64,000 nt of DNA from contig JAHQJS010000004.1 of NCBI GenBank assembly GCA_019057385.1, positions 256,001 to 320,000 on the forward strand. Reading direction: 5' to 3'. This document shows, in pieces, positions 1-64,000 of the stretch. The stretch is from Candidatus Borrarchaeum weybense. Its GTDB lineage: Archaea; Asgardarchaeota; Sifarchaeia; Borrarchaeales; Borrarchaeaceae. The stretch's first letter is position 1. Every line of letters begins with the position of its first letter. Made by a program: the position numbers and the translations under genes. The notes beneath the pieces were generated by a model that was not told the DNA's origin, searched no databases, and saw only the letters and a list, made by a program, of their open reading frames with translations.

Positions 1-2
1 AA

Positions 3-410
3 AACCTAGATTGGAGTAGATTCGAATATACTTTTGCTGGTAATACTCCCTTTGAATTTGAAAATATTTGTCATATTCGTCCTCAGCCTTCAAAAGCACT
101 GGGAAGCATATTGCGTAATCATGACATCTACATTACTGCTAGTAAGAATGATCCTTGTTCAAATGCCCTTATTGAAGCTTTAGCATGTGGCTTACCCTCA
201 CTTTATCTGAATGAAGGAGGTCATCCTGAGATAGTAGGATATGGAGGACTTGGATTTAACAAAAAGGAAGAGATTCTGCCGTTATTAAATCGCTTAGTGA
301 AGAATTATGAGTTATATCAAAACCTAATTTCAATTCCTACTCTGGATGAAATAACAGAGAAATATCTATCACTTTATAAAGTGTGGAAGACCTTGAAGAA
401 CGTCAATTAA
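3..410 (+). CDS. GT4-type glycosyltransferase, C-terminal part (5' truncated by window)
   Basis: Frame is open from base 3; GT4-like motif DPCSNALIEALACGLP. Confidence 0.85.
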   Translation, partial: NLDWSRFEYTFAGNTPFEFENICHIRPQPSKALGSILRNHDIYITASKNDPCSNALIEALACGLPSLYLNEGGHPEIVGYGGLGFNKKEEILPLLNRLVKNYELYQNLISIPTLDEITEKYLSLYKVWKTLKNVN

Positions 411-520
411 CTTTAATGCTAGCTGCAATAAAAGATAATAGCTTTCAGTATTGTTTATTAAAGGCTTTTAAAACTCTTGAGTGAGACTGAAAAGATCAAG
501 TCCAAAAAGGGAGCAGACAA

Positions 521-1633
521 ATGAAGTTATTGATGATTGGATTTGATGGACTGGAGCCTTCCATGATCACCAAATTTCCAACATTTAGAAAATTTCGAAA
601 GAAAATCCACCTGTTACGTACTGTGCCAAGTACAATGACTGAGGAGGCGTGGGGCGCGATGTATACAGGCAGATCTCCTTCAGAGATCAACGTTATCGCC
701 CTGTCTCGCGATCCAGATAGAGTTTCAACGTTAAAAGGGATCGGTGCACAGACAATATTTGAGGCTTTAGGAGAAGCAGGATTACAAATTGGATGTATTG
801 GGATGCCAATGACGTTCCCTGTTAAAAATATCGATGCTTTCATGGTTGCCGGTTTTCCGATTACGGCTCCTCAATATCGGGATGATGATGAGTATTTCTA
901 CCCGCCTTCTATCAAAGAAATCGTCTTATCAACCTATTGTGCGTACTTATGGGCTAATGAGAAAATACCTCCGCGTAAAGAAGCTGTAACATTTGAAGCG
1001 ATTGAGCATTCAATTGAAAGAGAATTGGAAAAAATAACTTGTATTCGCCAAATATTGAAGGAACTTGATTATTCCGATTTGGATTTCTTAGCAATTGGTT
1101 TTTCTTTTACCGATATTGCGGCTCATTGCCGCAGAATTTTTCCCATTGATCAAACTTATAAAGCAGCAGACAAGGCGCTAAAAGAGATTTTTAAGTTCTT
1201 TGAATTCGATAATTTGCTAATCGTCAGTGATCACGGATTAGCTATGGTGCCTTGGAGAGGAGAACCATTTAGAGAAAACCCTGAAACTACACATCGCCGG
1301 TATGGGACATTGATTTGTGTAGGAAAGGATATTGAACTCGCACTAAAACGAATCAAAAACAGAAGATATCTACAGTTTATCAGGAAAATGCGAAGCCGTC
1401 CAATTTCGTTCATATTAAAACTTATCCGAAAACTAAAGCGTGCATGGAAATTTAGAGAATATGGGATATTGTTTTATCTACTTAATTCTTTCGATATCAC
1501 TGATGTGTATAGTCTTATAACCCACGTCTACGGACTCCCACAGGAATCAAAACTTGTGAAGCAAGAAGGTGAATACACTGAGGATGAACTCCGGTCAATC
1601 AAGAATCAGCTGGAACTCTTGGGATATATGTGA
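521..1633 (+). CDS. Alkaline phosphatase superfamily (type I phosphodiesterase/NPP-like) protein
   Basis: IGFDGL, T..AW..MYTG nucleophile region, IVSDHG, H...G.LI..G, C-terminal LELLGY. Confidence 0.85.
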   Translation: MKLLMIGFDGLEPSMITKFPTFRKFRKKIHLLRTVPSTMTEEAWGAMYTGRSPSEINVIALSRDPDRVSTLKGIGAQTIFEALGEAGLQIGCIGMPMTFPVKNIDAFMVAGFPITAPQYRDDDEYFYPPSIKEIVLSTYCAYLWANEKIPPRKEAVTFEAIEHSIERELEKITCIRQILKELDYSDLDFLAIGFSFTDIAAHCRRIFPIDQTYKAADKALKEIFKFFEFDNLLIVSDHGLAMVPWRGEPFRENPETTHRRYGTLICVGKDIELALKRIKNRRYLQFIRKMRSRPISFILKLIRKLKRAWKFREYGILFYLLNSFDITDVYSLITHVYGLPQESKLVKQEGEYTEDELRSIKNQLELLGYM

Positions 1634-1748
1634 ACTTTGAACAAGCGCACTAGTGATCAATTTTTATTAAAATATCCTCTAATTAAAAGAACGAGCAAAT
1701 TAAATTCTTGAAATGTTATTTAAGTGAGGCTAGATTGATCTGAGTGGT

Positions 1749-2804
1749 TTGATTATGATCAATGAACCGATTATTAGTGTAGTAACGGCAGTTTATAACA
1801 GCGAAAAATATGTTCGTGAAGCTGTAGACAGCATTCTCAATCAGACTTTTAGAAATTTCGAGTTTATTATCATAAATGATGGATCTACCGATAAAACACA
1901 AGAAATTCTTGAGTCTTACAATGACCCACGCATTGTTCTGACTCATCAAAAACATATGGGGCTTACAAAATCATTAAACAAAGGAATCGCTCTAGCAAAG
2001 GGAAAATACATTGCACGACAAGATGCTGATGATATATCACTGCTGGATAGGCTCGAAAAGCAAATCGAATTTTTGGAACTTCACAAGGATATTGCACTCC
2101 TTGGTACTGCAGCTAAAATCATAGATATCAGAGGCTTTTATCTAAAAACAATCAAATACCCAATAGACCACTCTTCTCTAAGGATCGCTATTAAACATTC
2201 TAATCACTTTTGGCATGGTTCGGTGATGTTCAGAAGGCAAAGCTTTTTTGAATTAGGAGGATATCGAGAAATACTCTTTACAGCACAAGATTACGACCTA
2301 TGGTTGAGGTTTGTGGAGAAATTCAAGGTTGCAAATCTATCAGATCCTCTCTACAAATATCGTCTTAACTATCTTTCACTTTCCTTCAAAAAAATTGTTT
2401 ATCAAAGGAGAATGGCAATATTTGCAAGAGAATTGGCTCGTGCAAGAAAAGAAGGGATTGAAGAGAAGTTGATCATCAATGTATTGGAGAATTTCTTGAA
2501 ACTACCCTTGAGCGTAGCTGAAAAGAGAGAACTCATTCAAATTTACAACCCATGGGGTCGATTGTTATTGAGACATAAAAAGAAAAACCAAGCCTTTTTA
2601 TTGATGAATGAGATTTTTGAATATCATCCTTCTAGTCTATTTAAATTACTTTTTAAAATCACAAAAACGTTCAAGTCAGCATTCTTTCTTGAGGTGCTTA
2701 TAAGAATGTGGTTCTTCCTTGAGAAACTTAGAGGATTAAGAAAAACGTCACAATATTTTGAATACACTACTGTCCCTCTACTCCCGCTAGATTTTTCTTA
2801 TTAG
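1749..2804 (+). CDS. GT2 glycosyltransferase
   Basis: IINDGSTD, ARQDADD, AQDYDLW motifs. Confidence 0.92.
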   Translation: MIMINEPIISVVTAVYNSEKYVREAVDSILNQTFRNFEFIIINDGSTDKTQEILESYNDPRIVLTHQKHMGLTKSLNKGIALAKGKYIARQDADDISLLDRLEKQIEFLELHKDIALLGTAAKIIDIRGFYLKTIKYPIDHSSLRIAIKHSNHFWHGSVMFRRQSFFELGGYREILFTAQDYDLWLRFVEKFKVANLSDPLYKYRLNYLSLSFKKIVYQRRMAIFARELARARKEGIEEKLIINVLENFLKLPLSVAEKRELIQIYNPWGRLLLRHKKKNQAFLLMNEIFEYHPSSLFKLLFKITKTFKSAFFLEVLIRMWFFLEKLRGLRKTSQYFEYTTVPLLPLDFSY

Positions 2805-2833
2805 CATCTGTCAGTTTTAATCTACTTTCCAAA

Positions 2834-5023
2834 TTATCTGAACCATTGCTTTAGTCTTACTATCGCTCTAAACGAGAGATATGCAGCAGCATTCAATAGA
2901 AGAAAGATCGCTGCAAGCGCTATTCCGAAAAAGAGACCTGGAATTGCACTATTTATAAGCGTATAGGGATTCATCTCACCAAGGCGCATTAATCCTCTTG
3001 CTAACACTGGAATCATAATTATATACACAGGCGTGCGTAACCTTCTTGAGAGTTTCCTGGTTATCGTTAATGGAACCACAGAAGCGAAGAAGAGCATTAT
3101 GCCACGTGAGTAATTCCCTAATTCTAAGAACTCAGAGAATGTAAGAAGAAACAGTGATATGTCTGCAGCCAATATTCGAGGGGCTCCGGTTACGGGGCCA
3201 ATGCCCGATGTAACAAAAACCACTGCCAATCCTATAATGAATGGACCAAAATAGGGGGATACCGTAAGTACACCTATCCCTCCTAATAGGCAAACAAAAA
3301 GTGTGAAATCGAGTTTTATGATATTGTTGTTGTGATTAATTAGGATTATTGTAACTATTCCTAAGGCGCTGAATGCAGCACGCAAAAGATTGCCTCCTCC
3401 AAAAGAAGGAAACGGTGGAGGAAGGCTTGGAAGGTATCCAACCAAAGTCATTGGATATCCGTCAACAACTCCTGATGCACCATGAACTGCAGGAAGGACT
3501 GTTAATAACTTGCCTACAGAAAAGAGAGAAATCATACTAAAAGAAAATACCGCGAAAGTTGATAAAATCGCTTGTAAAAACACTTCAGTCATTGATTTTG
3601 TAGATGGAGGTGTCGCGGCTGCAGTTACTACCATTCCAGCAGCATAGAAATGTAACAGGGATAGAAATGCAATAATGGAGCAGGTTTCTATAAATAGTTC
3701 AGAAGATGGTTCATATAACCGATGAAGTTTTTGTCTCTGTTTGTATATACTTCCAACATGTCCATTTACACTGTTCAATGGAATTATCCTTAAATTATCG
3801 CCCCTTCCAGCATTGAATTCTTTAAGTATCGCTGATGCAAGTGGAGTGCCTTGCTGTTCCTCTAATATTATTAATCTTACACCTGATTCAGAAGATACAA
3901 TGATATCATCTACGATATATTGCGCTGGATTTGGATGATATCCTACGATGAAGATATCAATTTGTTTCACATCTCGTAATTGATTTAATCGTTTTTGAAC
4001 TGACCAATAGTGAAATATCTTCGCATGTGGATATTTAACGTGAATATTATCGGATATTTCGTTAAAATTGTCTGCGATGACAACAATTGTTGCATCTGGA
4101 TTGGGTCCTACTGATATTGATAATGAAACCATTAGCATAGTTGTAAATATATAGAACGCAATAGCAAAGCGCATAGGCTGAATCTGACGAATCATGTAAT
4201 TGCATTTTTTATAAATGCCTGATCGGGTGATTTTCCTTATACTTCGTTGGAAATATCTTTGTGTAGTTGATATATACATAAATGGGATGATCAGGAAGGC
4301 TGGAATTGAGAGAAGCGTCGAATAAATCTTCAATCTCTTGGGTTGATAGGCAATATGTAGATAAAGCCCACTGTTCACTCTCACGGTAAGTTCGCGTTCA
4401 GTATATCTGATAGTAGAATCTTCCCTTACTCCCCAGGGAAATCCATACAAAAATTCGGCATCAATTGGCAGTATAAACGACATGTAGTATTGGACATCAT
4501 AGGAAAGATTGTTAATTCTAATAAATCCAATCGTTGATTCCGCATAGTAGATTTTCATATAATTCCGATACATTATCGAAAGTAAGTTTTGTTCTTCGTA
4601 TTCTACAGAGATTTTGGCATAGCCTGTCGTTCTCGGGATATTAAATTCTATCACGTTATGACCCCAAACGTCTTGGCCATACTTATACGAAATGAATGAT
4701 GGATTTCGAATTGCTTTTACTTCTCCAAAGTAGGGAACTGAGAGAACAGGGTTTGTTTCAGGATGTTTTATGATGAATATTTCTGCATCAATGACGGTAG
4801 AGGACGTTGGTTCGCCATATACTGCAAACTGATCGCTTAGATAAAACGTCTGAGTTATAAATGCAGTATTTTTCGTAATATCTGGCACTTGGTTTTTTGA
4901 ATCTGCGGGGACAAGTGTTGTATTATTAACGTGAGAAATAGAAGTCGCGCTGCTATATGACGATAAAACGAATAATGTAGAAATTATAATGACCAATAAT
5001 ATGAAAATTCGCCGTTGTTTCAT
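2834..5023 (-). CDS. Large polytopic membrane protein of unknown function with N-terminal signal/anchor and extracellular domain
   Basis: 729-aa ORF; signal-like N-terminus, soluble domains and many C-terminal hydrophobic helices. Confidence 0.7.
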   Translation of the reverse strand: MKQRRIFILLVIIISTLFVLSSYSSATSISHVNNTTLVPADSKNQVPDITKNTAFITQTFYLSDQFAVYGEPTSSTVIDAEIFIIKHPETNPVLSVPYFGEVKAIRNPSFISYKYGQDVWGHNVIEFNIPRTTGYAKISVEYEEQNLLSIMYRNYMKIYYAESTIGFIRINNLSYDVQYYMSFILPIDAEFLYGFPWGVREDSTIRYTERELTVRVNSGLYLHIAYQPKRLKIYSTLLSIPAFLIIPFMYISTTQRYFQRSIRKITRSGIYKKCNYMIRQIQPMRFAIAFYIFTTMLMVSLSISVGPNPDATIVVIADNFNEISDNIHVKYPHAKIFHYWSVQKRLNQLRDVKQIDIFIVGYHPNPAQYIVDDIIVSSESGVRLIILEEQQGTPLASAILKEFNAGRGDNLRIIPLNSVNGHVGSIYKQRQKLHRLYEPSSELFIETCSIIAFLSLLHFYAAGMVVTAAATPPSTKSMTEVFLQAILSTFAVFSFSMISLFSVGKLLTVLPAVHGASGVVDGYPMTLVGYLPSLPPPFPSFGGGNLLRAAFSALGIVTIILINHNNNIIKLDFTLFVCLLGGIGVLTVSPYFGPFIIGLAVVFVTSGIGPVTGAPRILAADISLFLLTFSEFLELGNYSRGIMLFFASVVPLTITRKLSRRLRTPVYIIMIPVLARGLMRLGEMNPYTLINSAIPGLFFGIALAAIFLLLNAAAYLSFRAIVRLKQWFR

Positions 5024-5071
5024 TCTAACGCCTATTAACTTACTTTCATTTTTTTTTAAGTCTTCTGATTA

Positions 5072-6226
5072 TTACTTTAATTCCAAATAAATCTTTTCAA
5101 GTTGTGCTGCTAATTCTTCGTATGTATATTGTCTTGCTTTTTTTCTTCCTGCGTTTCCAAGTGCTTTACTTAATTCTGGGGTAAGAAGAATTTGTTTTAT
5201 TTTAGAGGCTAATTCCCCATAATCTCCATATTTTACTAAAAATCCTTCTTTTTTGTCAGTCACTACATTTGGAATGCTTCCAGCATTTGTAGCAACAATA
5301 GGCTTTCCTTGAGCCATCGCTTCAACTAAAACTTGACCAAATCCTTCGTATCCACTAGGTAAAACAAAAACATCACACGAAGCATAAGCCTGCATTTTTT
5401 CTTTAATATTGTAGATCGGATCAAAGATATGTACATAATCTTCTACATGAAGTTTTTTACTTAGATTTTCAAGAATTTTTTTGTAGTTAACTTGGTCTGG
5501 TCCTATAATAACAAATTTTGCATCTGGTATATCCTTAATAATATTTGGAACTGCTTTTATTAGGACTTGTGGACCTTTCATCGGATGAAGCCTGCCTAAG
5601 TATAATATAATAGGTCCATCAATTCCATATCTCTTCTTGAAAATATCGCCATTATATTCTTCAAGACTTTCTGATCGTATCCCTGAGGGTGTAATCCTTA
5701 TTTGGTCCTTTTTGGCACCCATTTTTAGAATCGGATCTATTAAAAGACTGGTTCGAATTAAAAGCCTGTCATAACGCCTTAAAACCATTCGCGAAAAATA
5801 CTTATCAAAAAGCGCTAATGGAATATACTTAACTGGGCGTCGTGGTACAAGATGATGAATATCATAAATCATTAGGACTGTTCTTATATCTTTTAATAGG
5901 TTTAATAAGGGTACAAGCATCGCATGCGTCGTTATATAGTCGTATACATGGATTACATCGAATTTCTCTCTCAAAATTCGAAATAGAAGTGTTGGCCAAA
6001 ACTTTAGCCGATAACTAATATCAAGTAGGATTGGCAGCCGATGAATGTGTATTCCTTCGAAGATTTCTTCCGAAGGCCCTAATGATTTCCCATCTTTAGC
6101 ATTTACTGTAAAAATGTGAACCTCATGACCTCTTTTGACTAACTCTTTCGAAATATTACGTATATACCACTCTATGCCGCCTATCATTGCAGGATAAAAA
6201 TATACGCTCACTTGCGCGATTTTCAT
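5072..6226 (-). CDS. GT4 glycosyltransferase
   Basis: GGIE, YLGRLHPMKG, EGFGQVLVEAMAQGKP. Confidence 0.93.
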   Translation of the reverse strand: MKIAQVSVYFYPAMIGGIEWYIRNISKELVKRGHEVHIFTVNAKDGKSLGPSEEIFEGIHIHRLPILLDISYRLKFWPTLLFRILREKFDVIHVYDYITTHAMLVPLLNLLKDIRTVLMIYDIHHLVPRRPVKYIPLALFDKYFSRMVLRRYDRLLIRTSLLIDPILKMGAKKDQIRITPSGIRSESLEEYNGDIFKKRYGIDGPIILYLGRLHPMKGPQVLIKAVPNIIKDIPDAKFVIIGPDQVNYKKILENLSKKLHVEDYVHIFDPIYNIKEKMQAYASCDVFVLPSGYEGFGQVLVEAMAQGKPIVATNAGSIPNVVTDKKEGFLVKYGDYGELASKIKQILLTPELSKALGNAGRKKARQYTYEELAAQLEKIYLELK

Positions 6227-6354
6227 TTTCTATGAGATCCCTCATTAAATAAATTATATAGATTTAGTGGTATTGATGATGAACTATTTATCTTCTTAAG
6301 TGAAATTGATTACTCAATATTGATTATAATTATGTCTCGTAGTGGGATGATCCA

Positions 6355-7377
6355 TTGAATATCACGACATCTGATTCTAGTAATTCGCCTGTAAATGTTT
6401 CTGTGATATTATCATTCTATAATGATGAAAATTATGTTAAGGATTGTCTACAATCTCTAGTGATGCAAGACCTGAGTTCATTTGAAATCATTTGTTTATT
6501 TGACAAGGGAAGCACTGATCGAACTTATAAAGAGTTAAAGAAATTTGAATATGAACCTAGAATAATCATCTGTGAAATTGATCATGTTGATAGATCCACA
6601 GCAAGAAACATTGGGCTTTCGAGATCCAATGGCAGTATAGTAGTATTTTGTGAAACAGACGCGTTATATCGACCTGATTTTCTTTCAACGATATACAAAA
6701 CAATTAGCAAAGGTTATGATATGGTTCATCCGATTGGAGATGGTCTCAATGTAGCTAATAACCTTACTAGTTTGCTAGAGGCAGAGATATGGGCAAGAAA
6801 TAGAAAAATGAAAGAAGGCACAAATACGCCTCAATCTGCGTGGGTCTTTAAAAGGCATATACTTGAGGAAACTGGTGGGTTCAAACAAAGTGTAGAAATA
6901 GCTGAAGATAGAGAATTATGGGCTCGTGCATCTAAACTTGGTTATACAACTGCTATAACACCTCACGAAGTATGGAGTCATCGTCTTACAGATTCTTGGA
7001 TACAGTTTTTAAAACGCTCATTCAGACATGGCAGAGGGCGACAGGCATTCATAGACACTTACGGTTTATCAAAAAGAGACAAGATTCGGTTCTTTTTTAC
7101 ACTTTTTGGCACACTTTTTATTCCCTGCTTGATCTGGCTGCTTCAACGCTTTTTTGTATCATTAATCATTGGATTTACGTTAGCATTTGTACTATTCTAT
7201 TTTCTAATGACAATAAGAGCAAGATATCTTTTCAAAAACAAATTAGACTTGAGAGTTCTTGTTTTGTATCCCCTTTTAATGTTAATTCGCAACCTTTTTT
7301 TTAGTTATGGCTTATTAATTTCCGTTGTATCATTATACTTAACTCGTTTTTGGAGAACTATCAGAAAGATTAATTAG
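6355..7377 (+). CDS. GT2 glycosyltransferase with C-terminal TM helices
   Basis: DKGSTD, ARNIG, ETD (DxD-like), GGF..AED; hydrophobic C-terminus. Confidence 0.85.
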   Translation: MNITTSDSSNSPVNVSVILSFYNDENYVKDCLQSLVMQDLSSFEIICLFDKGSTDRTYKELKKFEYEPRIIICEIDHVDRSTARNIGLSRSNGSIVVFCETDALYRPDFLSTIYKTISKGYDMVHPIGDGLNVANNLTSLLEAEIWARNRKMKEGTNTPQSAWVFKRHILEETGGFKQSVEIAEDRELWARASKLGYTTAITPHEVWSHRLTDSWIQFLKRSFRHGRGRQAFIDTYGLSKRDKIRFFFTLFGTLFIPCLIWLLQRFFVSLIIGFTLAFVLFYFLMTIRARYLFKNKLDLRVLVLYPLLMLIRNLFFSYGLLISVVSLYLTRFWRTIRKIN

Positions 7378-7414
7378 TAAATTTACTATCCTCCAACAAT
7401 TTGAGGGATCTTTC

Positions 7415-8632
7415 TTGCGAGGTAATGATAAAATAGTTTGTCGACTGGTCAGATCCTTTCCACAAAAAGGTCGAATGACTTTTGGGTTAGAACCGGTATT
7501 CTATTTTATTTCCAAAGAGCAGGTCAAACTAGGGGCTGAAGTTCACGTAATTGCTGCAATAGATAAACACACTCCTCAATTAGAATCTCCTGATGGCATT
7601 ATTGTACATAGAGTAAGAAATCCGTATAATTTCTATGCAATTAAAAAACTAAAGGAATTAGATAAATCAAGAGGCATTGATATAGTTCACACACATGCCA
7701 CAGCGAGTCTTCTATACAGCCTAACAAGACGTTTTACTACTGTAAAGAAACCATTATTTAATCATATTCACACTACCACACTTGGGGGTATGGCACAGGA
7801 TATTGCCTCACCTGTACAATATTCATTTTCTGCTGCAATAAGGACAAATTTTTGGAATAAGTTTTCTCTTTTAAGACAAAACGCTATGTGGAAGAGAGCT
7901 GATATTTTAATTGCAGTTAGTAATGCAATAAAAGAGGAATTAGTGCAATATTATGGAATTCCAAGCCAAAAAATCCGTGTTATACATAATGGAGTAGATA
8001 TTGATTTATTTCATAAAGTAAAAGAAGGTTTAAAACTAAAGGAACAACTTGGTTTAAGTGAAAAAAGAGTAGTGCTTTTTGTTGGACATTTTGGTCTAAG
8101 AAAAGGTCTTCCTTACTTATTAAAAGCGATACCAAAGGTTTCCAAACGTATTCCGAATGTATTTTTTCTGGCAGTTGGAGGGACACCGAAATGGCTACGA
8201 ACAGATGTATACTGGAATATACTCAGAGAAAATATCAAAAATCTTAAGATTACTCCTTTTGTAGGATTGATGGATAAGATCCCAAATCAAGAATTACCGA
8301 AATATTATTCGATGGCAGATGTTTTTGTACTTCCAACTCTCTATGATCCATGTCCAAAAGTCATTCTTGAGGCAATGGCATGTGAAACTCCTATAATTGC
8401 ATCGAAGGTTTCAGGAATTCCTGAATTAATCAACGATGAACATGAGGGAATTCTTATTCCCTCAAAAAGCTCAAATCTACTTGCAGATAAGATAATAGAT
8501 CTCTTAGAGCATCAAGATGATGCCAAACTGATGGGAGAAAATGCAAGGTCACGAGTTGAAAACGATTTCACATGGAATTTATGTGCAAAAAAAATATTAC
8601 AACTATACAATGATGAATTAGAAGGTGCTTAA
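7415..8632 (+). CDS. GT4 glycosyltransferase
   Basis: IHNGVD, FVG...RKG, DPCPKVILEAMACETP. Confidence 0.92.
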   Translation: MRGNDKIVCRLVRSFPQKGRMTFGLEPVFYFISKEQVKLGAEVHVIAAIDKHTPQLESPDGIIVHRVRNPYNFYAIKKLKELDKSRGIDIVHTHATASLLYSLTRRFTTVKKPLFNHIHTTTLGGMAQDIASPVQYSFSAAIRTNFWNKFSLLRQNAMWKRADILIAVSNAIKEELVQYYGIPSQKIRVIHNGVDIDLFHKVKEGLKLKEQLGLSEKRVVLFVGHFGLRKGLPYLLKAIPKVSKRIPNVFFLAVGGTPKWLRTDVYWNILRENIKNLKITPFVGLMDKIPNQELPKYYSMADVFVLPTLYDPCPKVILEAMACETPIIASKVSGIPELINDEHEGILIPSKSSNLLADKIIDLLEHQDDAKLMGENARSRVENDFTWNLCAKKILQLYNDELEGA

Positions 8633-9589
8633 TTGAGCAGAAACGTATCATCATTGATTTCTGTCATCATTATCACATATAACCGTTGTAGAGAATTAGA
8701 GCGTTGTTTGGATTCGTTAATGGCTCAAAAAAATACAAATTTCGAAATTGTTGTAGTTGATGGTGGTTCAACAGATTGTACTATCGATCTAATTAAGCAG
8801 TATCCTATTAAGTTCGTTAGGGAATCAAAGAGATCTGGAATTTCAGCAGCACGTAATCTAGGTATTTCTAACAGTAAGGGTGGTATAGTTGTTTTTCTTG
8901 ATGATGATGCAATAGCTGAAAAGGACTGGTTAAAAAGCCTTGTTAAACCCTTTGAAGACGAAAGAATTGCTGGAGTAAGCGGAAAGGTAATTCCTATTAC
9001 AAATACTTTGTTCAATCGCGAATTTGCTCCTGATTATGATCAAGGTCCAGATATTAAAGAAACAAAATATTTTGTTGGATGTAACATGGCTTTCAGAAAA
9101 TCTGCTTTAATTGAGGCTGGTTATTTCGATACGAAAATAAAATATGGTCACGATGAAAATGAACTTTGTTCGAGACTTTTGAGTGCAGGTTATCTTTTAG
9201 TCTATACGCCTTATGCAGTAGCGCATCACGACTACGTTCCATCGTTTTCTGCGCTTCTTAGAAAGAAATTTAAGTTGGGAAAAAGTCGGGCATATTTGGA
9301 AAAAAAGTTGGGACATCATTCAGACAGTAAAAAAAGAATAATCTATATCATTCTAATTCCTGTTGCAATAGTTGTTCTCTCGCTGGGTGCTGTTTCGTTT
9401 TATTTAAGTATGTTTAAGCCATATTTTTGGTGTTCAGTATTTTTAACAATCTGTTACGTTGTCTTACTTACAGCCGTGATTAAATATAGATCAAAAAAAT
9501 CAATAATAGGCGCTTTTTTAACAATATTTACAGAATTTGTGAGAGAACTCGGGAAGATTTATGGCAGGTTATTCCCTCTAACAGATTAA
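8633..9589 (+). CDS. GT2 glycosyltransferase with C-terminal TM helices
   Basis: VVDGGSTD, ARNLG, FLDDD, GCNMAFRK. Confidence 0.92.
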   Translation: MSRNVSSLISVIIITYNRCRELERCLDSLMAQKNTNFEIVVVDGGSTDCTIDLIKQYPIKFVRESKRSGISAARNLGISNSKGGIVVFLDDDAIAEKDWLKSLVKPFEDERIAGVSGKVIPITNTLFNREFAPDYDQGPDIKETKYFVGCNMAFRKSALIEAGYFDTKIKYGHDENELCSRLLSAGYLLVYTPYAVAHHDYVPSFSALLRKKFKLGKSRAYLEKKLGHHSDSKKRIIYIILIPVAIVVLSLGAVSFYLSMFKPYFWCSVFLTICYVVLLTAVIKYRSKKSIIGAFLTIFTEFVRELGKIYGRLFPLTD

Positions 9590-9607
9590 ATTAAAGAAGG
9601 CACTATT

Positions 9608-10639
9608 ATGAGCTTCGTATCAATTGTAATTCCTACAAGAAACGAGGAAAAGAATATTGAGACGTGCCTACGAAGTATCCTTAACTTAGATTTTCCCCAA
9701 GAAAGGTATGAAATTCTCGTCATTGATGGAAAGTCCACTGATAGAACAGTTGAAATCGCATCGAAATATCCTGTCCGCATTATCGAAAATCCAAAATATA
9801 AGATAGGACCTGCACATAATATAGGCGTTAAGGAAGCTAAAGGCGATATTATCGCTTTTACTGATGCGGATGTAAGGGTAGATGTTCATTGGCTTACGTT
9901 TTTAGTTGAGCATTTCACTAATCCAGATGTTGGATGCGTAATTGGTGGACAAGCCTGCGTTTTTGGAGACAAATTCATCTCACAGATAAGAGCAGCATTT
10001 CATGACTATTATAACGCAAAGGTGTCCAATGCACTTAATAGAGAGCCACACAAAGTAACTTGGAGAAGTATGTCTACCTATGGGACTGCAATTAGAAAGG
10101 ATGCTCTTATCAAAATAGGGGGATTTGATGAAAGTATTGACTACCCAGACAAGGATATCGGCTATAGACTCTCACAAGATTATCAAATAATTAAGGACAG
10201 GAGAGCAGTAATTCGTCATTACCTTAACAAACCTTTCAAAAAGTATTGCAAACAAATTTATCGGACAAGTATCACAGAAGGGACACTATATAGACGATAT
10301 GGAGTTTTTCTTAATAAAAAATCAATTATCATTTCATTACTGGTCTTAACTTTACTCTTTGGCTATCTATTCTCCCCAATCCTCTTATTTGCATCCGTAA
10401 TATCCTCTATAAGAGCTTTTGGACTGTTATTTCTACCTATTATTGGATTGATAGGTTATTACTTTATCAAGGGGCTCAAAATTAAAATAAAGCAGAGAAT
10501 TGGTATAAAAGGACTTTTAGTCCTACCATTTGTTTCACTACTATTTATTATACTGAAAAGCTTTGGAATGATAAGAGGTCTAATACGACTTGATGTAAAG
10601 GGAATATATCCGCCAAGAGGCATAAAAATAGAAAGTTAA
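9608..10639 (+). CDS. GT2 glycosyltransferase with C-terminal TM helices
   Basis: VIDGKSTD, FTDAD, IGGFDE. Confidence 0.92.
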   Translation: MSFVSIVIPTRNEEKNIETCLRSILNLDFPQERYEILVIDGKSTDRTVEIASKYPVRIIENPKYKIGPAHNIGVKEAKGDIIAFTDADVRVDVHWLTFLVEHFTNPDVGCVIGGQACVFGDKFISQIRAAFHDYYNAKVSNALNREPHKVTWRSMSTYGTAIRKDALIKIGGFDESIDYPDKDIGYRLSQDYQIIKDRRAVIRHYLNKPFKKYCKQIYRTSITEGTLYRRYGVFLNKKSIIISLLVLTLLFGYLFSPILLFASVISSIRAFGLLFLPIIGLIGYYFIKGLKIKIKQRIGIKGLLVLPFVSLLFIILKSFGMIRGLIRLDVKGIYPPRGIKIES

Positions 10640-10644
10640 ATTCT

Positions 10645-12690
10645 CTAACCATGGTTTATTTGATAAAGTAGGTAACTCCAGCCTTCCAGACTATTGGAAA
10701 TATTCAGTACTAACTCAAAGTGATAGAATTCAATCAAATAGTCCATTAACCTAGGAGTAGATTTTGGTTCATCTATCAGTAAAAACACATTTCTATCATG
10801 CTCTAAAAACCAATTGAGTATTTGTTTTAGTTCTTCTTCCTTTCCTTCTATACTTTGATACCATTGAGGGTGATATGTAATATATATTGTGTACCTTTCA
10901 GCATAAATTCGTAGTGGAGTTGTCAGTGCACCACAAAGGATTACTGAGTCTTCTTGCGTTGTATTTTTTATTTGACAGACTGCGTCAAGTTTACTCTTTG
11001 TGAGCCCCGAACTGCTGGTATTGAGCCATTCTCGATTCGGTAGTAATGGATGGTATCGTACTGTGATCGATAGCACACATAGTATCAAAATCATTGTCGT
11101 TAACCCCTTAGTTAAGTTTTTTTCATATGGAATCCCTTTTATGAATCGATAAATTTCCTGTAAGCCTTTTCCTGAGAATATTGCTAAAATAGGAAAAGCT
11201 GGGAGCATGAATCGTCCCACAGAGTATATATAGAAGGCATAAGGGGCAAAGGTTGCGATAATGCATCCTAGAAGAAATAGCGCTCTCTTCTGATTTTTTT
11301 TGAAAAACACGTAGAACCCAATAAAAGCTATTGGTATAAACACTCCAAAATTCCATACGATCTCTTGTGCATATATGATAATCTGTTGGACTAATCTCTG
11401 TAGAGCAAACTCATAATATATCGAAAGAATCCAACTTTGACTTTTTAGAGGAGTACCGAAAAGTAAATTGTTGTATATAAGTGCAGGGCTTGCTACAGTG
11501 ACTATAGTTCCAAAATAAATATACAGTCTAGCATCAGTAATGATTTGCGGTTTTTCTACAACTATTAATAATATTACGGGAATAACTATAAGGATGTTTG
11601 TTGGACGCGTTAGAATAGCATATCCAAAACTAGCGCCAGAAAAAAGGAAAAAACGTATACCATTATTCTTCTTTTGTTTTAGAAGACAAAAAATTGACAA
11701 GATTATACAAAATTCAGAAATTATATCGCTTAAAGTAAAGCCACAAAGAATTAGATGTATAGGATTAAAGGCGAGAGCCGAGACAGAGATTGCTGCTATC
11801 TGATTTCGCTTTATATCATTTTTAAAGATTTCTTTTGCACAAAAGTATGTTACAAGATTAGTCAAAAATCCAAAAACCACATTCACATAAAGTGCTGCGT
11901 TTTTTCCAAATAATATAATACTTAATGCAAAAACTAGCGGTGCTCCAATGGATTTGTCAGCATATACCTTTCCTGTTGTTCGATCATATACATAAGTATT
12001 CGGGATTGTTAAGAAGTTTAGATCGGACTTTCCATTCAATAATTCATTCATCAAAGGTATGAGCGGATCCTCATAGTAAAATGACGAGAGTGTGGGATTT
12101 TCTGAAAATCGTACTGCCATAAAATAGAACGTTGCGGCGTCTGCCCCGCTTACACCAGCTGGAACTATCAAAATATACTCCAAAGCACTTGTTAACAGGA
12201 TTATTATAACAAAAAGCATGGGTAGCTTTGATTCTATTTTCTCTTTTTTACAAAATAAGCCACTAAGTTGAATACTGCAAAATAGCGTCCATAAGGAAAT
12301 CAAGAAGAGAATAGATAATGTTGTACGAATGAAATTGCCTAAAAGTAGATAGAAGATTATTGAAAGTGGTAGCAATACAACAGGTAAAGATGCAAAGATG
12401 AATATCCGAAATCTGTGCGTAACTATTTGTATCCTACTTTTTTGAGCAATAATCCATGTTACAAAAGCGAAGCCAAAAGAAATCATTATTGGGATCAATG
12501 ATAGAAGTCCAAATATGTTAACAAGGTGAATCTCTGCTACAAAGAGATAAAAAAACAGATAGGTTAATAATATGATACTAATTTCTAATACGGCGATTTT
12601 TGCAAACTCACCTGGTTTTTCTTCTGTTAATGAGTCATATGATTTCTTATCAAGCAAGAAAACGCCAATTATGGTGTCTATTAGACCCAT
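10645..12690 (-). CDS. GT-C (ArnT/PMT-like) membrane glycosyltransferase with N-terminal Yip1-like TM module
   Basis: ATG at 12690 preferred over 12717. Luminal acidic loop (GADAATFY), LSD, TRP and GRFMLP patterns of the PMT_2/ArnT family; soluble C-terminal domain (NTTQEDSVIL). Confidence 0.72.
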   Translation of the reverse strand: MGLIDTIIGVFLLDKKSYDSLTEEKPGEFAKIAVLEISIILLTYLFFYLFVAEIHLVNIFGLLSLIPIMISFGFAFVTWIIAQKSRIQIVTHRFRIFIFASLPVVLLPLSIIFYLLLGNFIRTTLSILFLISLWTLFCSIQLSGLFCKKEKIESKLPMLFVIIILLTSALEYILIVPAGVSGADAATFYFMAVRFSENPTLSSFYYEDPLIPLMNELLNGKSDLNFLTIPNTYVYDRTTGKVYADKSIGAPLVFALSIILFGKNAALYVNVVFGFLTNLVTYFCAKEIFKNDIKRNQIAAISVSALAFNPIHLILCGFTLSDIISEFCIILSIFCLLKQKKNNGIRFFLFSGASFGYAILTRPTNILIVIPVILLIVVEKPQIITDARLYIYFGTIVTVASPALIYNNLLFGTPLKSQSWILSIYYEFALQRLVQQIIIYAQEIVWNFGVFIPIAFIGFYVFFKKNQKRALFLLGCIIATFAPYAFYIYSVGRFMLPAFPILAIFSGKGLQEIYRFIKGIPYEKNLTKGLTTMILILCVLSITVRYHPLLPNREWLNTSSSGLTKSKLDAVCQIKNTTQEDSVILCGALTTPLRIYAERYTIYITYHPQWYQSIEGKEEELKQILNWFLEHDRNVFLLIDEPKSTPRLMDYLIEFYHFELVLNISNSLEGWSYLLYQINHG

Positions 12691-12755
12691 TCGTCTTACA
12701 CCGTTAATTCGCTGCAATAATAATACTGTAATTTGTGTTAATCTTCTTCTAAAAA

Positions 12756-13925
12756 CTACATGATTTGGGAATACACTTTTTCATAAGCGCTGGCTATTAC
12801 TTCCCAATCGTATTCTTTCTCAATTCTATGTCTTGCATTGAATCCTAATTCTTCGGCCAAATTATGATCGGTGAGTAACGCTATCATTCGTGCCGCTAAT
12901 TGCCTAATGTCCCCAGGTTGAACTAAATATCCTGTTCTTTCATCAATTATTAAGTCCTTTGGCCCACCTATATTTGTAGCTATTGCTGGTTTTCCACATG
13001 CCAAGGCTTCTACCAACGCCCGACCAAAAGGTTCTCTCAGACTCGGAAGGACGAAAATATCGCAACTGCTATAAACGGTGATCATTTTATTATTTGGAAT
13101 TGGGTCAGTATGAAATTTTATGGAATCTTCTATCCCCAAATGACTTGCTAAGTTTTTTAAAGGCAGATGTAGCGATCCTTTTCCCAAAATTACCAGTTTT
13201 GCTGAGGGTACCTTCTTTGTTACATACTTCATTGCCTTTATCAAATTTGGTAATCCTTTATTTGGGTGAAGCCGAGCAACTGTCAAAATAAGTGGTGAAT
13301 TTTCATACCCTAAAGTTTGCTTGAATGTGGTATCATCTTTTGGATAAAACTCTTTAATATCAACACCCGCTGGTATAACTTTAATTTTTTCAGCCAGCGC
13401 TTTATTTGTTACTAAGAATTCTTTGGCAGCTGTAGATCTAGCAACTATAGCATCAGCACTCCTCTGAACTATTTTGCATATACTTTTTTCGTAAAGTTGA
13501 TAAACTTGTTTCCAAGGAGATCTCGGGTAGTAGTAGCGTTCCTGTGTATACATAAATGGGATTCCTTTAACTTTACAACTTAGCATTGCAAACAATGTGA
13601 CCGGTTGAAAGTCTTCATGAGCATGCACTAAATCATAATCAGATTCAAGGATCTCGGGAATAATGGTTGGAACAAAGGGCTGTTCTGGGAAATCAGATAG
13701 TGTAGGTAAATAGATTACTTTAAAACCATCAACGGTTTGTTCCTTTCTTGTTCCAAGCCCAAAATACTTCTCTTTGCTAAAGAACTTCCTCATTCGTCTA
13801 TTAGAAGTCAAAATGGTAACTTGGTGTCTTTTTGAGAGGGTTTCGGCTAAACCGTACTCATGTTGCTTAAAAAAGGTCGTGAAGTAAGGACTAATTACGG
13901 CAATTTTCAATATAGTCTCACTCAA
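12756..13925 (-). CDS. GT4 glycosyltransferase
   Basis: TVARLHPNKG, EPFGRALVEALACGKP. Confidence 0.93.
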   Translation of the reverse strand: MSETILKIAVISPYFTTFFKQHEYGLAETLSKRHQVTILTSNRRMRKFFSKEKYFGLGTRKEQTVDGFKVIYLPTLSDFPEQPFVPTIIPEILESDYDLVHAHEDFQPVTLFAMLSCKVKGIPFMYTQERYYYPRSPWKQVYQLYEKSICKIVQRSADAIVARSTAAKEFLVTNKALAEKIKVIPAGVDIKEFYPKDDTTFKQTLGYENSPLILTVARLHPNKGLPNLIKAMKYVTKKVPSAKLVILGKGSLHLPLKNLASHLGIEDSIKFHTDPIPNNKMITVYSSCDIFVLPSLREPFGRALVEALACGKPAIATNIGGPKDLIIDERTGYLVQPGDIRQLAARMIALLTDHNLAEELGFNARHRIEKEYDWEVIASAYEKVYSQIM

Positions 13926-13995
13926 TTGAGTTTCTAAGATTTTATGATTGGTTGAATATGGTTTTCTTTTTAAAAATATTATTTCCTAAAATGAG

Positions 13996-15240
13996 TTATA
14001 TAATCAAAGCGCTTCTTAATATCAGTTCGATCTTTTTTGTAACGCCTTTCCATGTATATTTCTTTTCAACTTCTTTTCTGGCATTAATTCCTATTTTTTT
14101 AGATAGTTTACGGTTTTCCAAAAGGAAAAGTATTGCATTGGCTAAATCTTCTATGTTTCCTGGCTCAAATAAACATCCAGTTGCTTTATCCCTAATAATT
14201 GTAGGGATACTTCCACACGAAGATGTGACTATGGGTTTCCCACATGCCATATATTCGAAGAGCTTGATTGGTGAATAGAAAAAGCCAAATTTTCGTGTTT
14301 CTGCATAAGCTGATGGATTGTACGGAGCAGCCAGTATATCACATGCATTTAAATAACTAGGAACCTCGTTATATGGAATTAAGTCAGTAAAAATAAAGTA
14401 GTTCTCTAAATTCATTTTATGTACCATAGGTAAAACTCTTTCAGATGAATTAGGTCCTATCATCAAAAATCTAACTTGATCAGTTTTTGAAATTACCTTT
14501 TTGCTTGCTTTTACTAAGTCCAGGACACCATGCCATTCCGCAAAGCAGCCTGCATAACCTACTATTGAAAGGTTCTCAAGGCCATATTTTCTTCGAATTC
14601 TTGTTCCATCTATTTCTGGAGTGAACATCTCAATATTTGCAGCAGCGGTGACAAGTTCTGTCTTATTAAGATATTTCTTTGGAAGGATATCATAAGAGTA
14701 CGCAATAATTTTCCTTGCTATTTTTAAGGAAATTTCTTTAAAATTTGTCCCTATTATTTCTGATACCATTGCGCGGCTGCTAAAAACACTTGCGATCGTT
14801 CCTGCACCTAAGGAAGACCCACGTTCAAGAATAACATCAATTTTATATTTTTTAGCAATTTTAGCAATGATAATTGCAAAGTAAAGAGGAAACACATACT
14901 TTAAATATAGCATATAGAGTTTTATGAGGATTGAGCGGAATACTGATTGTTTTTGAACGATTTTCTCTACCATCATATCTTCAAAATCTGAACGTGGCTT
15001 AATGGGGAACACAATGCCTCTGTAATATCTATGAACGAATAGATTACCTATTTTTGCAAATTTTCTCTCTGTCTTTGAGAGCCGTCGGCATATTACATGA
15101 ACTTCATTTCCCAAATTGACTAAATTTTTGGCTATTTCTATCGTATGTGTGCTAGATCCTCTAAAAAGCTGAGGCGCAACATCAAGAGCAACATACGCTA
15201 TTTTCATAGATTTCTTCTTTTCTATAGCCACTGAAGACAC
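13996..15240 (-). CDS. GT4 glycosyltransferase
   Basis: YAG.F..WHG, SPIKLFEYMACGKP; start may be the ATG of MKIAYV. Confidence 0.92.
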   Translation of the reverse strand: MSSVAIEKKKSMKIAYVALDVAPQLFRGSSTHTIEIAKNLVNLGNEVHVICRRLSKTERKFAKIGNLFVHRYYRGIVFPIKPRSDFEDMMVEKIVQKQSVFRSILIKLYMLYLKYVFPLYFAIIIAKIAKKYKIDVILERGSSLGAGTIASVFSSRAMVSEIIGTNFKEISLKIARKIIAYSYDILPKKYLNKTELVTAAANIEMFTPEIDGTRIRRKYGLENLSIVGYAGCFAEWHGVLDLVKASKKVISKTDQVRFLMIGPNSSERVLPMVHKMNLENYFIFTDLIPYNEVPSYLNACDILAAPYNPSAYAETRKFGFFYSPIKLFEYMACGKPIVTSSCGSIPTIIRDKATGCLFEPGNIEDLANAILFLLENRKLSKKIGINARKEVEKKYTWKGVTKKIELILRSALII

Positions 15241-15372
15241 CCAAGATTGGAATCATATGATGCAATCGTGGTTATGATTTTAAAGGTTCATGCGATACTA
15301 TGCTGGACAAAGTTAGAAAGTATGAAATTTATTTCAATTTGATAAGTATCTTTTTATGGATGCGAGTAAACG

Positions 15373-17394
15373 TTGAGAAATGAGTTTTCAGTAGCAAAAT
15401 CCCTTATTATGAAAGCGTGGGATACTGAAAGATACCTTTTTTTGGCGGTAATTCTTACTAATCTCTTCATTCTTTTTCCAGATTTTGTTCGCATTCCTTC
15501 TTACTTATTCTTGTTTAACATTGTACCGGGTTGGATATTTCTCAAATTTTACTTACGTATTAAAATTGACAATATTCGAATGGCAATTCTTTCCTTTTCA
15601 TTAAGTATTATAATTGGCTCACTTCTTTTTCTTATCCAAGCTATAATACTCGGCTACCTCTCTCCTCTCTTTAGTTTATTCTTCTTTGATATATTTCTTC
15701 TATTAGGAATATTTTTATCACAATATCGAGAAAATTATGCCTACAAAGGACTTCCTATTTCTAAGCATTCTTTATTGTTTTTACTCGCCCTAAGTGCTTT
15801 TAATTTGATCGCACACAGCGTATATTTGCTCACGATCATAGTTTTCTTTCCAGATAGTATCATTTTCGTTAGTAATCCCAGCGATTATTTCATGTATATT
15901 AGTTTCATCGAAGAATCACGAAAAGCTATGCCTCCCCAATGGCCAGAGTATTCTGGTACTCCACTCACCTATCCATGGCTTTTCATCATATTTTATTCTG
16001 GTATTTGCGAGTTAACAACATTAAATTCGTTTTTTCTCGCGATTATAATGAATGGGATCTTGAGTACAGCACTAGGTTTGTTGATTTTTATCTTCTGCAA
16101 TGATAATTTCAAAAATGAGCTTATCGGTGTGATTTCAGCATTTTTCTTTTCTTTTGGTACAGAAGCTACGTGGCTTCTTCAGTTGATGCGGGGCACTCCT
16201 CCACTTTGGAACTATTTACCTCCACAAATTCCAAGTCCAGGAATTGCTTTTTGTTCGTCATTAGGAATAGATCAGTTTATGAAGGGGTTCATGCACACAC
16301 CAGCTTATATAATTGCGATACTTTCGTTGTTTTTCTTAAACAAGTTTGTTGAGGAACGAAAGAGGAGGTTTCTCGGCACTTCAATTCTTCTATTTGTGAT
16401 GTTCCCCTTCTATCATACGCTCATCTATGCTGTTATCCTCATTGTACTCTTAATGTTCGGAATTTTTCTTCTTTTATGGCGTGATTGGAGAAACGCAGTT
16501 CTGGTATTTTCAATTAGTATAGTGTCCGCCCTCCCACTTTATCTTTATTGGCAGTTCTTCGCACCTTATTTAATTGAAATTGGCACTTCAAAGCCCGGAA
16601 GATTCATAGGACTTAAATTTCTTTATGGAGCCTTCGTCCCTGTGCAATCACTCGCTGCTCTCCTTTCGTATATCGGTTTTGCGATTATTCTCACTATCAT
16701 TGGCTTTGTGTTTTCAATAAAGAGTACTCGCTTCTTGGATCGTTTTCTAGGGTTATGGCTAATTGTAATTACTTTCCTAATTTTTTTCACCGACTTCAGG
16801 GTCGGCAATTTCTATTACTACTGGACGTTTTCAATTCCTGCCATTTTTTATGCCGGAAAGGGTTTAACGAAGATATTTTCGTATAAACTATTTACAGATA
16901 AATGGAAGAAGTATGGGATTCTTCTATTTTTCTTCATGGTTTGCATAATCCCAACAATCCAATTGTTCAGCGCAGCTGTTAATTCTCCCGTATACATGAC
17001 ACTCCAACAAGATGAACTTGAGGCATATAGCTGGATTAGAGAGAACACACCAGAAGAATCAGTATTTCTTGTCGCTCCCTCTAACGGAAGTTATCCTCCC
17101 AGTCCTATAACCTCTTTTAGTGGACGAAGGATTGTTTTAGGGAATGAGTTTCATGTTGAACCGTATAAATTAAATTATGAACGGCGATACCAAGATGTTC
17201 GTGTTATGTACACTTCCCCAGATATTAGTGAAGCAATAAATCTAATGAATGACTTTGATGTGGATTATATCTTCGTTTCAATAAGGGAATATGAAAGTTT
17301 TGGAAAAGAGAATTTAATAAAATTCGCAGAGTATCCCCAATATTTTACACCAGTCTTTAATAATGGTTATTGCGACATATATTCATTATCTTAG
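15373..17394 (+). CDS. Polytopic GT-C-like membrane protein with C-terminal soluble (AglB-core-like) domain
   Basis: More than 12 hydrophobic segments; SDYFMY...YSGTPLTYPW loop; AYSWIRENTPEESVFL, SGRRIVLG, DVDYIFV. Confidence 0.72.
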   Translation: MRNEFSVAKSLIMKAWDTERYLFLAVILTNLFILFPDFVRIPSYLFLFNIVPGWIFLKFYLRIKIDNIRMAILSFSLSIIIGSLLFLIQAIILGYLSPLFSLFFFDIFLLLGIFLSQYRENYAYKGLPISKHSLLFLLALSAFNLIAHSVYLLTIIVFFPDSIIFVSNPSDYFMYISFIEESRKAMPPQWPEYSGTPLTYPWLFIIFYSGICELTTLNSFFLAIIMNGILSTALGLLIFIFCNDNFKNELIGVISAFFFSFGTEATWLLQLMRGTPPLWNYLPPQIPSPGIAFCSSLGIDQFMKGFMHTPAYIIAILSLFFLNKFVEERKRRFLGTSILLFVMFPFYHTLIYAVILIVLLMFGIFLLLWRDWRNAVLVFSISIVSALPLYLYWQFFAPYLIEIGTSKPGRFIGLKFLYGAFVPVQSLAALLSYIGFAIILTIIGFVFSIKSTRFLDRFLGLWLIVITFLIFFTDFRVGNFYYYWTFSIPAIFYAGKGLTKIFSYKLFTDKWKKYGILLFFFMVCIIPTIQLFSAAVNSPVYMTLQQDELEAYSWIRENTPEESVFLVAPSNGSYPPSPITSFSGRRIVLGNEFHVEPYKLNYERRYQDVRVMYTSPDISEAINLMNDFDVDYIFVSIREYESFGKENLIKFAEYPQYFTPVFNNGYCDIYSLS

Positions 17395-17492
17395 CTCTTT
17401 TAATGCAGAAGTTTTGGTATGGAGATAAAAAAATTAAAATGTCAACTTTTCAGCTTTTTGCACGATTTCGACGAATTTGATACTTAAAACAG

Positions 17493-19868
17493 CTAAATCA
17501 TTCTCAGACTATAAACTGTAAATCTATCATTTTTATACCCAAGACTAAGCATTGGATCTGCTTCAAGTCTTGCTTCACACCCAGAGTATAATCCTCTTTC
17601 ATAAGGACCTACGACAACATAACTTCCCTTTCCTTTCTGAAGCAATTCAAGTCGTAAAGTTGTGTTCTGCGTATTGTAAATTGCTCTTGCATCTTGATTC
17701 TTTAATATTGCATGTGCTCTTCCTGAGACTAATGATATTCGTAGATAGACATAGTAATCTTGATCAAGAAGCCAAGTTCCACTAACGGTAGTTAACTCTG
17801 TATAAAAGACAAATCGGCTCGTTATTGGCGTGTTTTCGCGAAACCAATTACCAACCGCTGCTTCTTCTGGGCTTAGATATGTCCATTGGGTATGTCCTAC
17901 AGTAGGCCAAAAACCGTCATGTGCCCATAAAAACCTTGGATACCAGTGTTGTGAGAGATGTTTCTCATAACTATCAAACCGTGTTCTAACATTAGGTACA
18001 AATGGATTTGGCATTATAATGAATAAAATGAAAAGAAAAATAGCTACATGCATTTTTTTAATGTTGAATCTGGACAAATAGCTGAAAATGGGCTGAAAGA
18101 TGTTTATATCATCCAACCTTCTATAGACTTCAAGAATGAATTCAGCAGATAGAAAGCAGAGAAATACAGGTAAAAAATATTCATAGGATTTTGCAATTAG
18201 GTTTCGATATAGTGGAGGCAATAGCGCATCCCAATCAGCATGTAAACGTAGTGCAGTAAAGATTAGGGATTGCGGAATAATTACTGGTAGCATCTGTGTT
18301 ATAAAAACCACAGGCAAGATCGTTAGAACTAATATGCGATAAAAATTCATTTTTTCAGAAAAAAAGGACACGATTATTATGACGAAGGCAAAAGCCTCCA
18401 AAAAAACGTATGTATTTAGTACATACAGAAGATCTCCGGTGTAAAATGGTTCAATAAATGGTGTTGCCAGTATTCTTAAGATAATAATTATGAGATAGAT
18501 CCCAATCAGTATACTCGCAGGATATCTATACTTCTTCAGTTGATCAAGCGGTTTTTTAATTTCAGCAAGATGTCCGATGAGCACTAAACCTAAGAAAATT
18601 AGAACAGTTAAAAAAACTACTGCGATGGGTAACACTAAACTTCCTTTGTGAGTACTGGTTCCTAGGATAAACATCCAAATAAGATAAGGAAGCGCAAATA
18701 TCCACCCAATGACTAGGCACCATGATGTTATCTTCATATAACGGTAACTTTTCGTGATAAATGCAAATATGTAAACCCCAAGTAGAAGGATTAATGATAG
18801 AATACCAGTTGTTAAATGAGTAATAATGATTGCACCAAGCGATATGCCGCCTAAAACTAGAAACATCTTATTATTATTTTTATTTCGCTCATAAGCAACG
18901 ATTGCAATTAATAAACTCATTACAAAGATATAAACAAAGCAAGTAGATCGTGCATCCATTATTCTATTATTTACTTGTGTGAAGAGAAAAAACGCGGATG
19001 CTATCATTCCGGTTTTTGTATTCCTAAGCTTCCTGCCAGCGGTAAAAACCGTTAATGGGATAAAAAATGATAATATTATACCAGATACACCTGCAACCTC
19101 AACACAAAGTACGTTTGTAAAGAATGTCGCTACAATTATCGTTACCATAGCAAGAACAGCAACTCCTAAAGGGAAGACAGATGTATTATTCAAAAACCCT
19201 GATGGAGCCGCGTCAAGTGGAGAGTAAAAGCCACTTACAACTAATCTTTCAGCAGGTTCGATAAGAAATAAGAAATGATCATCATTCATTGCCCAAGGAT
19301 TTGTCAAATGTAATATTAGACTAGGGATCAAATTCAAGATTAGAATAACGACTAAGAGACCATAGACTAACTGATTACTCCAGATTTCTGACATGAATGC
19401 TTTCCATTCTCTAATTAAAATAGAATATCGCTTCTTAACGAATAGTACTATAGTCCAGAATAATGCAAATGCCCAGATTAAAGGAGCAATTATGATACTA
19501 AACGGACCAAGGGCTACCATTAGATATGTTAAGAGCATTGATCCAATCAGAACAGCATATATCAGTCTCTCTAAAAAGAATTTAGCCTCTCTAATAATGA
19601 AAGTAGAAATTACAAAACCTGGAATAATGAGTAACAGTAGATATGCCACAAATGATAATACTAACAGGCCAATTTGACGTGGTGCCCAAATTAGCAAGTT
19701 ATTAAAGATTACAATACTAACTTCAGCATAGTTTTCAATTTTCACTCTTGCGAAAGAGAGTATAAAGAGAATTAAAAGTGAAATGCTTGTCCACATAAAG
19801 ATATTTCGAAAAAAACTAACTCTTTCTTTTGTAAAGAACTCTATCACATCCTTGCAACTCTTCAACAT
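17493..19868 (-). CDS. Polytopic GT-C-like membrane protein with C-terminal soluble domain
   Basis: MNDDH loop, many TM segments, WFRENTPITSRF, VSGRAH, YVVVGPYE. Confidence 0.7.
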   Translation of the reverse strand: MLKSCKDVIEFFTKERVSFFRNIFMWTSISLLILFILSFARVKIENYAEVSIVIFNNLLIWAPRQIGLLVLSFVAYLLLLIIPGFVISTFIIREAKFFLERLIYAVLIGSMLLTYLMVALGPFSIIIAPLIWAFALFWTIVLFVKKRYSILIREWKAFMSEIWSNQLVYGLLVVILILNLIPSLILHLTNPWAMNDDHFLFLIEPAERLVVSGFYSPLDAAPSGFLNNTSVFPLGVAVLAMVTIIVATFFTNVLCVEVAGVSGIILSFFIPLTVFTAGRKLRNTKTGMIASAFFLFTQVNNRIMDARSTCFVYIFVMSLLIAIVAYERNKNNNKMFLVLGGISLGAIIITHLTTGILSLILLLGVYIFAFITKSYRYMKITSWCLVIGWIFALPYLIWMFILGTSTHKGSLVLPIAVVFLTVLIFLGLVLIGHLAEIKKPLDQLKKYRYPASILIGIYLIIIILRILATPFIEPFYTGDLLYVLNTYVFLEAFAFVIIIVSFFSEKMNFYRILVLTILPVVFITQMLPVIIPQSLIFTALRLHADWDALLPPLYRNLIAKSYEYFLPVFLCFLSAEFILEVYRRLDDINIFQPIFSYLSRFNIKKMHVAIFLFILFIIMPNPFVPNVRTRFDSYEKHLSQHWYPRFLWAHDGFWPTVGHTQWTYLSPEEAAVGNWFRENTPITSRFVFYTELTTVSGTWLLDQDYYVYLRISLVSGRAHAILKNQDARAIYNTQNTTLRLELLQKGKGSYVVVGPYERGLYSGCEARLEADPMLSLGYKNDRFTVYSLRMI

Positions 19869-19997
19869 GTATTATACTCTGATTAATATGTGAAAACATA
19901 TTTTCTGCAAGGTAATGTGACTTCAACACTGCATTAACTTTATATTTTTTCCGTCGTTGCTGTGATGATATTGATAACCAATGAGTGAGATTGTTTC

Positions 19998-21476
19998 TTG
20001 AAAGTTAGTGAGAGTATGATCTACAACAAAATTATCTCTAGGCTTATCAGTCCTGAAAAACTAATTCTTTACGTCATCCTAATTCTTGCTGTGATTCTTA
20101 GGATCAGCCAAGTCGGGTGGTATGACAAAGACGCTGTAATATATGCGCTAATATCCCGTCGAATCGTAATTGAAGGATTTAGCAGTTTTTTCGAGAGAAA
20201 TGGCTATTGGACATCAATTGATTATAGATTCGGTGATCATCCACCGCTCTTTTTTCTGCTTGTATCATTCTCATTTTTGGTTCTTGGAATGGATTATATT
20301 AATGGATGCATCGTTTCATTAATAGCAGGAATCTTTGCTGTTTTACTTGTTTATGTTCTAGCAGTAGAATTATATGATAAAAAAGTAGGTCTTCTTAGTT
20401 CCTTTCTTACTGCAATTTTGCCTTGGCATGTATTCTTCAGTTCAATTATTCTTGTTGATATGTTAGGATCAACATTGATTCTTCTGACTATGCTGCTTTT
20501 CTTCTACGCCTACAAAAGAGGAAGTTTATCAGTATATATTCTTATGGGTGTTTCTCTTGGAATAAGCCTTCTTACAAAATATTATGCTATAATGGTTCCT
20601 CTAATTATCGTATCTTTTCTGTTTTTATCAAATAGAGAGTTATTATTGAATAAACATTTATGGTTGGCTTTTGGCATCGCGGGAGTTATTTTTGCTCCTT
20701 GGTTATTCTTTGTTGGATTATATCCACTTCGGCATTATGCTTTTACGATAACTCTTAGAGAAAAGGTACCTAATCCTAACCCATTCTTTGTACTAACGTT
20801 TCTATTTGCAGAGTTGACCTTTCCTCTATTCATGTTCTTTGTAATGGGGTTTCTTATGGCACTTTTTAGATCATACAGATTAAAAGGAAAACTTAAAGCA
20901 GATCTTCTCTTGCTAATATGGATTATTGTACCTGCCCTCGTATATACTTATGGAGCAATAGTTAATGATCTGTTGCATCCCTATTGGAATATTTCTGGAT
21001 ATTTATTGCTTACAGTTCCTGCAATTGCAATATTAGCAAGCAATAGTTTTTTTGATGTGTATTCTCATTTGAGAACTTCAATTTCAAAAATGAAAGCTAA
21101 AATTGTAACAATTAATTTTATCCTGCTTATTATAATATCTCTATCGATTTTAATGTGGGGGCGTACAACTGTGGGTGCATTTCGTTTTAACGGATTTTTT
21201 CCTTTTTATGATTATCACGATACAATAGGCGAGGTGACTGTATATATCGAAGAAAACATTTCTGAAGGTGTAACTCTTACTTCCCCTCTCTCGTCAGATT
21301 TGTTTCTGATAAGATTCTACTTAGGTTCAAGCTACAACATTATAAAGTCTGAAGATATATCTCAAAATGAGAGTTATTACTTAATCGCCCGTTTTACGAC
21401 AGATGGGCATCTCCTCAAAGTATTTGAAAGCAAAACACATCCCAACTTTGCTTTCTATTTGTATTATATCTCTTAA
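19998..21476 (+). CDS. ArnT/PMT family (GT39/GT83-like) glycosyltransferase
   Basis: DAVIY...DHPPLF, LVD, LTKY, PW motifs. Confidence 0.85.
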   Translation: MKVSESMIYNKIISRLISPEKLILYVILILAVILRISQVGWYDKDAVIYALISRRIVIEGFSSFFERNGYWTSIDYRFGDHPPLFFLLVSFSFLVLGMDYINGCIVSLIAGIFAVLLVYVLAVELYDKKVGLLSSFLTAILPWHVFFSSIILVDMLGSTLILLTMLLFFYAYKRGSLSVYILMGVSLGISLLTKYYAIMVPLIIVSFLFLSNRELLLNKHLWLAFGIAGVIFAPWLFFVGLYPLRHYAFTITLREKVPNPNPFFVLTFLFAELTFPLFMFFVMGFLMALFRSYRLKGKLKADLLLLIWIIVPALVYTYGAIVNDLLHPYWNISGYLLLTVPAIAILASNSFFDVYSHLRTSISKMKAKIVTINFILLIIISLSILMWGRTTVGAFRFNGFFPFYDYHDTIGEVTVYIEENISEGVTLTSPLSSDLFLIRFYLGSSYNIIKSEDISQNESYYLIARFTTDGHLLKVFESKTHPNFAFYLYYIS

Positions 21477-21493
21477 ATGGAGGATTACTCTCT

Positions 21494-23446
21494 TTGGATT
21501 CAATTGAAAGAGTCAAAAGTTGGAAATTTATTTTTCAAGACGATAGTAAATTTTTATCCTTAATATCGTTTCTAATATTTGTCCCAATTACTGTATTTGC
21601 ATTGTTTGTAATGACTTACTACTCTGCAAGGTTTGTAGTGGTGAATCAACTCATATTGATTATCATCGCCTTGATTATTTCTCTTTTCTTCCTTCTTTTA
21701 ATTGTTCAAAAACCAAGAATAGGTTCTCATGCCTTAATTCTTGTCTCTCTTATATATACAATCATGCTGTTCTCCTCTCCAGTTTTTTTTAATAACCAAT
21801 GGCTTCCTTATGATGATTCAAGGTACATACTTTCAGTTATCCATTCATATCTCGATCCTTCTGCTTTTGAAAGAGATCCTAGTATTGTTTATCTAAAAGA
21901 AATTCATCCACCTGGACTTCCCTTTTTAGTTATTTGCCTCTCACTAATTTCTGGGTTGGATCTCATTTTTATCTTGAAAATAATTATTTTATCTCTTGGT
22001 TATCTCACGCCTCTACTTTACTACAAAATATCAATAAATTTAACAAAAAACAAGCAATTAGGTCTTGCAACAGCATTTTTGTCCATAACCGTACCTGCAT
22101 CAATAAATATTTTTGCAATCGGTAGCTATTCTTCAATAGGGGCTTTTTTATTCTTACTAATCCTTTATTTTATGACCTTACCTTTAAAGAACTTAAAATG
22201 GCTTATTCTCATTGGAATTTCTGTAGGTATAAGTATCATATTTCATCCCTTTTCTGCACTTGCAACTGCTGTAGGAATATTTGGTCTAAGTATCCTGACC
22301 GCGATTAGGAAGCGTTCTTTTCGCCCTATAGTAGACCTCTTTGTAATAGGGATTGTAATGGTTCTTTCGAGTGCACTTTATTTAATTCAAGCACTTGGTC
22401 GAGATGCAGGTTCTTTGGTAACTCCTACATTCTTAGTGACAACAGGTGTTGGTTTAACTGGAGGAAGGGCTGAAGGATCATTAATTCAACCAGTTACCTA
22501 TCTAGTTTATCTAGCGACTGGAGGTCTATTAGATCTAAGGAACCCATTTTCTGTAGGTTTGGAAGAATTTGTCTGGATGTACCATTTTACGGTCATCCAT
22601 ATGATAGGTTTAATTGGTTCTGTTTTATTTGTCATAGGTTTTATTTGTGCCTTGAAAAGTAGAAGAGATTTGTTTTGGAAACCTTTTCCTCTCATGCTAT
22701 CGATCCTACTTCTTATTGTGTTGCTTCTCTTTTCGACACAAATTTTTGGTGTTCTTGTAACGTTAAGACCTCCAAGATATCTTCCATTCATCATTGCAGT
22801 AACTCCAATTTATTCGGGCATCGGATTCGTAAAGATACTTGATAAAGTCCAAAGAATCGAACTAAAAATATCCGCTAACTATATTAAAGCTGCATTTATC
22901 GCGTTTATATCGATCTTTGGAATACTTGAGGCGACCCTGTATCCTCCTAATTTCTATACCCCTTCAGAGCTTTACGATGCCTGTCTTTGGTTAAGAACTT
23001 ATACAGAATCCGATAATGTTGTTTCAGCTTTGCCTAGATATGCTGATTCGGTCAGAATGTATGCTAAAAGACCAACTATTTCAAGTCACGAATTAGGAGG
23101 CTTCTCTTGGATTTACCAAAATGCCTATTTCATTTGGAAAGAAACTGCAATAGACACATACAAAGCACACTTTACTCAAGAGGAAGCACAACTCATTGAA
23201 TATATTCAAAAATACTCCATCAATTTCTTTTTCATTGATAGTGAATCTTATGGAGAAAATCAAGTGGAAAGGAATCTCTATTATGATTTAAGCCCTGAAA
23301 TACTTCCATATTTGAAAAACGACAATCCTTTGTTAAATGAAATTGGTTCAAATGATATGGAGTTACATTTCTTAGAGGTCGTCTACATGAATGGAAATCT
23401 CATTATAATACATGTTTTAAACCATCGAATCGCTACATATTTCTGA
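21494..23446 (+). CDS. Polytopic GT-C-like membrane protein with C-terminal soluble domain
   Basis: PYDDSRY, HPPG, PRYLPF, ACLWLRTYTESDNVV; TTG start after GGAGG. Confidence 0.72.
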   Translation: MDSIERVKSWKFIFQDDSKFLSLISFLIFVPITVFALFVMTYYSARFVVVNQLILIIIALIISLFFLLLIVQKPRIGSHALILVSLIYTIMLFSSPVFFNNQWLPYDDSRYILSVIHSYLDPSAFERDPSIVYLKEIHPPGLPFLVICLSLISGLDLIFILKIIILSLGYLTPLLYYKISINLTKNKQLGLATAFLSITVPASINIFAIGSYSSIGAFLFLLILYFMTLPLKNLKWLILIGISVGISIIFHPFSALATAVGIFGLSILTAIRKRSFRPIVDLFVIGIVMVLSSALYLIQALGRDAGSLVTPTFLVTTGVGLTGGRAEGSLIQPVTYLVYLATGGLLDLRNPFSVGLEEFVWMYHFTVIHMIGLIGSVLFVIGFICALKSRRDLFWKPFPLMLSILLLIVLLLFSTQIFGVLVTLRPPRYLPFIIAVTPIYSGIGFVKILDKVQRIELKISANYIKAAFIAFISIFGILEATLYPPNFYTPSELYDACLWLRTYTESDNVVSALPRYADSVRMYAKRPTISSHELGGFSWIYQNAYFIWKETAIDTYKAHFTQEEAQLIEYIQKYSINFFFIDSESYGENQVERNLYYDLSPEILPYLKNDNPLLNEIGSNDMELHFLEVVYMNGNLIIIHVLNHRIATYF

Positions 23447-23576
23447 AATGATTTCTTCCTTCATTAAGTTAAATGCGGTATAAGATAACTTAAAAAGGCA
23501 CACAATTTAACAAACGAAACCCTCCATTAATTATTTCACAAATAAACGATTTGGTTACAATTTGGATGGACAAGTA

Positions 23577-25136
23577 ATGAGCGAATCAAAAACTCAGAGC
23601 ACCACAAAGAAAGTAATGACAGGAATCTACTGGAACTTAATTGGAAAAGTTCTGACGATGATAGTTACCTTACTCGTTTCAGTTGTGATTGTGAGAAGTT
23701 TAGGTGTAAGGAATTATGGTACCTATGCTTTTGTCTTTACTTTATTTTACCTGGTTGCGCCAATCTGGAAATTGGGAATTGAAGACACACTAAACAAATT
23801 TGTTCCCGAGTTTTTAGCGCTAGGCGACTCTAGTTTGGCAAAAGCCATCATAAAATATGGTGTTCTCATTCAATTAACTGTAGCGGGACTCTTTAGTATA
23901 ACAGTTTACTTTTGGATTGAGAGTCTAACAGCGACGCTAGGTTCTATAGGGTTATTTCCAAACGATCCGGAGTTAATACCCTATTTGCGATTGATTAGTC
24001 TTTGGATCGTTCCTAATTCATTTTCTGCCTTAACAGGTGTTATTTTAGTAAGCATATTTGATCAAAAATTTCTGAATATAGTTGTAGCACTGAAAAATCT
24101 CTCGACTTCTTGTTTTGTAATAGCTGTTCTATTAACTGGATTTGGAATATCTGAGATTATCATAGTAACGATTTTAGTCGAAACTTTTTTTGCGTTAGTA
24201 AAGTTCATTCGCACAGTCTTTAAATTTAGAATTCCTTCAGAATCTGCTAATACAGCTGTAGTAAGTAAAAATGTTAGAAAACGTCTAATCAGATACGCTG
24301 CAATAATGATTGCCATTCCTCTAGTCAATTTTATCATTTGGAAACGATCTGAAAATTATCTGATCGGTTTGTTTAGATCTTTGGAAGAAGTAGGTTTTTA
24401 CAATTTGGCATATTCTTCATCTCAAAACATGCTTGAGAAAACAAATCAATTAATTGGAGAAATGGGCATTGCAGCGTACGCTGAAGTACAAGTACAAGGA
24501 TTCTCAGGATTAAATAAGTCGTGTAAAATGCACGCCAAATTTCTCTACCTCTATGCAGTGCCAGTTGCCTTTGGCGCTTTAACTTTAGCTGAACAATTCA
24601 TCATAATTTTTTACACCGAGGCGATGCGTCCTTCAATATTTCCATTTCAAATACTCCTTATCGCTTTTTGTGTAGGCTTACTGGGGGCACCTATGCATAC
24701 TGCCCTCAATGTGCTTGAGAAGAATGACCTCATATTAAAAATAAATGCAGTATCAGCAGTTGCATTAGTTGCTACTCAAATATTCCTTATTACACAATTT
24801 GGCATACTGGGGGCCGTATTTGGTGTTTTAATATTTCAAATAGCAAACAATGGCTTTTTCTTATACATTACTCGCAAATATGTTGGTGGTAACTTTTTGC
24901 CAATTAAGAATCTAGCAAAGTATATTCTTTCAGGAGCATTAATGGTCTTGATTCTATTAGTTGGGAAGTTCTTTGTTATAACCGAATTATTTACTTTCAT
25001 AGCTTTCGTTTTAATAGGTGCGGGAGTTTATCTGCTTGGATTGAAATTAGTAAAGGCGTTCGATTCGGAAGATCTGCATATTATTCGCCAATCTGATTTT
25101 CCGCTAAAAAAATTTATTCTCAAGTTCTATGGCTAG
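23577..25136 (+). CDS. Wzx/MOP-family oligosaccharide flippase
   Basis: RSLGVRNYG, IG.F....EVGFYNLA, about 14 TM segments; ATG at 23577 preferred. Confidence 0.9.
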   Translation: MSESKTQSTTKKVMTGIYWNLIGKVLTMIVTLLVSVVIVRSLGVRNYGTYAFVFTLFYLVAPIWKLGIEDTLNKFVPEFLALGDSSLAKAIIKYGVLIQLTVAGLFSITVYFWIESLTATLGSIGLFPNDPELIPYLRLISLWIVPNSFSALTGVILVSIFDQKFLNIVVALKNLSTSCFVIAVLLTGFGISEIIIVTILVETFFALVKFIRTVFKFRIPSESANTAVVSKNVRKRLIRYAAIMIAIPLVNFIIWKRSENYLIGLFRSLEEVGFYNLAYSSSQNMLEKTNQLIGEMGIAAYAEVQVQGFSGLNKSCKMHAKFLYLYAVPVAFGALTLAEQFIIIFYTEAMRPSIFPFQILLIAFCVGLLGAPMHTALNVLEKNDLILKINAVSAVALVATQIFLITQFGILGAVFGVLIFQIANNGFFLYITRKYVGGNFLPIKNLAKYILSGALMVLILLVGKFFVITELFTFIAFVLIGAGVYLLGLKLVKAFDSEDLHIIRQSDFPLKKFILKFYG

Positions 25137-25146
25137 TTGAATAATA

Positions 25147-26817
25147 ATGTGGTCAATCAATAAAAATAAGATGATTCTCATCGGAATTTTGATCCTAGCT
25201 TTCCTTTTAAGGTTTCATAACCTTGGTTACGCCGAATTTACCGGTGATGAAGCCATTGTAGTGGCTAAATCCTTAGGAATTGTAAGAGCCGGAAGTTATT
25301 TCCGTAAGACTCCATTTCTTGATAAGGAAGTTAATTTTTGGACGCTTAATATCATTTTAAAGCATCATCATCCGCCAATGGAAATTACAGCACATATTCC
25401 GCTTCTAGTGTTTTTTGGAGTGACAGAATTTGTGGCGAGAATTCCTTATCTTTTTTCAGGTGTAATTTCAGTACTGCTTTTCTATAAAATTGCCGAGGAA
25501 TTGTATGGAACAACAACCGCTCATCTTGCCGCTACCTTTGCTTCAATCAATGGATATTTTATCGCATTTTCTCGCCATGTTCAGTTCATGAGTTTGTTTT
25601 TACTTTTTAGTTTATTAACAGCGTATTATTCAGTTAAATATTATAAAAGCAATGATCTAAAAGATTCTGGCCTTGCCGCATTTTTTTTGGGCTTAACTCT
25701 CTTATCACATCATTTCGGTATATTTATGGTGATTCCTTTACTTTATATAATAGTAAAAAAATGGTATGAGAACTCATTAGAAACCAAAAATCTAGTTGTC
25801 TCATTGACCATTCTAGCAATTCTTATTCTACCCTTTTTTATTCCTTGGATGTTTGCTTCATATTTTTTCCCCGAATTAATTCCTCCTGGTACTGGCTATG
25901 CTTCTACATCGCGAAGAGCCTCACCATCTCTCTATTTCAACTTCTTTATATTTCGAATATGGTTAAGATATAATCCTCTTTTTTTCTCTGTGATTTTAAT
26001 CTGCGGCACTCTGATATCTCTTTGGTTCAGAAATTGGAAACTTTATTTCTTTGTAACGTGGTTCTTAGCGTATTTTATTCCTTTAATATTCTTATTACTT
26101 CCATCGCCCACTTACACATATGTTCTTCTTGCTCCTTTGATACTTTTAGCGAGTTTCGGAATTCATAAATCATATTTTATGGTAACTGATAGAATTAGGA
26201 AAGTAAGAATAAAAACTGTGAATGTTTTTGTAATTCTTGCTGGGTTATGTTTTCTCTCTTTGTCTGTATGGAATAGTTACATCACTTTTCTTCAATATGA
26301 CATTTATCCCGCCAGCGCACCATTATTTTATAATTCTAGAAGTTATAAAACTGAACAGGATGCTCCATATGGCGCAAATTACGGAAGAAAAATCGGTTAT
26401 AAAGCAGCAGGATGGTTTATAAGGCATAATTCCAATGAAAATGATATTATTTTAGGTGATGACCCAGCTAAGGCTGCATATTATTGTGATCGTTTAATTA
26501 AAGGAGATATTAAACATCCTGAGGATTTTGAAACAATTAAAAGAGAATTACCTAAGAACCTTTTTATACTATTTCCAGCCCATCTAATAGATCAATATAC
26601 TGAAATATGGACTTTTACAGGAGAGAACTATAATTTAGTGGCAGTTGTTTCATATGACGGCCAATCAACGATGTTTATATTCGCCCCTTCACCTTCAAGT
26701 GAGGTAACTGAACTTAGTATAGAAAAGTATGAAAAATTATTCGATGAAGAGTTTGGTAGTGTTGAAAATAGCTTGTATAAGTATTTTGGCGGCTCTTATC
26801 CAATTACAATGGTCTGA
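25147..26817 (+). CDS. ArnT/PMT family glycosyltransferase
   Basis: LLRFHNLG...GDEA, HPP, GVTEFVARIP, FSRH. Confidence 0.85.
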   Translation: MWSINKNKMILIGILILAFLLRFHNLGYAEFTGDEAIVVAKSLGIVRAGSYFRKTPFLDKEVNFWTLNIILKHHHPPMEITAHIPLLVFFGVTEFVARIPYLFSGVISVLLFYKIAEELYGTTTAHLAATFASINGYFIAFSRHVQFMSLFLLFSLLTAYYSVKYYKSNDLKDSGLAAFFLGLTLLSHHFGIFMVIPLLYIIVKKWYENSLETKNLVVSLTILAILILPFFIPWMFASYFFPELIPPGTGYASTSRRASPSLYFNFFIFRIWLRYNPLFFSVILICGTLISLWFRNWKLYFFVTWFLAYFIPLIFLLLPSPTYTYVLLAPLILLASFGIHKSYFMVTDRIRKVRIKTVNVFVILAGLCFLSLSVWNSYITFLQYDIYPASAPLFYNSRSYKTEQDAPYGANYGRKIGYKAAGWFIRHNSNENDIILGDDPAKAAYYCDRLIKGDIKHPEDFETIKRELPKNLFILFPAHLIDQYTEIWTFTGENYNLVAVVSYDGQSTMFIFAPSPSSEVTELSIEKYEKLFDEEFGSVENSLYKYFGGSYPITMV

Positions 26818-26860
26818 ACATGTTTTAAATCAACTAAAAACTAAAACTGCTGTTTCTTAT

Positions 26861-28039
26861 TTAATATGAAGAGAAAACCTGCTTATAAATGTCCTCTGTT
26901 CTTTCTGCGACCGTTTTAATATCGTATTCTGTCCGCACTACATTACGTCCATGCATACCCATTTTTTTAGCCATTTTCTTATCTGATAAAAGTAGATTCA
27001 ATTTTTCAGAAAGTCTGGTGATATCTGAAAAATTATATCCGAATCCACACTTTTTTTGTTCTAATTCGAATGTGCCGCCAGTATATGCCCCAACAAATGG
27101 TGTTTCGCATGCCATTGCTTCAAGAAGCACCAATCCAAAATTTTCCCATCGACTTGGCATTGCAAGAACATTTGCACCTCTATAGCCACTTAATAGGAGG
27201 TCACGGTCGGTAAAACTGATCGGACCTGTAAATATGATGTTCTCATCAACCTGTAATTTTTTGGCCAAGTCATGACAGAGTTGCATATATCCCTTTTTTC
27301 CTTCCCAGCCAACGAACACAAACTTTGTATCGGGATTCTCACTTAACACACTGGGGATTGCTTTTATGAGATAATCTGGTGCTTTATTGCCAAAAAAATT
27401 TCCAACGAATAATACCATGTTTTCACTATTGATTTCAAATCTCTCTTTAAATAACTCTGGAGAGGGTAACTGTTCATATTTTCCGAAATCTATGCCTGGA
27501 GGAATATGGGAGACCTTTTCCTTTTCTATATTATATAGCTTCAAAATTGTAATTTGTTCATATTTCGTCCAGGCAATAACTGTGTCAGCTGCTTTCAGCA
27601 TCAAAGGAATACAAAATCTATAATAAAGCCTATTAACCCACCAACCCGATTTGTGAAGATGAGAAAAGCCAATAGGGGAGAAAATAACTGGCGTTTGGAG
27701 TAGTTTCAGCTTTTTAAATGGCAATGCAGAATCTGTAGTCCAGACATATTGCATCTGAAAGTTAATCAGATCAAATTCTTTAGCATGTCGAAGAACTGCA
27801 AGAGGATAATAGGGCTGCACACGATGATGTGGAATGCCATAAGGCTTCCATGGGATGACACCAAATCTTCTTACATTAACTCCTTCGATTATTTCTCTTT
27901 TTGGAGTTCCTGGGAGTTTATGTGTAAAAACGGTGACAGTATGGCCTTTTTCAATCAAGATTTTTGACAAATTGTGCACATAGATTTGTGCACCACCAAC
28001 TTGAGGCCAATAGGTATGGATAGTCTGAAGAATGCGCAC
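26861..28039 (-). CDS. GT4 glycosyltransferase
   Basis: PQVGGA, ENFGLVLLEAMACETP; GTG start after GAGGT. Confidence 0.93.
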   Translation of the reverse strand: MRILQTIHTYWPQVGGAQIYVHNLSKILIEKGHTVTVFTHKLPGTPKREIIEGVNVRRFGVIPWKPYGIPHHRVQPYYPLAVLRHAKEFDLINFQMQYVWTTDSALPFKKLKLLQTPVIFSPIGFSHLHKSGWWVNRLYYRFCIPLMLKAADTVIAWTKYEQITILKLYNIEKEKVSHIPPGIDFGKYEQLPSPELFKERFEINSENMVLFVGNFFGNKAPDYLIKAIPSVLSENPDTKFVFVGWEGKKGYMQLCHDLAKKLQVDENIIFTGPISFTDRDLLLSGYRGANVLAMPSRWENFGLVLLEAMACETPFVGAYTGGTFELEQKKCGFGYNFSDITRLSEKLNLLLSDKKMAKKMGMHGRNVVRTEYDIKTVAERTEDIYKQVFSSY

Positions 28040-28202
28040 TAGTTATACCTCATTTGTAGAGAATATTTGAAAAGATAGAAGTCGGTTGATCAAAAGAGTT
28101 CATATTTGTTTCTAAGATAATGGAATTTGTTCATAAATATCCTTCAGTTTGCAGTTTGTTCTTTAGAAAGAAGTATGAATAGAGGTTTAGTGAAAAGAAA
28201 CT

Positions 28203-29327
28203 TTACAAGACACTTAAATATGCCTCTTCTGTCTTGTCAAAGACGTTTGACCAATCATAATTTGCTAAAACAGAATTTCTATAATCTCTTGCATTTTCTG
28301 AAAAACGGTCATCTTTTATAACTCTAATAATTTTTTTTGCTAAATCATCTGGATCGCTATGATTGCAAAAGAAACCTGTATCATCTTCTTTTATTATGTC
28401 AAAAGCGACTCCAACTGGTGTTGACACAATTGGCTTTCCACAGGCGGCAGCTTCTACCAGAGTAATCCCAAATGATTCGTGTAATGATGGAAGAACGAAT
28501 ACATCAGCAAGAGCATATGCTTCAAGTAATGTTTTAGAATCTACACGACCCATGAAAATTACAGTATCTTGCATCCCTAAACGTTTTGCTAAGTTTTTAT
28601 ATTCGAAAATACGCTCGCCACCGCCAATTAACAAACATTTGACATCCGTTTTAAATTGATGGCGTAACTTACTTATAGCCTTAATTAGAGTATCTGTTCC
28701 TTTGTGGCCAGCCAGTTTTCCGACTGACAAGATTACTTTTTCATTCTGTAAATCAAACTTTTCTTTCAAATTGTGTTCAGGTAAATTTTGAAATCGCGAT
28801 GAATCAATTCCCGTAGGAATTTTTTGTATCTTAGATTCTTTTATATAGCGTGATAAGGTTTTAAACTCGCTTTCACATTGTGCAATAATTTTATTTGCGG
28901 ATTTGATGACTTTAATTCCAGCAGTGTTCGCGTAGATTGTTCCCCATGGATGATATTGAGGTGTAAGAAGGCATGGAGTGTTTCGTAATTTTCCACTTGT
29001 AACTGCTAAAAGTGATTGAAATGTGCAATAACCAAAACCGTGAATTATGTCAACATCTTGCACATCGGATGAAAGCAGATATGGAAACATTTGGGGCGTT
29101 ATATATCTTGGATGTTTTAGAAATCGTGACAAAAAGTGTGGTTTAAGTTTGAATCTTCTTATAATAGTACCTTCTCTAACTTCAAAATCAGGCTGATTTG
29201 GATATGCAGAAGTATAAACCGTTACGAAATGTCCTTTTTTTCTAAATCCTTGTACAATATTGTAGGCAAGGATTTGAGTACCACCAATTGATGGTGGATA
29301 TCTATGAACCATAAATAAAATCTTCAT
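28203..29327 (-). CDS. GT4 glycosyltransferase
   Basis: PSIGGT, SVGKLAGHKG, ESFGITLVEAAACGKP. Confidence 0.93.
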   Translation of the reverse strand: MKILFMVHRYPPSIGGTQILAYNIVQGFRKKGHFVTVYTSAYPNQPDFEVREGTIIRRFKLKPHFLSRFLKHPRYITPQMFPYLLSSDVQDVDIIHGFGYCTFQSLLAVTSGKLRNTPCLLTPQYHPWGTIYANTAGIKVIKSANKIIAQCESEFKTLSRYIKESKIQKIPTGIDSSRFQNLPEHNLKEKFDLQNEKVILSVGKLAGHKGTDTLIKAISKLRHQFKTDVKCLLIGGGERIFEYKNLAKRLGMQDTVIFMGRVDSKTLLEAYALADVFVLPSLHESFGITLVEAAACGKPIVSTPVGVAFDIIKEDDTGFFCNHSDPDDLAKKIIRVIKDDRFSENARDYRNSVLANYDWSNVFDKTEEAYLSVL

Positions 29328-29369
29328 TGAATCCTCACCTAACCAGTAATAAAGGACGTTCTTAAGTAA

Positions 29370-30314
29370 CTAAGGACTTTCTTTGCAATTTAAATTTCGC
29401 AATAAACGATATGGACATGTTAAAAAGGCTAGTAAAGCACCTTCTATCAACCCTACCAAATAATAAATAGAAGCTAAAAAGGAGAGTCTTTCTCGTGCAC
29501 GACTCAGAATCATATTTCCATTGTTTTTTAGAAATCCAATGAAATGTAGAATCCGAGATGCAAATATGTTTTTGAAATAGAAGTACGAATGGTTTCTTGC
29601 CCTCCAATAATCTAATTTGATATTTCTTCTAATAGCATGAGATGTTTTTGGACCAATGCGTTTATGGAACACTTTTGCTTTAGGGGCATATATAATAAGG
29701 TAATTTCTCTTTTTAAGCCTCATACATACGTCTGTTTCCTCTCGATATGCTCTACCCCCATATAAATTATCAAATCCATCCATTTCAATCAAATGTTTTT
29801 TTAAAAAACTCATATTCGTTCCTTTGATATGATCAACTTCGATTCGTTCTTCTCCTAGATCAAAATTACTAATCAATTCTCCTGATTTATCTATTTTTCC
29901 GATTATAACTTGCTTTTTCTTTTTTATTCTAACAGGTCGGTCCTCAATGATTTTTCCTCCAACTCCTCCGATTTTTGGTTTATTATAGTTCTTCAGGATT
30001 TGTTTTATCCAGTTTTCATCAGCTATCGCATCATCGTCAAGAAACGCGACGATTTCACCCCTTGATTTACAAATCCCGATATTTCTCGCTAGAGTCATGC
30101 CTTTATATTTTGTATGGATGTATTTAACAGGGTAGTTTTGTACAAGCATCGTGGTTTCATTTTTATGAGTAGTAGAACTGTCAACAACCAGCACTTCATA
30201 AGAGTTTCTGGGGAGATTCTGGCTTTTTAAGGATTCAAGGCACTCTTTTAAATCCTCTGGGCGGTTATACGTCACAACGACCACTGATATAAATAAATCA
30301 CGAGATTGTGACAA
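29370..30314 (-). CDS. GT2 glycosyltransferase
   Basis: TYNRP, ARNIG, FLDDD, GTNMSF, EETD. Confidence 0.92.
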   Translation of the reverse strand: MSQSRDLFISVVVVTYNRPEDLKECLESLKSQNLPRNSYEVLVVDSSTTHKNETTMLVQNYPVKYIHTKYKGMTLARNIGICKSRGEIVAFLDDDAIADENWIKQILKNYNKPKIGGVGGKIIEDRPVRIKKKKQVIIGKIDKSGELISNFDLGEERIEVDHIKGTNMSFLKKHLIEMDGFDNLYGGRAYREETDVCMRLKKRNYLIIYAPKAKVFHKRIGPKTSHAIRRNIKLDYWRARNHSYFYFKNIFASRILHFIGFLKNNGNMILSRARERLSFLASIYYLVGLIEGALLAFLTCPYRLLRNLNCKESP

Positions 30315-30378
30315 CTGTGTTTCATTTCCATTTATTTTTCAAGATTAAGTGATATTGTATTGAGCCTTAAGTTCAGAC

Positions 30379-30858
30379 TTAATTGGGTGAACTTTTGGAG
30401 CGGATCTTTCCAATAGCCTCTAGAATAACTGTTCCAATATGTTTGACTAAGACTAACAGCGTTAACAACAGCAATGCGATTATTGCTAATTCTTCGTTCC
30501 ACTTAGCATGTGGTATCAACGAAACATGTCCAACTTCAAAGAAAATGAAAAGCGGAATCATGGCTACACTAATGGCGAAACTCATAGCCAAAATCTCTAG
30601 TTTGTTCTTGTTCTCATAAAAGGAGAGTTGTGTGATTGCATATCCTGGGATAAAAAAAAGCAGCGGAAACGTAACGATTATCTGTATGTCATCACTTGTA
30701 TTCTTAATATTCAAGAAATTTATGGCTATGCTTCCATAAACCAGTAACCCTATATTAAAAAGAGCTTCAGCAGTAAGAAGGTCGTTTTGCCTCAAGAAAG
30801 TGATGAAAGGCAGCATTTTGTCCTTTATTATTGTAAATTTTTTTCGTATTTCAACCAT
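30379..30858 (-). CDS. DUF1616-like small membrane protein
   Basis: LLFFIPGYAIT...LEILAMSFAISVA pattern. Confidence 0.7.
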   Translation of the reverse strand: MVEIRKKFTIIKDKMLPFITFLRQNDLLTAEALFNIGLLVYGSIAINFLNIKNTSDDIQIIVTFPLLFFIPGYAITQLSFYENKNKLEILAMSFAISVAMIPLFIFFEVGHVSLIPHAKWNEELAIIALLLLTLLVLVKHIGTVILEAIGKIRSKSSPN

Positions 30859-30876
30859 ATAGGGTCCTTCTATAAA

Positions 30877-32652
30877 CTACGTTAGGCGGCTCCTGACTAA
30901 ATGAAACAATGAAATATCATTAGAATAGAAGACCAACTCTAAATAGACCACGTAGAAGTATTCATCATATTCGTCAATGGTTAATGGTCTATAAAGCTGA
31001 TGGTCAAATAAAAGTCCATAATCTAACATCGTTGAATCGATAAGAATGTACAACTCATGCCATTCTCCATCGAAATGTAACTGTCGAACAAAATCCTTTG
31101 CGATTTTCTGAGATGTTATGTTATAATAGAGGTGTAATTCATCACTTTCAATCGTTATATGTGAGTTTTCAGGAAGCCTAGATGTCAATGCAAAATCATA
31201 GCGTTTGTCTGCTAATACAACTGAGTAGTTGTTAATTTTTCCCCCCATCCATTCCAATGCAGCATAATCACGTGCATCGAGCCAATTTTGTGTAAGTGCT
31301 CCTTGTTCTGGAGTCATAAATGCACTTGACGCTCCTATTGGTATCATAAAACCAATAATTACGATATATACAACTGCAACAGCCTTTTGGAACGATAAAT
31401 TACTCAATTTGAAGCTATAATAAATTCCAATTGCTGCACAAATACAAAGTGGAAAATACATATACGCCATGAATCGAAAGATATCATAACCTGCGCCTCC
31501 TAATGGTAGAAATAAAAGAACTCCAAATGCTATCAGAAAAATTATTATCCAAACTACCAAGAAAACTGATTGCCACGTACGGAAATATTTGAAAAGAAAT
31601 AAGATCCCAAGAAAAGAACAAAGGAATATAAAGACTTTTGGAATGAGTTTAAAAATCAGCTGAGTTTGATTAACGGTGCCAAAATAGTGGGTACCACTTG
31701 GCGAGGCTATTACTTCGCTTATTAAGAAAACAAGAAGAGCTATACTTAAAGCCCAAAGAACAAAAATTCTTGTATCTGGTTCGATTTCTTCAAACGAGTA
31801 GAAAACTTCTTGATTTCTAACCAATAGGAATAAACCAACCAAGATCACTACGCTGATAAGTACAAGTGCAACTACCATCAGAGGTAATGCAGGGAATATT
31901 GCTGTGACTCTTGAAATACGGCTAATCATTCTTTCTATAAGACTAGAAAACTCTGAGTCAACATTTGTAATCCATAGATACCATGAACCGACACAGAAAA
32001 CTGCAAATAAAATTGACATCATATTTTGTTTTTGCCAAATTAGCAAAGCGATTGATATTGGAATTAGAAATAAAATGAAAATCAACACTGTCAGACGGTG
32101 CGTGAGTAGTAAGAGAAGAAAAAACACGAATGAAAAACTTGACTTCTTAAGTGGTTTTTTGCTGGAAAGATGCTCTACCCATGGATATAGTGAAAAATTC
32201 ATGAAGATGAGCCCTAGCATTTCCGGCCAAAGTAGGTTTGTAGCAAATACAAATCTATCTGCAACGAGCCCCAAAAAGATCCCTGTGATAATTGCGATTG
32301 AACAACTTTTGGTCAATTTTTGTGTAAAGATCATAACACTTAGTGTAGCTACTGTGCCCAATAATATGGGACTATATTTTGCAACAGATAATAGAGAAGT
32401 ACCCGTTAGCAACTTCAGGTATGCAAGAATTATGTGAACCGCAAAATTTGCTCCGTGATATTCCAAATCAATTTTTCCGCTATTTATTAGTTTATCTGCA
32501 ACCTGAATGTGAATCCAAGGATCAAAAGCAGAATTAAGGTTTGGGAATCTAATGATGTTATATACTCTGATAAGAAGGGTTGCTAACAAAACTAATCCTA
32601 ACATAACGTATGTTGTCTTCTGATGAAACGTCCTACGCCTTATTCTTATCAT
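30877..32652 (-). CDS. Polytopic GT-C-like (STT3-related) membrane protein
   Basis: FDPWIH in first external loop, many TMs, ALEWM...SVVLAD; no WWDYG motif. Confidence 0.68.
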   Translation of the reverse strand: MIRIRRRTFHQKTTYVMLGLVLLATLLIRVYNIIRFPNLNSAFDPWIHIQVADKLINSGKIDLEYHGANFAVHIILAYLKLLTGTSLLSVAKYSPILLGTVATLSVMIFTQKLTKSCSIAIITGIFLGLVADRFVFATNLLWPEMLGLIFMNFSLYPWVEHLSSKKPLKKSSFSFVFFLLLLLTHRLTVLIFILFLIPISIALLIWQKQNMMSILFAVFCVGSWYLWITNVDSEFSSLIERMISRISRVTAIFPALPLMVVALVLISVVILVGLFLLVRNQEVFYSFEEIEPDTRIFVLWALSIALLVFLISEVIASPSGTHYFGTVNQTQLIFKLIPKVFIFLCSFLGILFLFKYFRTWQSVFLVVWIIIFLIAFGVLLFLPLGGAGYDIFRFMAYMYFPLCICAAIGIYYSFKLSNLSFQKAVAVVYIVIIGFMIPIGASSAFMTPEQGALTQNWLDARDYAALEWMGGKINNYSVVLADKRYDFALTSRLPENSHITIESDELHLYYNITSQKIAKDFVRQLHFDGEWHELYILIDSTMLDYGLLFDHQLYRPLTIDEYDEYFYVVYLELVFYSNDISLFHLVRSRLT

Positions 32653-32683
32653 TAAAACACCATTCGTTATTGCGAATGCAGTG

Positions 32684-33826
32684 TTAGATTGTGAGTCCTT
32701 TCTTTTTTAGTTCGGCTTCAGCAGTTTCAAATTTGTCGATTACCTTTTCTTTTTCAAGTCCCTTAACCCATGGCAACAAATCTTTAAGACCTTCTTTTAA
32801 TTCTATTTCTGGAGAGAATTCTAAATATTTTCGTGCTAATGAGATATCAGCATAACAATGCCTGACATCTCCAATTCTGAATTTCTTAGAGATCACTGGT
32901 GAGATGTCTGAATTATATATTTCCAAGATTAACTTAGCCAAGTCTTTTATTGTGATATATGTACCAGTTCCTATATTATAGGCTCTATACGCTGCATTCA
33001 TGCTTTTTAAGGCAAGTAAGTTTGCTTTTGCTATATCTTTAACATGTACGAAATCACGTTTCATGTTACCGTCTTCATAAATTATTGGTTGATTTCCATT
33101 TAAGATTCTGCTTGAGAAGATTGCAGCGACACCTGTATACGGATTTGAAAGTGCTTGTCGAGGACCATAAACATTGAAATATCTAAGAGCAATAGTGGGA
33201 ATACCGTAAGTCTTTCCAATCAGCAGACACATTTCCTCTTGATGTCTTTTAGACATCGCGTAAATCGATGTTGGCTTAAGTGGTTTTTTCTCATCAGTAG
33301 GTGCTGGCGTTGCAATCTTGTTACACTTAGGACAACGAAGTTCCCATTCATTTCTTTTCATTTGCTCATTTGAACGAAGTTCTGGAGAAACTAATCCGCA
33401 ATCTTCACAAGTATATCGTCCTTCTCCATAGATGGACATGGAAGATGCAACAACTAACTTCTTGACATTATGTTCTTTATTAACGAGCATATCCAGAAGA
33501 TTGGCTGTTCCTAAGGTATTAGAGTGGACATATTTTGTAATTTGGTACATGGACTGTCCTACACCTACTGCAGCTGCCTGATGAAATATGGCATCAACAT
33601 CATCAAGCATTTCATTAAGATCTTCTTGGACTCTTAAATCTCTTTTTTGGAACGTTGCTGAAGAATTAAGATATTCAGGAGGAGTTTGTCTAGATCCGTG
33701 AACCTGTTCTTCGAGATTATCAAAAATAATTACGTTATAACCTTCTTCAATCAATAAGTCCACGATATATGATCCAATGAATCCTGCTCCTCCGGTAACC
33801 AGAACATTTTCTATTCCTGATGGCAT
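32684..33826 (-). CDS. NAD-dependent nucleotide-sugar epimerase/dehydratase (extended SDR)
   Basis: TGGAGFIG, YAMSK (YxxxK), LRYFNVYGP, RDFVHV. Confidence 0.95.
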   Translation of the reverse strand: MPSGIENVLVTGGAGFIGSYIVDLLIEEGYNVIIFDNLEEQVHGSRQTPPEYLNSSATFQKRDLRVQEDLNEMLDDVDAIFHQAAAVGVGQSMYQITKYVHSNTLGTANLLDMLVNKEHNVKKLVVASSMSIYGEGRYTCEDCGLVSPELRSNEQMKRNEWELRCPKCNKIATPAPTDEKKPLKPTSIYAMSKRHQEEMCLLIGKTYGIPTIALRYFNVYGPRQALSNPYTGVAAIFSSRILNGNQPIIYEDGNMKRDFVHVKDIAKANLLALKSMNAAYRAYNIGTGTYITIKDLAKLILEIYNSDISPVISKKFRIGDVRHCYADISLARKYLEFSPEIELKEGLKDLLPWVKGLEKEKVIDKFETAEAELKKKGLTI

Positions 33827-33910
33827 TAAAATACTTCCTAAAGGCTTTTGAGTATCTAATTAAGCTATCTTTAATAACTGTTTCTCTTTAAAACTCAAAT
33901 TGGCAAAGAA

Positions 33911-34783
33911 TTACGAAATTAGCTGAAAGTCAATTTCTAAAGATGCCTTAGTTAAATTGACTTCTTTCTTCATTTGAACAGGTTTTTTTGTGACTTCTGC
34001 TATTATACCTGCTAATGCGCCACACAGCGGACAACTAATCTTTTTACAATCAAAATCGCTCTTTGTGATTTCTTCACATACGGCTACAAATCTGTTACCT
34101 TCTATCTTTACAGAGAAGTTATTTGACTCCTGACTAATGGTCACTATATCTGCTATTTCAAGGCCCTCAGTCATAAGCGGTGGTAAATATTCGCAAAGAA
34201 AGTCGGTGGAAATTCTACTAAAATCTATTGCAAGTTCTTCTTCCATGAGCCCAAGTAGACTATCTCCCATCGAAGGTATGATAAGTCCTTTTCCAGGAAA
34301 TATTAGTTTGTTTTCAGAGTAAAAATTGGGTATGTCCTTATCATCTTGGTTAAAAGGTAAAAACATTTTTCCCTTTTCGCCATCCTTATTTGGTGGTAAA
34401 TAAATTTCAGATCCTTGCACATCAAATTGTTTTACTATGGAATATATCACCTTAATTGGAGCGAAGATAGTTGTTCCCACAACATCTCCTTTTATTGAAT
34501 CTCCAATCCTTGAAAAAAGAAGAGAAAAACCAGTAAAAAAGAGCATAATACCAATTATTTCTAAAATGGGGTTCCAAGCTTCGAAGGCATAGATCATGGC
34601 CAAGAGTGCACTTGTAACGAGGATTGCGCCACCAACTCTAGTTAATTGTAGTCTTGAGAGCCATATCTTCTTAATTAATGTTGCTTTTTCCCTTCTATGT
34701 TTCTCTTCTATTCTAGACTTCTCCGCCAGTACTTTGAGAATTTCCTCGTCATTAGTAGTAGCTTTCGTTTCTTTTTCTGTCAT
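33911..34783 (-). CDS. Two-TM membrane protein with Cys-rich V4R-like C-terminal domain
   Basis: Two TM helices, then a soluble domain ending C...C....CPLC.ALAG. Confidence 0.6.
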   Translation of the reverse strand: MTEKETKATTNDEEILKVLAEKSRIEEKHRREKATLIKKIWLSRLQLTRVGGAILVTSALLAMIYAFEAWNPILEIIGIMLFFTGFSLLFSRIGDSIKGDVVGTTIFAPIKVIYSIVKQFDVQGSEIYLPPNKDGEKGKMFLPFNQDDKDIPNFYSENKLIFPGKGLIIPSMGDSLLGLMEEELAIDFSRISTDFLCEYLPPLMTEGLEIADIVTISQESNNFSVKIEGNRFVAVCEEITKSDFDCKKISCPLCGALAGIIAEVTKKPVQMKKEVNLTKASLEIDFQLIS

Positions 34784-35067
34784 AATTCCAGCCTGCTAAT
34801 TCTTGTGGTCTTATTTCTGTCTTCATTTGTTATATTAGAATTTCAATCTTGCGTATCTTACTTATCGTTTCATTTTTAAAATACTAATTTCTAATTGCGC
34901 GCGCTCTCTATAATAGTAGACATTATTTTAAAAGATAAAATATTAAGGAACAAAAAATATAATATGCGTTAATCTGTATGCCCATCTACTTTCAGTAGTA
35001 ATCAATACGATATGTTTATCTTATAAATGGCATGATATACCGATGGTTTTACAATTTGGTGTAAATA

Positions 35068-36108
35068 ATGGGTAATCCAAAGATTTGGTTCGATATTGGT
35101 ACTCCTTTTAATTGTAATCTCGTCGACGCTATTTTACAACACCTTGGCGATTTTTCTGAAACTCTTATTACTTGTCGAGATCACGATCACATTATTGATA
35201 TTCTATCTGCTAAAAAGATGGATTTCATTCCTATTGGAAAACACGGAGGTAAAAGCCTAAAAGGTAAATTAAAAGCATACGCTGAACGTGTGACATTATT
35301 GGCTGATGTTGTTGAAAAAGAAAAACCTAATCTTTTGATTACTGAACGTGATCCAAGTGCTGTGAGAACGGCATTTGGTTTTGGTACCCCTGCATGGACC
35401 GTTTTTTATGATGAACGGGAATATCACACTAATTGGATGGTTTTTCCACTCTCCAATAGAATTTTTGTACCTAGCTTTTATGATTCTCCCGAGCTGGTGC
35501 AAAATGGAGTAACTCTCAACAGAGTTACATGGTTTAATGGTTTTCATACCGCATTTTTAAAAGATGAATGGTCTCAACTTAGTGCAAAGAACTCTTCTTC
35601 ACACGATAAATTAAAGATACTCATACGACCAGAATTTGAATTTGCAACGTTTTTTAATACCGAAAAAAACCCCATACTGGAACAAGTTGTTGATCTTCTC
35701 ATAGCGAATGATCATAACGCTGAACTTTTAATATTTCCAAGAACTGAATCACAACGAGAACTATTTTCTAAATATCCTGGCGTTATATTTATTGAAGAAA
35801 ATACAATGGATTGTCCAGTGCTTGATGTAGATTTAGTGATCGGTGCAGCAGAGACTATGTTAATGGAAGCGTTTGTACTTTTGAAACCTGCAATTTCAGC
35901 AATATACTGGACACAATCTAAACCAGTTCAATATCTATTGCAGTATATCGATCACAGCACGGATCCGAAATCTGTTGTTCAACTTGCAGAAAAATATTTT
36001 GATAAGAATGAACGAGAGAAATTCAGTCACAAAGCGAAAGAAGTTGTGGATAAGATGGATAACTTGGGTCTTCTGATGGCAGAAGAAGTGAAAAAGCATT
36101 TCTCGTGA
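35068..36108 (+). CDS. DUF354 family protein (GT-B-like)
   Basis: KIWFDIGTP, IGKHGGKSL.GKL, ILIRPE, TMLMEA. Confidence 0.82.
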   Translation: MGNPKIWFDIGTPFNCNLVDAILQHLGDFSETLITCRDHDHIIDILSAKKMDFIPIGKHGGKSLKGKLKAYAERVTLLADVVEKEKPNLLITERDPSAVRTAFGFGTPAWTVFYDEREYHTNWMVFPLSNRIFVPSFYDSPELVQNGVTLNRVTWFNGFHTAFLKDEWSQLSAKNSSSHDKLKILIRPEFEFATFFNTEKNPILEQVVDLLIANDHNAELLIFPRTESQRELFSKYPGVIFIEENTMDCPVLDVDLVIGAAETMLMEAFVLLKPAISAIYWTQSKPVQYLLQYIDHSTDPKSVVQLAEKYFDKNEREKFSHKAKEVVDKMDNLGLLMAEEVKKHFS

Positions 36109-36153
36109 ATCCATTTCTCAAAGCATAAGAAAATTGAAAAAAAGAGATTTTGG

Positions 36154-37017
36154 CTAAAAGAACTTCTTCAGCAAATCCTTGAACTGAGATGGGTTATGTG
36201 CTTTTTGTAGATCCACTAGCGTCCCTTTTTGAAGAGGTACATAGTCATCCTTTAGAATAGGTCTTTTAAAAAGAGAGATCACTCCAATAGGAATTTTTTC
36301 ACCCCATTCTTGAGATTTTTGAAACGCAGCCAACTTGTCTGTAGGATCATAGTCGTCGCCCAATTTATACACGCGTTCACGATACCATTGGTAAGTATTG
36401 AGCTTGTTCCAAGTAACACAGGGTTGTAAAATGTCCACAAAAGCAAAGCCCTTATGTGTAATCGCCTTTTTCAAGATTTCTTTTGTAAAATCTACATCGC
36501 CAGCGAAAGATCGCGCGACGAAAGAGCAATCAAGTGCGATTGCCATCGCTAATGGATTCATTGGAGGTATTTTTATGCCAACAGGTTCATCTTTTGTTTT
36601 CATCCCATAATCGGTTGTTGGGGACGCCTGTCCTTTTGTAAGGCCGTAGATTTGGTTATTCGTAACCATATACATCATATTCGGATTCCGTCGTATCGCA
36701 TTTATCCAATGATTACCGCCTTCGCCGTAACCATCTCCATCTCCACCTACTCCAATAACAACTAATTCGTGATTTGCGAGGCTTAATCCTGTAGCTGCTG
36801 GCAGTAAACGACCATGAAGTTCGTTGTATTCACTAACTCTCAGATAGTGCGGCAGTTTGGAACTTTGACCAATTCCAGAAACCATTGCAACTTGCCACGG
36901 CTCTAGATTTAGTTCAACAAGTGCCTGTTTTAGAGCATCAAGGATCGGAAAGTTTCCGCACCCTGGACACCAAGCAATATCTTTTACTCTAGATTCATAA
37001 TCTTCAAGTGTGACCAT
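36154..37017 (-). CDS. korB: 2-oxoacid:ferredoxin oxidoreductase beta subunit
   Basis: WCPGCG, GDGD..GEGGNH, NNQIYGLTKGQ, QPCVT. Confidence 0.93.
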   Translation of the reverse strand: MVTLEDYESRVKDIAWCPGCGNFPILDALKQALVELNLEPWQVAMVSGIGQSSKLPHYLRVSEYNELHGRLLPAATGLSLANHELVVIGVGGDGDGYGEGGNHWINAIRRNPNMMYMVTNNQIYGLTKGQASPTTDYGMKTKDEPVGIKIPPMNPLAMAIALDCSFVARSFAGDVDFTKEILKKAITHKGFAFVDILQPCVTWNKLNTYQWYRERVYKLGDDYDPTDKLAAFQKSQEWGEKIPIGVISLFKRPILKDDYVPLQKGTLVDLQKAHNPSQFKDLLKKFF

Positions 37018-38763
37018 TTAAACCACCATCCTCCTTTTTATTTCTTCAACTATGTTTTCTGGGGCAAACGGCCTCCCATCGTATTTATTTATTCTACCGC
37101 TTGGCAATTTACCGGTATAAGCTCGAATTATATTAGCGTACTGCCCAGTATAGTTATTTTCTACTACGAAACTTCTCTTTGCTTTTGCAACAAAGTCCCC
37201 AACTGCTTTATGAACTGGAAATACTTCAGTGGCATGCATCATATTGGTAATTATCCCTTCTTCGATTAGTATATCTACAGCTTCTCTGATGGAGCCATAG
37301 GTTGATCCCCACCCAATAAGAGAGATGTCCGCCGTTTCAGGTCCATATATTAAAGGTTCTTGTATTTCTTTCATCAGTGCATCTAATTTTCGCATTCGTT
37401 TTTCCAGTTGCTCATTTCGTGTTTCAGCGTCTTCGATAATATGCCCATATTCATCATGTTCATCTCCAGCAGTGGCTACAATAATTCCTTTTGTCCCTGG
37501 AAAGGCTCTAGGAGAAACACCTGACTCTGTGACGAGGTGAGTTTTGAAATCCATGCTTGCTTTTAATTGCTCATCAATGGCCATTGGTCCTCTATCTATC
37601 TTTATTTCGTCAATGCTGAAGTCGGCAGGATCAACTGAGCGATAAGAGTCTGCTAAATGTTGATCTTGAAGAATTACTACTGGCACATGATATTTTTCAG
37701 CAATATTGAACGCTTTCACAGTCAATCTAAACGCCTCTTCTTGACAACTAGGCGCAAAAATAACTCTGGGAAATTCACCATGGCCTGCATGCAGTACATA
37801 TTCTAAATCACTTTGTTCAGTACGGGTAGGCAGACCTGTTGCGGGTCCTGGTCTACTTACCAATGCAACAACGATTGGTGTCTCTGTAGCACCCGCCAAA
37901 CTAAATCCTTCGTTCATAAGGGCAAAGCCTCCACCAGATGTCGTCGTCATAGTTCTAACTCCTCCGTAGGCCGCCCCAAGAGCCATATTTATTGAAGCAA
38001 GTTCATCTTCTGTTTGTACAAAAACAAAGTCATCATGGGCTAACGCTTTCATGGTAACCCAAATGCTTGTGCTAGGCGTCATCGGGTAAGCACTTACGAA
38101 TTTACAGCCTGCAAATAGAGCACCAAGACCAACCGCTTCATTAGAAGTCAAAACCATTTTCTTTGGAGCAGTTCTAGGTTTGATGGTATAGCAGCAAGTT
38201 CCTTTGTAATTTTTTTGTGTAAACTCATAGCCTGACCTTGCCGCTTTCACGTTTTCGTCGATTATCGTTTGTCCTTTTTTCTTAAACTCATCAGTTATTA
38301 AGCCCGTTAGAATATCGAAATCGAATTCAATCAGACCTAGAGCGGCTCCCATGGCAACAGTGTTCACATAAAGTTTGTTCCCAGCCTCTACTGCAAGATT
38401 CATTAACGGGACATCAAAAATATCATGGATACGTTCTACCTCGGGGTCTACCTCTCTCAACTGTCTGTCACAAATGATAACGCTGTTCGGAACCATTACG
38501 TCTTGATGAATTTCAATTGTACGATCGTCTAAGGCGATGAGCACGTTGACTTCATTGGGTGCAGTATAAACAGGCTTGTCACTTAGTCGTAAATGAAAAA
38601 AACTGTGTCCTCCACGAATTCTGGATTCGTAATCTTGATGTGTAAAGATATGATAGCCGCCGCGTGCAAAAGTTTTCGATAAAATCCCACCGATAGATTG
38701 TACACCCTGTCCTGCTGCGCCTCCTACACGAAAATTCAAATCAATACTAAACTCTGTACTCAA
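37018..38763 (-). CDS. korA: 2-oxoacid:ferredoxin oxidoreductase alpha subunit (gamma-alpha fused)
   Basis: GGAAGQG, SRIRGGHS, YPMTPS, QTEDE, TSGGG, RPGPATGLPT. Confidence 0.95.
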   Translation of the reverse strand: MSTEFSIDLNFRVGGAAGQGVQSIGGILSKTFARGGYHIFTHQDYESRIRGGHSFFHLRLSDKPVYTAPNEVNVLIALDDRTIEIHQDVMVPNSVIICDRQLREVDPEVERIHDIFDVPLMNLAVEAGNKLYVNTVAMGAALGLIEFDFDILTGLITDEFKKKGQTIIDENVKAARSGYEFTQKNYKGTCCYTIKPRTAPKKMVLTSNEAVGLGALFAGCKFVSAYPMTPSTSIWVTMKALAHDDFVFVQTEDELASINMALGAAYGGVRTMTTTSGGGFALMNEGFSLAGATETPIVVALVSRPGPATGLPTRTEQSDLEYVLHAGHGEFPRVIFAPSCQEEAFRLTVKAFNIAEKYHVPVVILQDQHLADSYRSVDPADFSIDEIKIDRGPMAIDEQLKASMDFKTHLVTESGVSPRAFPGTKGIIVATAGDEHDEYGHIIEDAETRNEQLEKRMRKLDALMKEIQEPLIYGPETADISLIGWGSTYGSIREAVDILIEEGIITNMMHATEVFPVHKAVGDFVAKAKRSFVVENNYTGQYANIIRAYTGKLPSGRINKYDGRPFAPENIVEEIKRRMVV

Positions 38764-38971
38764 AATACTCTATCCTCCCTACTATTATCTAGGGCGAAAA
38801 ATAACTAAAATTGAACTCATTTTTGACTTTTCTGTTTTTTATAGTTATGCGTCTGCGCAATCAATTAGTATCCACCAGGGAGCTTATACCATTGGTCTCG
38901 TTGCGTAAATCACAAACTTTATTGTTTAGGGCATATGTAATCAAAATAACTAATATTTAGAGGTAATAACT

Positions 38972-39307
38972 TTGTCAAGAATAAGGTTTATTTCGATTGA
39001 AAAACTTCTTGAGATGCAAGCCAATGATCAGGACTTTAAGCTTATAGATGTTCTATCAGAAAATAGCTATAATGAGAGTCATATACCTGGAGCGATTAAT
39101 ATTCCAGTTGATAATCTGAATGAAGATACTCTTTTAGAAAAACAAATTACGCAAGAAGATACAATTATTGTTTACTGTGCTAGTTATGCTTGTCCAAAAA
39201 GCACAAAAGCAGCTAAAAGGCTTTTAGAAATGGGCTATAAAAAAACTTTCGACTTTAAGGCCGGCAAGAGAGAATGGAGACGTGCTGGTCTTCAATTAGA
39301 GAAATGA
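38972..39307 (+). CDS. Rhodanese-like domain protein
   Basis: IDV...HIPGAINIP, IVYCASYAC, G...W. Confidence 0.92.
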   Translation: MSRIRFISIEKLLEMQANDQDFKLIDVLSENSYNESHIPGAINIPVDNLNEDTLLEKQITQEDTIIVYCASYACPKSTKAAKRLLEMGYKKTFDFKAGKREWRRAGLQLEK

Positions 39308-39324
39308 TGTCTTCATTTCACAAT

Positions 39325-40455
39325 TTAAATGGCAATACCGACCAGACTACCTATGATGTATGTAATTATCGCTGCACCAGTACCGATCAAAAACATCTCA
39401 ATTCCGCTCTTCCAGGGGTTTCTTCCGGTCGCAAGTGTTCTGCCTATACCAATGAAGAAAAAGCCTCCCAGGCTCATTATAATTGAAATGTAGAACGCCC
39501 AAATACCAGGAAATATTATCCATGGAACAATAGGGATAAGAGCACCAAACGTAAAAAAGATACCAGAAGTTATTCCTGCTTTAAGTGGGCTTCCTAACTC
39601 CTCTGGAGCAAATCCTAATTCCTCACGTGCCATAGTGTCAAGGGCTGATCCTTTATCTGTAAAAATCTGTTTTGCCATCTCCCTAGCATGCTCTGGGTCA
39701 ACACCCTTCAATTCGTATCTTAGAGCTAACTCTTCCATTTCCAACTCTGGCATTGCAGTTATTTCGTATTTTTCCATTTCAAGGTGCTTTTCCATTACTT
39801 CTTTTTCAGCACGTGTTGAAACAAATGCACCTGCAGCCATACTTATTGCTCCAGCAATCGCTCCAGCAACACCTGCAAGTAAAACTATGGTATTTCCTAC
39901 TGCAGCACCGCTAACGCCAGCGACAAGGCTGAATGTTGATAATAATCCATCATTCATGCCGAAGATTGCGTCACGAATAGAACCGCCACCATGATGCCAT
40001 CTTTCCCCTGCAATAGGATCATCTTCAAATTGTCCACTCATTTCAGAGAGCACGGCAAAATGACTTTTTTCGTCTATTGCTATGGAACTTAGATTCTCTT
40101 TGAGTCCTTTTTCTATAGCTTCCGATGCATGCTTTGCATAGCCTGCTATAGCCTCATCTTCTCCTCTCACAAGGCTTCTTAAAAGAGACGTATGACCAAA
40201 TATTCTTCCAAAAAGACTAAGGAATCGTGTTCTCCATCTTGGCTTGAATTTTAGTTTGGTTGTATCAACTCCTAGCTTCTCCATTTCTATCTCTAGTAAC
40301 TCGGCATGCCCTTTCTCAATTTCAGCTAGTTTTTTGTAAACATTTTTCTTCTTCAGATCTGTTTCACTTGAAGCCATCTGTTCATACAACATCGATGCTT
40401 CTTTCTCATCGTTCCAACTGTCTATCAAGAATTTCTTCAGTTGGGATTCATTCAT
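39325..40455 (-). CDS. Ferritin/rubrerythrin-like domain fused to VIT1/CCC1 iron transporter
   Basis: N-terminal ExxH di-iron motifs (EKGH, EKSH); RDAIFGMNDGLLS, AISMAAG. Confidence 0.92.
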   Translation of the reverse strand: MNESQLKKFLIDSWNDEKEASMLYEQMASSETDLKKKNVYKKLAEIEKGHAELLEIEMEKLGVDTTKLKFKPRWRTRFLSLFGRIFGHTSLLRSLVRGEDEAIAGYAKHASEAIEKGLKENLSSIAIDEKSHFAVLSEMSGQFEDDPIAGERWHHGGGSIRDAIFGMNDGLLSTFSLVAGVSGAAVGNTIVLLAGVAGAIAGAISMAAGAFVSTRAEKEVMEKHLEMEKYEITAMPELEMEELALRYELKGVDPEHAREMAKQIFTDKGSALDTMAREELGFAPEELGSPLKAGITSGIFFTFGALIPIVPWIIFPGIWAFYISIIMSLGGFFFIGIGRTLATGRNPWKSGIEMFLIGTGAAIITYIIGSLVGIAI

Positions 40456-40630
40456 TCGAATTCCTCGCCTGTGAATAGGATGCCCTCTCTTTTAATTTTA
40501 ATCATTTCGTCAAGAACATTCCACTGTCATATTTTTTATGCCAATGAAAGAATTTAGTTGAAGAAAATAATTGAAGACAGATGCTCAAAAATGATATTTC
40601 GTTTAACTTCATTTTCAGTGCATCTTTCCA

Positions 40631-41407
40631 TTAATCGGCTACATATCTAGGATACGTTTTTTTTGCATCTTGAGCAATTTTTAGGTCGATTTCTCGCGTG
40701 ATGAAGGGCTCTTGATCTGAAGTTACGCCCAGAACGTTACCTTCAGGGTCAATGATCCAACCCTGTCCTCCAAATCTTATATTTTTGTTCTGAGTATCTT
40801 CTCCAGTACGATTTGATGATAGATTATATGCCCCTCCAATCATTGCTGAGACTCTTCCGGCAGCAAGCCACTTATCTCTGGTAATTACTTTAGTTGCACG
40901 TGGATTTACAATAATATGTGCACCTTGTTTACAATAACTCCTACTAAGCTCCATGAACCAAATTTCTGTACAGATTACAAAGCCAATCCGTGCTTCACCA
41001 CATAACACAGTTGTATAGTCTTTTGTTCCAATATCGTACCAAGAGGCTTCCCAATATTCTTTTTGATCTGGTACATTATGTTTTTGATGAAACTCAATAA
41101 TTTCGTCATTTTCGGACCAGACAAATGCTTTGTTGTAGCGTTTGTCGCCCTCATTGACCGGTCTAGTACCAAGTACGTAAGGGCATTTTAATTCATGAAG
41201 ACGTTTCATCCATCCATCGTGCGCTAGAATAGCAGCCTGCCATTGTTCATTATTAAACTCAGGTCTAGCAGCAAACCATTCATAGAACGGCATTTCTGGC
41301 AGTAGCACTAGGTTACTTTTTTCTTGTTGAACATGTGCCTTTAGCATTTTCCAGTCTTTCGTAAATAAATCAGGTTTGTTATTTAATTGGCAGACGGTGA
41401 TCTTCAT
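40631..41407 (-). CDS. Carbon-nitrogen hydrolase (nitrilase family)
   Basis: LLPEM, HQK, ICTEIWF (E-K-C triad). Confidence 0.92.
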   Translation of the reverse strand: MKITVCQLNNKPDLFTKDWKMLKAHVQQEKSNLVLLPEMPFYEWFAARPEFNNEQWQAAILAHDGWMKRLHELKCPYVLGTRPVNEGDKRYNKAFVWSENDEIIEFHQKHNVPDQKEYWEASWYDIGTKDYTTVLCGEARIGFVICTEIWFMELSRSYCKQGAHIIVNPRATKVITRDKWLAAGRVSAMIGGAYNLSSNRTGEDTQNKNIRFGGQGWIIDPEGNVLGVTSDQEPFITREIDLKIAQDAKKTYPRYVAD

Positions 41408-41644
41408 ATTTTATCCACTCTAGTTAGTTTTGCCCCATATTTTGTAAAAGGAATGTTAAAAACTATCTTTTACCTATTTTGGTTTTTGAATTGCATCAAA
41501 CTCCTCTTTCATGCAATTCATAACTTATAAAAAATTATTTTTAATTTCCTAAAATTGATATTAACAGAAATCACGTCAATTTGCTCTTGAAACCATCTAC
41601 TCAAATATTAACTGAAAAAAATGAAATAAAAAAACTTTAAAGTT

Positions 41645-42061
41645 TCATTTGTTTTGTAATAGTTCTAGCATTTCACCAATTGTTATAATTTTTAGTTCTC
41701 TGAATTCCTTTAAGGCTAAAAGATGTTTATCACCTGTCACAATATATTCTGCTTTTCCATCATACGCTGTTCTTAACACAATATCGTTATCGGGGTCTTC
41801 TTTTATAACCTCAAAATTTGACTTTATTATTATGAAATGTGCTAGACTTGCTAAAGCTCTTGTAAATTCAGCGATTTCCCTTTCGTCTACATATTCTTGA
41901 AAATACTCTCGACTAGCTACATTTATGAATTCATTAAGGATTTCTATTGATAGAATTAGCATAAATTTATTCTTGTAGGCTTGACGTAAAAGTGTTCTAG
42001 GTTTACCTTTACTGATTAAGGCGGAGATTAAGACATTGGTGTCCAGGAGCACTCTGAGCAT
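41645..42061 (-). CDS. PIN-domain toxin (VapC-like)
   Basis: LDTNVLISAL, DPDND, IVTGDKHLL. Confidence 0.92.
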   Translation of the reverse strand: MLRVLLDTNVLISALISKGKPRTLLRQAYKNKFMLILSIEILNEFINVASREYFQEYVDEREIAEFTRALASLAHFIIIKSNFEVIKEDPDNDIVLRTAYDGKAEYIVTGDKHLLALKEFRELKIITIGEMLELLQNK

Positions 42062-42077
42062 TCATCTACGCCTTTTT

Positions 42078-42347
42078 TCACTTTTCCTTTCTATAGTTTT
42101 GAATCTCTTCTAGAATTTCATCTTCTGTTAGCTTACGCTTGTCCGCTGATTTTTTATCTATCTCATCCCATAGAGTTTCCAGTTCGCGTTCCACATCCGG
42201 CAGTTCAAGTCTCTTCATGATTATTGTGTCTCCATAACCATAAACCAATAATTTTGTCTCAGGTGTTAATCCAAGCATATCTCGCAGTTTTTGCGGGATG
42301 ATAACTTGTCCTTTCTCACTTATGGTAGTGATCTCAGGCTCACTCAT
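42078..42347 (-). CDS. AbrB/MazE/SpoVT family antitoxin
   Basis: ISEKGQVIIPQKLR..LGL; directly upstream of the PIN toxin; ATG start of MSEPE preferred. Confidence 0.9.
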   Translation of the reverse strand: MSEPEITTISEKGQVIIPQKLRDMLGLTPETKLLVYGYGDTIIMKRLELPDVERELETLWDEIDKKSADKRKLTEDEILEEIQNYRKEK

Positions 42348-42427
42348 CCATATCACCGTCTGACAATATTATTTTACGCTCTTGTCTAAAAGATACGTTT
42401 ATTTCGCTTTTTTATAGCCTCAGAACA

Positions 42428-42640
42428 TTAATAAAGATGCTGATTCTCAGGAATTCCTTTCTTTAATCTCTCTTTGATTTCCTCAAAAGATAGTGTAATC
42501 TCATCTCGACGTTCAGCAATAATAGCGAGGTCATGTAGATCTGCCAAGAGTTCTTCATATTCTTGGATTGGAAGAACTACTGCTGTTTTTTGGCCGTTTT
42601 CGTCTACAATATATTTTGTTTGGGAGTTCGTGTCACTCAT
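42428..42640 (-). CDS. Small antitoxin-like protein
   Basis: YIVDENGQKTAVVLPIQEYEELL pattern typical of small TA antitoxins. Confidence 0.75.
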   Translation of the reverse strand: MSDTNSQTKYIVDENGQKTAVVLPIQEYEELLADLHDLAIIAERRDEITLSFEEIKERLKKGIPENQHLY

Positions 42641-42986
42641 GTTATCATCCTTCTAATCTTAGTAAGATCTAATTCGGTTAAATGTTTTGTCACTATATTT
42701 CAATAGGGATAATTGCGGCGATGCTAATTTTTGTGAGTTTTCAGTTATTAAATAGAAGGATTTTATGAGTTTAAGGAAGAGTAAACGGTTAGTTTTTTTG
42801 CTTCAAGAGTGCTTCTTTCTATAGTCATATATGTCTAAGTGCAGTATTATTTTTGCTAGGGTCGAAAGGAAAATTTAGAGCTAGTCACAAGTTTCCTCTG
42901 AAACCTAGACGAATTTGCCCTTATGATAAGTTTAAAGACTTAGAGTTGAGATCAAATTAATAGAAGTGTGATTGGAGGAAAAGGAA

Positions 42987-44486
42987 ATGAGTTTTTTATT
43001 TGATCAAAACTTTACTAAAATGAAGGCACCTGAATTTCCTAAGTTTTTCGACTGGCTAAATACAGAAGAGGAGTTGTCTCTTGAAAAACTTAAAGGACAC
43101 GTCGTTGTTCTGGATTTCTGGACCTATTGTTGCATTAATTGTATGCATGCGCTCCCAGTCCTTGCAGAACTTGAGAAAAAATATGAACACAAGCCTGTTG
43201 TGTTCATTGGAGTGCATTCTGCCAAGTTTGAAAATGAGCAACTTACACAAAATATAGAGCTGGCCATTGCGCGCTATGAGATCTATCATCCAGTTGTTAC
43301 AGACGAGGAAATGACTATCTGGAGGAGTTATGGTGTTAATGCATGGCCTACTATCGTTATTGTAGACCCTAAAGGAGATATATTCTTTAGAAGATCTGGA
43401 GAGCCTCAAAAAGAGGCATTAGAAGACGTGATCGATATTCTCTTGGAGGAATATGCCAAGAAGGGAGTCCTCGCAAAAGAACCAATAGAAATTAAGTATA
43501 AACCTGTAGAGATCACATCAACACTAGCTTTTCCTGGGAAGATATCCATATCAGAGGATGGCAAGATCGCCTTAAGCGATTCTAACCACAATAGAATCCT
43601 TGTGACTGATCTTTCAGGGAAAATTGAACAGATCATCGGCAAAGGAGAGATTGGCTTCACGGATGGAGACTTTGAGACTGCTACTTTATTTAGACCGCAA
43701 GGTGTACTCTGGAAAGATGGAGATATTTTCGTTGCAGATACTGAAAACCATGCTTTGCGCAGAATAGATATGAAAAATCAAACAGTAATTACACTTGTAG
43801 GCACTGGAGAACAAGGTCCATGGCTTTCAGAAGGTGGGAAAGGCAGAGACATCGCCATTTCTTCCCCGTGGGATTTAGCCAGTAAAGATGATCTGATTTT
43901 CATTGCTATGGCTGGAAATCACCAAATTTGGGTGTACAATGTAGAAACTGAAATAGTTAGACGATTTGCGGGAAGTGGACGCGAGAATATAGTTGATGGA
44001 AAAAATCTTGAAGCACAGCTTGCGCAGCCAAGTGGGCTCTCGATATTCAGCAACAAATTGTACTTTGCAGATAGCGAGGTTTCAGCGATCAGAGAGGTAG
44101 ATCTTACACAAAAGCAGGTTAAAACAATAGTTGGTCAAGGGTTATTTGTATTTGGACATCAGGATGGCCCTGTAGACCAGGCACTATTTCAACATCCTCT
44201 AGGCGTCTTTGCAACCGTTAACAAGATTTATGTTGCGGATACTTATAACGGCGCTATCCGTGTAATTGACTTGATGACAAAAGAAGTTTCTAGTCTTATA
44301 GGAAAACCCGGAATGAAAACCGTTTGTAAGGTTGACGACCCTGACTGTGATAAATTAGGCTTATACGAGCCAAGCGATGTTGAATTATTTGATAATATGT
44401 TGTATATAACAGATACAAATAATCATCTTGTCAGGGTGTACGATCTGGAGAAAAATATTCTACAAACGCTTGATATTAGAGACTAG
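42987..44486 (+). CDS. Thioredoxin-like + NHL-repeat beta-propeller protein (NHLRC2/SOQ1-like)
   Basis: DFWTYCCINCMH, GVHSAKF, NHL repeats (DSNHNRI, ADTENH, SPWDL, ADTYN); ATG at 42987 follows GGAGG. Confidence 0.93.
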   Translation: MSFLFDQNFTKMKAPEFPKFFDWLNTEEELSLEKLKGHVVVLDFWTYCCINCMHALPVLAELEKKYEHKPVVFIGVHSAKFENEQLTQNIELAIARYEIYHPVVTDEEMTIWRSYGVNAWPTIVIVDPKGDIFFRRSGEPQKEALEDVIDILLEEYAKKGVLAKEPIEIKYKPVEITSTLAFPGKISISEDGKIALSDSNHNRILVTDLSGKIEQIIGKGEIGFTDGDFETATLFRPQGVLWKDGDIFVADTENHALRRIDMKNQTVITLVGTGEQGPWLSEGGKGRDIAISSPWDLASKDDLIFIAMAGNHQIWVYNVETEIVRRFAGSGRENIVDGKNLEAQLAQPSGLSIFSNKLYFADSEVSAIREVDLTQKQVKTIVGQGLFVFGHQDGPVDQALFQHPLGVFATVNKIYVADTYNGAIRVIDLMTKEVSSLIGKPGMKTVCKVDDPDCDKLGLYEPSDVELFDNMLYITDTNNHLVRVYDLEKNILQTLDIRD

Positions 44487-44509
44487 AGCAAATTTTTTTG
44501 TTAGATTTA

Positions 44510-44540
44510 CTTTTTTATTTTTTTCTTTTTTTGAGTTTTA
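44510..44540 (+). terminator. Oligo-T tract, likely archaeal intrinsic terminator
   Basis: Long T-rich run just downstream of the stop at 44486, between convergent genes. Confidence 0.5.
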
Positions 44541-44546
44541 TTCTCG

Positions 44547-45119
44547 TTACGTATTAGAAGCGGTTATTTCATAGTCTGAAGCTACATCTTCCAAAATAGT
44601 ATTCTTGAACCTAGTTCCATCTAAGATTGCACCACGAAGATCAGAACCTGTTAAATCTACATCTTCCATGTCGGTGTTAGTGAGATTAGCCTTACTTAAG
44701 TCACAATTAATCATTTTGGATCTGGAAAAATCAGCATTAGAAAAGTCTACTCCTTCAAAATTTGATCCTGAATAATCTGAATCTGTACTAAGACTACCAG
44801 TTAAATCGGTATTTCTTAAGTTTTGATTCCTGCAAAGGACTCCAACAAGATCTGCATAAGTGAGTGACGTATTCTCTAGATTTAGTTTTTCTAGGTTTGT
44901 ATGGCTTAGTTTGAGTTGTTCACCTTCAGAACCTTTGGCACCCACGTAAACTCCAAATATTGAACCTTCTTTCATGCCACCTTTAGTCACAAAAGTCTCC
45001 CATCTGCCACCTGAGTTTATAAATTTATGATGCTTTTCAAGTTCTATATCAAATTCTTCTTGAGTCATTGGTTCAGCTGATTCCCGTAAATGTACCATCA
45101 TTTCGTATATTCTTGCCAA
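44547..45119 (-). CDS. Pentapeptide repeat protein
   Basis: Repeating A/S-D/N-L/F-x-x units. Confidence 0.9.
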   Translation of the reverse strand: MARIYEMMVHLRESAEPMTQEEFDIELEKHHKFINSGGRWETFVTKGGMKEGSIFGVYVGAKGSEGEQLKLSHTNLEKLNLENTSLTYADLVGVLCRNQNLRNTDLTGSLSTDSDYSGSNFEGVDFSNADFSRSKMINCDLSKANLTNTDMEDVDLTGSDLRGAILDGTRFKNTILEDVASDYEITASNT

Positions 45120-45295
45120 GTGAAAGACCTCACCAAGCGGAAATAAACTTCCCGCCGTCTAATGTGGATGTATTTATTATTATTGCCATCCTAATAAACC
45201 TTCAAGAATTATTTATAACTAAAAGAAAAAACCTCTGAAAATTAGGAGTGAAGGATTTGTTTTCAATAAGCGAGGCGTCCAGAAAAGGAGTAACT

Positions 45296-46567
45296 ATGGA
45301 TAAACATGCACCTACGATCGAAAATCAATTATTAACTGAGACATTGCTATTCGATAACGTGTTGCTAGCATCACCTCACCTAACATTCGATTTTGTTTAT
45401 AAACGCATCTTACTTTTTGAAAACGAATTGTTTTTGTTTTTAATAGATACTGATGTGACCAAAACTGAGGAGTATCTCGATAGGTTGTACAATAGAACAA
45501 TAGAGGAAGAATTCCCTGAATACCCCTATCTCTCAGCACTTGAAAATGCTGCCTTTACTATGATGAGCCGAAGTGAATCAATAGCTCGGTATGCCAGCGA
45601 GTTTTATGGAATAGATAGTGCAAAAATCGGTGCATTAGAAAAATATGAAGGGATGTTGAAGTTTTATAAGATGCTTTCACCTCAGATCATAAATCGCCAA
45701 TATTCGCTTAAAGATTTACGTGATGCTTATTCGGACAACCCTTTCAAGGATAGAGAGAAGGTATTTGATATCGTTAAAGCACTTTTCGAACGAAATGAAG
45801 TAGAGTTTGAAAAGTTTTGGATGTTAGTCCCGGAGGATGAGAAAGAATTATCGTTTCGGACCATAAATAGAGCCCCTTTGATTTACGATGCTTGTTTTTT
45901 GCGAAAGAACAATAATGTCTTTCCAGTGATTAGTTGTTTCGAGGAAGCGCAAGACCTTAATCCACTATTTTTCGCAAATCTTAAAGAAGTAGAAACCATC
46001 CGTGAATACTTGAAAATCGTAAAAGAAGATAAAACGTGTAAAGAACTAATAGACGCTGGAATTGAAAAGGAAATTTCTACAATATTGAATTTTGAACTTG
46101 TCATACCACCTATTGAACTTGAAAATGATCAGATCTTGAAAATACGAAAGGCAAAGGAAATAGAAACTTTACGAACATCTTTAGCAGATCTTACAAAAAA
46201 CATTGAAACAGGAGAGTTCGAAAAGGCTTGTGCAATAAAAAAGGAACTTATCGAATCGGAATTGCCTGATAGCGTATCAACTATTATATTGGACTCCGTA
46301 AGAGAATTAACTAAATCAACCATTGAGACAATGAAAGTTTCTTATGGATGCACATTGGTTATTCCTCTAATGCTATTTCAGGGTCTCGAACGAGAGAAAA
46401 TCAGCTTAATACTAAATAAAGAGACAAATGAATACTTACGTAGTCACCCACATTTTTATGTTCAAGAGCATCGAGATGAATACAAGAGTTTTGGAATTCG
46501 ATCACTTCAGCTGTTGTTTGAGTCAGATAGCGGCACTGATTTTCATTTCTTCTTTTATAATTCCTGA
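45296..46567 (+). CDS. Hypothetical protein
   Basis: Long ORF; ATG at 45296 preceded by AGGAG. Confidence 0.7.
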   Translation: MDKHAPTIENQLLTETLLFDNVLLASPHLTFDFVYKRILLFENELFLFLIDTDVTKTEEYLDRLYNRTIEEEFPEYPYLSALENAAFTMMSRSESIARYASEFYGIDSAKIGALEKYEGMLKFYKMLSPQIINRQYSLKDLRDAYSDNPFKDREKVFDIVKALFERNEVEFEKFWMLVPEDEKELSFRTINRAPLIYDACFLRKNNNVFPVISCFEEAQDLNPLFFANLKEVETIREYLKIVKEDKTCKELIDAGIEKEISTILNFELVIPPIELENDQILKIRKAKEIETLRTSLADLTKNIETGEFEKACAIKKELIESELPDSVSTIILDSVRELTKSTIETMKVSYGCTLVIPLMLFQGLEREKISLILNKETNEYLRSHPHFYVQEHRDEYKSFGIRSLQLLFESDSGTDFHFFFYNS

Positions 46568-46582
46568 ACGTTGTCGACGTGT

Positions 46583-47482
46583 TTACAAAGAGAGGTGATC
46601 TTTACAGATTTTCTCAGAAACAACCAGATAATTGACTTCATTTGCTTTCTTAAAGCGCTGTGAGTGTCTAAATGAACTTTTTCCAAATAGATCGTGAAGG
46701 TAGAACCTGTCGACTGGGGTGTCTTCTAATTTCCTAAAAGTTTCCCAAAGATTTGATAAAAAACTAATTGCTTCAATTTTGGATATTTCAGGATCTAACA
46801 TTTCTTTTTCGATCATATCTTCAGTAATTTGACTCACAGAAATTGAATTCTCAATCCTGAGATTTGCCGCAAATGAAGGAAATTCTTGTCTTGACTCTTC
46901 AAACATCTCATTTAAAATATCAAGACAATATCCGATGTTTTCATTTCTAGAGGCTAGCAGTAGAATATAGCCTTTTAAGTGTAGCCATGCAGCCTTGTCT
47001 CCTATAGTTTCCAAAATATTCTCAGGAAGATCGCCTTCAAATTTCATCTGAATAGTACTAAATCTTTCCTTAAGTTCGTCGATTTGATTCAAAATCTGCC
47101 CTTCTGCTGCGAGTGTCTTTAGATCTACATCAGGGAGTGATCTAATATATAATAACCTTTGAAATAGCCCTCGATATTCCTTTAACATCGATATAATTTG
47201 AGGTTCAGATGTTTCTATTACTCTTGACTTGATATTCCTTTCAATAGTTGTGAGGCTCATATTTTCTGCCATAAAATACATGTGTGATTCTGGCGGTACA
47301 TGATTTGGTCCAAAAAATGCATGATCTTCTCTTTTGAGGATGTCTCCCATAGTAACATCCTTATACTTGTCAGTATAGTTCCAAATTCTCCATGCTCTAG
47401 TTTCCTTTGGTTCATTTCCAGCTTTGATTGTAAACAATGTTAATTTAGGAAGTAAATTAGTTAGCTCTGTAAGCTTGTACAT
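46583..47482 (-). CDS. Hypothetical protein
   Basis: 299-aa ORF with ATG start and GAGGG upstream. Confidence 0.7.
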   Translation of the reverse strand: MYKLTELTNLLPKLTLFTIKAGNEPKETRAWRIWNYTDKYKDVTMGDILKREDHAFFGPNHVPPESHMYFMAENMSLTTIERNIKSRVIETSEPQIISMLKEYRGLFQRLLYIRSLPDVDLKTLAAEGQILNQIDELKERFSTIQMKFEGDLPENILETIGDKAAWLHLKGYILLLASRNENIGYCLDILNEMFEESRQEFPSFAANLRIENSISVSQITEDMIEKEMLDPEISKIEAISFLSNLWETFRKLEDTPVDRFYLHDLFGKSSFRHSQRFKKANEVNYLVVSEKICKDHLSL

Positions 47483-47646
47483 GTCAGTTCCCTCTTCGTG
47501 AAAGAAATACAGTTTGTTATAATATTTTAAATTGATTTTTTAATTAATAGGATAATCTTCTACACAAGTGAAAAGAAAAACACAGATTTTACACAAAACT
47601 AGAACTAAAGCAATTGAAAGCAATATGAAAATGCAGGTACACATAA

Positions 47647-47662
47647 GTATACAATTGTATAC
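47647..47662. promoter_or_regulatory. Perfect 16-bp palindrome GTATACAATTGTATAC, candidate operator
   Basis: Lies between divergently transcribed genes; about one such palindrome is expected by chance in 64 kb. Confidence 0.3.
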
Positions 47663-47772
47663 CAAAGAAAGCAAAATGATGGAAACATCTTGAACTAATG
47701 TCAAAAACAAAATTGTTAAAGTTTAATTGATTGTGTAGATATTCCTAGATGATTTGATAAGAGGAACTTATA

Positions 47773-48198
47773 ATGTCGGTAGAAGAGCATCTTGAAAAAG
47801 GATATGAATATTTCAATCAAAATCAGTACAAAAAAGCTATCGAAGAATATGAAATGGTTCTTGAGATCCAACCTGAATATGCGGATGCGTGGTATTTCTT
47901 GGGTAAAACCTATGGAAGGTTAACCGAGTATGAAAAAGCAATAGAATGCTATCAAAGAGCAATCGAGATTGATCCTGATCTTGATGAAACATGGCTGTTC
48001 ATGGGATGGGCTTATTATAAACTAGATAGTCTTGAAAAAGCAATTGAGTGTTTTAAACTCGCAGTGAAAATTAATCCTAAATTAACCATAGCATGGTACA
48101 ATCTAGGACTTGTTTATGATACATTGCACGATCACGAAAAGGCAGTTGAATATTATAACAAGGCAGAAGAACTAACTTCTTCTGCTGATTCCAATTGA
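47773..48198 (+). CDS. Tetratricopeptide repeat protein
   Basis: 3-4 TPR units (AWYFLG..Y, AIECYQRAIEIDP, AWYNLG). Confidence 0.93.
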   Translation: MSVEEHLEKGYEYFNQNQYKKAIEEYEMVLEIQPEYADAWYFLGKTYGRLTEYEKAIECYQRAIEIDPDLDETWLFMGWAYYKLDSLEKAIECFKLAVKINPKLTIAWYNLGLVYDTLHDHEKAVEYYNKAEELTSSADSN

Positions 48199-48259
48199 GT
48201 TAAAAGAAATAACAGTCGTTTAAATCTAAGTTAGCAATGAGTTTTCGTTGCAAAATCAT

Positions 48260-48535
48260 TTAAATCTCTTTTTCAGAATTTAATTCTTTTCTTTCGTAAA
48301 TCTGATAGTGCATGGCAAAAATAAGAATTAAGCAGAGTAAAATCCCTACTAATATCCAGAACCAAATACCATCATAAAATGGAATCAACACATTCCAAAA
48401 TCTTGCTGGTTCAGGAAAATACAATAGTCTGAAAGTAGCTGGAATGTGCCAGTAGACATAATTAACGATTAAAAGGATTGATAAAACAGTAATCAAGACT
48501 ATCCAAAGGTTTAATGACCTTAACAGATCTCTCAT
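48260..48535 (-). CDS. Small membrane protein
   Basis: Two hydrophobic segments; starts 4 nt after the hypC stop. Confidence 0.6.
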   Translation of the reverse strand: MRDLLRSLNLWIVLITVLSILLIVNYVYWHIPATFRLLYFPEPARFWNVLIPFYDGIWFWILVGILLCLILIFAMHYQIYERKELNSEKEI

Positions 48536-48539
48536 AAAC

Positions 48540-48779
48540 TTACACTTTTAAATCTTTATTTATAACCTCGAAAACCTCATCCCATAACTCTAAACTTTCA
48601 ACTGCTTCTTTTTTACTCAGTTTACTGATGGCATATCCTGTATGTACTATGACATAATCCCCTACATTGACATCTTTAATCAAGGTAACGATTATCTTGC
48701 GCCTAACGCCGCCAAAATCGGCGATAGCATAATCATTATCCTCTAGTTCAATAATTTCTGCTGGAATAGCTAAGCACAT
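48540..48779 (-). CDS. hypC: Hydrogenase maturation chaperone HypC/HupF
   Basis: MCLAIPA N-terminus (true start at 48779), VGDYVIVHTGYAI. Confidence 0.96.
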   Translation of the reverse strand: MCLAIPAEIIELEDNDYAIADFGGVRRKIIVTLIKDVNVGDYVIVHTGYAISKLSKKEAVESLELWDEVFEVINKDLKV

Positions 48780-48926
48780 TCGATCACAACCTTTTGACAC
48801 CAAGCCGTCAATTTTCAATGTTTCACTCGTCCTATTAAGGCTTATGTTTTAGGCTACATCTTTTGTACGTTGGGAAAAATCTAAAAAACGAGGATTAGTT
48901 TGCATCTAATTATTTGAGGACTAATA

Positions 48927-49421
48927 ATGATTCGCATTTTAACTTCTTCAGATAATAAAACTATTTTTGGAGTGATAAATGATGCAGCGCAAGCATATGA
49001 AGGAATAATTCCCGCTGATAGATGGAAAGAACCATACATGCCAATGGAAGAACTAAAGGAAGAAGTTGACGCGGGTGTAAAATTCTTCGGTTGGGAAGAA
49101 GGCGACGTCTTAATTGGAGTAATGGGATTTCAACCCATTAAAGATACTACTTTGATTAGACATGCTTACGTACTTACAAAATACCAAAAGCGAGGAATTG
49201 GCAGGAAACTTCTCTCATATTTGATGAGTTTGGCGAAGACTCCTGAAATTTTAGTAGGAACTTGGGAGGATGCAACTTGGGCAATTCAATTCTATGAGAA
49301 ATATGGGTTCAAGTTAGTGGCACCTAAAGAAAAGGACAGACTTCTTCGTAAATATTGGAATATTCCCGAAAGACAAATTGAAACATCAGTTGTATTGAAG
49401 TTTGAAAGATCATCTGTATAG
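48927..49421 (+). CDS. GNAT family N-acetyltransferase
   Basis: YQKRGIGRKLL, AIQFYEKYGF. Confidence 0.92.
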   Translation: MIRILTSSDNKTIFGVINDAAQAYEGIIPADRWKEPYMPMEELKEEVDAGVKFFGWEEGDVLIGVMGFQPIKDTTLIRHAYVLTKYQKRGIGRKLLSYLMSLAKTPEILVGTWEDATWAIQFYEKYGFKLVAPKEKDRLLRKYWNIPERQIETSVVLKFERSSV

Positions 49422-49470
49422 TTGAAAAACTAAGAAAAGGCAATTTAAAGATTATACAAGGGGAAAAAGA

Positions 49471-50142
49471 ATGTCAAAGGAGATAGAAATTGAGATATAT
49501 GCAGAACAACTTCGAAAAACATTCCTCAAATATACAAGGAAGGCTTTTGAAATATTACCAAAGATAAATAACCCCCGAATTCTTGATATTGGCTGTGGTT
49601 CGGGAATTCCAACTTTAGAATTGGCAAGATTAAGCAATGGTGAGATAATTGGAATAGATATTGATCAAAGTGCTTTGGATGAATTAAAGGAGAAGGCAAG
49701 AAAATTGGGTTTATCTAGCCGTGTTAAAACTATAAATTGTTCATTATTTGAACTTGATTTTGAAAGTGAGAGCTTTGATATAATATGGGCAGAAGGCGCA
49801 CTCGCTCCTATCGGCTTTGAAAGAGCGTTAAAGGAATGGAGGAGACTGCTTAAGATTAAGGGTTTCATTGTGGTTCATGATGATGTGCAAAATAAGGAAA
49901 GAAAACTAAGAATTATTCCAAAATATGGCTATGTACTCATAAATCATTTTCACTTACCTGATGATGTGTGGTGGACTGAGTATTATGAACCCTTAGAAAA
50001 ACGAATACATGAGGTTCGTAACAAACATAAGGACGATCAAAAGGTACCTGAGGTAGTTAAAAGCTATCAAAATGAAATTGACGCATATAAGAAAAATCCT
50101 AAGGCTTTCCGATCCATTTTTTATATCATGCAATTGCGCTAG
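49471..50142 (+). CDS. Class I SAM-dependent methyltransferase (C-terminus altered by insertion)
   Basis: ILDIGCGSG, GIDID, FDIIWAEG. Confidence 0.92.
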   Translation: MSKEIEIEIYAEQLRKTFLKYTRKAFEILPKINNPRILDIGCGSGIPTLELARLSNGEIIGIDIDQSALDELKEKARKLGLSSRVKTINCSLFELDFESESFDIIWAEGALAPIGFERALKEWRRLLKIKGFIVVHDDVQNKERKLRIIPKYGYVLINHFHLPDDVWWTEYYEPLEKRIHEVRNKHKDDQKVPEVVKSYQNEIDAYKKNPKAFRSIFYIMQLR

Positions 50143-50292
50143 GTTTAGATGGTTTAGAGTGATAAAGTCTATAAGTACCTACGGGGCGTAGGGATTTTAA
50201 GCCTGTGGAGATAAGACCTCCGTAACCCGCCAAGGGGATCGAGTCTGTCGCAGAAGCAGGAAGCCTCAAGGCTTTAGCACGAGGTAGCTCAC
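50134..50292 (+). mobile_element. Non-autonomous IS200/IS605-derived mini-element (TnpB omega-RNA/right end only)
   Basis: Ends in an IS605-type hairpin CCTC..GC-TTTA-GC..GAGG then TAGCTCAC; flanked by ATCATGCAA on both sides; no ORF. Confidence 0.75.
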
Positions 50293-50312
50293 ATCATGCA
50301 AAAAACAAATTA
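50175..50312 (+). ncRNA. TnpB omega-RNA (reRNA) scaffold with 3' guide
   Basis: GTACCTACGGGGCGTAGGG hairpin, AAGCCTGTGGAGA ... GTCG..GAAGCAGGAAG, terminal hairpin and TCAC end match the IS605/IS1341 3' consensus. Confidence 0.75.
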
Positions 50313-50417
50313 ATCTTAGAGGTTTTAGTTGGTCAACTAATCTCTAAGATTATTTAATCTATTTAAATGCATTAAACCATTTAGCTGACAGAAGTTAAAT
50401 CAAATTTCTCTATTATC

Positions 50418-51158
50418 CTAATTTTGCATTATGTAGAAAACAATCCCGTAGTATTTAAAACCATATTTTCTGAAATAATCTATTTCGTTTTGGTTCATAT
50501 CTAATTCTCTCTTAAATTTGTTCCCATATTTTTCCCGTAAAGTTAGAATCTTTTTTTCTAGTGGAGAACAGCAATTATCCCACCAATCAGACTCTGGAAG
50601 CGTAAAACTACTTATTAATTTGTATCCCTGTTTTTCGATAATTTTGAGAATTTCATTATGGGATTTAATAGATGGGTATACTTTTTCCCAATACTTCTTT
50701 GCGTCAACTGGAGGGTTGTCTTTCAGTTTTGCGATAATAGAAACTACCAAAAACCCACCTTTTTTTAGAAAAAAACGCCATTCTTTGAGTGCTTTTTCAA
50801 AGCCGACGATAAATATACTATTTTCCGACCATATCACGTCAAAACTGTTTTCTTCAAAATCCATGGAAAACATTGACTTGTTGATGGTCTGGATGTTATC
50901 TGCAACACCCTGTGCCGCAGCGTTATTTCTTAGTATATCAAGAAAAGTTTGGTTAATGTCTAATGCAACTACTTTGGCAGACATTTTTGCGAGTTCGATA
51001 CTCGACATACCTGTGCCGCAGCCTACATCTAAAATAGTAGGCTCAGGAGGTAAGCCTTTTAACATTGAAAGCGCCTTTTTTGTGGTTTCAGCCTTTCCAA
51101 GCTTAGGAATGTCCTTATAAAGTTCAGCAAGAAAATCGCTTTCATACTCTTGAGACAT
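50418..51158 (-). CDS. Class I SAM-dependent methyltransferase
   Basis: ILDVGCGTG, ALDIN, FDVIWSE; paralogue of 49471..50142. Confidence 0.92.
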   Translation of the reverse strand: MSQEYESDFLAELYKDIPKLGKAETTKKALSMLKGLPPEPTILDVGCGTGMSSIELAKMSAKVVALDINQTFLDILRNNAAAQGVADNIQTINKSMFSMDFEENSFDVIWSENSIFIVGFEKALKEWRFFLKKGGFLVVSIIAKLKDNPPVDAKKYWEKVYPSIKSHNEILKIIEKQGYKLISSFTLPESDWWDNCCSPLEKKILTLREKYGNKFKRELDMNQNEIDYFRKYGFKYYGIVFYIMQN

Positions 51159-51810
51159 GATTAGTAGATAGGTGTTTTTGGCTTAAATATTTGATTACTT
51201 TCTGATAAACGATTGCGGGAAGAGATCTAAACGTTATTTCCTTTGTAGTAATTCCTAAAATGTGCATTCTTTCATAGATTTTCTGTGCAACTTCATTCAT
51301 ATCGGTTCCCCATGCTTCCAGCTCTCCCAAATAACCGACACTTTGACCTTGAGAGTAAATGTTCTCGAGAGCAATAACAAACTCTCCTATTGATTTGTTT
51401 TTGATTTTGTACAATTCACCGTTCCTTTTTTCAACGATAAACCATTCTTCGAATTCCCAATCTTTTAATAATTCTTCTGCGTATCTTTTCTCACCACGGA
51501 ATAACTCCAATTTACCTTGTGGATAGACTGTTCTCTTATATTGAAGGTCATTCCATTCAAGAATCTCTGTTTTTGAAAAAAGAATTTGTGAATATATCTC
51601 AGGATGACTCCAGGCTCGAAGTCTCATGGTTTTTCGACTTGGATCCCAGTCTTCTATTGATCCTTTTCTAGGCTTGTAGCAGTGATCATTGAAACGATAA
51701 GAAAGAACGGATTCTGCGTTGAGATTTTTTAGTTTTTTACGAAAAGCAGTGATATCCTTTACAAAAATTCTGACTTCAGATTCAAAATTTTTTGATATAC
51801 TTTGATTCAC
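51142..51810 (-). CDS. CYTH-domain protein
   Basis: ESEVR (ExExK-like), MRLR, VEKR, GELEA; GTG start at 51810 after AGGAG. Confidence 0.75.
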   Translation of the reverse strand: MNQSISKNFESEVRIFVKDITAFRKKLKNLNAESVLSYRFNDHCYKPRKGSIEDWDPSRKTMRLRAWSHPEIYSQILFSKTEILEWNDLQYKRTVYPQGKLELFRGEKRYAEELLKDWEFEEWFIVEKRNGELYKIKNKSIGEFVIALENIYSQGQSVGYLGELEAWGTDMNEVAQKIYERMHILGITTKEITFRSLPAIVYQKVIKYLSQKHLSTNHVSRV

Positions 51811-52132
51811 ATTAAATTTCTCCTTTAGAGCTAAAAACGTGACTTGCAAAAAGCACACTGGCTTACTTTATCTTACTATCTTTAGTTTTTAAGGTTTTTA
51901 AACTCAAAACAACAAAGAACTTCTGATACTAATGAATAACTTCCAATTCTATTTGCCTGCAAGCCCACTGTAGTATTTAGGTTTAATTAACGGCTCATGC
52001 TGCACTCTGTCTTCGTGGGCGATAGTACCTGGCGTATCACCGGATACAATAATTAAATGATAAATTTTTTTAATTAAGACCACGAAAAAAGAAAAAAGAG
52101 TATGGCTTCCTTTGCAGTTTTACAGTTTTTTG

Positions 52133-52852
52133 TTATGAAATCTCTTTTATCATTTCGATGCAGATATAGACGATGGCATGTAAAATTTCTATTAGGGTAA
52201 GCGTCCAATCCAATCCGTTCCATAGTCTTTCAAACGTGAATTTTTGAGGTGGAATTTTTCTTTTCCTATCAAAGAATACTACCCACACATTCATGTCTTG
52301 CACTACAATAAAATAGTCGCTGTGTGCTATACAGTTCCTAATCAAGCGAAAGAGTTGGTTTCCTGCGGTTAATTCTTCAAAAATAGTTTTTATCGCAGGG
52401 TAATTATCTGCATAAGCTAATCCCTTTGTAATGAGATTACTAAGAAATTCCTGAGTGGATTCTGCCCAAGTTACCTTAATGCCCTCATCTATTCCTAAGA
52501 GAAACGTAATCACTGAGAGTTGTCTTTTAAGAGGACCTTCGATCTCTTGCAAAAAAATAGGAAGAAAAATATCTAAGAAATTCCGTTTATTGAAAGTTAA
52601 GCCATCAATCTTTTTTCCAAAACTTGTATCCCATAATTTTAAAAACTCCCTATACGTCTCTGACCTAGAAATAAAGTAAAGCAAAGTCTTAACGGATTCA
52701 TCCTGCGGTATGAAGTTAATTTCGTTGAAATTCTTTTTTATGCAATTTTCAAATAATCTCACCATGTCATCTACTATTGGTTTTGAGTCAGGATGTTTTT
52801 CTACAATTTTATCTTTAATCTTGTTTTTATCAATAAACTCTGGCAAAATCAA
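52133..52852 (-). CDS. Putative HEPN-domain protein
   Basis: RNCIAH (R-x4-H) motif in a helical protein. Confidence 0.6.
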   Translation of the reverse strand: MILPEFIDKNKIKDKIVEKHPDSKPIVDDMVRLFENCIKKNFNEINFIPQDESVKTLLYFISRSETYREFLKLWDTSFGKKIDGLTFNKRNFLDIFLPIFLQEIEGPLKRQLSVITFLLGIDEGIKVTWAESTQEFLSNLITKGLAYADNYPAIKTIFEELTAGNQLFRLIRNCIAHSDYFIVVQDMNVWVVFFDRKRKIPPQKFTFERLWNGLDWTLTLIEILHAIVYICIEMIKEIS

Positions 52853-53039
52853 TACACATCCGAGATCAATAATTCAGATCAATGAAATGTTATTAACCTC
52901 TAATTTTTAATTTTCTAAATTTCTTCATAGTAAATTCTGTTACTGTTTTTGCTCTAAGATAGGAGTTATTATTATTGATCGATGAGGGAAAAATACATAT
53001 ACTACATAATACATATTATTAAGTATATAGGGGTATTAC

Positions 53040-53357
53040 ATGACAAACCTCAAGAATGAACTAAAAATACCTCCTGAAGATACAAATCTTCAGGAGGAGT
53101 GGAAAATAAGAATACACAAAGAAGGCACAAAAGGGCTGACAATTGCTAGTATAAAACAAGGAACATGGCTCACAAAAAAACTATGGTCGGAGTGGGGTTG
53201 GAAAGAGGTTTTATCAAAAGTAGGAATAACTTGGCAGAAATTCATGGAAGCATGGTCTTATTGCAGTCATAATTTTGTGTATTGGGCGAAAGGGAATTTC
53301 AGTTGGCAATCTGCTGTGAATCGCTTGATAGAGGAACTTGAAATGGTGATCAAATGA
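53040..53357 (+). CDS. Small Trp-rich hypothetical protein
   Basis: 105-aa ORF, ATG start with AT-rich promoter-like sequence upstream. Confidence 0.7.
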   Translation: MTNLKNELKIPPEDTNLQEEWKIRIHKEGTKGLTIASIKQGTWLTKKLWSEWGWKEVLSKVGITWQKFMEAWSYCSHNFVYWAKGNFSWQSAVNRLIEELEMVIK

Positions 53358-53501
53358 ATTTCAAGAAAATTTGAAATTAAAAGAGCGCTCAATTGTTTTT
53401 GGGCTGATATAAATATGCACAAAAATACAATTTATGCCATAAAATTGCTGAAAAGTGACGATAGTTGTCGTACAAGTGTAAAAAGAGTTAGGTGAATTAA
53501 A

Positions 53502-54281
53502 ATGCCTGTTATAATGGCTTCTAAAACAGTTTCTTATACAGATATAGGTTATTATGTTGACCTGAATGGATTACATGATAAATTTCCTCATTTATCTAGA
53601 GACAGAGGCCTCGAAATTTATCTCGTTGAACTTAGGGACGAACAAAATAAACTTATAAAGAGACTCAAACCATTTGAGAGACTTCAGTTAAAAACAGATC
53701 AATATTGGAATAAGGGATTAAATAAAAACGTACTATGCTTATTGTTACCTGAAAATATGGTCTCAAAATTTAACATCGGAAAAAACTACAAAATAACATT
53801 CATCATTATAAAATACGACGGAAAACCGTTCTTACCCTTAGAAAACAGAATAATAGGCTATAACACTTTTAGAGTATCAGAATATTTCTCTAAAATTGAA
53901 GCTAATTTGCTTTTATTAAGTTTAGAGCAACCTATTCTTAATAAGGCTAGTAGTTACTTATGGGATGCTTGGTTAAGGTTAGAAGAAGGTGACATTGAAG
54001 GTGCCAGGACTGCTATAAGAAATTCTCTAGATGTATTAAAACAGAAGTTTCTACCACAATTAATACTTCTGGAAGGGGCTGAAGAATCAAGCGAATTTCC
54101 CAGCAAATTAAGGAACTTAGCGACCGCCATTAGCAACTTTTTACATTATGGAGGGCCTCATCCAGGACCTGCTCCAAAATCAACTACTGAGCTGACTCTT
54201 TCGCTGACTATAGACTTAATACGATATCTTGCCATAGCACTAAGGCAGGGGCTTATCGTATTTCAAGAAAACGAGAAGTAA
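53502..54281 (+). CDS. Hypothetical protein with HEPN/Abi_C-like helical C-terminal domain
   Basis: AGGTGA SD; GARTAIRNSLDVL...NFLHYGGPH helical pattern. Confidence 0.55.
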   Translation: MPVIMASKTVSYTDIGYYVDLNGLHDKFPHLSRDRGLEIYLVELRDEQNKLIKRLKPFERLQLKTDQYWNKGLNKNVLCLLLPENMVSKFNIGKNYKITFIIIKYDGKPFLPLENRIIGYNTFRVSEYFSKIEANLLLLSLEQPILNKASSYLWDAWLRLEEGDIEGARTAIRNSLDVLKQKFLPQLILLEGAEESSEFPSKLRNLATAISNFLHYGGPHPGPAPKSTTELTLSLTIDLIRYLAIALRQGLIVFQENEK

Positions 54282-54346
54282 GCATTAAAATTACGAAAAC
54301 ATATTGCTTACAATTCTGTCAAAGCAGGAGTCATCAACGGGTCTAA

Positions 54347-54378
54347 TTAACTGCATAAGTAGGAGTTAACTGCATAAG
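54347..54378. repeat. Tandem 13-bp direct repeat TTAACTGCATAAG
   Basis: Copies at 54347-54359 and 54366-54378, enclosed by inverted repeat GTCATCAA/TTGATGAC (54330-54337, 54396-54403). Confidence 0.7.
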
Positions 54379-54534
54379 CCCAAAATTCTGCCAAATTGAT
54401 GACAGGATGATGCCCCCTATCAATTTTCTCCTATTTGAACTCAATGCTTTGTGCGATAAGGTGCGAGATGTGTACTAAATTGTGTGGTTTATTAATGAAC
54501 TGTCCTCTAAGATATAAAGGAGTCGTCGATCACC

Positions 54535-56061
54535 ATGATACAGACCATCAAATTCCGAATGTATCCCGATGAGATACAAAAACATCAACTCCATGAGATC
54601 CTCACCATCTATAACCGCGTGAAACGCATCGGCTATAACCTGTTGTTTCATGGCGAGAACTATATGACCGCACGATTTGGTGAAGTTAAAACTATCCAGC
54701 AGTGTTTGATGAGTCTATGTCATAACAACCCCTATGTTAACACCATCCTGATCGATAACAAGCAGAAACTGGAAGCACAAAAAACATGGCTGGAAAAACG
54801 ACGGAACTACATGACCACACAACTAAAAACCATTACTAAAAAAATCAACACCATAAAGGAACAGAATAAACATGACCGACGGTTAAAGGGCTTATACGCC
54901 CGCAGATCCTCGATAATGGCCAAACTACGCAAGTTACACCTTGAACCCGTGGTGTTTGGCACCAAGAAATTGTTCAGAGACAGAATACTCGGTAAAATAA
55001 GTAGAGAAGACTTTAGAATACAGCGAGATTCCTCTTTTAGTTGTGTGGGAATAAAGCAAAAGGGTGCTAAAAACTGGAATATCAAAATATTTCCAGATAA
55101 AACAGTTAAGCTACGAACTTTTTCCAAGCAAAAAGGGCGCAAATGGCTGATCATTCCCTTGTCTGTCAACCAAGTACAGGAGAAATGGTTTCAGGAAATC
55201 CTTAATGCTGATAAATACACGGTAACCGTAAAAAGGAAGCTCTTCAAGGGTGAAGTGTGCTATTTTGTCCATGTGTCCTATGAGATCCCCGAACCCGCAC
55301 CAAATTATGGATATGAACATGGTGCCATCGGAATAGATTTCAACTATAATTTTGTGGCGTTAACCAATGTGGATAACAACGGCGAATTACTCTCCTACCA
55401 TAGCATTTCGTTTGACAACCTTCATACCTATAGAACCGATAAGTGTAACGATTATATCTCCTATAAGATGGATAACATCGTCAATTATTGTATCAATAAG
55501 GGCAAAGGCATCGTGGTCGAGGACTTACAATTCGACCAAGAGTTTTCCTACAATACAAAACGCAACCGCAAATTGAGCAATATAAAAACCACCGCTCTAC
55601 CATTACTGGAGCGGAAGTGCAAAAAGCGCGGTGTGTCCTTTCGAAAGGTATTCCCGGGATATACCTCCCTCATCGGGAAATACAAGTATTCCCGATTATA
55701 TAATTTGTCAATCCATCACCTTGCAAGTTATGTAATAGCTCGAAGAGGGCTGGGTTTCAAGGAAGCAATTCCAGCCGTCTACGATTGGGTGCTCTCACAC
55801 GTTGAGGAGTACATCGAGCCTCATGTGAAAAAGAGTAGTCCTTACCATAGCTAGGCGATGATCCATGACCTCTTCGAGCACAGCGGGATAACCTCCTTCA
55901 AGACTGCTGAGATACTGTGCAAAACGGTATTAATGAAGCATGTGTTGAACTCGGTGACGAGCGCACAGCCCGATAACCTTAAGGCTGGTCTTTCCTCTCA
56001 CGGAAAGATTGAGGATTATCATAAAACGTGGAATGTCGTTAATAATTTCACAGTTTTATAA
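54535..56061 (+). pseudogene. tnpB: IS200/IS605 TnpB-related RuvC protein interrupted by an in-frame TAG at 55852-55854
   Basis: N-terminal TIKFRMYP, RuvC-I AIGIDFN, RuvC-II VVEDL, YTS.IGKYKY, HLASYVIARRGLG; frame continues 68 codons after the TAG; more GC-rich than its flanks. Confidence 0.8.
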
Positions 56062-56162
56062 ATAATCGTAAGGTTTGCCTGCAAGAATTGTATAAGCCTG
56101 TTTAGCTTCACTTCCATGTCATTAGTGTTTTAATATTTTTAAACAAAAACAACAAAGAAATC

Positions 56163-57308
56163 ATGATTCTAATGAATGGCTTTAAATTTTATTTGCCCAC
56201 TAGGGTTGTTTTTGAAAAAGGCGCACTGTCAAGAATCGGCGAATTTGCCTCTAGATTTGGAAAGAAATGTCTTTTAATGACAGGCAAAAATTTCGCAAGA
56301 AAACATGGCTATACCGATGATATTTTAGAGAAACTTAGCAATTTTGAATTACGAACACACCTATTCGAAGAAGTTGAACCAAATCCGACTAAGAAAACTG
56401 TGTTAAAGGCTGTTGATAACTTCTTAAATAATGAATGTGAGGTAATAATAGCTTTTGGTGGAGGAAGCGTTATTGACGCAGCAAAGGCGGTTGCACTTAT
56501 TTCAAAATTAGGAGGTCAAATTGAAGACTATTTTTTTCCAAATATTGTTGAAAAAGAAATATATCCTGTTATCGCAATTCCTACGACATGTGGCACTGGG
56601 AGTGAAGCAACTAGGTATGCAGTTATAACAGATAATGATGAAGGATTAAAAAAAACAATTTCAGGTGATCCGCTCGTTCCTAGAATTGCTTTACTTGATG
56701 TAAACAATCTGAAGCATATCCCTAAAGAGGTTTTTTCCAATACAAGTGCTGATACCTTTTGTCATGCAATTGAATCATTTGTGAATATCAAATATACACA
56801 TCTCTCGGATCTATTTGCTAAGGAATCAATCAAATTTGCCTTTGATAATGTTGTTGAGGCATACAAAGGAAACGAAGATAGCAAAGAACATATGTTATAT
56901 GCCAGTCTTTTAGCTGGAGTGGCAATTAACTTCTCTGGTTCAACTGCAGTTCATGCTCTTGGATATTATTTGACCTCAAAACACGGAATTCCTCATGGGT
57001 TAGCCAGTGCCGTATTCTTGCTACCTGTCTTAGAATACGAAAAAGACAGCATTTCTGATAGGATTTATGAACTTGCGTATGCAATGCGGCTCAAACAGAC
57101 AGATCCCGAATACTTTATCAATGCATTAAATCAGAAATTTCATGAAATTGGTATAATTAGATCTCTTTTAGACCTAGGCATCGGATATGGGGAGAAGGAA
57201 AATATTATCAGGAAAGCTCTTTTGTTTTCAAGAAACCTTGACAATAATCCAGTAAAACTAGAGGTAAAAGACTTGACAACAATTGTTGACATGGCGTATA
57301 CTCGATGA
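56163..57308 (+). CDS. Iron-containing (group III) alcohol dehydrogenase
   Basis: GGGSVIDAAK, IPTTCGTGSE, DTFCHAIE, HALG...HG. Confidence 0.93.
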   Translation: MILMNGFKFYLPTRVVFEKGALSRIGEFASRFGKKCLLMTGKNFARKHGYTDDILEKLSNFELRTHLFEEVEPNPTKKTVLKAVDNFLNNECEVIIAFGGGSVIDAAKAVALISKLGGQIEDYFFPNIVEKEIYPVIAIPTTCGTGSEATRYAVITDNDEGLKKTISGDPLVPRIALLDVNNLKHIPKEVFSNTSADTFCHAIESFVNIKYTHLSDLFAKESIKFAFDNVVEAYKGNEDSKEHMLYASLLAGVAINFSGSTAVHALGYYLTSKHGIPHGLASAVFLLPVLEYEKDSISDRIYELAYAMRLKQTDPEYFINALNQKFHEIGIIRSLLDLGIGYGEKENIIRKALLFSRNLDNNPVKLEVKDLTTIVDMAYTR

Positions 57309-57339
57309 CAAGAAAATAGAAGAACTTGCTAATGATCTT

Positions 57340-58296
57340 TCATATAAGGACCAATATTCCAGCCAGATCAACTAAAATAGCATAAAATCGTGCGAGAATT
57401 GAGAAGGCAGATGAACTAGCGGCTTCTTGTCCAAAGACCAAAGTAAAGATAATTACGATTCCTGATTCTTGCAATCCAAGACCTGCAGGTGTAATAGGAA
57501 CGAAAGAAAGTGCAGTGAGAAGTGGATGAATCATTACAAACCCGAAATATGAAATACCAGTTATGTTAAGTGAGAGTGCGATTAAATACCATTGGAGCCC
57601 TTTAAGAAGCCAAGATACCGAAGTAAAGCCTATTGCATGTGGGATCACTGGTTTTATTTTCTGGCCTTGTTGTTGAAAATCAGAAAATTTAGGTAGCAGC
57701 TTTGCTAGTATCTTTCCGATTAGAGGAATCTTGCATAACCATTGAACAATACCTTCAGCTTTTTCAGACCAGACAATAATGCCAAGTATTACCGCCACAA
57801 TAAAGAGGAATATGGTTCCAATAAGTAATACAATAAACAAAATCTGATTCTCAATAGTGAAACCAATGAAGATTAATCCGATTCCACATCCAAATACTTT
57901 AATGAAGAATTCCAAAGACTGAAGACCAATGATTGCAGATAGACTTGAAGAATAGGCAACATTTGCTCTTTTTTTGAGGAAGTAAGGGACTGTAAAATAG
58001 CCAACGCGTCCAGGAGTTACATCGCTATAGAGCATGCCCCCTAGATGACACAGAAAGACTTGTACGAAAGGAACCTGAATGTCCATATATTTTAGAACGA
58101 AATGATAACGAAATGCCAGAACTAAATTGTCTATCGCATAAAACACTAAAGCTAAGATGAAGAGTGATAACTCGATGCTCACGATGGCGTCAAGAAAATC
58201 ACTCCATCCTACTTGCCACAAGAGAAGTATGAGAATCGCAATACCTAATAGCGCTTGCAATATAACATTGCGTTTGGAAGAGATTACGTTTGACAA
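57340..58296 (-). CDS. Lysylphosphatidylglycerol-synthase TM / flippase-like domain protein (UPF0104)
   Basis: TPGRVG, PITPAGLGLQE, multiple TMs. Confidence 0.88.
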   Translation of the reverse strand: MSNVISSKRNVILQALLGIAILILLLWQVGWSDFLDAIVSIELSLFILALVFYAIDNLVLAFRYHFVLKYMDIQVPFVQVFLCHLGGMLYSDVTPGRVGYFTVPYFLKKRANVAYSSSLSAIIGLQSLEFFIKVFGCGIGLIFIGFTIENQILFIVLLIGTIFLFIVAVILGIIVWSEKAEGIVQWLCKIPLIGKILAKLLPKFSDFQQQGQKIKPVIPHAIGFTSVSWLLKGLQWYLIALSLNITGISYFGFVMIHPLLTALSFVPITPAGLGLQESGIVIIFTLVFGQEAASSSAFSILARFYAILVDLAGILVLI

Positions 58297-58415
58297 AAAA
58301 TCTCACCAATTCTAAATTGAGTTATATGAATGAATTGTGAGAGACAATATCTTATTTTTAAGTTTTGGGACAGATGGGATGAGGGATTCTATTGAAAGAG
58401 AGTGGTTGCCAAAAA

Positions 58416-59339
58416 TTATAACTTTTCGAAAAACGCAATAAACTTAACATAACAAGAAGTGTCTACTTCTTTTTCGTTTTGAATGATGTAAAGAGTCAAT
58501 TTTAGGTCTTTTAAATTCTTTCTAATTCTTTCAATTAGATGTGGAATATCATAAAAGCGGCCGTGCCGATTCACATAACCTTTTGCACAATATAACGTAG
58601 CCTCTCTTTCAAAATTTATACCGCTTCGTGGTAGAACAATTGGATCTGTTTGTATTGCGTACTTGGTAAAAAGATAAAGAGGTAAGATACAAAGTTTTCC
58701 TCCTTTTCTAAGAACCCTGCTAGCTTCTTTGATGAATTTAATATCTAAATTTCCCTCAAAATGCTCAAAAGAACAGTGTAAAGCCATTTTCGTGCAAAAA
58801 TCATCATCTACAGGCATATTAGACGCATCACCACCGATAGTGTTTCCATGAATACCCCTCGGAAATGCTAAATCCTGTCGATACGCCTTACATCTGTATA
58901 ATTTCTGATATATCCCTGAGGTAGGAGAGTTCCCGCTGGCAATATCTATGTATATATCGTCTTTAGAAAGATCTAATAGATTTGCCGCTAAATAATGTTC
59001 AAGGGATTTCTCAATAAAATTCTTCGCGTTACGATCTTTATAGTAATCTGGAAATTTGTGATATTCTGCCTTTCTCATATATTGCTTATAGTCCGCTATA
59101 TTAACTTCCAAATTGATAATATTGAAATTATTCGTTTTTATCTCACCTAAAATTGCATTTACAATTTCAGGATCATCGTGAGGAACCCAGGATTTTACCT
59201 TGGGTTCACGAAGAGAATAATATCTATAGTTCCAGAGTATCATATCCTTCACTTTTCGCAATATTTGAAAAGAAGGATTATGTACTCTATGTAAATATCT
59301 GTCGCTACTATAAGATTTACTCATACGAAATTTCAACAT
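58416..59339 (-). CDS. Class I SAM-dependent methyltransferase domain protein
   Basis: IDIASG, GDASNMP, CSFEHF, RVLRKGG. Confidence 0.8.
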   Translation of the reverse strand: MLKFRMSKSYSSDRYLHRVHNPSFQILRKVKDMILWNYRYYSLREPKVKSWVPHDDPEIVNAILGEIKTNNFNIINLEVNIADYKQYMRKAEYHKFPDYYKDRNAKNFIEKSLEHYLAANLLDLSKDDIYIDIASGNSPTSGIYQKLYRCKAYRQDLAFPRGIHGNTIGGDASNMPVDDDFCTKMALHCSFEHFEGNLDIKFIKEASRVLRKGGKLCILPLYLFTKYAIQTDPIVLPRSGINFEREATLYCAKGYVNRHGRFYDIPHLIERIRKNLKDLKLTLYIIQNEKEVDTSCYVKFIAFFEKL

Positions 59340-59389
59340 CCAAACAAAAATTTCCCCTGATAACCTTATTAGAGTGTTTATATGATTCT

Positions 59390-59962
59390 TTATTTAGTTT
59401 TTTTCTTTCGCATAATAACTCTTTTATTTAATAAAAGCTCAAGATACGAGCGTCTTTCAAGATCCTCAAAAGGGACACCTAAAATTTCTAAAAAATTCAA
59501 TATCTTTGATCGTTCGCTCGCAATTTCTTTTTGTGTTTGAACTAGAACTTCGACTTCTATGAATTCTCCTAAATCCTTAACAAAATCTATTGAAATATAA
59601 AGATCGTTAAATCGGAAAAGTAAGCGTTTTTTTAATACCTTTGTAACAGGCTGAAATCCTATTTTCTCCAAAATAACTTGAATAACCTGAAGTGTTTTTT
59701 GATCTTTAATTTTTACTGAAATTTCTTCTCTAGTTTTATCGATAAGGTTACCTATTTTAGGACCTTTATAGGTTAAAGCAGATTCTTCTCCTGATGAAAT
59801 TCTAATTCGCAATGCTTCATCTGTTATTTTAAAATCTCTATCTGGCGCGTTAAAATAAATGTCTTCTTGGTAGATTTCCTTAAGGAATGTGGCTTGAGTG
59901 TTGAGTCGCTTTATGATCTCATTTGGATGCGAAATTTTCGCTTTTACCTCAACTTCTATCAT
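59390..59962 (-). CDS. cyaB: Class IV adenylate cyclase / CYTH protein
   Basis: MIEVEVKA (true start at 59962), QEDIYF, DEALRIR, TYKGPK, REEI, FIEVE, SYLEL. Confidence 0.92.
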   Translation of the reverse strand: MIEVEVKAKISHPNEIIKRLNTQATFLKEIYQEDIYFNAPDRDFKITDEALRIRISSGEESALTYKGPKIGNLIDKTREEISVKIKDQKTLQVIQVILEKIGFQPVTKVLKKRLLFRFNDLYISIDFVKDLGEFIEVEVLVQTQKEIASERSKILNFLEILGVPFEDLERRSYLELLLNKRVIMRKKKTK

Positions 59963-60029
59963 CTGGCTCTTCGAACTCCTTTTGCTATTCACAAAAAATC
60001 TTGAGGGCAACAATTCCACTCGCAAACGA

Positions 60030-60920
60030 TTAATATTCTTCACATTCTGGATGGCCAGCAGGACCTATATGAACTGTGACATCGCGAACACCTGGTACTT
60101 TTTCTATTAAGGTTTTTTCTACTTTATCTGCTATGTCATGTCCATCATGCACAGAGATTTCTGGATCAACCATTATATGAAGGTCGATTAAGATTTTGTT
60201 ATATTGCCCCCTCGATCTGATTTTGTGGGAGTCAACAACGCCATCAATTTGATTTACAATTGACTTTATCTTTGCCGGATCTATTACGGATGTATCTACA
60301 AGAATATGGATGCTCTCGTGTGCGATCTCAATACCAGTGTGAAAAATCATTACAGCTACGAAGACTGCTATTATGGAATCAAGTATAGGGACTCCTAACA
60401 AAATCCCAATAAAACTCACAAGAACAGATGCGGAAACAAAAATGTCGCTACGGGTATGAAGTGCATCCGCCATAAGAATTGAACTTTCGAGGGTTTTTCC
60501 CTTGTTTTGTTCGTATATTGTCGTGATGAAATTGACGATTATGGTGCCTATGACGATGACAAAACTGAAAATGTCGACTCTTGTCGTTTCAGGAACCATA
60601 AATCGTTCTATAGCGCTTTGTATAATTTCTATGCCTGTTAAAAAGATCATGGCAGCAATTACTATCGCGGCAACCGTTTCATATTTCCAGTGCCCATAAG
60701 GATGTTCGGTATCGGCAGGTTTTGTAGCCAGCCTAATGCCAATCAGACCAATAACATTGGAACTTGCGTCGAAGAGTGAATGAAATGCGTCCGCAGTCAG
60801 GCTTAGAGAGTTAGTGATACTTCCGTAGATGCCCTTTGAAAGCGCTACTGAAAGATTTACAATTAGAATAATTATGAGCGTTCTTTTGATAGCCTGATAA
60901 CGATCAAACACGTGCATCAC
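60030..60920 (-). CDS. Cation diffusion facilitator family transporter
   Basis: ADAFHSLFD, HPYGH, ADALHTRSD, HKIRSR, VHI.P. Confidence 0.95.
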   Translation of the reverse strand: MMHVFDRYQAIKRTLIIILIVNLSVALSKGIYGSITNSLSLTADAFHSLFDASSNVIGLIGIRLATKPADTEHPYGHWKYETVAAIVIAAMIFLTGIEIIQSAIERFMVPETTRVDIFSFVIVIGTIIVNFITTIYEQNKGKTLESSILMADALHTRSDIFVSASVLVSFIGILLGVPILDSIIAVFVAVMIFHTGIEIAHESIHILVDTSVIDPAKIKSIVNQIDGVVDSHKIRSRGQYNKILIDLHIMVDPEISVHDGHDIADKVEKTLIEKVPGVRDVTVHIGPAGHPECEEY

Positions 60921-61103
60921 TCCCGTATGCTTCTCTTGAAGCTTTGCATTCTAAAAACTTTTCCTTTTTTAGCGAACTAAATAGCATGTTCCTCTTTCTC
61001 AAAAAATATAAGCAGAGAGTACAAAAAAAAGAGTTTTATTCAGAATGTTGTGCCCAGAAATCATTTGCTTATTAATTGAAATATTCTTGAAGGAGGTAAA
61101 CAT

Positions 61104-61217
61104 ATGACGAAAGTGGGCGAGCAATATCTTTGTGAGATCTGCGGAAATAGAGTAAAGGTACTAGAATCGGGAGTTGGAACGTTAGTTTGTTGTGGAGAAG
61201 ATATGGTTCTTCAGTAA
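61104..61217 (+). CDS. Desulforedoxin (stand-alone Fe(Cys)4 domain), 37 aa
   Basis: [37 protein letters not shown] with CxxCG...CCG; AGGAGG at 61091-61096; below the ORF-track length cutoff. Confidence 0.93.
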
Positions 61218-61234
61218 AGATCGGTATTTTATAA

Positions 61235-62197
61235 TTGCAAAAGCATTTAGCGGTGAACGATTTGGCAAACTATGATGAGCTTGAAGTTGTAGAGATGTTA
61301 GAAAAAGTAAGCCTTAGTGTGGTGAATATAGGTACCCTAAAACTTATGCAACGCAATTTCTATCAAGCGGTACCCGTTCGAGGAGCGGGATCAGGCATCA
61401 TAATAGAAGAAGACGGACTGATTTTAACAAATAGACACGTTATTGAAGGTGCTAAGGAGATCGCGATAGCATTTACAGATGGAAGTGTAGTAAAGGGCAT
61501 TATCATTGGCGGTTGCACAACCCATGATATCGCTGTGATCCAAGTTGAGAAAAAAGATCTCCCTGTCGCTGAATTGGGAGATTCAGAAAAAATGCGTGTG
61601 GGTCAAAGAGTTTATGCAATTGGTAATCCATTAGGGCTTGTAGGAGGACCCTCTGTCACTTTTGGAGTTGTAAGTGCGCTGAACCGAACTATTAAAACAC
61701 AAAAAGGCATGATTGAAGGTCTCCTCCAGACCGACGCGGCTATTAACCCAGGTAACAGCGGTGGTGCATTGGTTGACATACAAGGAAATATTATCGGTGT
61801 CAACACCGCAATTATTCCCTTTGCCCAGGGCATCGGCTTCGCAATCCCCATGAATATAGCTAAACAATGTAGCACCGAAATTGTTGCCAATGGAGCTCAT
61901 ACAAAAGCCTTTCTAGGTATCAGTGGATTAACTTTAACAAAAGAAGTAGCAGCTTATTATGGTTTCCCAACAGAACAGGGCGTTTTTCTCGCACAAGTTG
62001 GCAGAGGAAGTCCTGCAGAAAAGGCTGGAATAATTCCTGGCGACATTGTTCTCGAATTTAATTGAAAAGAAATAAATACGGCTGAAGAATTAGTAGCTGA
62101 AATCGAGAAAATAAATCCTGGGGATAAAGTGGAAATAGTAATTCTTCGCCAGGCTAAGAAACGAACTGTTTCAGTAATTCTAGAAGCAACGCCATGA
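61235..62197 (+). pseudogene. htrA: HtrA/DegP-type trypsin-like protease + PDZ, with in-frame TGA at 62063-62065
   Basis: TNRHVI, DIAV, GNP.G, QTDAAINPGNSGG; PDZ continues in frame after the TGA for 43 codons. Confidence 0.82.
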
Positions 62198-62308
62198 AAT
62201 AGCAAAAACGCGACTATTTTGTGGAACGTTCCATATCTTTTTATTTTTTTTCCCAATATGTCCGCAAGATATTTTCTTATGTTATTGCTTTGTTAATTCT
62301 ATGCAAGG

Positions 62309-63286
62309 ATGTTGAGGCACTTGTCTGTTGACGAAGGATTAGTAAAAGAACTTGCAGGAAAGTACAGATATCTTAAATATATGATAAAGCGTTATTTGGA
62401 AATGTTTGGGAAAGAAGAAACCGTACAGTTTCTTGAAGCAAATGAACAACGATTAATGCCTACCTTGCGCTGCAATACGCTACGTATTGATGAAGAGGAT
62501 TTTGTTAACTTATTTACTAAGAAAGGCTTTATTCTTGAAAAAATTCCTCGTATCGCATATGGTTATAGAGTTTTCAAAATCCCCTTTCCTTTAGGGGCTA
62601 CAAATGAATATCTACTAGGTTTTTATTTTCTACAATCCGAAGCTTCTATGATTCCTGTTCAGGTTCTTGATCCAAAACCAGGCGAGATTGTAATTGATTT
62701 AGCTGCCGCGCCAGGCGCAAAAACCACCCAGATTGCTCAATTTATGAAAAATAAAGGAGTTATTATTGGTATTGACATTAATCGAAAGCGTACTAAAAGT
62801 CTTCGATCAAACCTGTCTCGATGTGGTGTATATAATGCATTGATTATTCGTATGGATGGTCGTCAAATATCTGGTCTTGGTATACAAGCCGACAAAGTAT
62901 TATTGGACGCACCGTGTACTGGTGAAGGACTTATTCCTCGTGATCCTACACGAAAGACAAGTCGTGAATTAAAAGATATATTGTATGTCTCTGAATTGCA
63001 AAAAAGTCTTATAGATGCCGCAGTAGCCTGTTTAAAACCAGGTGGAAGTCTAGTCTATTCGACATGTGCAATTGCGCCTGAAGAAAATGAGTTTGTGATA
63101 GATCATGCACTCAAGAATGAAGATATTCATGTTAGAAAGATGGATTTTAATGGAGGATCCCCTGCCTTTTCTGATGTAATATTCGAAACAACGCTTCATC
63201 CTTCAATCAAAGAAGCGCGAAGACTTTATCCTCATAAAGATGGAACTGAAGGGTTTTTTATTTGCAAACTTCAAAAGGATAGCTGA
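62309..63286 (+). CDS. RsmB/NOP2 family RNA m5C methyltransferase
   Basis: DLAAAPGAKT, LLDAPCTGEG, YSTC, EENE, EGFF. Confidence 0.95.
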   Translation: MLRHLSVDEGLVKELAGKYRYLKYMIKRYLEMFGKEETVQFLEANEQRLMPTLRCNTLRIDEEDFVNLFTKKGFILEKIPRIAYGYRVFKIPFPLGATNEYLLGFYFLQSEASMIPVQVLDPKPGEIVIDLAAAPGAKTTQIAQFMKNKGVIIGIDINRKRTKSLRSNLSRCGVYNALIIRMDGRQISGLGIQADKVLLDAPCTGEGLIPRDPTRKTSRELKDILYVSELQKSLIDAAVACLKPGGSLVYSTCAIAPEENEFVIDHALKNEDIHVRKMDFNGGSPAFSDVIFETTLHPSIKEARRLYPHKDGTEGFFICKLQKDS

Positions 63287-63290
63287 AAAA

Positions 63291-63833
63291 ATGATTAAGT
63301 TTCGACTTTCAACTCACGAAGAACTCAAGTTTATTCAAAATGCTATTGATAACCTATTTGGCGAAAAAATTGCAGAGAAGTTTATTCAGAATAAACATCT
63401 CATCATCGGAGAAGGAAAGTGGAAAGAAATCTTTTTAGTATCTGACAGAATGATTACGATTTTAGAAGCGATAGCTGATAAAAAGCAGCCGTACTCTATA
63501 GGGATGCAAATAGGAGAGCTAGACAAAAACAAAAAATTTAAATTGAGTCTCGAAGCCGTTTTTGAGATAGTGAAATTTACTTCGCATAAAATTCAACTAA
63601 CCGCAAAAGGAGCACAAACTATTCTCTATGGAAGAAATATTTCCTTTTCTGCAGTTGATAAAATATGTTATAAAGCAAGAAAAGGTGATTATGCCATCCT
63701 TCTTGATGAAAACGGCTTTCCAATAGGGCTTGGTAAAATCCTCCATGATTTTGCGAAAATGCAACGAAATCGATTTAAAATATGTATAAAGAATATGATA
63801 GATCTTGGATGGTATCTAAGAAAAGGAGAATAG
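63291..63833 (+). CDS. NIP7-like ribosome biogenesis protein (PUA domain)
   Basis: PYSIG..IG, ILYGRNI, DLGWYLRKG; ATG at 63291 lies 4 nt after the Nop2 stop. Confidence 0.85.
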   Translation: MIKFRLSTHEELKFIQNAIDNLFGEKIAEKFIQNKHLIIGEGKWKEIFLVSDRMITILEAIADKKQPYSIGMQIGELDKNKKFKLSLEAVFEIVKFTSHKIQLTAKGAQTILYGRNISFSAVDKICYKARKGDYAILLDENGFPIGLGKILHDFAKMQRNRFKICIKNMIDLGWYLRKGE

Positions 63834-63851
63834 ACAATAAGGGTGTTAAAA

Positions 63852-64000
63852 GTCAATCACCCCCTCACTTGTGAGGGGGCTTGTTCCGTGAGGAACAAGA
63901 GTAATTGGTTGATTAGCCTAAGAGAGGTCGTGGTGGAACACACATGACGGTATCTACGTTATCAGGAGAGTTAAAGAACACACCAAGGGATGCTTCTCTA
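63852..64000 (+). ncRNA. IscB/IsrB-type omega-RNA (HEARO-like), 5' part; end of an IS200/IS605 element running out of the window
   Basis: GTCAATCACC start, hairpin CCCCCTCAC-TT-GTGAGGGGG, CTTGTTCC-GTGA-GGAACAAG, GTTGATTAGCCTAAG, CTACGTT, GGATGCTTCTCTA. Confidence 0.82.

Follow-up and report, generated by a model that had tools for sequence, protein, structure and literature searches.

How does an element whose family transposes, according to the textbook description, without duplicating its target (PMC13565253, PMC7290912, PMC3119063) come to lie between two copies of that target? The question is raised by the 3' end of a methyltransferase gene in the window, that is, in the whole 64,000-nucleotide stretch of DNA analysed here. 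At this place a right end of the IS200/IS605 type interrupts the gene, and the same 9-mer, ATCATGCAA, is found on either side of the inserted DNA, at positions 50125-50133 and 50293-50301, with a start-to-start distance of 168 nt.

A true duplication at the end of a methyltransferase gene

The interrupted gene (49471-50142, forward strand) is an ORF of 223 codons for a SAM-dependent methyltransferase (223 aa; Pfam Methyltransf_25/31/11, E ~1e-19), whose 3' end reads TTT TAT ATC ATG CAA TTG CGC TAG (FYIMQLR*) with the stop codon at 50140-50142; the final two codons (LR) and the stop are supplied by the inserted element, and the alignments with the orthologues cover residues 1-221 only. Directly 3' of the TCAC at 50289-50292 comes ATC ATG CAA AAA ACA AAT TAA (50293-50313, forward strand), which encodes IMQKTN* and which the initial annotation had interpreted as an in-register alternative C-terminus displaced from the host gene. 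The orthologues of five related genomes (four congeneric, one of the same class) bear this out, since they carry that end uninterrupted: in G004 (94% amino acid identity), G001, G002, G003 and G005 a single ATCATGCAA-like copy is followed by AAAA(C/T)AAA…, the C-termini being FYIMQKTNLS*, FYIIQKIN*, FYIMQKIK* and similar. The empty-site alleles predicted to end in FYIMQKTN* were thus found when looked for, with the 9-mer in single copy.

Because the orthologues carry the 9-mer once, the locus is confirmed as a true 168-bp insertion with a 9-bp duplication, as had been claimed at the outset. The left 9-mer (50125-50133, forward strand), single in the empty alleles, consists of the first 9 target nt, which have been retained and occupy the place expected for the beginning of the element's left end, whereas the right one (50293-50301, forward strand) constitutes the first bases of the would-be guide, the displaced gene end as a whole being the guide region of an omega-RNA module. 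The AA at the end of the left 9-mer is equally assignable to the element, intact copies of which read GATGAA|TTGCG. A 14-mer from the displaced gene end, ATCATGCAAAAAAC, is unique in the source genome.

The left 9-mer is preceded by TTAT (50121-50124, forward strand), a TAM-like target motif. The TAM had initially been given as TTTAT, but this has to be corrected, the family motif being TTAC and TTAT a used variant: other copies follow TTAC and in few cases TTAT or TTGC, and the orthologues L033 and L036 have TTAC where the window has TTAT, both TAT and TAC being Tyr codons.

That the repeat is fortuitous or the product of misassembly has a practically negligible probability. With both strands of the 4.18-Mb genome taken together, 48 instances of the 9-mer are found against 51 expected, and the probability of a chance match at the exact junction is ~1e-5; besides the single-copy orthologue sites, both junctions are carried by Logan contigs of other samples, which rules out the misassembly that the initial annotation had entertained. 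Indeed, records 2 and 8 of X2 span the left and the right junction, respectively, with 0 differences, records 9 and 16 of X3 span the left and right junctions with 5 differences each, and X5, a Logan contig from another, unrelated study, extends 14 nt across the left junction. The Logan contigs X4, on the other hand, represent an empty-site allele, with a joint 50133>50418 and G004-like letters in between. The depth peaks seen over 50176-50290 in the Logan DNA contigs stem from other copies of the element and are not an expression signal; the single RNA run retrieved contains a fraction of 0.10 of the sampled words.

A dead-ended copy of an IS608-like mini-element

The insert proper (50134-50292) had been described as an IS605-type omega-RNA and right end stopping at TCAC (50292), an assignment that holds, some 37 copies in the genome ending likewise. 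Judging from its alignment to these copies, it is a dead-ended version of a ~210-nt non-autonomous, IS608-like IS200/IS605 mini-element. Its first part (50134-50174, forward strand), delimited by alignment to intact copies and by consensus comparison, is a remnant of the left part of the element; the rest (50175-50292, forward strand) is a 118-nt omega-RNA-type scaffold and right end that terminates in GGTAGCTCAC at the same base as the ~37 genome copies and contains the right-end hairpin at ~50263-50285. No terminal inverted repeats were found between 50134… and …50292, and no protein-coding capacity is supported among the ORFs of at least 40 aa, the one that lies inside the insert being a 47-aa antisense ORF (50126-50269) devoid of support for coding.

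The source genome (G000; 4.18 Mb, 37% GC, 8 contigs, archaeal SSU rRNA) harbors ~37 protein-free IS200/IS605 mini-elements ending at the same base, ~17 of which belong to class A (~210 nt) and ~19 to class B (~320 nt); no encoded protein was found among them. The 16S rRNA gene of this archaeon (C5:332567-335232, L097) measures 2666 nt for a 1478-position model and bears a ~1.2-kb insertion, probably one or more introns. In the other 36 copies TTAC (in few cases TTAT or TTGC) is followed by a 19-nt linker ending in AAAG, a hairpin CACCAC-n9-GTGGTG, a TATA-like TTTATATAG and, ~25 nt further on, the 118-nt scaffold, which closes with a second hairpin and GGTAGCTCAC; the right end reads …GCTCAC and the target is TTAC. 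One class A mini-element of a related genome (L075, G004:C100) offers an example of repeat-mediated deletion, having lost 15 bp between two GTGGTG repeats in its left end.

Compared with these copies, homology in the window copy begins only at (AA)TTGCG (50132/50134), so that the left end lacks ~50 nt, comprising the 19-nt linker with its AAAG guide as well as the TnpA hairpin. Only a degraded TATA box is seen (TTTAGATG at 50144-50151 instead of the consensus TTTATATA), its place being taken by two tandem 9-nt units, GGTTTAGA(T)GGTTTAGA(G), at 50142-50158. The scaffold shares 95% identity with the class A consensus and all its predicted pairs are standard. The right junction is canonical, TCAC being joined to the base following TTAT, as expected from insertion 3' of TTAY, whereas the left junction is aberrant and consists of the TAM, 9 nt of target and then an internal point of the element, with an AA (or ATG-AA) microhomology. 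Since the left-end TnpA hairpin is missing, the window copy is to be considered immobile, i.e., no longer movable by TnpA; since the TATA box is degraded, any RNA from it would require read-through of the methyltransferase mRNA.

In IS608 a 19-nt linker ending in AAAG precedes the left hairpin and the right end is TCAA. The present family shares with IS608 of Helicobacter pylori the TTAC target (PMC13565253), the length and the AAAG terminus of the linker and a right end, TCAC, that resembles TCAA, but differs from it in that no cognate tnpA was found in G000 and the elements are tnpB-only or protein-free. Protein-free omega-RNA mini-elements as such are already known (PMC3119063, PMC10055086): like the PATEs of Haloquadratum (PMC3119063) and the PATE-like elements of ISGst (PMC10055086), those described here have no ORF, occur in many copies and possess a right end doubling as guide-RNA scaffold; again like PATEs, they have subterminal hairpins at both ends and need TnpA and TnpB in trans. 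PATE elements make no target duplication (PMC3119063, PMC10055086). Unlike them, and unlike the other 36 copies, whose hairpin-bearing left end starts right after the TAM, the window copy is devoid of the left-end hairpin and lies between the two members of a true 9-bp duplication.

Intact tnpB genes of 436-445 aa are enclosed between the left end seen in the mini-elements and a right end akin to theirs, the stop codon being located 10 nt before the end of the element; the final ~150 nt of these genes can be aligned with the 5' and 3' portions of the scaffold, and the scaffold therefore corresponds to the 3' end of tnpB, as would be expected of an omega RNA. The omega-RNA label rests on this homology to tnpB right ends because no Rfam model matches: neither at the gathering score nor with E relaxed to 10 did matches rise above chance level. 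The single-sequence fold is no better than that of shuffled sequences (z = -0.41), and the stems predicted by RNAalifold are kept in 60-63 of 63 copies with little covariation, the copies being 87% alike; the right-end hairpin does covary between families (CCTCG/CGAGG, CCTCAC/GTGAGG, CCCCA/TGGGG). Pairwise identity amounts to 0.87 in the scaffold, 0.63 in the spacer and 0.54 over the initial 10 nt of the linker; conservation within the mini-elements is highest in the scaffold, and variability in the first ~10 nt of the linker (54% vs 78-87% elsewhere).

One related TnpB has OrfB_IS605 and a Cas12f1-like TNB domain and aligns to the ISDra2 TnpB structures; in an alignment read by eye it displays the RuvC motifs GIDFG, DEN and DRD. 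A related tnpB family in G000 is intact and, by the same reading, endowed with ISDra2-TnpB-like RuvC motifs. The ~41 TnpB-domain matches of the genome stand against a single Y1 tnpA (C7:194221-194586), which belongs to the TTTAA family. No tnpA matching the abundant TTAC family was found in G000, yet TTAC insertions differ between species of the genus. Likewise absent from G000 is a parent tnpB element with the exact 118-nt scaffold, the nearest family having a 149-nt version, and use of the mini-element RNA in trans is therefore assumed.

Left-end duplications recur in the genus

In a first view, based on the 37 G000 copies and 54 loci of relatives, the duplication seemed to be a one-off, the only other copies without a left end (L069 and L089) having no duplication; an unanchored 9-mer scan of 2.5 kb upstream proved uninformative (12 matches vs 8-12 in controls). 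The first view was overturned by a scan anchored at the TAM. When the DNA upstream of 117 right ends of G000 was scanned for a TAM followed by the K nt with which the right flank begins, 9 matches were obtained with K=7, 5 with K=8 and 4 with K=9, the corresponding means in 20 offset controls being 0.4, 0.1 and 0.05; with K=7 a further 5 matches were obtained at 45 right ends in loci of G001-G004 (controls 0.0). Furthermore, 8 of 95 elements with both ends share a prefix of at least 7 nt, while permutation gave a mean of 0.31 and a maximum of 3, none of 2000 permutations reaching 8. Three matches of the scan lie away from any left end and were taken as chance or unresolved, namely C4:508704 (7 nt, 794 nt upstream), C6:339979 and a 6-mer at C6:125775.

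The duplication in the window is thus not an isolated case, at least ten elements belonging to two IS families (TTAC and TTTAA) and four species of the genus having, directly after the left-end TAM, 7-10 nt identical to those with which the right flank opens. The initial annotation had called for a comparison with the guides of other copies; its outcome is that these elements carry guide-matching duplications and ~90% of the copies do not, having instead a full left end after TTAC. In G000 the repeat is 9 nt long at C4:306121-306292 (the window copy) and C4:898888-900284, 7 nt at C4:1153048-1154437, 8 nt at C4:389088-389408 and 10 nt at C7:194102-195885; among the other loci it measures 8 nt at L072 and L091, 9 nt at L046 and 10 nt at L062 and L083. 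At C4:389088 and L072 the flanks partly resemble the canonical linker, so that only ~3 nt are truly informative. Single-copy empty sites are known for seven of the ten loci, i.e., the window copy, C4:1153048, C4:898888, C4:389088, L072, L083 and L091, while the empty sites of many canonical elements read TTAC|flank, with no duplication.

In all scarred elements the right junction is canonical and the left one variable. In nine of the ten, the window copy being the exception, bases of the target stand in place of the initial 7-10 nt of the linker, in register to within ±2 nt, and the hairpin is kept, with a terminal microhomology of 0-6 nt. In the TTTAA family, the only tnpA+tnpB element of G000 begins TTTAA-ATAGACTTGG-CGGAAAG… and has the same 10 bases after its right end; a tnpB-only relative begins TTTAA-TTAGTTCAG-CGGGAAG… and has TTAGTTCAG also after its right end, other members of the TTTAA family beginning TTTAA-CTT(T)ATCGG-CGGGAAG…. 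In two species the tnpA+tnpB copy has preserved the 10-nt repeat; no empty site was found for this element, G004 sharing the insertion and the G001 contig ending at the flank.

These regularities bear on the possibility that the window repeat is a classical target-site duplication, be it produced by a DDE transposase acting on a MITE, by end-joining capture at a 9-nt staggered break or by retro-insertion of an omega RNA. Formally, the 5' truncation and the flanking repeat of 9 bp resemble the products of such events, but the insert has no terminal inverted repeats, its right end falls exactly at the TnpA cleavage site and the left repeat is at the TAM; the other copies are mostly devoid of duplication and, in nine of the ten cases that have one, bases of the left end are replaced roughly in register instead of a flanking repeat being added. 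Moreover, a retro-copy would bring along the guide of its donor and not the local flank. This family of explanations is consequently very improbable, and mobilization of a MITE by a DDE transposase in particular was rejected in view of the lack of inverted repeats and of a fixed-length duplication in all copies.

Several features were encountered at or near these sites. The right flank of C4:1154437 contains 385 nt with no counterpart in the relatives, and the orthologue of the C4:1153048 site in G004 (L104, C117) is element-free and contains a ~35-bp tandem duplication of TAM and target, TTAA-GA(A/G)T(T/C)GTTTTT…TAGTAAGGT being present twice; either cutting and repair or the loss of an element may have left this footprint. 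The site occupied in G000 by a ~320-nt class B element (C4:389088-389408) is occupied in G004 (C57, L084/L111) by a ~200-nt class A-like one, and the left-end starts of the two elements resemble the flank (CACGTAGC and CATTAGC). Elsewhere in the window, a 12-bp repeat, TTTGCCTGCAAG, at 51952-51963 and 56074-56085 brackets a 4.1-kb segment ending in a TnpB-like gene, with a AAAACAACAAAGAA repeat outside this segment at ~51906 and 56146; the 12-bp repeat may be a left-end copy of the right flank of the same kind, belonging to another TnpB family.

A locus copied from a filled allele

The origin of the duplications is illuminated by a compound locus, C7:546894-548855 (L102). Here …GTACCTA-TTTAA-TTCTTTTTTG is followed by ~540 nt of filler, by GTACCTA-TTTAA once more, by a complete tnpB element and finally by TTCTTTTTTG and the right flank; the filler consists of 84 unique nt and hosts a later-inserted mini-element of the TTAC family. 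The empty site of G004 is uninterrupted (…GTACCTATTTAA-TTCTTTTTTG-AT…). The left piece ends 10 nt after the TAM, and the complete tnpB element is preceded by a repeat of the TAM and of 7 nt of left flank (C7:548299). Since the element brought these 7 nt and the TAM along, and TnpA excision carries no flank, this arrangement indicates that it was copied from a filled allele of the same site, and the locus offers the strongest evidence for break repair between empty and filled alleles.

Origin of the duplications

TnpB cuts 15 bp (NTS) and 20-21 bp (TS) from the TAM (PMC8612924), and in TnpB-driven homing the enzyme cleaves the empty site and recombination restores the element (PMC10055086). The left-end duplications could be scars of such events, left when empty sites cut by TnpB are repaired from the filled allele, an explanation to which we attach about even confidence. 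An element-free allele of the site would be cut, ~15-21 bp from the TAM, by TnpB and an omega RNA guided by the flank, and the break would be repaired by copying the element from the allele that carries it. The TAM-proximal stub of the target would be incompletely removed from the left end and would prime synthesis where its last bases pair: the tail (target bases 1 to ~15) would be trimmed until these bases pair with the linker, yielding the TAM, a few target bases and the rest of the left end. The register would normally be kept because the upstream flank is already paired, and overwriting would usually be confined to the initial 7-10 nt of the left-end linker; in the window copy the tail would have paired beyond the hairpin, which would account for the deletion of the latter. 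Only the left side is scarred, as this scheme would lead one to expect, since only the left end of the break, downstream of the TAM, carries a tail unlike the filled allele.

Stubs that are long enough would be cut again, the survivors being of 10 nt or less; tails leaving a match of at least 12 nt would restore a cleavable site, in keeping with the finding that none of the ten exceeds 10 nt. This upper limit fits published data according to which a ~7-bp R-loop state binds without cutting and ~12-16 bp are required for cleavage (PMC12803034). Alternatively, the 7-10-nt range could reflect a fixed enzymatic stagger. The anatomy of the elements, the true duplication, its recurrence and copying from the filled allele at one locus are observations, whereas TnpB as the maker of the break and the re-cutting filter are what we infer from them.

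TnpB homing as described, with a guide equal to the right flank, a target consisting of the empty site with its TAM and repair that recopies the element (Meers et al. 2023, PMC10055086), agrees with this scheme, but is scarless, whereas the products envisaged here would be imperfect and retain a TAM-proximal stub. The initial annotation had considered an insertion route that duplicates the target; the recurrence of such duplications in the genus far above chance speaks for it in a broad sense, but with ~90% of the copies canonical and one locus copied from a filled allele, the duplication is better read as a repair scar than as the mark of a separate insertion pathway.

It is also conceivable, though rather unlikely, that TnpA itself is responsible through aberrant integration, in which right-end transfer (TCAC to the base after TTAY) succeeded, left-end transfer failed and rescue by template switching or microhomology copied target bases. 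The always canonical right junctions, the variable left ones with 0-6 nt of microhomology and the target motif that precedes every duplication are as this would predict. An extra step is nevertheless required to place target bases on the left end, neither the second left flank and TAM at C7:548299 nor the absence of duplications longer than 10 nt is explained, and a tnpA of the TTAC family is absent from G000. All told, repair of a TnpB cut from the filled allele remains the preferred reading.

A different question is whether the seed copies have been selected for. A TAM followed by ~8-9 matched bases falls in the range that allows binding but not cutting (PMC12803034, PMC10705468), and TldRs, which are nuclease-dead TnpB repressors, use guides of 9-16 nt (PMC10705468). 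A TAM with a 7-10-nt copy of the seed might accordingly be a bind-only site for the element's own TnpB-omega-RNA, serving promoter autoregulation, an excision block or TldR-like control of the neighboring gene. Consistent with this are the lengths of the repeats, which match the bind-but-not-cut range (PMC12803034), the 9-11-nt guides of some TldRs (PMC10705468) and the retention of the 10-nt repeat by the tnpA+tnpB copy in two species. We nonetheless regard such a selected function as improbable: the repeat is present in only ~10% of the elements and is made anew at each site, so that a mechanistic origin would be needed anyway, and in the window the arrangement would follow directly from the repair event.

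The TldR-like regulatory reading of the guide seed, put forward in the initial annotation for the window copy, finds no support. Although, as in TldR (PMC10705468), a TAM plus ~9 nt complementary to the guide can be enough for binding, the site is located among the final codons of the gene, at its 3' end, rather than in a promoter, the hairpin is lost, the TATA box is degraded and no dead TnpB is linked to the locus; the one related TnpB inspected among the ~41 matches retains its catalytic RuvC motifs in an alignment read by eye. Membership in the TldR group is therefore unsupported.

A combined view, in which the left-end seed copies (TAM + 7-10 nt) are at the same time natural footprints of TnpB-driven homing in archaea and bind-only sites that could regulate the left-end promoter or block excision, must be considered doubtful. 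Were it true, repeated scarring would also explain the variability of the first ~10 nt of the left-end linker.

Meaning of the duplications

To our knowledge, TnpB homing has been demonstrated only in laboratory bacteria. A literature search that reached only a minority of the subscription journals retrieved no description of left-end guide-seed copies, all the sources on point stating that there is no target duplication. In the archaeal genus considered here, ~10% of the elements keep a 7-10-nt copy of the guide seed beside the TAM and, if the proposed origin is true, the seed copies and the left-flank duplication would represent the first natural sequence footprint of RNA-guided cutting by TnpB followed by copy-repair. 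The signature, post-TAM bases identical to the bases of the right flank, can be searched for in any genome.

Such events can immobilize an element through loss of its hairpin and can, at the same time, patch a disrupted host gene. At the methyltransferase site a modest effect of this kind is plausible: a canonical insertion would have stopped the protein at …FY plus one residue, whereas the 9 retained nt preserve the orthologue-conserved IMQ, giving …FYIMQLR* in place of ~…FYx*. Retention of IMQ may in turn have helped this allele of the methyltransferase gene to persist.
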